From: a virus | Lineage: Duplodnaviria; Caudoviricetes | DNA length: 27,288 nucleotides | Direction: 5' to 3' (one strand) | IMG/VR virus record: IMGVR_UViG_3300034061_000103 | Coordinates: 1-27,288 of that record | In this document: positions 1 to 27,288 of the stretch, one piece after another | Position numbering within the stretch: position 1 is the stretch's first letter | Layout of the letters: each line of letters opens with the position of its first letter | Notes under the pieces: model-generated | The model's input: the letters and a program-made list of their open reading frames with translations, nothing else | What the model was told of the DNA's origin: nothing | Databases searched by the model: none | Program-made: the position numbers and the translations under genes

Positions 1-178
1 CCTTTTCGTCGGTACTCGCATTGTCTAAACGTAAAATCTCAACTTCGGCTTGGTATGCTTCGTGATGTGGTTTTACTTTGTTGTAAATCTGCACTAACTT
101 TTTTTGTGTCTTTGTTTCAGAGTTACCGATAACGACATTAATGCTGCTTACTAATTGTAATAGTTGTTTGTATTTCAT
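1..178 (-). CDS. Hypothetical protein, runs off the window edge (MKYKQLLQLVSSINVVIGNSETKTQKKLVQIYNKVKPHHEAYQAEVEILRLDNASTDEK...)
   Basis: Read manually: ATG at 178 after an A-rich leader, open frame to position 2; not in the ORF track. Confidence 0.7.
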   Translation of the reverse strand, partial: MKYKQLLQLVSSINVVIGNSETKTQKKLVQIYNKVKPHHEAYQAEVEILRLDNASTDEK

Positions 179-205
179 ACGTTGTTTTTTATTTGTAAAG
201 ATATA

Positions 206-544
206 TTAAGGATTTTGAAACGGCAAAGGCAAACTTACAATCTTAGGATTGATTTGGTCTGCAATCTGGCTATCTAAATTCTCGTCTAAAGATACTTGGT
301 CAAGTCCTGCTTCTAACCAAGCGCATACCATTTCGTAGGTAACTTGGTCATAAGGTACGAAGTCCGCAGGGTCAGGAGACGGAACGCTTAAAGTACCATA
401 AACTTCTGCGAAGTATGTCTTTTCGTTTTCTACTTGCTCCGCTTGGTATCTCCAATGTATTACGCAAATAACATCTGTTAAACCTTCTGCATCTTTAGGG
501 TAACTGTCTAAAGAACTAACTACCCATTTGTAAGTTGTTGCCAT
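206..544 (-). CDS. Small acidic tail-fibre-associated protein (possible fibre assembly or accessory protein)
   Basis: 112 aa directly after the fibre gene; pattern TYKW...VICVIHWRY...DFVPYDQVT..MVCAWL...LPLPF resembles small proteins that follow fibre genes in aquatic phages. Confidence 0.55.
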   Translation of the reverse strand: MATTYKWVVSSLDSYPKDAEGLTDVICVIHWRYQAEQVENEKTYFAEVYGTLSVPSPDPADFVPYDQVTYEMVCAWLEAGLDQVSLDENLDSQIADQINPKIVSLPLPFQNP

Positions 545-3500
545 TTATTTATTTTTTAATTGTTCAATTTGTGTTTGTTGTTCTTGAATTGCTTTTACAA
601 GTACAGGTATTATTTTAGTATAATCTAACCAATATTGAGATTGTTTTTTATCTTCATTAGGAGTATGTTGTAAAATATGATATTGATTTTCTTTTACCCC
701 TAATTCATTTAAAGATTTCTCTAATTCTTGAGCAATAAATCCTGTACTTAATGCAGTATTTTCATCATCTATTTTATGATTATATGATACAGGTCTCAAT
801 TTGTTAATAAGATTTAACCCTAAATCAAGATTATTAATATTCTTTTTAAAGTTTAAATCAGAAGGCAACGAATTTGCATTTGTAGAAATAGAACCTACTA
901 AAGTTCCATCTTTATAAAATGTAATAATAGTTCCGTCTGTAGAAAGTCTTTGAGCCGTAATTGAATTTAAACTTGTTGCTTTAAATATAGATTGACCAAC
1001 AGAAGCTAATTTATATCCATCATCAGTTGTAGTACCCACAAGCAAGTTCCCCCCACTTGTTATGCGCATACGTTCTGTAGCGCCACTTGTTGTAGCAAAT
1101 ATTAAAGCAGCATTAGAACCAATGTTCATATTAGTTCCGTCATTATACGCATAACCAATAGCAGTAGTTCCACTATTCCAAGTTATTTGTCCAAGTGTAG
1201 ATGTAGCGCCACCAACTGTAAGAGTTGCATAGCCGCCTGTATTTGTTGGAGCGGTAGTACCTATACCTACGTTACCGCCCGAGGTCATTGTCATTATATT
1301 AGAACCGCCATATACATTGAATTGTAAGTTAGCTGCTCCTGATGGTGTTTGTAAAGAAAAGTATCTTACATTATCATCTCCTATTAAAAACTCTTGCGCT
1401 GCACTTCCGCTTGATAGCATCATTGAACTTGTAACGTGTAGTTTTCTTTGTGGCGATGTAGTACCTATCCCCAATCTCCCACTCGCATCTAACGTCATAG
1501 CTTGGGTAAAGGATATAGCGTTACCTGCCGTTCCTGAAGGAGCGGTTTTAAATAAAAAACTTCCGCTATTATTTATTTCTAATTGATTAGAAAACCCATT
1601 TTGAATGTAAGCATAAGCAGTACCATTATAAAATGAATTTCCTGCAATTACTTGAACAATATCATTAACCGCAGATATAGAAGTATTTTTAATTTGTAAC
1701 GCAGTAAATATACTTCCCCACGCACTCGGTGTAACTCCTAATCCTAAATTGCCTGAAGCGTCAAGAGTTGCTCTTGTTACAGAATTCGTAAGAAACTTTA
1801 GTACACTTGAAGCACCAACCGCATCTATTCTTAATTCATTTGCAAGGCTATAAATTTCCCCATATAAAGTATTGCCAGTTTTTAAATCTATTACAGAACC
1901 ATTTGTTCCGTTAATAGTTAAAGTGGTTAAATTAGTATAGCTTGAAGGTGATGCAGTATTTATACCAACATTTGTTCCATTTTCAAATATTGCACTATTA
2001 CCTATTGTACTTGCACCTGTAAACTTAGGTAGGTAGTTAGTAGTACCTGTACCCGTTACTGGATTAGTTAAAGCGTTTTGTTTGTTGTTAAACGTAGTCC
2101 AATCGGTGCTTGATAATAAACCTTGTTGTGAACCACTTGCAGTAGCAATAGCTAAAGTAATAGTTCCACTTGTTGTAATAGGTGTTGAGCCAATAGTTAC
2201 TCCGCTTGTTGCAGAAGATAATCCTACCGATGTTACCGAACCCGTGCCGTATGATGTGCTATCTACACTACCATCGGCTTTTAAAAATTGTGCAGATGTA
2301 CCGCCCGACTTAACTAAAGTAGTTGCGTTTAAAGTGCCTATGATTGTCGCAGCGTTACCCGAACCGCTTGTCTTGTTTATGTATAAGCCTTCGCCACTAC
2401 CACCCTTTGTAATATTTAAAGCAATACCACTACCGCTTGAATGTGTTACGCCAACAGTATCGCCACTACCAGAACTTGAAAAAGTACCTTTAGCAGCAAT
2501 TAAAGTATGCGTTCCTAAATCTACGTTAGCCGTTGCGCCCGTGTAAGGAACGTAACCCGTTACACTTGGTATTTGAGAAGTAAGTGCTAAAGTTCCCGTT
2601 GCACTTGGTAGCGTGTATGTATTTGTTCCGTCCGTAATAGTTGATTCTAATCTAAGCTGACCTGTAAACCTGCCCGTTCCCGTTACGTCTAACTTATATG
2701 TATTGTTAGTATTGTTAATTGATACGTTACCAGAAGTATTTACCCTCATTTTTTCTGTACTACTTGTACCAATAATAGTAGCACCCGTTTGTGATATAAT
2801 AACAAAGTCCCCTGCTACACCTGCCGAAACAAACTGCCCGTTAGTAGTTACAAGACCGAACTTAGCTTGGTATATAGAACCCGTTACCGCTTCGCCCATT
2901 GATACGCTTGGAGCATTACCGCTTAAACGTAAATGATTATCAGCAGTAGTATTATAAATCTCAATAGACCTTTGGGGCGTTGTAGTTCCAATACCTAAAC
3001 GATTATTTGTAGCGTCCCAAAAAAAGTTATTAGTTCCCGTTACGCTATTCGCTCCGTTAAAAAATGTTACTTGCCCACTTGCACCCGAACCCGAAATTAA
3101 AGAAGTAGGGAACGTTTCTAAAGTACCATTGCCACGAATATACTGAGCCGTTGTTCCGTTAAAAGTTAAACCTAAAGTTCCGCTTGTAGTTAAAGGACTA
3201 CCAGATACGCTTATCGCATCGCCACCAACTGTTAAAGCTACGCTTGTAACTGTACCCACCGCACCACTTGAACGCTGCCAAATAGTTCCGCTATAAATTA
3301 CATAATCGCCAACCGCAAAAGTAATAGGACCAGCGCCAAAGTTTACAGTTCCTGCTACATTACAAATATAAACGTCTCCCGTGTCTCCCGTTCCGTTTGC
3401 AAGTGTAGGGGTGTTAGTCGCTGCGTTCCAAGTTCCTTTGTATTCCATAATAGAACTCGGTAACTGACTAATAGGAACTTTACCGCCACTATCCAAAGAA

Positions 3501-3823
3501 GCATAACCATTACTTACACCCTTTTCACTTCTTAATTGATAAGTATCTAAAAGTGCTTGTGAAGGGAATACCTCAGTGTAAGCACTGCCACTCCATAAGT
3601 ATAGTTTCTGCGTGTCTTTAGCGCAATATATAACATTAATATCGCCCGTTGCAGGGAACGATGCAAGGTTAGTATAAAACGAAACTGCACCGCTAAATAT
3701 CGCTCCTAATTGTGCAAGTGTAATCTTCTTACTTACTCCACTAATCGGGTCGCCTATAATAGTTAAATCGGTACTAACTGGTGCTAACTCGGTAGCTAAT
3801 TGGTTAATTTTTTTGCCTATCAT
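545..3823 (-). CDS. Tail fibre / receptor-binding protein with C-terminal intramolecular chaperone (peptidase S74) domain
   Basis: 1092 aa, G/T/S-rich, repeated G(N/R)(V/L)GIGTT.P motifs; C-terminal SDLNFKKNI...LRPVSY...GFIAQELE...LVKAIQEQQ coiled coil typical of S74 autocleaving chaperones. Confidence 0.88.
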   Translation of the reverse strand: MIGKKINQLATELAPVSTDLTIIGDPISGVSKKITLAQLGAIFSGAVSFYTNLASFPATGDINVIYCAKDTQKLYLWSGSAYTEVFPSQALLDTYQLRSEKGVSNGYASLDSGGKVPISQLPSSIMEYKGTWNAATNTPTLANGTGDTGDVYICNVAGTVNFGAGPITFAVGDYVIYSGTIWQRSSGAVGTVTSVALTVGGDAISVSGSPLTTSGTLGLTFNGTTAQYIRGNGTLETFPTSLISGSGASGQVTFFNGANSVTGTNNFFWDATNNRLGIGTTTPQRSIEIYNTTADNHLRLSGNAPSVSMGEAVTGSIYQAKFGLVTTNGQFVSAGVAGDFVIISQTGATIIGTSSTEKMRVNTSGNVSINNTNNTYKLDVTGTGRFTGQLRLESTITDGTNTYTLPSATGTLALTSQIPSVTGYVPYTGATANVDLGTHTLIAAKGTFSSSGSGDTVGVTHSSGSGIALNITKGGSGEGLYINKTSGSGNAATIIGTLNATTLVKSGGTSAQFLKADGSVDSTSYGTGSVTSVGLSSATSGVTIGSTPITTSGTITLAIATASGSQQGLLSSTDWTTFNNKQNALTNPVTGTGTTNYLPKFTGASTIGNSAIFENGTNVGINTASPSSYTNLTTLTINGTNGSVIDLKTGNTLYGEIYSLANELRIDAVGASSVLKFLTNSVTRATLDASGNLGLGVTPSAWGSIFTALQIKNTSISAVNDIVQVIAGNSFYNGTAYAYIQNGFSNQLEINNSGSFLFKTAPSGTAGNAISFTQAMTLDASGRLGIGTTSPQRKLHVTSSMMLSSGSAAQEFLIGDDNVRYFSLQTPSGAANLQFNVYGGSNIMTMTSGGNVGIGTTAPTNTGGYATLTVGGATSTLGQITWNSGTTAIGYAYNDGTNMNIGSNAALIFATTSGATERMRITSGGNLLVGTTTDDGYKLASVGQSIFKATSLNSITAQRLSTDGTIITFYKDGTLVGSISTNANSLPSDLNFKKNINNLDLGLNLINKLRPVSYNHKIDDENTALSTGFIAQELEKSLNELGVKENQYHILQHTPNEDKKQSQYWLDYTKIIPVLVKAIQEQQTQIEQLKNK

Positions 3824-4269
3824 TCTGTATAATTATAGATGCTCGGAACTTGGCATCTGTCATTTAAGTAAGGTAATTCCATTGTAATATCAATCTTAAC
3901 TCCTGCAAGATAATCGGGGTCGCTTTCAGTAAAGTAAGTCAAAGGTGCAGTATCGCCAATATCCCAAATAGCTTTAGGGTAACGTAACTGCGCAACTATG
4001 TCTTGACCTACTAAAGTCATATCACTAAGTACTTCGGTTTCGTTTGTCTCTTCCATTAACATTCTGTCCATAAAATAAAGGCTAAAATTATAAGTAATAT
4101 TTTTAGCGTTTATAGTTGCACCTGTTAAAGTGTAGAACATAGCAGGGTAAGTAACCTCGCCATTAGACAAACGTTCCCACACATCACCGAAGTAAACAAA
4201 GTTAATTTGTTCGTGGTCGTTTCCGAGTGTTGTTATCTGCTTTGTGATTTGGTTTAGGCTCAGGCTCAT
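3820..4269 (-). CDS. Putative tail terminator / head-tail joining protein
   Basis: 149 aa acidic protein in the virion module after the adaptor-like gene; size and YPAMF...YNFSLYFMD pattern fit; function inferred from context. Confidence 0.5.
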   Translation of the reverse strand: MSLSLNQITKQITTLGNDHEQINFVYFGDVWERLSNGEVTYPAMFYTLTGATINAKNITYNFSLYFMDRMLMEETNETEVLSDMTLVGQDIVAQLRYPKAIWDIGDTAPLTYFTESDPDYLAGVKIDITMELPYLNDRCQVPSIYNYTE

Positions 4270-4333
4270 TCTTAATTTTTTCTAAATAAACACGCAGTTT
4301 ATTTTGGTTTTTTATTGTTGTTACTTTACTCAT
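4202..4333 (-). CDS. Small basic hypothetical protein (MSKVTTIKNQNKLRVYLEKIKNEPEPKPNHKADNNTRKRPRTN)
   Basis: 43-aa ORF read manually; starts 2 nt after the upstream stop, fills the 4270-4335 gap and overlaps the next gene. Confidence 0.45.
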   Translation of the reverse strand: MSKVTTIKNQNKLRVYLEKIKNEPEPKPNHKADNNTRKRPRTN

Positions 4334-4335
4334 AA

Positions 4336-4917
4336 TTAGCAATCACTACAACCTCTATTCCCTTGATATAATTCCTCGAAACTTTTACCTGCGCAGCAAT
4401 CAAAATCTCCTAACCAAATGCTCGTTGTATAAGCATCATTCTCAGGGTGTATTGCATCAATGCCACTACCAGGGTTCAAGTACTCAGGGTAAAGTGTAGA
4501 ATATTCTTTTAGGTATTTAATCATTCTTTGCTTGTAGAACTCCGCTCTTGCTTTGTATCTATTCGCCACATCAATCATATCTTGCATAGAAGGGTTCTCG
4601 GTATTCTCGCCGCCTTTTCTTAACAAGCCTTTGTTATAGAATTGATAAGACAATCCCATTGGCAACTCACTAAGTACATAATGCACTAAAGTATCTGCTA
4701 TGTATTGGTCTAATAAAATAACCTCATTAGCATTTAAGTTGTTAGCCGTAATACCTGCTTGTAGTCGATTGTATAAAGCACTACCAAGCGCAGGTAAGAT
4801 ATACATATCTTGAGCCGTTTTAATCTCAGGTAATACAAGTTTCTCGTCTACGTTTGCGTGTAACCCAGACCTGTCTTTAATATTCTGTACGCTTATGAAT
4901 AATGTGTTTAAGCTCAT
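4336..4917 (-). CDS. Putative head-tail adaptor / connector protein
   Basis: 193 aa immediately downstream of the portal; helical protein with IKTAQDMYILPALGSALYNRL motif recalled from Bacteroidota phage virion modules. Confidence 0.55.
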   Translation of the reverse strand: MSLNTLFISVQNIKDRSGLHANVDEKLVLPEIKTAQDMYILPALGSALYNRLQAGITANNLNANEVILLDQYIADTLVHYVLSELPMGLSYQFYNKGLLRKGGENTENPSMQDMIDVANRYKARAEFYKQRMIKYLKEYSTLYPEYLNPGSGIDAIHPENDAYTTSIWLGDFDCCAGKSFEELYQGNRGCSDC

Positions 4918-4920
4918 TTC

Positions 4921-6897
4921 TTATTTTCTTTTAACTATGTTTGAACGCCACTCGTGTCTGCAACTTGGAGAATGTGTATTTGTTCCTGGCTTAGTGTACC
5001 AACCGCCTCGCCTATCCCATACAGAATAGCCAAGCCTTGCACTCATTTGCTCAATATCGCTACGAGTATAAAACTTATTAGCAGTTACTAAGTATTTGCA
5101 AAAAGGTCTGCTTGTATCTAAATCGCTATCATTAAAACCTGCTTTCCACTCGTAAGTGTAACGAATTAAAATCTGCGTAGTTTGTGGCTTAATAGCTTCA
5201 ACAATTTTACCAATAGGCGCAGTAAGTTCCCTTTCAATAATGATATTACTATCAATGCCTTTGCCTTGCTTTACTTCGCTTGTTTTAATAAACCCCTTTT
5301 CAATTAAAGTATCAATAACACGCTTAACCGCTCCTATGTCTTCTTTTAAAGTGTCAGCAATTACCTCAGGGGTAATACGCTTATCCTTAACAATTAAGTC
5401 CAAGATATTGCTTTGTAACTGAGTTACATCTGCAAACATTTCAAAGTCAGCATCGTCGCTAAATCTTGTCTTGCTTTTTATAACCTCATAATTACTTCTG
5501 TCTTCTCCAAACTCAAAGAAAACTTGAAAATCTTGTTCGCTAAATTCTAAATCTTCAGCACCTAACCAAGTAGCAACCTCTTCGTCGCTTAAAGCATAAC
5601 CGCCTTTTAGCATTGAACTTGCTTGTTCCCTTGTTATCTTACCCTTGTTAAAATCACGAATAATGCGCTGCATATTTTGCCATTCGCGACCTTTCAATCC
5701 TTTAATATGCTCGTTCACACTTAAAGGACTTGCTGCCATTGGTTGCTCAGTTTCAGTAGGCAATCCGTATTTAGTAGGGTCAATACCTAACTTTTCTAAT
5801 ATCCATTCTTTAGGTGCTACTTCTTTAATCACGCTTTCGCTAAAGTCAATACCAATAGGGTCTACTGGTTGAAGTTTTAATTCCTCAGTTACCCCTGCAT
5901 ATTGACCAAGCATATTAAACACACCTTCAATCTGCATTTGCTTGTAGCGTACATAAGTGTTGTTAAATATCTCGTAGCTATCACGCATTTGTTGTCTGTT
6001 ACCTAATTGACCAGGCACGGCAATACCGAACAAGTCAGGACTTGTAATTTGATGTCCAGAAAATATGTTGGTCTGAATTAACTCGTCTACTCTACTAAAA
6101 TCTTCTTTAGTTAAATCACTCGCACCCAAATCGTCTACAATAGGCTTTCTTGCTGCATCATTTACAAACGCAAGTAAATACTTTTTGCCGTCTGCACCCG
6201 TATACATATTATCGAATTGTCTGCTAACAAGTCGCTTCTCCTCAGGACTTGGCTCTCCGTTTGGTAAGGTAATAAGTTTACTGGCAGAAAACCCTGTCTG
6301 TGCATTTCCTAAAACGTGTTTACTAACTTCAACATCACTTTCAATGTAATTAAGCGCACCGAAATAACCAGGAAGGCTATAAACATTCATTCCAGGTCTG
6401 TACTCTTTAACATAAAGTATCTGCACACCTTGAGGGTTAGCAGGGTTGAAGGCATTGTATATCTCAGCTTTTTCTTGGTTGCGTGTAGCTTTCCAATCTT
6501 CTTTGTACCAAAACTGCGTGTTGTCTTTGTTGGTTCTAATCTTTGTATAATCACAATGCCACAACTCAGCAACCTGTCCACCCATTACTGACCAAATAAC
6601 TTGTATATAAGCACCACCAAATAGTTCTAAATCTAAAGCAACCTTTTTAGTTAAGTCGTTAAGGGTTTCCTCTCTATTAACCTTCTTAATCATATCTTGC
6701 TCACCTGCCCAACCATTACCGACAATGTAGTTAACCTTGCCACGAATGATAGCATTATGCTTTGCAGATTTGTTAAATAGGTCTAATAGGTATTGCGGAT
6801 AGTCATTGTTTTGACCATACTGCATATAGCCTTCGCCTTTTTTCTCTTTATATTCTGGTTGCTTTGCTTCCGCAAATGTCAATACTTGTATTTCCAT
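4921..6897 (-). CDS. Portal protein with C-terminal extension (HTH-like segment and Cys-containing domain)
   Basis: 658 aa; N-terminal YGQNNDYPQYLLDLFNKSAKHNAII..KVNYIVGNG and HQITSPDLFGI motifs typical of Bacteroidota siphophage portals. Confidence 0.85.
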   Translation of the reverse strand: MEIQVLTFAEAKQPEYKEKKGEGYMQYGQNNDYPQYLLDLFNKSAKHNAIIRGKVNYIVGNGWAGEQDMIKKVNREETLNDLTKKVALDLELFGGAYIQVIWSVMGGQVAELWHCDYTKIRTNKDNTQFWYKEDWKATRNQEKAEIYNAFNPANPQGVQILYVKEYRPGMNVYSLPGYFGALNYIESDVEVSKHVLGNAQTGFSASKLITLPNGEPSPEEKRLVSRQFDNMYTGADGKKYLLAFVNDAARKPIVDDLGASDLTKEDFSRVDELIQTNIFSGHQITSPDLFGIAVPGQLGNRQQMRDSYEIFNNTYVRYKQMQIEGVFNMLGQYAGVTEELKLQPVDPIGIDFSESVIKEVAPKEWILEKLGIDPTKYGLPTETEQPMAASPLSVNEHIKGLKGREWQNMQRIIRDFNKGKITREQASSMLKGGYALSDEEVATWLGAEDLEFSEQDFQVFFEFGEDRSNYEVIKSKTRFSDDADFEMFADVTQLQSNILDLIVKDKRITPEVIADTLKEDIGAVKRVIDTLIEKGFIKTSEVKQGKGIDSNIIIERELTAPIGKIVEAIKPQTTQILIRYTYEWKAGFNDSDLDTSRPFCKYLVTANKFYTRSDIEQMSARLGYSVWDRRGGWYTKPGTNTHSPSCRHEWRSNIVKRK

Positions 6898-7271
6898 TAT
6901 TGTCTAATTGTGAATGTGCTTGTTGTTTCGTATTCGGTAAATGATATAGTTGTACCCTCGAGTTCCATAATGCCGCTTTCAAGCAGGTTTAAGCCTGTCG
7001 GGTTTGTGTTGGTAGTACTTGTTTGCTCGTAAATTGTATAAGTGTATTGCCCGTTTAAAGCCGTATTAAAGAAGCTATTAACTACAATAGTGAACTCGTT
7101 GTACCTTTCCTTATATGCGCTTATGTCTGTATTGTTAAGCCTTACAAATTTGATTTCCGTATTTGTACTTCTATTCTCAAAAACAAATAGATAGTTAGGA
7201 CTTGTCAAAAGCTGCTTCTCAGTCAAGGTAAGTATTATGTTTTGGGTTTGCCCCTTTATTAATCTTATCAC
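6897..7271 (-). CDS. Virion structural protein, possible head completion protein; likely start GTG at 7271 (MIRLIKGQTQNIILTLTEK...)
   Basis: The ORF-track start at 7325 lies inside a terminator hairpin; the in-frame GTG at 7271 follows the recurrent TATATTTA motif. Confidence 0.6.
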   Translation of the reverse strand: MIRLIKGQTQNIILTLTEKQLLTSPNYLFVFENRSTNTEIKFVRLNNTDISAYKERYNEFTIVVNSFFNTALNGQYTYTIYEQTSTTNTNPTGLNLLESGIMELEGTTISFTEYETTSTFTIRQ

Positions 7272-7308
7272 AACTATAAATATAAAGTAATGCGATTGTT
7301 TGCAAAAT

Positions 7309-7339
7309 AAAAAACCCCCGAACAATTAAGTCCGAGGGC
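7309..7339 (-). terminator. Intrinsic terminator after the putative tail tube gene
   Basis: Minus strand GCCCTCGGAC-TTAATT-GTTCGGGGGT hairpin followed by a T run. Confidence 0.8.
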
Positions 7340-7363
7340 ATCTATATACAAAACCAAAACAAC

Positions 7364-7885
7364 CTAAGAACCTGGAGTTGTTAAAGCTGCTGCTACACCT
7401 GATGCAACCGCAGGAGCCATAGCAGCTTCTGCACCTGTAAAAGTTAAAGTGTAACCGCTTCTGTCTCCCTCAGCCGTACCTGTACCTGAGTTACCTGCAG
7501 TAAGGTCTAAGCCTCTTGTTTTACCTAAGTACCAGAATAAGCCATTGTTATCTTTGGCAACTGCTACTAAAGTGTTTTGAGCCAATAACAAGATTTCGTT
7601 TCTTGTATTAGCTTGTAATTTGTTTAATACGATAGTTAATTCTGGAGCATAGAAAACAGTTCCGTTTTGTACGTTTGCATTGATATTCTCAACGATTTGA
7701 GAAGTACCTTTTACAAGTTCGTACTTGTAGAACTTTTTACCTGCTGCCTTAACAAGTGCGGTAATAACACCACTTGCTTCGGTAGTTGAGGTAACGTCTG
7801 CTGCTGCTGCAAAATAAACTTCGGTTATACCACCTAAACTGTCTTTACAATCTAAGGTATAATTTTGAGTTAAAGCGCAAGGCAT
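7364..7885 (-). CDS. Putative major tail (tube) protein
   Basis: 173 aa, Ala/Thr/Gly-rich, right after the major capsid gene, with its own terminator; CKDSLGGITEVYF and GTAEGDRSGYTLTFTG motifs recalled from this phage group. Confidence 0.6.
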   Translation of the reverse strand: MPCALTQNYTLDCKDSLGGITEVYFAAAADVTSTTEASGVITALVKAAGKKFYKYELVKGTSQIVENINANVQNGTVFYAPELTIVLNKLQANTRNEILLLAQNTLVAVAKDNNGLFWYLGKTRGLDLTAGNSGTGTAEGDRSGYTLTFTGAEAAMAPAVASGVAAALTTPGS

Positions 7886-7906
7886 ATTTTAAAAATTAAT
7901 TAGTTT

Positions 7907-7937
7907 AAAAAATGGGTAGGTGTATTTCAACCTACCC
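7907..7937 (-). terminator. Intrinsic terminator after the major capsid gene
   Basis: Minus strand GGGTAGGT-TGAAATAC-ACCTACCC perfect 8-bp stem followed by ATTTTTT. Confidence 0.8.
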
Positions 7938-7943
7938 GATAAA

Positions 7944-8897
7944 TTATGCAAGGATAAATCTAACTGCTTCGTCAGGGAATGCAATATTCACACCCATCTT
8001 AAACTCAGATACGAAACGTACTTGGTCAGCTTCTTTAGCGTAGAAAATTTCAAACTTCTCTTCCTCGTTCAATAAGTCAGTACCTAAGAACAAGTTAGAT
8101 AAACGCATAGCGTAAACTTTGTTAGTTCCGTTAAGACCTGCAACTGCTACAACTTTGATTGTAGTACCAGGAAGTACGAATTCGCTATCAGCTTTAACAT
8201 CAATTTGGTAATTGAAAGAACCGCTATTCTTAAGAGCAATAGTATAAGTACGGAATAAATCTTGACCACAGAAGATAGTCATATCATCAGCAGCTACAAC
8301 TTTAGCAGGGATTGCTTTGTAAACACCATCAAAGATAGAGATTACGTTAGCATCAGTGATAGAGCTTAAAGGAGCACCTGAAATAAAAGTAGAAGCGTTT
8401 GCAGCAACAACACCTGAAGCAGCACCGATTAACTTAACAAGACCATCGAACTTGTTTAAGTTTACGTTTACACTTGAAGTGTCGCCTTGCCATAAAGCAG
8501 TTTCTAATTGAGCAGCGATTGTCTTAGCTTTCTTTTCAGAATACTCTTGCTCAAAAGGAATACTGTCATACATAGAACCAGTAGGTAAAGCTTTTTGTAA
8601 ATACTTAGCTTCAAGGTCTTTAGGACAAAGAGCTTCGTTTACTTTAATTTTACCTGGAGTTACAGTACGTTGAGTAAAGGTAGTAGAACCAGAAGCATTA
8701 AAGCCACAAGAAGCACCATCTTGGAAGATAGCGTCAGTTTCCATAATGTTGATTTTTTCGCTTGACTTTACGCCAACCATAACGTTACCTGCGCTCTTAA
8801 TAAGAGAAGCAGTTTTTGCACCCAATACAGATGAAGTTACAAGTAGAGCTTCGTTTTCTTTTGTATAGTTTGCTAATGCAGATACATCAAATCCCAT
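7944..8897 (-). CDS. Major capsid protein
   Basis: 317 aa after protease and scaffold; IAAQLETALWQGD...FDGLVKLI resembles the HK97-fold backbone helix region; followed by a terminator. Confidence 0.85.
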   Translation of the reverse strand: MGFDVSALANYTKENEALLVTSSVLGAKTASLIKSAGNVMVGVKSSEKINIMETDAIFQDGASCGFNASGSTTFTQRTVTPGKIKVNEALCPKDLEAKYLQKALPTGSMYDSIPFEQEYSEKKAKTIAAQLETALWQGDTSSVNVNLNKFDGLVKLIGAASGVVAANASTFISGAPLSSITDANVISIFDGVYKAIPAKVVAADDMTIFCGQDLFRTYTIALKNSGSFNYQIDVKADSEFVLPGTTIKVVAVAGLNGTNKVYAMRLSNLFLGTDLLNEEEKFEIFYAKEADQVRFVSEFKMGVNIAFPDEAVRFILA

Positions 8898-8909
8898 TTT
8901 ATTTTATTT

Positions 8910-9500
8910 TTATTTGTTTAATAAAGCGTTTCTAAATTTCTCAATTCTATCGTACTTCATATTATGAGTAGTTACGTTAGAACCAAAGTTGTTTCTTGGT
9001 TGCGCAATAGGTTCAGCGTTAGGTGTCTTAGTAAGTGCTTCTATTAATTCAGCTACTTGACTAAAGCCATTCTTAACTTTTGATTCTAATTGTGCTACTT
9101 GTGTTTTAAGTGATTGATTTTCGCTAACTAAAGCAGCGATTTCGTCAGCCATTTTCTCATCATACTTTTTACCTAATTCTGCAGGGTTTTCTTCAGCTTC
9201 TTTAGCTTCTGCTTCTGGTGTTTCAATAGATAAGATTTTAGCGGCTTCGTCTAAAACAATTTTAGTGCCGTCTGCTAATTGGTGTTCGCCAACAGGAGCA
9301 GGACTTCCGTCTGCTAAAGTAACTTCGCCACCGATAGCTAATTCGCTAATCATAACCTTCGTTCCGTCCATAAGGCTATATTCCGCGAATGTAACAGGTA
9401 CTTCTTCGATAGGTGCTTCAATAGGAGCCGGAGCCTCTACTTGTGGCATATCTTCGAATAAAGCCCTAATTTGCATAATTGCATCTTTTGCGTTCATCAT
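8910..9500 (-). CDS. Capsid scaffolding protein
   Basis: 196 aa, acidic, APVGEHQLADGT motif, coiled-coil C-terminal half; lies between protease and capsid. Confidence 0.7.
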   Translation of the reverse strand: MMNAKDAIMQIRALFEDMPQVEAPAPIEAPIEEVPVTFAEYSLMDGTKVMISELAIGGEVTLADGSPAPVGEHQLADGTKIVLDEAAKILSIETPEAEAKEAEENPAELGKKYDEKMADEIAALVSENQSLKTQVAQLESKVKNGFSQVAELIEALTKTPNAEPIAQPRNNFGSNVTTHNMKYDRIEKFRNALLNK

Positions 9501-9536
9501 TCTTTTTGTTTAAATATTAATAAAAGATTTTGTTTA

Positions 9537-10121
9537 TCATTTAACTCGTTGCAATATTTCCTTTATTGCATTCATAAGTTCTTGTTCTTTAGTCGGCTTT
9601 GTCTTGTAGGTAAATAACCCCTCTACACTAAAGCCTTTAAATTTGCCCTCTTTAACATCATTCCAAACACCTTCGTTGTCTACTTTAAACGAGCCAAACC
9701 AAGACCCGTCTGGTGCATCTTCAAAACCCTTCATTGGTTGTATGCCCCTGCTTGAATCTGTTATAAAGCTTTCAAACATAGTAACCCCTTCAACCTGTTG
9801 GTCAGGAGAATGCATTAAGTTTACGTTTGATTGGTAGCCTCTTTTGAAAAACTTTTGAGCAATCTTAAATATTGTATCTTTAGAAAAGACCACATAGTAA
9901 TCGCCATAAGTAGCATCGCTGCGAAAAATAGGTACATCAGACAACATAAGAGGCCCCGAAATAATACGCTTATCTTCGCTAACCACTTCAAAGCGTTGTT
10001 GGTTTTTAAAGGCATTCCAATTCTTTTGAATAGCAGGTTTGTCTACGAGTGCCACATAATCGACCTCGGCATCGTCATTCATATCCTCGCTAATGTCTAA
10101 TAAATAAACAGGTAAGTCCAT
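9537..10121 (-). CDS. Prohead serine protease (XkdF-like)
   Basis: ALVDKPAI, NLMH and GKFKGFSVEG motifs of XkdF-type phage proteases. Confidence 0.85.
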   Translation of the reverse strand: MDLPVYLLDISEDMNDDAEVDYVALVDKPAIQKNWNAFKNQQRFEVVSEDKRIISGPLMLSDVPIFRSDATYGDYYVVFSKDTIFKIAQKFFKRGYQSNVNLMHSPDQQVEGVTMFESFITDSSRGIQPMKGFEDAPDGSWFGSFKVDNEGVWNDVKEGKFKGFSVEGLFTYKTKPTKEQELMNAIKEILQRVK

Positions 10122-10156
10122 AATCTTAAATATTAAGTGTTTTAAATTGTTATCAT

Positions 10157-12427
10157 TTAACCAAACCTTGCTCTTTGCTGAATAGCTGCAATCCTTTGTT
10201 GGTTACTCGTTACATCGCTTTCCACAACATAGCTTCTAATGGCTTGGTTACCTATCGCGTTAATAGTTTGGTTACTTAGATTTGTTGTTGCTGCTTGAGG
10301 TTGTGCAGGTGCTATTGGTGCTGCTGCCGAAACATTTGGAACAGTCATATTACCTGCACTTGCACCGCCTGAGGCTCCAGGTGTTTTAACTGCTAATATA
10401 TTTTTAACCGCACCAAAACCTGTCATAGCTGCCATAGCTACTGCTGGGATTGCTAAAGGAAATCCTAATTTAACACCTGCTGCAATACCTTGATAAGTAT
10501 TAATTAAAGCACCTGCAACCGCTAATGTTTTACCTGCTGCCGTTTCTTTACCTGCAATATCTGCTGCTTGTGTTAAAGCTTGTCCAACCATTTGAATAAG
10601 CTGCATTTTTGCATCCGCTTCTTTTTTGTCTATTTCAGTTCTGGCTTTTGCATTAGCTTCAACTCCTGCAGTATATTGTTCTTCTGTTATTAATTTTTTA
10701 TTAAATGCATCTTTTAATAAAATATCTTTTTGGTCTAATAAGTCCTTTTCTATTTGTAAATCAGTTTCATTTTTAGCTAATCTTGCATCTAAGTCAGCTA
10801 ATTCCTTTTCAGCTAATCTTTTATCTTCTGTTAATTGTAAATCATCAAGTGCTTGTTTTTCTTTAGTTGCTAATGCTATTTTTAAACTGCTTTTTTGTTC
10901 AGCAGTTAAATTTTCATTGGCTTCTATATCTTGTCTTTGTTGCTCATAACTTGCAAGTAATTCTGTTCTTGCCTTTTCGTTTTCGTCTGCAATACCAGCT
11001 AACTTTGTTTCAAGAATAATTTTATTTAATTCTTTTTGAAATGCAGCTTCTTTGTCTTTTGCCTCTTTATCGTTTTTCTCTTTTAATTCTTTTGCTTCAT
11101 TAGCATATTTATCTATTATTGCTTGTCTTTCCTTTTGTTCTGCTGCTGCTAAATCACCATTGTCCTTTACACCTGCTAATTCTAATTTCTTTTTCTTTTC
11201 AGCATAATCTTCTGTTACTTTTAATAACTCTTGCTCTTGTTCTGTTTTTAGTTTTTTATTAGCTTCTGCTAAAATTTGTTGTGCTTCTTTTTCTTTTGCC
11301 TCTTTGTCTTTTCTTAACTTTTCAGCTTCTGAAGCTCCTTGTTTATCTAAATTTCTTAAAGCTATTATAGAAGTTGCCTTTTGTTCGTTAAACTTATTTA
11401 GTACTTTTTCAGCTTCTGCAATTGCCTTATCGCCTTCTTTTGCAGTTTCCGCAGGGTCAAAGACATAATTCGCCATCATTTGATTTGCCTTTTGTTGCGA
11501 AGCTACTAACCCAAAATCTTTGCCTAATGCTTTACCTATACTATCAACCGCACCTAATATATATTTAATAGGAGTACTTATAAAATTAATAACCCCTAAT
11601 AATATTTCTCTATTTCTTCTTGATGCCTGTATTTGCATCTCTTTAGTAGCCTTAGCATTAGCTACTCCTACTTCCGCAGCTTTTATAGCTTCTTTAGTTT
11701 CAGCAATTTTTAAATTTAAAATCTCCCTTTCGCTTTTGCCTTGTAATCTAAGTTGGTTTGTTTGCGAATCTAATGTGTCTAATTTTTCTTCAGCTTTTTC
11801 TATATTTTCTTGAGCTAACTTATTTAATTCTTCTTGTTCACTACTTACACCGCCTACCAATTCTTTAATGTCGTCCCAATAAGCAACAATCGAACCAAGT
11901 GCAATAACTAAAAGACCGATACCAGTTGAAGCAAGACCTGCTTTAATAGATTTAAAAGCATTAGCTGCTCCTTTTTTTATTGAATCAAAAGCACCCGATG
12001 CAATAGTACCAAATCTTTTAAAATCTTTTGCAGCATCTGTAATAGTAGATAGTCCCTGCGATAACGCTAAAGCAGATTGTACTTTCAATAAAGTTTTTTC
12101 TACTGACTCACTTTCCACACCTAATAAACCAAGCGCACCTTGTACGGCAGTAAAACCACCAGCAGCAGCATTTGCTACTCCAGCAAGTGCTTGAAACTTT
12201 TTACCTGGGTCAAACAAGTCAGCCGTTTCCCTTGCTTCACTAATCTGGTCTCTTAAACCAGCTACTTTTTTAGCTGCTTCAATAGCTTGTTTTGAGTAAT
12301 CGCCAAAATTAGCTTGTGCGTTTATTAATTCTGCATTCGCTTCCTTTAATGCTTTTTTAACGTTACCTATTGATTCAACTGCGTTGCCTTGTACGTTAAT
12401 ATTTATACCTACGTTCTCTTGTGCCAT
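10157..12427 (-). CDS. Tail tape measure protein
   Basis: 756 aa, Ala/Gly-rich hydrophobic segments (STGIGLLVIALGSIVAYWDDIK), long E/K/A coiled coil, C-terminal IRSYVVESDVTSNQ motif. Confidence 0.8.
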   Translation of the reverse strand: MAQENVGININVQGNAVESIGNVKKALKEANAELINAQANFGDYSKQAIEAAKKVAGLRDQISEARETADLFDPGKKFQALAGVANAAAGGFTAVQGALGLLGVESESVEKTLLKVQSALALSQGLSTITDAAKDFKRFGTIASGAFDSIKKGAANAFKSIKAGLASTGIGLLVIALGSIVAYWDDIKELVGGVSSEQEELNKLAQENIEKAEEKLDTLDSQTNQLRLQGKSEREILNLKIAETKEAIKAAEVGVANAKATKEMQIQASRRNREILLGVINFISTPIKYILGAVDSIGKALGKDFGLVASQQKANQMMANYVFDPAETAKEGDKAIAEAEKVLNKFNEQKATSIIALRNLDKQGASEAEKLRKDKEAKEKEAQQILAEANKKLKTEQEQELLKVTEDYAEKKKKLELAGVKDNGDLAAAEQKERQAIIDKYANEAKELKEKNDKEAKDKEAAFQKELNKIILETKLAGIADENEKARTELLASYEQQRQDIEANENLTAEQKSSLKIALATKEKQALDDLQLTEDKRLAEKELADLDARLAKNETDLQIEKDLLDQKDILLKDAFNKKLITEEQYTAGVEANAKARTEIDKKEADAKMQLIQMVGQALTQAADIAGKETAAGKTLAVAGALINTYQGIAAGVKLGFPLAIPAVAMAAMTGFGAVKNILAVKTPGASGGASAGNMTVPNVSAAAPIAPAQPQAATTNLSNQTINAIGNQAIRSYVVESDVTSNQQRIAAIQQRARFG

Positions 12428-12433
12428 TATTCT

Positions 12434-14491
12434 TTAATTATATGATGTATCTATTACCTTTAAAAAGGATAACTTAGTTGTGTTGTATTCCATTGGGTTA
12501 AAGTTTTCAACTTTATTAAGCCTAAACAATACCCCGTCTATCCAGATGTACTTACTAAAATCTAAATTGAAAATGTCTACTATATCAAGTAAACCAAAGC
12601 AAGTTAATAGCTTACTATCTTTGCTTGTTATCTCAGCAAGGTAAGGACTATGAAATGCGTTGAATACATTAGTAGTCGGATAGCTATTAGGTCTAAATTG
12701 TATCTCTTTAGGTGCGCCAAAGTTTATGTCATTAGTAGGGTTAATTGGGTCGTCTAAATGCCCTGCATAACCATAGCTTGTATAAGTAGCTAAGTTCGTA
12801 GTTGTGTTCATAATGTTCCAACTACCTACGCCCGTTATCTTCTTTGTTTGCATAATTCTTATAATGCTATCCATTCTATCCTCGGCACTATTAGTATTTG
12901 ACTTCTTATAAATTGCAGGGAATACTTTGTCTTGACCTGTTGCTTGGTATAAAGTAGATGCAGCAAATATAACTTCTAAAACATCTGTTTCTTTTACAAA
13001 GTCAAATTCAGTATCGTAAATAAAATCGCCATACCCTTCAGTGTACTTCTTGCGATAGTTTTCCCCGTAGAAGTCATTATCTGTTTTAAACTTGTAGTTA
13101 TAGTAACGAGCATTAATCTCACTCATTGGCTTAATACTTAATGGTTTTGCCCTGTCTATTTTGTTAGTCCAATCTTCTGCCGTAGCTGAAGTAGTAGGAT
13201 AAAAATCCACATACGGACTAATAACAAGTTCCTTGTCGTTAAATTTATTCTCATAAACATAAAGGTTAAACATTTTAACAATGCTCATAAAGAAATCTCT
13301 TTGGAATATACCTTTAGGAATAGTATCGTTTATTGTTATTGTTTCGCCTAAGTTAATTTGTACTTGCGTAGGTGTGCTTGTAGTAAGTTTAACCTCGCCC
13401 ATAATTACGCCTATGATAATTCCGTTACCTAAAACCTCAACCTGCATTGTATCGTTAGTAGCAAAATTTACACCGCTAATTGTAAAGTTGCAATCCATAA
13501 AGGTATTAACACTTGCATCAAAGTTTTGTCTGCCTATTTCATTACCATTCTTTTTTAATATTACAGAATAGTTAGGCAAACTTGGATTGAAAAAAGTAAC
13601 ATCTCCACGAAGCGTTAATTCTACATTTGTTGTAATTGTAGGCGTACCCGTATAAGTAAAAACTTGCCCTAATCCGTCAAGCGTAAAACTACCTGCTGCA
13701 ACCATTGTAAATTCAGCATAAGGACTTAGATTAGTGTTAATAGTCATTACTTTAGCTGCTGCGTTTAAACTTGTATTGTTTAAAGCCGTAATAGTCGTTT
13801 GGTTATGCGGTATAATTAGCCTATTAAATAAAGCACTATTAAAGAACGGGCAACTAAAGGTATAATCTGTACCTGCAAATATTTTTTGTATATACTCCTT
13901 AACATATAAAGCAGGTCTAAAAGTTGTGTATTGGAAGTCCTTTTTAGCCGTTCCGTATGTTCCCGTACTTACGTTTCCGTAATCAATTAAAGGGTAATAG
14001 TAACCAGAACCACCTGCATTATCCCAACTCGCACTAATATTAGCTACACTATAAGTATGATTGTAAGCACTAAAATCTAAATCTTCTAAACGCTTATTTC
14101 CTAATTGGTTAATAAACCCACCAAGTTCCCCAAACACGCTGCACTGGTATTCAATAGTTTCTTTGTCTATTACTATCTCTAATATTCTTAAAGTGCCTTT
14201 GAATATCTGCACCTTATCAATAAATATTTTACAGTTAGCTTGTTTAGTTACGTTAAAGTTATAACCTACGTTTGGTAAGGTATTATCTGTAAAATTAGCA
14301 TTGTTAAGTTCAAAGATGTAACCAAATACCAAGTTATTAGTTGCCGTTCCTGGTATGCTTATTGTCTTACTAAAAGAAGTATTGCGACTACCGAACTCAC
14401 TCACATCGTCAATGGCATAAGTAAACTCGGTAGATATATCCTGCAATAAATCAATCTTCCTTTCCTCGATGTATATCTCAGTACTAATCAT
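12434..14491 (-). CDS. Tail tip / hub structural protein
   Basis: 685 aa adjacent to the tape measure; SRNTSFSKTISIPGT..NN and YYYPLIDYG motifs seen in Bacteroidota phage tail proteins. Confidence 0.65.
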   Translation of the reverse strand: MISTEIYIEERKIDLLQDISTEFTYAIDDVSEFGSRNTSFSKTISIPGTATNNLVFGYIFELNNANFTDNTLPNVGYNFNVTKQANCKIFIDKVQIFKGTLRILEIVIDKETIEYQCSVFGELGGFINQLGNKRLEDLDFSAYNHTYSVANISASWDNAGGSGYYYPLIDYGNVSTGTYGTAKKDFQYTTFRPALYVKEYIQKIFAGTDYTFSCPFFNSALFNRLIIPHNQTTITALNNTSLNAAAKVMTINTNLSPYAEFTMVAAGSFTLDGLGQVFTYTGTPTITTNVELTLRGDVTFFNPSLPNYSVILKKNGNEIGRQNFDASVNTFMDCNFTISGVNFATNDTMQVEVLGNGIIIGVIMGEVKLTTSTPTQVQINLGETITINDTIPKGIFQRDFFMSIVKMFNLYVYENKFNDKELVISPYVDFYPTTSATAEDWTNKIDRAKPLSIKPMSEINARYYNYKFKTDNDFYGENYRKKYTEGYGDFIYDTEFDFVKETDVLEVIFAASTLYQATGQDKVFPAIYKKSNTNSAEDRMDSIIRIMQTKKITGVGSWNIMNTTTNLATYTSYGYAGHLDDPINPTNDINFGAPKEIQFRPNSYPTTNVFNAFHSPYLAEITSKDSKLLTCFGLLDIVDIFNLDFSKYIWIDGVLFRLNKVENFNPMEYNTTKLSFLKVIDTSYN

Positions 14492-15705
14492 TATCTAAAT
14501 TGGCTTGTTAAGTATTTACCTACTTCAACCTCTATTTCAAAGTTAAATAATTTGTCTGCACTTTCTAACTTGTAGTCGTAATTAGTTGTGGTTATGGTAA
14601 CAGGGAAATAAGCACCAAGTACTTCCATATAAACAATAGGACTTGATACAAGTTGAGCCAACCACGAATAATCTTGTTCGCTAACCCAATCGCTAATAAG
14701 CTTATATTTATCCTTATGCTGAATAGCATAGTTAAAAGTCGTTTCGTTATATCTGTTATATCCATCTATGTTTGTCATTTGTCCACCTACAAGTTGCCAG
14801 TCGCTTCGCCTGTATGATGCCCTTTGATATTCGCTTGACCTTCTATTAACTAAGGCGAACTTCTTTGTATCCCAACCGCCAAGCCTATTTAAAAACTCTA
14901 AGTTAAATTGTTGGTATTTAGGGTAGCACTTATGTCTTAATTTAATTACCCTTGTTTGTGCGCCACCTCTTTTTAAATAGAAGTTGTAGCCGTATGTATT
15001 CTCATCTATAATCGTGCCAGATGCCCAATCGTTAATATGCCCTGCTTGTAGGTTAAACATATTGAATTGACCACCTAAAGTAATGTTGCCCGATACTGTA
15101 TTAGTAACCACGTCTCCGTCTGCTAATACTTCAACCCAAGCTGAGTAACCGCCCGTTGCTATGCGTAGGAATGTAATGTAAAAGTTATCGCCGTATTCAA
15201 GCGTTATGTTATCCGTATCACGCTCGGTTAAAAAATCGTCCGTAAAGTTTTCCAATAGTAAATTATCGTAATAGTCCGATAACACTAAAGGTGTTTGGTT
15301 CTTTGTTAAAAAGACATCGGCAAACAATGGCGGCACAAAGTTGTAAGCTGAGTAACTTCCAGATGCTAAATTGGTAGTAGTAACACCGCTAACTTCCTCG
15401 CCTATCCTTACATCGTAATCTACTTTAATCTTATCATTTGAAGCTACAAGTATTGAGTTTCCTGAAGGCTCGAAATAGTTGGTTACAAAACTTCTTACCA
15501 TTGGAGATGCGTTAAACACACCATAGCTACCTTCTGCACTTGGCGCAGGGAATACTTTTGACCTAATAACCTGGCTTCCGTTTATGTATACATCATAAAC
15601 AAATTTAAAGTTTGTAGTTCCGCTATTGGTAGAACTTGACACGAACCACAGATTATCGTGCATAGACGAATAGGGTGCAGGACTACTTGTTATTGTTATT
15701 GCCAT
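14491..15705 (-). CDS. Tail structural protein (possibly distal-tail-like)
   Basis: 404 aa, beta-rich, C-terminal FLNRLGGWD...L.SDWV.E...WLAQLVSSP.VY motif; located in the tail module. Confidence 0.6.
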   Translation of the reverse strand: MAITITSSPAPYSSMHDNLWFVSSSTNSGTTNFKFVYDVYINGSQVIRSKVFPAPSAEGSYGVFNASPMVRSFVTNYFEPSGNSILVASNDKIKVDYDVRIGEEVSGVTTTNLASGSYSAYNFVPPLFADVFLTKNQTPLVLSDYYDNLLLENFTDDFLTERDTDNITLEYGDNFYITFLRIATGGYSAWVEVLADGDVVTNTVSGNITLGGQFNMFNLQAGHINDWASGTIIDENTYGYNFYLKRGGAQTRVIKLRHKCYPKYQQFNLEFLNRLGGWDTKKFALVNRRSSEYQRASYRRSDWQLVGGQMTNIDGYNRYNETTFNYAIQHKDKYKLISDWVSEQDYSWLAQLVSSPIVYMEVLGAYFPVTITTTNYDYKLESADKLFNFEIEVEVGKYLTSQFR

Positions 15706-16357
15706 TCTCGTTAATTGTTTGTCTTATTTGAATTACTGCATCGCCACCTATTGCGACTGCTATGCTTTCAATAAATTCTTTATTAAATATTTGTGCTACT
15801 GCTTTGTCGAAGTATTTAGTAGACCTTAAACCTTTAGTATGTATGCTTCTCGCTATCGCCCAAGCCAAAGATTTTTTGCCTTGTATTGCTTTGCTTTCCG
15901 CTCCAAGTTTTGTATACTTTTTAACCGATACCGATTTTAGCTTATTGTAACTAAGCCATTTTTCTATTGAACTTACAGGAACGGCTTTTTTACCTGACTT
16001 AAAAGCATAAGGACTATTGCTATCCGCCTTCAAGTTATTTGTACCTTTAACCCCTTTATTTACAAAGTCGTAGTATTTAGATGCTTCGCTTCCTTGTTGA
16101 TAACCAACACTTAGAATATATCCAGTGCCAAACTTTGTAATGATTGGCAAAGCAGGTTCTGCCAACTTACCAGAACTTGTAATATTTTCCTTGTCAAGTA
16201 TTTCGGTAATTTTATCGTTAAAGGCTTGACCATACTTAGCAAGTGTCTGCTCTAATATAGGTAGTTCCCCTTCTTTAACCTTGCCAAAGCCTGTATCGCC
16301 TATGCCTTGTAAAAAGCTATCCCTTAATGCTTGTATTTGTGCTTTAGATATACTCAC
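15683..16357 (-). CDS. Putative neck / tail completion protein
   Basis: 224 aa, basic; SSGKL, YYDFVNKGVKG and AIARSIHTKGLRST.YF motifs resemble HK97 gp10-like completion proteins; GTG start. Confidence 0.55.
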   Translation of the reverse strand: MSISKAQIQALRDSFLQGIGDTGFGKVKEGELPILEQTLAKYGQAFNDKITEILDKENITSSGKLAEPALPIITKFGTGYILSVGYQQGSEASKYYDFVNKGVKGTNNLKADSNSPYAFKSGKKAVPVSSIEKWLSYNKLKSVSVKKYTKLGAESKAIQGKKSLAWAIARSIHTKGLRSTKYFDKAVAQIFNKEFIESIAVAIGGDAVIQIRQTINENGNNNNK

Positions 16358-16380
16358 GCTAATAAATATAAGGAAGGTCT

Positions 16381-16413
16381 AAAAATAACTAACCCCACCA
16401 AAATTGGCAGGGT
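16381..16413 (-). terminator. Possible terminator hairpin after the chaperone ORFs
   Basis: Minus strand CCCTGCCA-ATTT-TGGTGGGG stem with G-U pairs and an interrupted T tail (TTAGTTATTTTT). Confidence 0.5.
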
Positions 16414-16418
16414 ATGTC

Positions 16419-16691
16419 TTATTTAAGTTTTCTGTATTGTTCTTTATCGTAATCGGCTTTAGCCTTTAGGTAAGATAGCGTATTTAAGAAGTGTATTGTT
16501 CTTAGTTCATAGCTTTCGTCAACTGAGATATTTTCGTGGTCGGCAACAGATTTGGCGCAATATTGCCATCCAAAATCTCGCATAAAGTTTGAACCCCCTT
16601 TAGTGCCAACTCCGAAGTCATCCCCTGGTTCATCATCTCCTTGACCAAATAATCCTTGGAAACTTCTATCCAATTTCTGTATACTTGATAA
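16419..16691 (-). CDS. -1 frame extension of the tail assembly chaperone (gpT-like part of a G-T fusion)
   Basis: Frame is -1 relative to 16502..17176 and open from the T9 run (16690-16698): ...FF-LSSIQKLDRSFQGLF...FGWQY...HFLNTLSYLKAK; only a TTG as an independent start near the 5' end. Confidence 0.7.
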   Translation of the reverse strand, partial: LSSIQKLDRSFQGLFGQGDDEPGDDFGVGTKGGSNFMRDFGWQYCAKSVADHENISVDESYELRTIHFLNTLSYLKAKADYDKEQYRKLK

Positions 16692-17176
16692 AAAAAAACA
16701 ACCGATTGATAAACGTGCATAAACTTTGCCCCTTGTAAATCGTCTGCATATTCGCTATGCTTAGAGGCATCATACTTGTCGTCTACCCATCTGCCATACC
16801 AATTTTTGCGCTGAGGCACAACCATTGAAGCGGATAGCTTATGAAGGTTACCTACTAAATCCGTGCTAAATACTTTAGTTTCAATGTATCTCGCTGCTTT
16901 GATTTGCTGCACATCATAAACAAAGCGGTATCGTTTGCCATTTACTTCGGTGTACTTAACAGGCTTACCTTCAATCTTATCGTCTAAAAAGTTAAGGGTT
17001 GCCTTTAGGTTATTAAACTGACCTACGCTTAAGCTATCGACCTGAGTGTCGGTAAGATTATAGATAATACCAACAAGCTTACTTTCAACGTCTAAGTTAG
17101 TCCAATCCTTTTCAGGCTTAGTTACTATGGGATAAATCTGTTGGTACTGCCATACTGTTAAATCATTCCAAGTCAT
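16502..17176 (-). CDS. Putative tail assembly chaperone (gpG-like)
   Basis: 224 aa; contains GTT TTT TTT TAT slippery run leading into an overlapping -1 ORF; located at the start of the tail module. Confidence 0.65.
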   Translation of the reverse strand: MTWNDLTVWQYQQIYPIVTKPEKDWTNLDVESKLVGIIYNLTDTQVDSLSVGQFNNLKATLNFLDDKIEGKPVKYTEVNGKRYRFVYDVQQIKAARYIETKVFSTDLVGNLHKLSASMVVPQRKNWYGRWVDDKYDASKHSEYADDLQGAKFMHVYQSVVFFYQVYRNWIEVSKDYLVKEMMNQGMTSELALKGVQTLCEILDGNIAPNLLPTTKISQLTKAMN

Positions 17177-17396
17177 ATTCTTGTATTTTTTTTATTTCTT
17201 CTGCAACCTCTATCCAATATTGCACATCGATACACTCAATATTTACTATCTCCTCTACTGCTATTAATGCAAATTCTTGTGCTTCTTCTAATGTATAATC
17301 ATCTAACCAATCTTCCATATCTAGACCATCAATTATCCACCAATCAATTTCTAAATATTTTTTAACTAAATTTAATGCTTTTTGTTTAGGTGTCAT
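17163..17396 (-). CDS. Hypothetical acidic protein (MTPKQKA...ALIAVEEI...YW.EV..EI family)
   Basis: 77-aa ORF; terminal motifs recalled from small Bacteroidota phage proteins; ATGA-coupled to the upstream ORF. Confidence 0.7.
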   Translation of the reverse strand: MTPKQKALNLVKKYLEIDWWIIDGLDMEDWLDDYTLEEAQEFALIAVEEIVNIECIDVQYWIEVAEEIKKIQEYDLE

Positions 17397-17509
17397 TTGT
17401 TTTCTTTTTTATCTTGTTCTAACATCTTGTTGCTTTGGTCTATTAACCTTACCCATACTATTGCTATTAAGGTTGCGAATAGTACTGAGCAAATAATTCC
17501 TACTATCAT
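17393..17509 (-). CDS. Small single-TM protein (MIVGIICSVLFATLIAIVWVRLIDQSNKMLEQDKKENK)
   Basis: 38 aa read manually; ATGA overlaps at both ends; hydrophobic N-terminus and charged tail. Confidence 0.65.
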   Translation of the reverse strand: MIVGIICSVLFATLIAIVWVRLIDQSNKMLEQDKKENK

Positions 17510-17586
17510 TTCGTTTGGTTATACATATCCCGTATTTCTATTACGGCTAAAAGTACTACAATAATTGCGACAGGTAGTAAAATCAT
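17506..17586 (-). CDS. Small single-TM peptide (MILLPVAIIVVLLAVIEIRDMYNQTK)
   Basis: 26 aa read manually; ATGA overlaps at both ends. Confidence 0.6.
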   Translation of the reverse strand: MILLPVAIIVVLLAVIEIRDMYNQTK

Positions 17587-17684
17587 TTTTTTAATTTTAG
17601 CATTAACTCATAAGCAAGATGCCCACCAATGTAAGCTATCGATGCCAAAGGTAAGCAAATTACAAAGAAGTACAATATTTTAAT
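17583..17684 (-). CDS. Small hydrophobic peptide, start uncertain (IKILYFFVICLPLASIAYIGGHLAYELMLKLKK)
   Basis: Open frame filling the gap and ending in an ATGA overlap; no ATG near the 5' end (ATT at 17684 or TTG at 17675 are possible starts). Confidence 0.4.
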   Translation of the reverse strand: MKILYFFVICLPLASIAYIGGHLAYELMLKLKK

Positions 17685-18148
17685 TACTTTAATGATACGG
17701 CTACTGAGGTTGTGCTACTCTTGGCAGGTGGGTAAACCCTTGTTACCTCGCCAGTAACTCCGTTAATAATATCAAGTCCAGAATGTGGCACCTTCTTTAA
17801 GAAATCTTCCATATCCTTTTTGGCTTTAGCTGCGCTATTGTACTCGTTCATAATTTCCTCGTAAGCAGAACTTTCACATTTGCTAAAGTCATACTTAACC
17901 CCTACTTCTCTAATGTTAAACTTTGCGCTCATATACTCAAAGTCCTTACCATTAAGAACGGCTGCTTGTAATACTGCATCTTTATAGTCCTTGTTTGCCT
18001 TTAGTGTTTCGAGCATATCCTCTAAGGCTTTAACCTGAAGATGTGTTTTTAACGGGTCAAGTTCCCCTGCGTTTAATCGTTCAATTAATTGGTGGGTAAA
18101 CTCTATGCGTTGTTCTTTTGTTGTTTCGAAGATTTGTTGTAGTTCCAT
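17684..18148 (-). CDS. Conserved hypothetical phage protein; likely start MELQQIFETTK
   Basis: ATG at 18148 lies 1 nt after the upstream stop; the ORF-track start at 18184 overlaps the previous gene. Confidence 0.7.
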   Translation of the reverse strand: MELQQIFETTKEQRIEFTHQLIERLNAGELDPLKTHLQVKALEDMLETLKANKDYKDAVLQAAVLNGKDFEYMSAKFNIREVGVKYDFSKCESSAYEEIMNEYNSAAKAKKDMEDFLKKVPHSGLDIINGVTGEVTRVYPPAKSSTTSVAVSLK

Positions 18149-18149
18149 T

Positions 18150-18362
18150 TTATATTGTTTCGGGTTTGTAATTATCAATGTCAAAAAAGCCGATTTCTGA
18201 CTTATGTTCTGGTCTTCTCATTCTACGCTTAGAAGGTTCGTAACCCTTCTCGTTGCAGTAAGTAAGTATTTCCAAATAGGTAGCATCTATGTTAGACATC
18301 ATTATACTAATCGGCTCACTTGCGTAATATTTGTCTATGTATTCTTTTGCGCTTTGTGTCAT
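18150..18362 (-). CDS. Hypothetical protein (70 aa, possible small HTH-like)
   Basis: ORF preceded by an AAACACA-ATG leader like the one at 18524. Confidence 0.6.
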   Translation of the reverse strand: MTQSAKEYIDKYYASEPISIMMSNIDATYLEILTYCNEKGYEPSKRRMRRPEHKSEIGFFDIDNYKPETI

Positions 18363-18441
18363 TGTGTTTAATTAAATAGTCAGTTAAAGCTGCCATTACA
18401 AAACCTGTTGCAATTAGCAGAAGGCAAATAGCGTAAATCAT
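18316..18441 (-). CDS. Small single-TM protein with basic tail (MIYAICLLLIATGFVMAALTDYLIKHNDTKRKRIHRQILRK)
   Basis: ATG at 18441 in an ATGA overlap with the upstream 28-aa ORF; 3' part of ORF-track entry 18316..18576. Confidence 0.55.
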   Translation of the reverse strand: MIYAICLLLIATGFVMAALTDYLIKHNDTKRKRIHRQILRK

Positions 18442-18524
18442 TTTGAGTAGATGTCTTGTAATTGTCCAATAAGGTAACAAGCTACTAAAAATACTACTAA
18501 AAGTTGTGCGGTTTCTTTTTTCAT
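18438..18524 (-). CDS. Small hydrophobic peptide (MKKETAQLLVVFLVACYLIGQLQDIYSK)
   Basis: 28 aa read manually; first ATG after the promoter, with leader AACCACAAACACAAACACA. Confidence 0.6.
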   Translation of the reverse strand: MKKETAQLLVVFLVACYLIGQLQDIYSK

Positions 18525-18554
18525 TGTGTTTGTGTTTGTGGTTAATTGATATAT

Positions 18555-18588
18555 CAAATATACAACCTTTACACATTCAACAATCAAA
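18555..18588 (-). promoter_or_regulatory. Bacteroidota primary-sigma-type promoter (-33 TTTG / -7 TAnnTTTG)
   Basis: Minus strand TTTG-N22-TATATTTG in intergenic DNA 30 nt upstream of ATG 18524; spacer slightly longer than the usual 19-21. Confidence 0.55.
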
Positions 18589-18614
18589 TGGGCAAACTTT
18601 TTTTTAAAAATTGT

Positions 18615-18644
18615 GATGAGCGGTAAATATTAAGGATAAGCGGT
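18615..18644. repeat. Imperfect 10-bp direct repeat GATRAGCGGT, period 20 bp
   Basis: gatgagcggt at 18615-18624 and gataagcggt at 18635-18644. Confidence 0.6.
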
Positions 18645-19792
18645 TAAAGGAAGGCGTACCTGCCTGTACCTCGCTTCAAACTAAAGTTTTGCCAAGCAAG
18701 AGCTAAACTCATTACGGCGTCATCGTGAAAGCCTGAAGGTGCTGAGTACTTAACACCTGTTGCAGTATATTGATACTCAAATACTTCTAACTCCTGACTG
18801 ATTATCCCCTCAGGGTAGCCTATCTTACCTTGATGTATGGCAGCCTGTAACCCTTCCATTAGTTGTTGTTTACTTGAACTTGTGAACTTTAAGCCTTGTA
18901 TCATTACCCCTTCTCTTTGTAGGTCTTCAAGTATCGGGTCGCCAACCCCCGTAGAATCGACAAGGATAGGGCATTTAGGCAGCCTAAGTATAGTTTGCTT
19001 GGTATTGTGCCAATCCATTTGAAAGCGGTCAAAATAAGCCACATTCCCGTCTTCGTCTAATCCTACGATAACAGTCCAATCGACTGACTTGGCTAAGTCA
19101 ATCCCATAAGCTACAACAGGCATTGTTGTTACTGGGTGTATGCACTTTCGAATATGCTGACTCCCAAATGGGTTTGCTGCGTTCTCGGCAGGGTTTGCCA
19201 TATACTCTTGCTCGAAAACAACTTCTGGCAGTTGCCTACGGGCATCGTCTATCTCTTGTGGGTCTATGTAAGGGTTATCGTATGTAGTGAACTTAAAGCT
19301 TTGCCAATCGGGTTCGGCTTTGCTAAACAAACTAAAGAAGTAGTTTTTACCTTTAGGGGTGCTAAGGAATATAGCTTTACCCTTATAGTCAGTTAAGGTA
19401 GGTCTTATCGAGTTGAGCCACCCGTCTTCTAAGTTAGGTATAAAGGAAGCCTCGTCTACTATTACCAGGTTAAACTTGCGCCCTCTTAAGTTGTCCAAGC
19501 GTTCGCCTGTAAAGAACTCGACCTTGCCACCATTTGGGAAGCTAATATTTAAGTCCGATTTGTTATTAGGGAAGGGAAGGCTATTACATAACTTCTCAAA
19601 GAATACCTTAGCCAATTTATAGGTAGGTGTTATGTAAGCTACCTGACCGCCTTTTATTGCGGTTGTAATACATTTGATTTGGCTCAACTCCGATTTGCCA
19701 AACCTTCGACCGCACATAACTACTATGTACCTGGCTTCGCAGTCAAGTATCTTCTTTTGGTTTATATGTCCGTTAGGTAGTTCTATCCGCAT
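18644..19792 (-). CDS. terL: Terminase large subunit
   Basis: Walker A CGRRFGKS, Walker B VIVDEA, motif III FLSTPKG, nuclease YGIDLA and HDDAVMSLALA. Confidence 0.95.
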   Translation of the reverse strand: MRIELPNGHINQKKILDCEARYIVVMCGRRFGKSELSQIKCITTAIKGGQVAYITPTYKLAKVFFEKLCNSLPFPNNKSDLNISFPNGGKVEFFTGERLDNLRGRKFNLVIVDEASFIPNLEDGWLNSIRPTLTDYKGKAIFLSTPKGKNYFFSLFSKAEPDWQSFKFTTYDNPYIDPQEIDDARRQLPEVVFEQEYMANPAENAANPFGSQHIRKCIHPVTTMPVVAYGIDLAKSVDWTVIVGLDEDGNVAYFDRFQMDWHNTKQTILRLPKCPILVDSTGVGDPILEDLQREGVMIQGLKFTSSSKQQLMEGLQAAIHQGKIGYPEGIISQELEVFEYQYTATGVKYSAPSGFHDDAVMSLALAWQNFSLKRGTGRYAFL

Positions 19793-20154
19793 TAAAGAAT
19801 TGTCTTGCCGTCTACAAATACTATCTCTATTCTGTTATCTGTTTGAATATCCATTTGTTCTTTTGGCTTACCATAAACACGGGTAAGTAAAGTTTCTAAA
19901 CTATAAAGGCTGCCCTTCTCTAAGCTCTTACGCATAGCTGCTGCAATCGTTTTTTCAAGTATTGTTGCCTTGGGGTTATCCCATACTGTTTTAAGTTCCT
20001 CTAAGTCCATAGACATCATAGCTTGTATGGTATCGTTTATCTCAGCAAGTTTATATCCTTGCTCTTTAAGTAGGCTTACATACTTACGAGGTCTGCCGTT
20101 TGGGTTTCTTATCTCACCTTTTTGAACTGGCTTTAAATTATGTTCGTTTGCCAT
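19792..20154 (-). CDS. terS: Terminase small subunit (DUF5681-like N-terminus)
   Basis: NLKP..KGEIRNPNGRP N-terminal motif, RVYGKPKE C-terminal motif; directly upstream of terL with a 1-nt overlap. Confidence 0.75.
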   Translation of the reverse strand: MANEHNLKPVQKGEIRNPNGRPRKYVSLLKEQGYKLAEINDTIQAMMSMDLEELKTVWDNPKATILEKTIAAAMRKSLEKGSLYSLETLLTRVYGKPKEQMDIQTDNRIEIVFVDGKTIL

Positions 20155-20181
20155 ATCTTCTTATTTATCTCTTTGTTATTG

Positions 20182-20254
20182 AGCGGTAAGGTCGGTACTG
20201 CCCCGCCTTCTTTAATCTGGATTGACTAACGCATTACTTTTATGCTATAACCGC
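20182..20254 (-). tRNA. Non-canonical tRNA-Gly(UCC)-like element
   Basis: GCGGTTA-TA-GCAT-AAAAGTA-ATGC-G-TTAGT-CAATCCAG-ATTAA-AGAA-GGCGG-GGCAGTA-CCG(A)CC-TTACCGC-T folds as a cloverleaf: acceptor 6/7 bp, perfect D stem, UCC in the anticodon loop, U73; followed by CAA rather than CCA. Confidence 0.7.
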
Positions 20255-20872
20255 TTTTTTTGGATAATCTTTTTTTAATTTATTGCACAAATCTAACATT
20301 GTATTATGTAATGGATAAATATATTTTAATTTTCCTTTTGTTATATATTCAACAATATTATTTGTTTTATATACTAATTTAATGTTATTTATGTTTTTTG
20401 TATAACCAAATCTTTTGCACTTATCGGATATAGATTTTCCATGTATTCTTTTTCCGTCTATTACAAAACTGCCGTCTTTTTTATCTTCTAATGAAGCACC
20501 TACATAATACCAATTTGTTGCTTGATATATTACACCTGTATGTTCTTGGTCTTTATCAGCATAGCTAACAATTAATTTAGCCATAGGTACTAACTTCTTA
20601 ATTAATTTTAATGAGATAGATAATGCCTTAGATGTACTTTCTTGTTTTCCGTTTAGTGCCATTCTAACTAATTCTATAACTTGTCCTTGATTTAACCCAT
20701 AAGTATTTGCAATATTATTATTGGCTCCTGTGCCATATAAAATTACTCCGCACCACTCATTGTTATTATTGAATATAGAAAAACCAATAGTATTAACTGG
20801 CATTGATTTTGAATAATGAAAATTCAAACAAGCGTATTTTATAGCCTTATATGAAGCTTTTTCTAATCTCAT
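20240..20872 (-). CDS. mom: Mom-family adenine modification enzyme (GNAT fold)
   Basis: FHYS, GVILYG, ELVRMAL, SKALS.SLK, VSYAD..Q.HTGVIYQATNWYYVG and terminal KYIYPL...YPK align with phage Mu Mom motifs (HYS, ELNRMW, SFAD...GVVYQASNF, YPK). Confidence 0.85.
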   Translation of the reverse strand: MRLEKASYKAIKYACLNFHYSKSMPVNTIGFSIFNNNNEWCGVILYGTGANNNIANTYGLNQGQVIELVRMALNGKQESTSKALSISLKLIKKLVPMAKLIVSYADKDQEHTGVIYQATNWYYVGASLEDKKDGSFVIDGKRIHGKSISDKCKRFGYTKNINNIKLVYKTNNIVEYITKGKLKYIYPLHNTMLDLCNKLKKDYPKKAVIA

Positions 20873-21405
20873 AATTCTCCTGCCGATACTGAAAAAAATG
20901 CCTTAGGATATTTTCTATCTATCAATTCTACTATATCTATTTCTGCTTGTTGTAAATCTTCTACTGTATCAAATGTAATTTTTATTGTAGGTGGTTTATT
21001 TTTTTTATCTTCTGTTAATTCGTCTTCGCTTGGTAATTCCATAAAGCCAGGTATATCTAACCCCCAATCTATTAGCTGCTCACTATCCCAATTGTTAGCT
21101 AAATCATTCCAATCCCATTCGCCATAGCCTACGTTATCTTTAACTATAAATTCCTTTTGCTGCTGCTCGGTTAATTCACTTGCCTTAATGATAGGTATCT
21201 CTTTAAGTCCTGCTTCCTTACAAGCCTTTAATCTCATATTGCCACCAAGGACAACCATATCGTCATTAACTACAATAGGTCTAAGGTTAAGCATTTGTGG
21301 GAACTCGTTAATTGACTTAACAAGCTTTGCAAACTTATCGTCCTTAATTATTCTGGGGTTGTTTGGGTTTGCTTTTACTGTGTTGATTGGTACGTTTTGT
21401 ATCAT
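20869..21405 (-). CDS. ParB/Srx-like N-terminal domain protein
   Basis: NPNNPRII...KLVKSI.EFP.ML.LRPIVV...VLGGNMRLKA...IVKDNVGYGEWD, the phage ParB-N type often linked to DNA modification genes. Confidence 0.85.
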   Translation of the reverse strand: MIQNVPINTVKANPNNPRIIKDDKFAKLVKSINEFPQMLNLRPIVVNDDMVVLGGNMRLKACKEAGLKEIPIIKASELTEQQQKEFIVKDNVGYGEWDWNDLANNWDSEQLIDWGLDIPGFMELPSEDELTEDKKNKPPTIKITFDTVEDLQQAEIDIVELIDRKYPKAFFSVSAGEL

Positions 21406-21623
21406 AGTATTCCGTTAATTATGTCGTTTGCTTCGTCTATTGCGTCCTCTTGGTCTAAGTAAGTATCTACGTCTGCTATATGCTTGTTAATTAAAGTTTC
21501 TGCCATTGCATAGGTATAATGTCCTATCGTGGTCATATCATCTCCGTTTTTACCCGTCTTACATACTGCTAAGAAGTAAGCTTTGTGCGTAAGGAGTAGC
21601 CATATAGCATTTAGTTTTCTCAT
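21402..21623 (-). CDS. Hypothetical protein
   Basis: 73-aa ORF with 4-nt overlaps to both neighbours. Confidence 0.65.
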   Translation of the reverse strand: MRKLNAIWLLLTHKAYFLAVCKTGKNGDDMTTIGHYTYAMAETLINKHIADVDTYLDQEDAIDEANDIINGIL

Positions 21624-21742
21624 CTGCCTTGACCTTTGTATGGTTTAGGTCTTGGGTTATGCTTGTTAAAGGACTTCTTAGCCGAGCCTCGTTTCCTTTT
21701 CCCGAAATTTACTTTTGAACTATTTTCTTTAATCTTTGCCAT
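21620..21742 (-). CDS. Small very basic protein (MAKIKENSSKVNFGKRKRGSAKKSFNKHNPRPKPYKGQGR)
   Basis: 40 aa read manually; fills the gap, ATGA-coupled downstream; C-terminal Y(K/R)GQG(R/K) is a recurrent small phage protein motif. Confidence 0.75.
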   Translation of the reverse strand: MAKIKENSSKVNFGKRKRGSAKKSFNKHNPRPKPYKGQGR

Positions 21743-21989
21743 TCGGTATATTTTTTAAGTGTATCTCTTTTAAGAACTCCTTATATTGTTTTTTATCTCC
21801 GTATTCTATATGATGTTGCCTACATAAAGCCATAATGTTTTCTATTGTATCCTTATCTTTACTACCGCCCATACCTCTTGCTTCTATGTGGTGGCAATCT
21901 ACCGCTTGTGAGCCACACACTTCGCAAGGAATAAAGTCCGTTGTTTTATAACCCATCCCCTGCAAATATATTTGTGTGTGTTTCTGCAT
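21729..21989 (-). CDS. HNH endonuclease-like protein
   Basis: CEVC...VDCHHI...GMGG...ENIMALCRQHH; near the packaging genes. Confidence 0.8.
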   Translation of the reverse strand: MQKHTQIYLQGMGYKTTDFIPCEVCGSQAVDCHHIEARGMGGSKDKDTIENIMALCRQHHIEYGDKKQYKEFLKEIHLKNIPNGKD

Positions 21990-22043
21990 ACTTTCCCCAT
22001 TAAATTTTCCGTTAGTTAATAAATAAAAAATTAAGTATGCAAA

Positions 22044-22469
22044 TTATTTTCCGTCTATTTCTTTTAACTTATTGATTGCGTACTCAATACCACTCGTACC
22101 ACCCCACGCGTCCCAGGCAAGACCGCCACAACCTTCGCTATAAGGAACGTCTTTGTGTTGTTGATGTCTTTTAAACGAAGCCATACGAGCAATAGTGTCT
22201 CTACTAATCGGCTCACGATTTGCCAACTGCCTTGCTCTTGCTTTGCCTGTTGCTTCAAGACAAGAACCCCAACCATTTTTATCTGCCCATTCTATTGCCC
22301 TCTTTGCGTTGTTAGTTGCACTTTCAGGATAGTCGGTATAAGATTCAGCAAATTTACCACCTGCAAGGATAGCTTTCCAAACTTGCATAGCTTTTTCCTC
22401 GGTATCGTAGATGCAAGACCCGTTTCCAATCCGATATTTGCCATTAGAGGCGCACTTTGTTACTGGCAT
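22044..22469 (-). CDS. Hypothetical protein (SYTDYP..A.NNAKRA...WDAWGG domain)
   Basis: 141-aa ORF; the domain is recalled from phage head-morphogenesis proteins; function unknown. Confidence 0.65.
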   Translation of the reverse strand: MPVTKCASNGKYRIGNGSCIYDTEEKAMQVWKAILAGGKFAESYTDYPESATNNAKRAIEWADKNGWGSCLEATGKARARQLANREPISRDTIARMASFKRHQQHKDVPYSEGCGGLAWDAWGGTSGIEYAINKLKEIDGK

Positions 22470-23455
22470 AGTTTACTATAAATATACTTTCGGTCTAAAT
22501 TTATCTCGTCAAAGTTATACTTCTTTTGGCAGAACTCAAATAACTTCTGTCCGCTTTCCTTTCGCATATCCGCATCGCTGACTAAATCTCTTATATGTTT
22601 ATACCAATCCTTTTGGCTTTTAACGTAATGCACGGGCATATCTAAGTAAGGATTGACGTGGCTAACTATGGCAGGGTTCTTTTTAGCAGCCGTTTCTAAT
22701 ACCTTTAAATTTGACTTCATAGCGTTAAACTTGTTATCTACCAATGGGATAATTGAAATATCGCTATCCGTATAAGCACCCATATATTCCGTAACCTTTG
22801 CATAGTTATAGATCGTAGGGTTTAACTTTAGTCCGCAAGTGAAGGCATCTATCATTTTATCCCATATAGGTTTCTCCCCGTCATTGTAACCTGCTATTAC
22901 AGTTCTTATATTCATACCTTGTAACCTTTTAAAAGGCTGCCTAAGTATCTCTAAATCTCTTTCGTGCGTTCCGCTACCGCTCCAGAACAATCTAACTTTG
23001 TAATCTTCGGTCTTGTTGTCCTGGAACTGCTCTTTGCCGTAAGGTAATGCGTTAGGTAATATGTGAACGTTTTTATTGTATTTGGTTATCTCACTTGCCA
23101 ACCTTTCGTGTGTGCAAGTGCATAGGTCTGCTATCTCTAAGTAATCGGTAATTTGTTTACCTATGTTATTGTACTTGTATCTCCAATATAACAAATGGCT
23201 TTCGCTAAGTTCCCAGTGGTCATCATTGTCTACTACTAATTTAAACCCATACTTAGTGCGCCAAGTGTCCATTTGCTTTGCATCTATCTCGTTAAGCATT
23301 CTATTCATTAAGACAATATCCCACCCTTGCTCTAATAGTTCGTCATTAAGTACGTCTGTAATAAGTGCATACTCTTTTTCCATATTAACGATTGGCATCA
23401 TAATTCGGTGGTAGCCAACTCCCGAGTTAGCAGAAGTTATACAAAGTATTCGCAT
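22460..23455 (-). CDS. Glycosyltransferase, GT-B fold (GT4-like)
   Basis: SGVGYHRIMMP, VVDNDD.W, LPNAL, WSGSGTHERDL, DISIIPL.DNKFNAMKSNLKVLE motifs. Confidence 0.85.
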   Translation of the reverse strand: MRILCITSANSGVGYHRIMMPIVNMEKEYALITDVLNDELLEQGWDIVLMNRMLNEIDAKQMDTWRTKYGFKLVVDNDDHWELSESHLLYWRYKYNNIGKQITDYLEIADLCTCTHERLASEITKYNKNVHILPNALPYGKEQFQDNKTEDYKVRLFWSGSGTHERDLEILRQPFKRLQGMNIRTVIAGYNDGEKPIWDKMIDAFTCGLKLNPTIYNYAKVTEYMGAYTDSDISIIPLVDNKFNAMKSNLKVLETAAKKNPAIVSHVNPYLDMPVHYVKSQKDWYKHIRDLVSDADMRKESGQKLFEFCQKKYNFDEINLDRKYIYSKLCQ

Positions 23456-24120
23456 CTTATATTCTTTTGGTTGTGATATATGTCTTGGTTTTTATTCCAT
23501 ATACTTTGCGCCCTTGCCAAGCTTTCGTCTTTCATTCGTCTATATTCAGTTCCGTTGCCTACATCGTGTCCTATGTGTTCCGACCTCATATCTGGAAGGT
23601 AGTAATTAGTAAATCCTGAAATAGTTGCACGTTCTCCGTAATCTGCATCTTGCATTCCGTATGGGTCATACTCGGTATTGTAACCGCCTATCGTGTCTAT
23701 GAGTTCACGAGTAATAAAGTTATCTCCATAAGGTGTATGTACTTTATGCACCCCGTCTACTATTGGCGGTAATGCTTCTACACAATGTATTCCTATTATG
23801 CCTGTTTTTTCTATTCTTTGTGCAAACAATACAAACTTTGCTAACCAATTCTCAGGCAGTAATATGTCATTGGCTAATAAACAAACTGCATCGTAATTAG
23901 TAGTAAGCCTAAGTCCTGCGTTTACTCCTGCTGATATTCCTCGTTTTTCTTTTGATAAGTCATAACCTGCAAACGGGTAGTTAAAGGTTTCCTGCGTGTC
24001 GCTTCCGTTATCTATTAAAAAGCAATCAGCATTGTAACCGCTATTGTAAAAGTTTTGGTTAATTACACGCTGCGTTAAATCTTGCCTATTAAGAGTAAGT
24101 AATAAAATAGCTACTTTCAT
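23437..24120 (-). CDS. Glycosyltransferase, GT-A fold (GT2-like)
   Basis: LIDNGS, GISAGVNAGL, LLANDI, IGGYNTEYDPYGMQDADYGER motifs. Confidence 0.85.
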   Translation of the reverse strand: MKVAILLLTLNRQDLTQRVINQNFYNSGYNADCFLIDNGSDTQETFNYPFAGYDLSKEKRGISAGVNAGLRLTTNYDAVCLLANDILLPENWLAKFVLFAQRIEKTGIIGIHCVEALPPIVDGVHKVHTPYGDNFITRELIDTIGGYNTEYDPYGMQDADYGERATISGFTNYYLPDMRSEHIGHDVGNGTEYRRMKDESLARAQSIWNKNQDIYHNQKNIRCEYFV

Positions 24121-24599
24121 TATCTTATGTTTGAGCCGATTTCTCGTGCAGGTACTCCTGCATATTTAGTATTAGGTTTTGCATCTCCTTTTACAAAAGC
24201 ACTTGCTCCTATCATACAATTTTCTCCTACGTTTGCAAACTGATGTAGAACTGCGTTAAGTCCTATATTAGCACCTTGATCTATAATTGAATGTCCGCCT
24301 ATTTTTGCTCCGCAGCTTATTGTAACATTGTCTAAAATTGTGCAATCGTGTCCAATATGTGCGTGTTTCATTATGAAACAATTATTACCGATAAAGGTAT
24401 CAATCTCCGTACCTGCGTCTATTGTTACAAGTCCTGTAATAACATTGTTATCGCCTATGTATACTTTGCCTTTTTCTTTTTGCCAGAACTTTTTATGCTC
24501 GGCTTTGTCGCCTATAATACAATAAGCACCAATGTAGTTGCCATCTCCAATAATTACGTTATCGCCAATGATAGCGGTAGGGTGGATAAAGTTAGCCAT
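24120..24599 (-). CDS. Left-handed beta-helix acyltransferase (LpxA-like hexapeptide repeat)
   Basis: IHPTAIIG, hexapeptide repeats, HAHIGHDC (LpxA-type His motif), C-terminal AGVPAR. Confidence 0.88.
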   Translation of the reverse strand: MANFIHPTAIIGDNVIIGDGNYIGAYCIIGDKAEHKKFWQKEKGKVYIGDNNVITGLVTIDAGTEIDTFIGNNCFIMKHAHIGHDCTILDNVTISCGAKIGGHSIIDQGANIGLNAVLHQFANVGENCMIGASAFVKGDAKPNTKYAGVPAREIGSNIR

Positions 24600-24837
24600 T
24601 CTTTTTTTTATTTTTAGGTTTAGGTTGCTCTTCGTACCAAGTATACAAGCGTTTAATCATATCGAAGATACAATTACCGCACCATACTGTTAGTATGAAA
24701 TCTGGGCTCATATACTTGCGGTATATATGCTCATACATTTTTAAGATGTCTAAATCGATGTTACGCACATAACCATTTTGGACTGTATGCCAATTACCAA
24801 CGTGGTCATCTAAAAATTTGCGGTGTTCTATTTCCAT
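24592..24837 (-). CDS. Hypothetical CxxC protein; likely start MEIEHRKFLDD
   Basis: ATG at 24837 overlaps the upstream gene end; contains WCGNC. Confidence 0.65.
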   Translation of the reverse strand: MEIEHRKFLDDHVGNWHTVQNGYVRNIDLDILKMYEHIYRKYMSPDFILTVWCGNCIFDMIKRLYTWYEEQPKPKNKKKNG

Positions 24838-25061
24838 AAGTTCCACATTAATTTTGAAAGTAAAGGTGCTAACACTCCTGGTATAAATATAAACGCAATA
24901 ATATCGGTACATATTGCAGGTAGTAAATATAAAGCCAATCCTGTCCAAGCTGCTAAACAACTCGTGCAACTAAAAGGCTTAAAATCTAATTTCCACTTCC
25001 TATGAAATTGGTGTATCTCTACAAAGAATATTGCAAAGCATATCGCTGCTATAATTATCAT
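24828..25061 (-). CDS. Small membrane protein with CxxC (DUF1360-like)
   Basis: Hydrophobic segments around KPFSCTSCLAAWTGL. Confidence 0.65.
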   Translation of the reverse strand: MIIIAAICFAIFFVEIHQFHRKWKLDFKPFSCTSCLAAWTGLALYLLPAICTDIIAFIFIPGVLAPLLSKLMWNLWK

Positions 25062-25063
25062 AA

Positions 25064-25675
25064 TTAAAACATTTTTATTTGTTGTATATGTGTATTATAT
25101 CTTTTTAATGCTGCTTCATAGTATTGAGTATCTAACTCACAAGCGGTTAAATCAAATCCGTAATCGTGACAAGCTATTGCAATACTACCAGAACCTAAAT
25201 GTGTATCAAGTATTTTATCTCCTGACTTTGCATATTTATCTAAAAGCCATTTGTATAGTTTAATTGGTTTTTGAGTTGGGTGTATTTTATTTGCTCCACC
25301 CATGCCACTCATGTCATATTGCCTTGTAGCTTTATCAAATGAAGTCCAAGCAAGTTCTCCGTCTGCAAATGTCATTCCTTGTTGTTTAAACCAAAAAATC
25401 CATCCTTGGCTTGGTTTTAAAAATTCAGTAAAATAATTACCGCCCCATATAATTTGATTTATAGAAACTCTTTTTAATTCATCAAAATATTTTTTATTAG
25501 GTATTTCTTTGTCCCAATTTTTAAGTTCCCATTTTTTAAATCCACTACTTTTAGGCATACCTCCACTGTGTAATCTATTTATACCATAAGGAGGGTCTAC
25601 AATAGCAAGTTCAAAATATCCATTAGGATAACGTGACATTAACTCCATATTATCTTCATTAGTTAATGTTATCAT
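25064..25675 (-). CDS. DNA methyltransferase (N6-adenine/N4-cytosine, beta class)
   Basis: Catalytic IVDPPYG precedes HPTQKP and SAM-binding ILDTHLGSGS. Confidence 0.93.
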   Translation of the reverse strand: MITLTNEDNMELMSRYPNGYFELAIVDPPYGINRLHSGGMPKSSGFKKWELKNWDKEIPNKKYFDELKRVSINQIIWGGNYFTEFLKPSQGWIFWFKQQGMTFADGELAWTSFDKATRQYDMSGMGGANKIHPTQKPIKLYKWLLDKYAKSGDKILDTHLGSGSIAIACHDYGFDLTACELDTQYYEAALKRYNTHIQQIKMF

Positions 25676-26148
25676 TTTCGTAATTGTTTTTTAAGTTCAC
25701 GTTTGGTTAATTTTAGTTCCCTATGTATTGACATATAAGGTATGCCTGTAACCCTGCTTAATTCTTTAGCGTTGCAGTTGTGCTTAATAGCATACACTCG
25801 TAAAAGTTCCGCTTTGTACCAGTGCATCTTTGATAGTTCGTCTTCTACTTTGTTTAGTAAATCCTCGTCTCTATCGTGTACTATTAATTCTACTTCTAAA
25901 GGCTTTCGGTATGTTCTATAAAATTGGCTTGTGTTACTTTGCATCATATTAATCATTGTCCTAACCAAGTAGAACTTTAATACGTTGCGTGTACGCATAT
26001 CAATTAAACGTTCCTCGTCCATTTCACATAGCACCTTAAATAGTTCACTTCTTAAATCGTCTCGTAAATCTTCAGGCTGCATTTTGTCTATTGCTTCCTT
26101 AAGTTCTCGGCTTTCCCAAAGTTCTAATATGATGCTATTCTTGTTCAT
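25672..26148 (-). CDS. ECF-like RNA polymerase sigma factor
   Basis: 158 aa; region-2-like DDLRSELFKVL...FYLVRTMIN and region-4 HTH AKELSRVTGIPYMSIHREL. Confidence 0.65.
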   Translation of the reverse strand: MNKNSIILELWESRELKEAIDKMQPEDLRDDLRSELFKVLCEMDEERLIDMRTRNVLKFYLVRTMINMMQSNTSQFYRTYRKPLEVELIVHDRDEDLLNKVEDELSKMHWYKAELLRVYAIKHNCNAKELSRVTGIPYMSIHRELKLTKRELKKQLRK

Positions 26149-26440
26149 ATTCTTTTAAGGTTAGTTTGCCGTTCTCTTCGGTTGCTATGTAACAAAAACA
26201 ATTTGCCGTTTTTGCTAAGTTTAAAAATGCTATTTGATAGCTACTAAGTTTATCTCCAATGGCTTTTGTTTCGCAATAAACCGCTACTCCTGTTTGAGTG
26301 TGAAAGCCTACTACATCTGGAACTCCTTTAAGTCCTATAAAGGTGCGACCCCTAACTGCAAGATTATTGTTACGCCATACAAAGCACCCGTTTTTATTTA
26401 GAGTTTTGATAGCTTCTTTGGTTAATTCGTTTGCGGTCAT
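26135..26440 (-). CDS. VRR-NUC / PD-(D/E)xK nuclease (resolvase-like)
   Basis: VWRNNN...GVPDVVG...CETK...KLSSYQIAFL. Confidence 0.85.
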   Translation of the reverse strand: MTANELTKEAIKTLNKNGCFVWRNNNLAVRGRTFIGLKGVPDVVGFHTQTGVAVYCETKAIGDKLSSYQIAFLNLAKTANCFCYIATEENGKLTLKEYEQE

Positions 26441-26454
26441 ATTACAAAACTATA

Positions 26455-27213
26455 TTAAGAAAATGAAACTTTACCAATTTTTATTTGTTCCTCAAAAAAT
26501 AAAGCTACGGCAACTGCTCGAGCCTGGTTCTTTAACCATTGTTCAGTCCATTCGTCTCGGTATTGCTTTGCGCTTATTATGTCCATTTTATTAGCTTTGT
26601 AGGTGATAATTTCCATTAGTTTCTTTTTAGCAACCGCTCCATCTTCTTTTGTCCATACCTTGATGCCCGTACTATTAAGCTTTGTAAATACGCTTAGTGG
26701 ATTAAACAACCTATCAAAAGTTCGGTTTTCTAAAAGCTTATATTCTTGGTAAGAGTAATCAATTATCTCTAAATCGGTAAGATGTGGGATTGCTTCAACT
26801 CGTTCTTGTGGCATCATTTTTCTTACTTCGTTTGCTTTTTTCTTGTACCTATCCATTACCTGACTAAAGTATGCAGGGCTAAAGTTTTGATAATGGTCTA
26901 TAAAGTCATTGGCTACCATTTGCTTAAACGCTACTTTAACCTCGTTTATTGTAAAGTTTCCGTACTCGGTCCTTATCCAATCTTCTAAAATTGCCAACTT
27001 AACATCTCCAGGATTGTTAATACCTACAAGCTGCATAAGGTAAATAAGGTTCTGCTTAAATATGGTAGAGTTTATGTTCCTCATTCGTTCCCCCGAAAAG
27101 GCGGTCATAATCTCCTGCTCCATAGGAAGTAGAGTGGATATAGTTGTAGTTTTTAAGGTTTTCGAGTTCGTTTTTATCAAGCTTTCGTTGATTGTTTGTA
27201 GTTCCTTTTGCAT
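26455..27213 (-). CDS. Hypothetical replication-associated protein (possible helicase loader-like)
   Basis: 252 aa directly after the initiator-like gene; YGNFTINEVKVAF...YQNFSPAYF.QVM..Y pattern; function inferred from position only. Confidence 0.5.
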   Translation of the reverse strand: MQKELQTINESLIKTNSKTLKTTTISTLLPMEQEIMTAFSGERMRNINSTIFKQNLIYLMQLVGINNPGDVKLAILEDWIRTEYGNFTINEVKVAFKQMVANDFIDHYQNFSPAYFSQVMDRYKKKANEVRKMMPQERVEAIPHLTDLEIIDYSYQEYKLLENRTFDRLFNPLSVFTKLNSTGIKVWTKEDGAVAKKKLMEIITYKANKMDIISAKQYRDEWTEQWLKNQARAVAVALFFEEQIKIGKVSFS

Positions 27214-27288
27214 ATTGTTTAGAGTTTATTAACCAAGTATTTGCTGCGTGTGTCCAACTTTTCATAGGGTTTTTCCCTACTTTCCACC
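27056..27288 (-). CDS. C-terminus of a phage replication initiator-like protein (5' end outside the window)
   Basis: Frame is open to the window edge: WKVGKNPMKSWTHAANTW resembles the GW.VGKN.MKDW.AA..TW motif recalled from phage replication proteins. Confidence 0.65.
   Translation of the reverse strand, partial: WKVGKNPMKSWTHAANTWLINSKQYAKGTTNNQRKLDKNELENLKNYNYIHSTSYGAGDYDRLFGGTNEEHKLYHI

Follow-up and report, generated by a model that had tools for sequence, protein, structure and literature searches.

In phage Mu, Gly-tRNA-Gly is the source of the glycine that the Mom protein places on adenine N6 of double-stranded DNA; the product rearranges to 6-NcmdA, which blocks restriction (Silva et al. 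2026, PMC13219725). According to the same paper, all three E. coli tRNA-Gly serve as donor and glycine on tRNA-Ala fails, so the body of the tRNA matters; its discussion regards the donor as something that the host supplies, and a phage-encoded tRNA goes unmentioned in the main text and in one searched supplementary file. The use of Gly-tRNA-Gly by Mom, which the initial annotation of the DNA described here had put forward, is thus in print for Mu Mom. The present locus raises a further question: what is a tRNA-Gly-like RNA doing at the 3' end of a phage mom gene? Judged from the sequences of this RNA and its relatives, it would be a non-translating glycine donor reserved for Mom, a reading to which we give a probability of roughly three in four.

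The window, meaning the whole stretch of 27,288 nucleotides analysed, is a phage contig of 27 kb with 36% G+C and its main genes all on the minus strand. The gene for the ParB-N protein comes first, followed by mom and the tRNA-like RNA; next are the genes of the putative small and the large terminase subunits, and after these the head and tail genes (Table 1); the small subunit is so named, putatively, because it lies directly before the terminase large subunit. A promoter and terminator scan gave no excess over chance (8 vs 9.5; 1 vs 1.0). The closest named relatives of the window's Mom are mostly in Bacteroidota records, and the host is therefore probably a bacteroidete. Upstream on the minus strand (22460-24599, 25064-25675) lie two glycosyltransferase genes, one matching phrog_7162 and the other a probable one, together with a gene resembling hexapeptide-repeat acyltransferases and a separate N6/N4 methyltransferase; given these genes, the phage may have further modification systems.

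Table 1. Features around the tRNA-Gly-like RNA, in window positions.
Feature	Position	Strand	Basis or remark
ParB N-terminal-domain protein	20869..21405	-	Pfam ParB_N E 2.3e-8; upstream border of exchangeable DNA-modifier slot
GNAT enzyme of Mom family (210 aa), predicted to transfer glycyl to adenine N6 of DNA	20240..20872	-	profile matches
tRNA-Gly-like RNA, 73 nt, G1 to discriminator U73	20182..20254	-	sequence; overlaps last four mom codons and stop
Acceptor stem 5' strand GCGGUUA (G1, C2, G3 identity pairs; U6.U67 mismatch)	20248..20254	-	pairs with 20183-20189
D arm, 4 bp, loop AAAAGUA without GG; mom stop codon inside	20231..20245	-	all 4 pairs covary
Anticodon arm, 6 bp including extra C-G pair, loop AAUCCA, no U33	20212..20229	-	6/6 pairs covary
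Anticodon UCC	20221-20219	-	sequence
T arm: GG/CC, bulged A at 20192, three further pairs, loop GGCAGUA	20190..20207	-	fold and sequence; flanking pairs covary
Acceptor stem 3' strand UUACCGC and discriminator U73	20182..20189	-	sequence
Trailer CAA (CCA not encoded)	20179..20181	-	sequence; sister phages without mom match again just after trailer
Putative terminase small subunit	19792..20154	-	weak sub-cut-off DUF5681 match; downstream border of slot
Terminase large subunit	18644-19792	-	directly after putative small subunit gene

The protein partner is the easier half of the locus to name. It matches Pfam Mom PF25680 (E 9.9e-36; 123.7 bits against a cut-off of 27.1; positions 6-202 of 202), phrog_1384 (E 1.9e-45) and Mu Mom itself (PDB 8BV8, E 1e-8, residues 46-176 of 8BV8), which bears out the Mom homologue that had been proposed for this reading frame; the family's GNAT fold with an HTH-like insertion is predicted for it from the same matches. 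Silva et al. 2026 (PMC13219725) name seven putative active-site residues in Mu Mom, and six are identical in the window enzyme, including the catalytic R111 and S124: Mu H58, Y59, R111, S124, D149 and Y159 align to H19, Y20, R70, S81, D106 and Y116. The seventh, R151, which that paper reports as essential, is aligned to D108; D stands there in 10 of 15 alignment rows and R in none. This lowers the case for the same active site as Mu, and membership of PF25680 is unaffected. The locus also differs from that of Mu in lacking a com gene, in its site between parB and terminase genes and in the RNA itself: Mu has no such RNA beside mom and uses host tRNA-Gly.

The RNA begins within the coding sequence. 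The last codons of mom, GCG GTT ATA GCA TAA (A-V-I-A-stop), also make up the 5' strand of the acceptor stem, positions 8-9 and the first part of the D arm, so that direct reading confirms the 73-nt overlapping cloverleaf of the initial annotation. The glycyl-tRNA synthetase identity set listed there is likewise in the sequence (G1-C72, C2-G71, G3-C70, U73 and UCC, with C35 and C36), and so are the departures from a translating tRNA: the RNA is without all four of a 7-nt anticodon loop with U33, a D-loop GG, a UUC T loop and a regular 5-bp T stem. The anticodon loop is 6 nt long with its closing C-G pair and 8 nt if that pair is opened, and A, not U, precedes the anticodon. The U6.U67 mismatch in the acceptor stem was absent from the earlier list. 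Detector programs, suggested as a check, do not pass it as a tRNA: ARAGORN calls none, and the Rfam tRNA model reaches 21.3 bits, below its cut-off of 29, only with a 141-nt stretch as query and finds no match with 3 kb as query. A family model, R1, gives it 78.4 bits, the window having been in R1's training set. Energy minimisation returns the cloverleaf (z -2.15, with 5/200 shuffles equally good); taken alone, the energy fold is weak, and the proof of an RNA structure is comparative.

That proof comes from relatives, which blastn of the window RNA against cultured phages does not find (chance matches only). In an alignment of 39 distinct sequences, 94.5% of cells are paired and 18/22 pairs change on both sides (0/500 shuffles), with 32-47% paired in controls that slide the partner strand. 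A further 64 sequences, aligned to the model and hence biased towards its structure, give 97.2% paired and 18/21 pairs changing on both sides. The covariation suggested as a check is thus present as compensatory changes in all four stems. Pairs 1-72, 2-71 and 3-70 and C35 are invariant in the 39 sequences, the bulged A occurs in 39/39, and acceptor pairs 4-7 covary, taking up to four forms. Across the family, G49-C65 is kept in 73/76 and G50-C64 in 71/76 members, with the bulged A. The mom stop codon occurs in all three frames, 3 to 119 nt past G1, and it is therefore the RNA, and not a peptide tail, that is conserved. Selection acts on the cloverleaf, on G1-C72, C2-G71, U73, C35 and C36, and on the bulged A beside pairs 49-65 and 50-64. 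The same elements emerge from an identity-blind scan, which specified only the bulged T arm and a CCA end and neither acceptor nor anticodon: among 86 distinct sequences, G1-C72 is found in 83, C2-G71 in 83, U73 in 80 and CC in 83, and position 3-70 is G3-C70 in 74 and G3.U70 in 9. Two matches with low scores that are not glycine-type (L139 and the second match in L600) are excluded from the counts. By rough estimate, each scan has 450 to 2400 stretches that fit its pattern, some of them by chance.

How closely is this RNA tied to mom? Starting from the protein, it is present at the mom 3' end in 56 of the 80 closest viral mom loci; the 24 without it comprise 23 near-identical loci (59-61% identity) and one contig ending inside mom. 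In cellular genomes it is present in 32 of 80 mom loci and absent from 48. Starting from the RNA, model matches in viral contigs have a Mom-like neighbour in 25/26 and 57/62 cases, and in metagenome contigs 23/26 structurally valid matches adjoin a Mom-like gene. The 57 include one whose neighbour is a DruA gene and one with a mom fragment 1.3 kb away; the other five are two at a contig edge, one with a Mom-like tail at the contig start, one at 1 kb from a weak DruA-like gene, and a true orphan. In the identity-blind scan, 68/80 matches are tRNA-like and 63 of those adjoin mom, adjacency counts leaving out 40-41 short-flank loci of each pattern scan. Recurrence beside mom homologues, one of the checks proposed for the idea, is therefore well borne out. 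A control of 80 sampled phage tRNA-Gly(UCC) separates the two kinds of molecule: 0/77 non-bulged tRNAs lie near mom and 3/3 bulged ones lie beside it (p 1.2e-5, the flank being the fetched stretch up to 1.5 kb and the loci being related, so that p values overstate independence). The partner enzymes belong to several distant subfamilies, and all those scanned match Pfam Mom or DruA. A FastTree tree of 174 rows is used only to show that the RNA spans distant Mom subfamilies; its 21 changes are an overcount, since L238, L250, L251, L493, L498 and L519 hold the RNA and are labelled RNA-less.

Close relatives of the window show what happens when mom is missing. Among 80 sister phages with a small terminase 90-100% identical, 13 have mom and the RNA and 67 have neither; from this joint presence and absence, mom and the RNA form one interchangeable DNA-modification module. 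In ten inspected mom-less sister slots, an N6/N4 methyltransferase fusion occurs in eight and otherwise a C5 methyltransferase or a TET-associated glycosyltransferase, and the ParB-N protein is fused to a DNA methyltransferase in most inspected sister phages. The slot between parB-N and the small terminase (window 20179-21405; L449-L528) swaps DNA-modifying modules. The boundary with the mom-less sisters falls just past the RNA 3' end, as would be expected if the element were a recombination anchor acting at the DNA level, or a decayed host tRNA, with no function as RNA; at L452, moreover, the RNA is one base different from that of the window while Mom is 48% identical. Such an anchor or relic is barely credible in view of the compensatory changes in all four stems and a derived bulge common to distant Mom subfamilies. 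Nor does the element look like an attachment site: it is a whole covarying cloverleaf, and no integrase was found among its scanned neighbours, which are parB, mom and the terminase genes.

The RNA does not always stand where it stands in the window. Of 168 distinct members, 113 overlap the mom frame on the same strand, 21 are antisense (some of these overlaps involving only a read-through tail) and 18 lie upstream. Enzyme and RNA had been described as physically joined, which is true of the 3' overlap in the window but is only one layout of the family. The prevalence of same-strand overlap would suit a tRNA mimic acting in cis, in which an RNase P cut limits a host-toxic Mom by destroying or separating its message and charging is incidental; in the window a cut at G1 would remove the mom stop codon, and in Mu the regulation of mom is tight (com gene). 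The antisense and upstream members speak against this, as does the spread of the stop codon over three frames and a wide range of distances after G1, and cleavage would need neither the conserved C35/C36 and U73 (83/86 and 80/86 sequences of the identity-blind scan) nor an encoded CCA. We consider control in cis quite unlikely, and in the overlapping layout processing may still couple donor and enzyme.

Some loci have more than one mom, or none. Tandem pairs of Mom-like genes, often of different subfamilies, occur with one RNA in the fetched stretch at L089, L104, L347, L355, L364 and L674. At L102:1499-1572, L404:1499-1573, L611, L656 and L657 a bulged RNA stands as an orphan, the nearest 1.5 kb being free of Mom; those of L102 and L611 sit in terminase regions, as if mom were lost or farther off. 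The RNA is absent from the mom loci of Mu, phiEf11, P12002L, PK3.6, VSiP and Vibrio F100 and from 8/8 plasmid loci, and 5/8 mom loci of cultured phages are without it. Losses cluster, in a qualitative reading of the tree, in Bacteroidales, Bacillota, enterobacteria and actinomycetes, and where mom loci have no RNA, a search with looser settings for more degenerate forms beside them gave none among the matches listed. In the cultured phages, Salinibacter phage B2_17 has the bulged form of the RNA beside mom. Arthrobacter phage BarretLemon has an unannotated RNA overlapping the mom end (L205:2095-2168), with no D-loop GG and a regular stem with a weak A51-U63 pair. Microbacterium phage Appa has an antisense tRNA-Gly(CCC) beside mom, with an ordinary T stem, U33 and CCA. 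A separate idea, that the RNA suppresses frameshifts, was rejected: mom is split at seven loci, three of them RNA-less, and the window mom is intact. The split over two frames at those loci (L204, L737, L562, L551, L539, L547, L591) may be sequencing error, decay or a programmed shift.

Could the RNA then work on ribosomes? A tRNA-Gly that refills a pool drained by Mom would be a translational supplement, and the Appa RNA has just the form that this predicts; about half of the family, too, keeps D-loop GG and a UUC T loop. The feature counts point elsewhere (168 members, L138 and L198 being left out as unparsed; these counts are partly biased by the search patterns, the 76-member or genome-set and 86-sequence counts less so). 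U33 is present in 103/168 members vs 101/105 control tRNA-Gly and absent from 65, D-loop GG is present in 85/168 vs 102/105, and an extra pair closes the anticodon loop in 161/168 vs 24/105. The T stem is bulged in 161/168, the anticodon loop has 8 nt in 68/168, and A replaces U at position 8 in 89/168. Position 34 is free, with the anticodon ACC in 16/32 genome-set members; to our knowledge, glycine tRNAs with A34 hardly occur in bacterial translation. The members at L593:2094-2163, L605:2097-2164, L579, L576, L664, L682, L700 and L704 have a reduced D arm or none and keep the other three arms. Together with the 0/77 ordinary phage tRNA-Gly near mom, the free position 34 and the D-armless members, these numbers make the supplement very unlikely as a reading of the bulged majority; it may apply to Appa-like copies. 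An ordinary 5-bp T stem is found in some mom-linked RNAs (Appa, BarretLemon and 3/32 genome-set members). Synthetase identity elements are kept; drift affects what faces the ribosome, namely U33, the size of the loop, position 34, the GG of the D loop and even the D arm. One sign of a translation defect in the initial annotation, the missing CCA, did not hold up: ordinary phage tRNA-Gly are without an encoded CCA in 43/105 cases, and 64/168 family members have it. A CCA-ended form of the window's own RNA subgroup was found 0 times in metagenome contigs.

The elements conserved in the family match the glycine identity set described in PMC9976931. Where they deviate, the deviations fit the host synthetases, in one case each. 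The single archaeal case, an RNA linked to mom in a Methanobacterium genome (L552:2097-2176; ACC anticodon, U51-A63 within a regular T stem), shares A73 with the two tRNA-Gly genes of its host. The RNA of L491 has A3-U70, a pair that also occurs in the tRNA-Gly(GCC) of a bacteroidete. The chief identity pair for alanine, G3.U70, occurs with U73 and CC kept at L619, L645, L652, L663, L684, L692, L703 and L707, and also at L651 and L492. The mom-linked bulged RNAs of L681 and L691 have an anticodon loop without CC and are exceptions to the identity rule. Conserved identity elements would also be expected of a decoy, or a resistant copy, set against host systems that target tRNA-Gly, such as TacT-type acetylases, FaRel2-type toxins and anticodon nucleases: TacT reads U73 and G71 (PMC9976931), both conserved in the family, and a varied anticodon loop could dodge nucleases. 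A decoy leaves the near-exclusive linkage to mom and the joint gain and loss unexplained, unless the function protected is the supply to Mom, and we hold it to be highly improbable.

A glycine donor reserved for Mom would account for the bulge through EF-Tu. Affinity for EF-Tu is set by pairs 49-65, 50-64 and 51-63 (PMC3239215; PMC7826273), and the T-stem bulge of the family is at the 51-63 position; PMC3239215 gives no measurement for a T-stem bulge, the word 'bulge' being absent from its text. EF-Tu sequesters Gly-tRNA from FmhB, and the staphylococcal solution is a non-proteogenic tRNA-Gly (PMC7826273). Escape from EF-Tu is predicted for the phage RNA. The consequence counts against the donor reading in one respect: Gly-tRNA outside EF-Tu would presumably lose protection from hydrolysis.

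The proposed working of the locus is that of a two-part DNA-modification cassette, made up of the Mom-family enzyme and the conserved tRNA-Gly-like RNA. RNase P cleavage, CCA addition and the handling of non-stop messages are textbook processes. The RNA is likely excised from the transcript; its ends would be made by RNase P of the host and a 3' nuclease, and the CCA-adding enzyme would complete it. With the layout seen in the window, cutting at the 5' end would take place 12 nt ahead of the mom stop codon, so that a transcript would yield enzyme or donor. It is likely charged by host glycyl-tRNA synthetase, and the 51-63 bulge and irregular anticodon loop would keep it out of translation, with poor binding to EF-Tu and ribosome predicted. 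As the RNA would be kept off EF-Tu, Mom, it is proposed, need not compete with that factor. The enzyme would then move glycine from Gly-tRNA-Gly to adenine N6, 6-NcmdA following, as shown for Mu Mom and, by homology, likely for the window enzyme. The private glycine donor of the initial annotation is in this way supported by comparative evidence, with charging, escape from EF-Tu and use by Mom as its predictions. Its word 'dedicated' stands as far as the RNA is tied to mom and goes too far if it means required: Mu Mom uses three E. coli tRNA-Gly and many mom loci are RNA-less, and the RNA would be a booster for Mom. Five sequencing runs cover only small shares of the window, and read-derived contigs include flanking genes but not the mom or RNA of the window; one metatranscriptome contig spans the element and terminase start of the relative L513 and shows presence only.

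The pairing of RNA and enzyme is loose. Over the whole set, distances between RNAs do not correlate with those between Moms (rho 0.02; 114/500 permutations), RNAs being similar only among near-identical Moms, and co-divergence was accordingly rejected overall. This, together with the L452 pairing noted above, suggests a generic protected donor usable by any Mom and not a lock-and-key partner.

Comparison with known systems places the RNA beside the staphylococcal tRNA-Gly NP1-NP3 as described in PMC7826273 and PMC13443448. In both, glycine identity is kept, D-loop GG and U55 are lost, an extra pair shortens the anticodon loop, the EF-Tu site is altered and the partner is a GNAT-fold aminoacyl-tRNA transferase, NP1-NP3 being donors for FmhB, FemA and FemB. 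The T stem of NP1-NP3 is regular and weak (A49-U65, U50-A64, A51-U63), whereas the phage family has the bulged A with G49-C65 and G50-C64; NP1-NP3 are chromosomal, confined to staphylococci and unlinked to the enzyme gene, and their product is peptidoglycan, not DNA. By this analogy the phage RNA would resemble the staphylococcal non-proteogenic tRNA-Gly in its working, and it is outside that lineage. The 8/4 and 9/3 allo-tRNAs and selC* tRNA-Cys of Mukai et al. 2017 (PMC5389517) are also non-canonical cloverleaves with a T-stem bulge, some of them phage-borne, but their acceptor stem has 8 bp, the bulge (51a) is in the 5' strand, they have the identity of Ser, His, Cys or Sec, and their roles are in translation; 'mom' and 'tRNAGly' are absent from the text of that paper.

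An earlier sighting exists. In the ssrA islands of Dehalococcoides, McMurdie et al. 2011 (PMC3146451) describe a 76-bp conserved tRNA-Gly-like structure embedded in mom within a parB-mom module, with a 'DCC' anticodon and a 5-nt loop, in 16 islands of one genus and one deep-sea fosmid, where it served as a primer target. The passages on the element propose no function and take Mom for a methylase. It is very probably a family member of the upstream layout, a comparison that covers features other than the T stem. Apart from this 2011 description, the literature search, which took in few subscription journals, found no paper on the donor role, the bulge signature or the breadth of the family. 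What would be new is the proposed donor function; the enzyme was already known, and the association with mom was noted in 2011.

The DruA (PF14236) gene at L399:859-1602 (minus strand) has a bulged tRNA-Gly-like RNA (1499-1574) at its 5' end, and a weak DruA-like gene (L346:5-505, minus strand) lies 1 kb from another bulged RNA. DruA-family proteins may use aminoacyl-tRNA. It is imaginable, though we think it unlikely, that mobile elements possess a carrier-only class of tRNA, released from ribosomal duty and in some members reduced to a D-armless shape, feeding both Mom and DruA, in which the G3.U70 clade delivers alanine and so gives rise to an undescribed DNA base.

If the donor reading is true, a virus encodes a tRNA for DNA modification and not for translation. 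It would be a second, independent invention of a non-proteogenic tRNA-Gly, made by way of a T-stem bulge and present in hundreds to thousands of phage contigs, and it would answer how Mom gets Gly-tRNA from EF-Tu, a point left by the mechanism of Mom. It would also give a function to a class of phage 'pseudo-tRNAs' that go unseen or are wrongly labelled by detectors. The bulged RNA is a marker that finds distant Mom-like enzymes, and a tRNA to which EF-Tu is blind and which can still be charged would be a useful tool.
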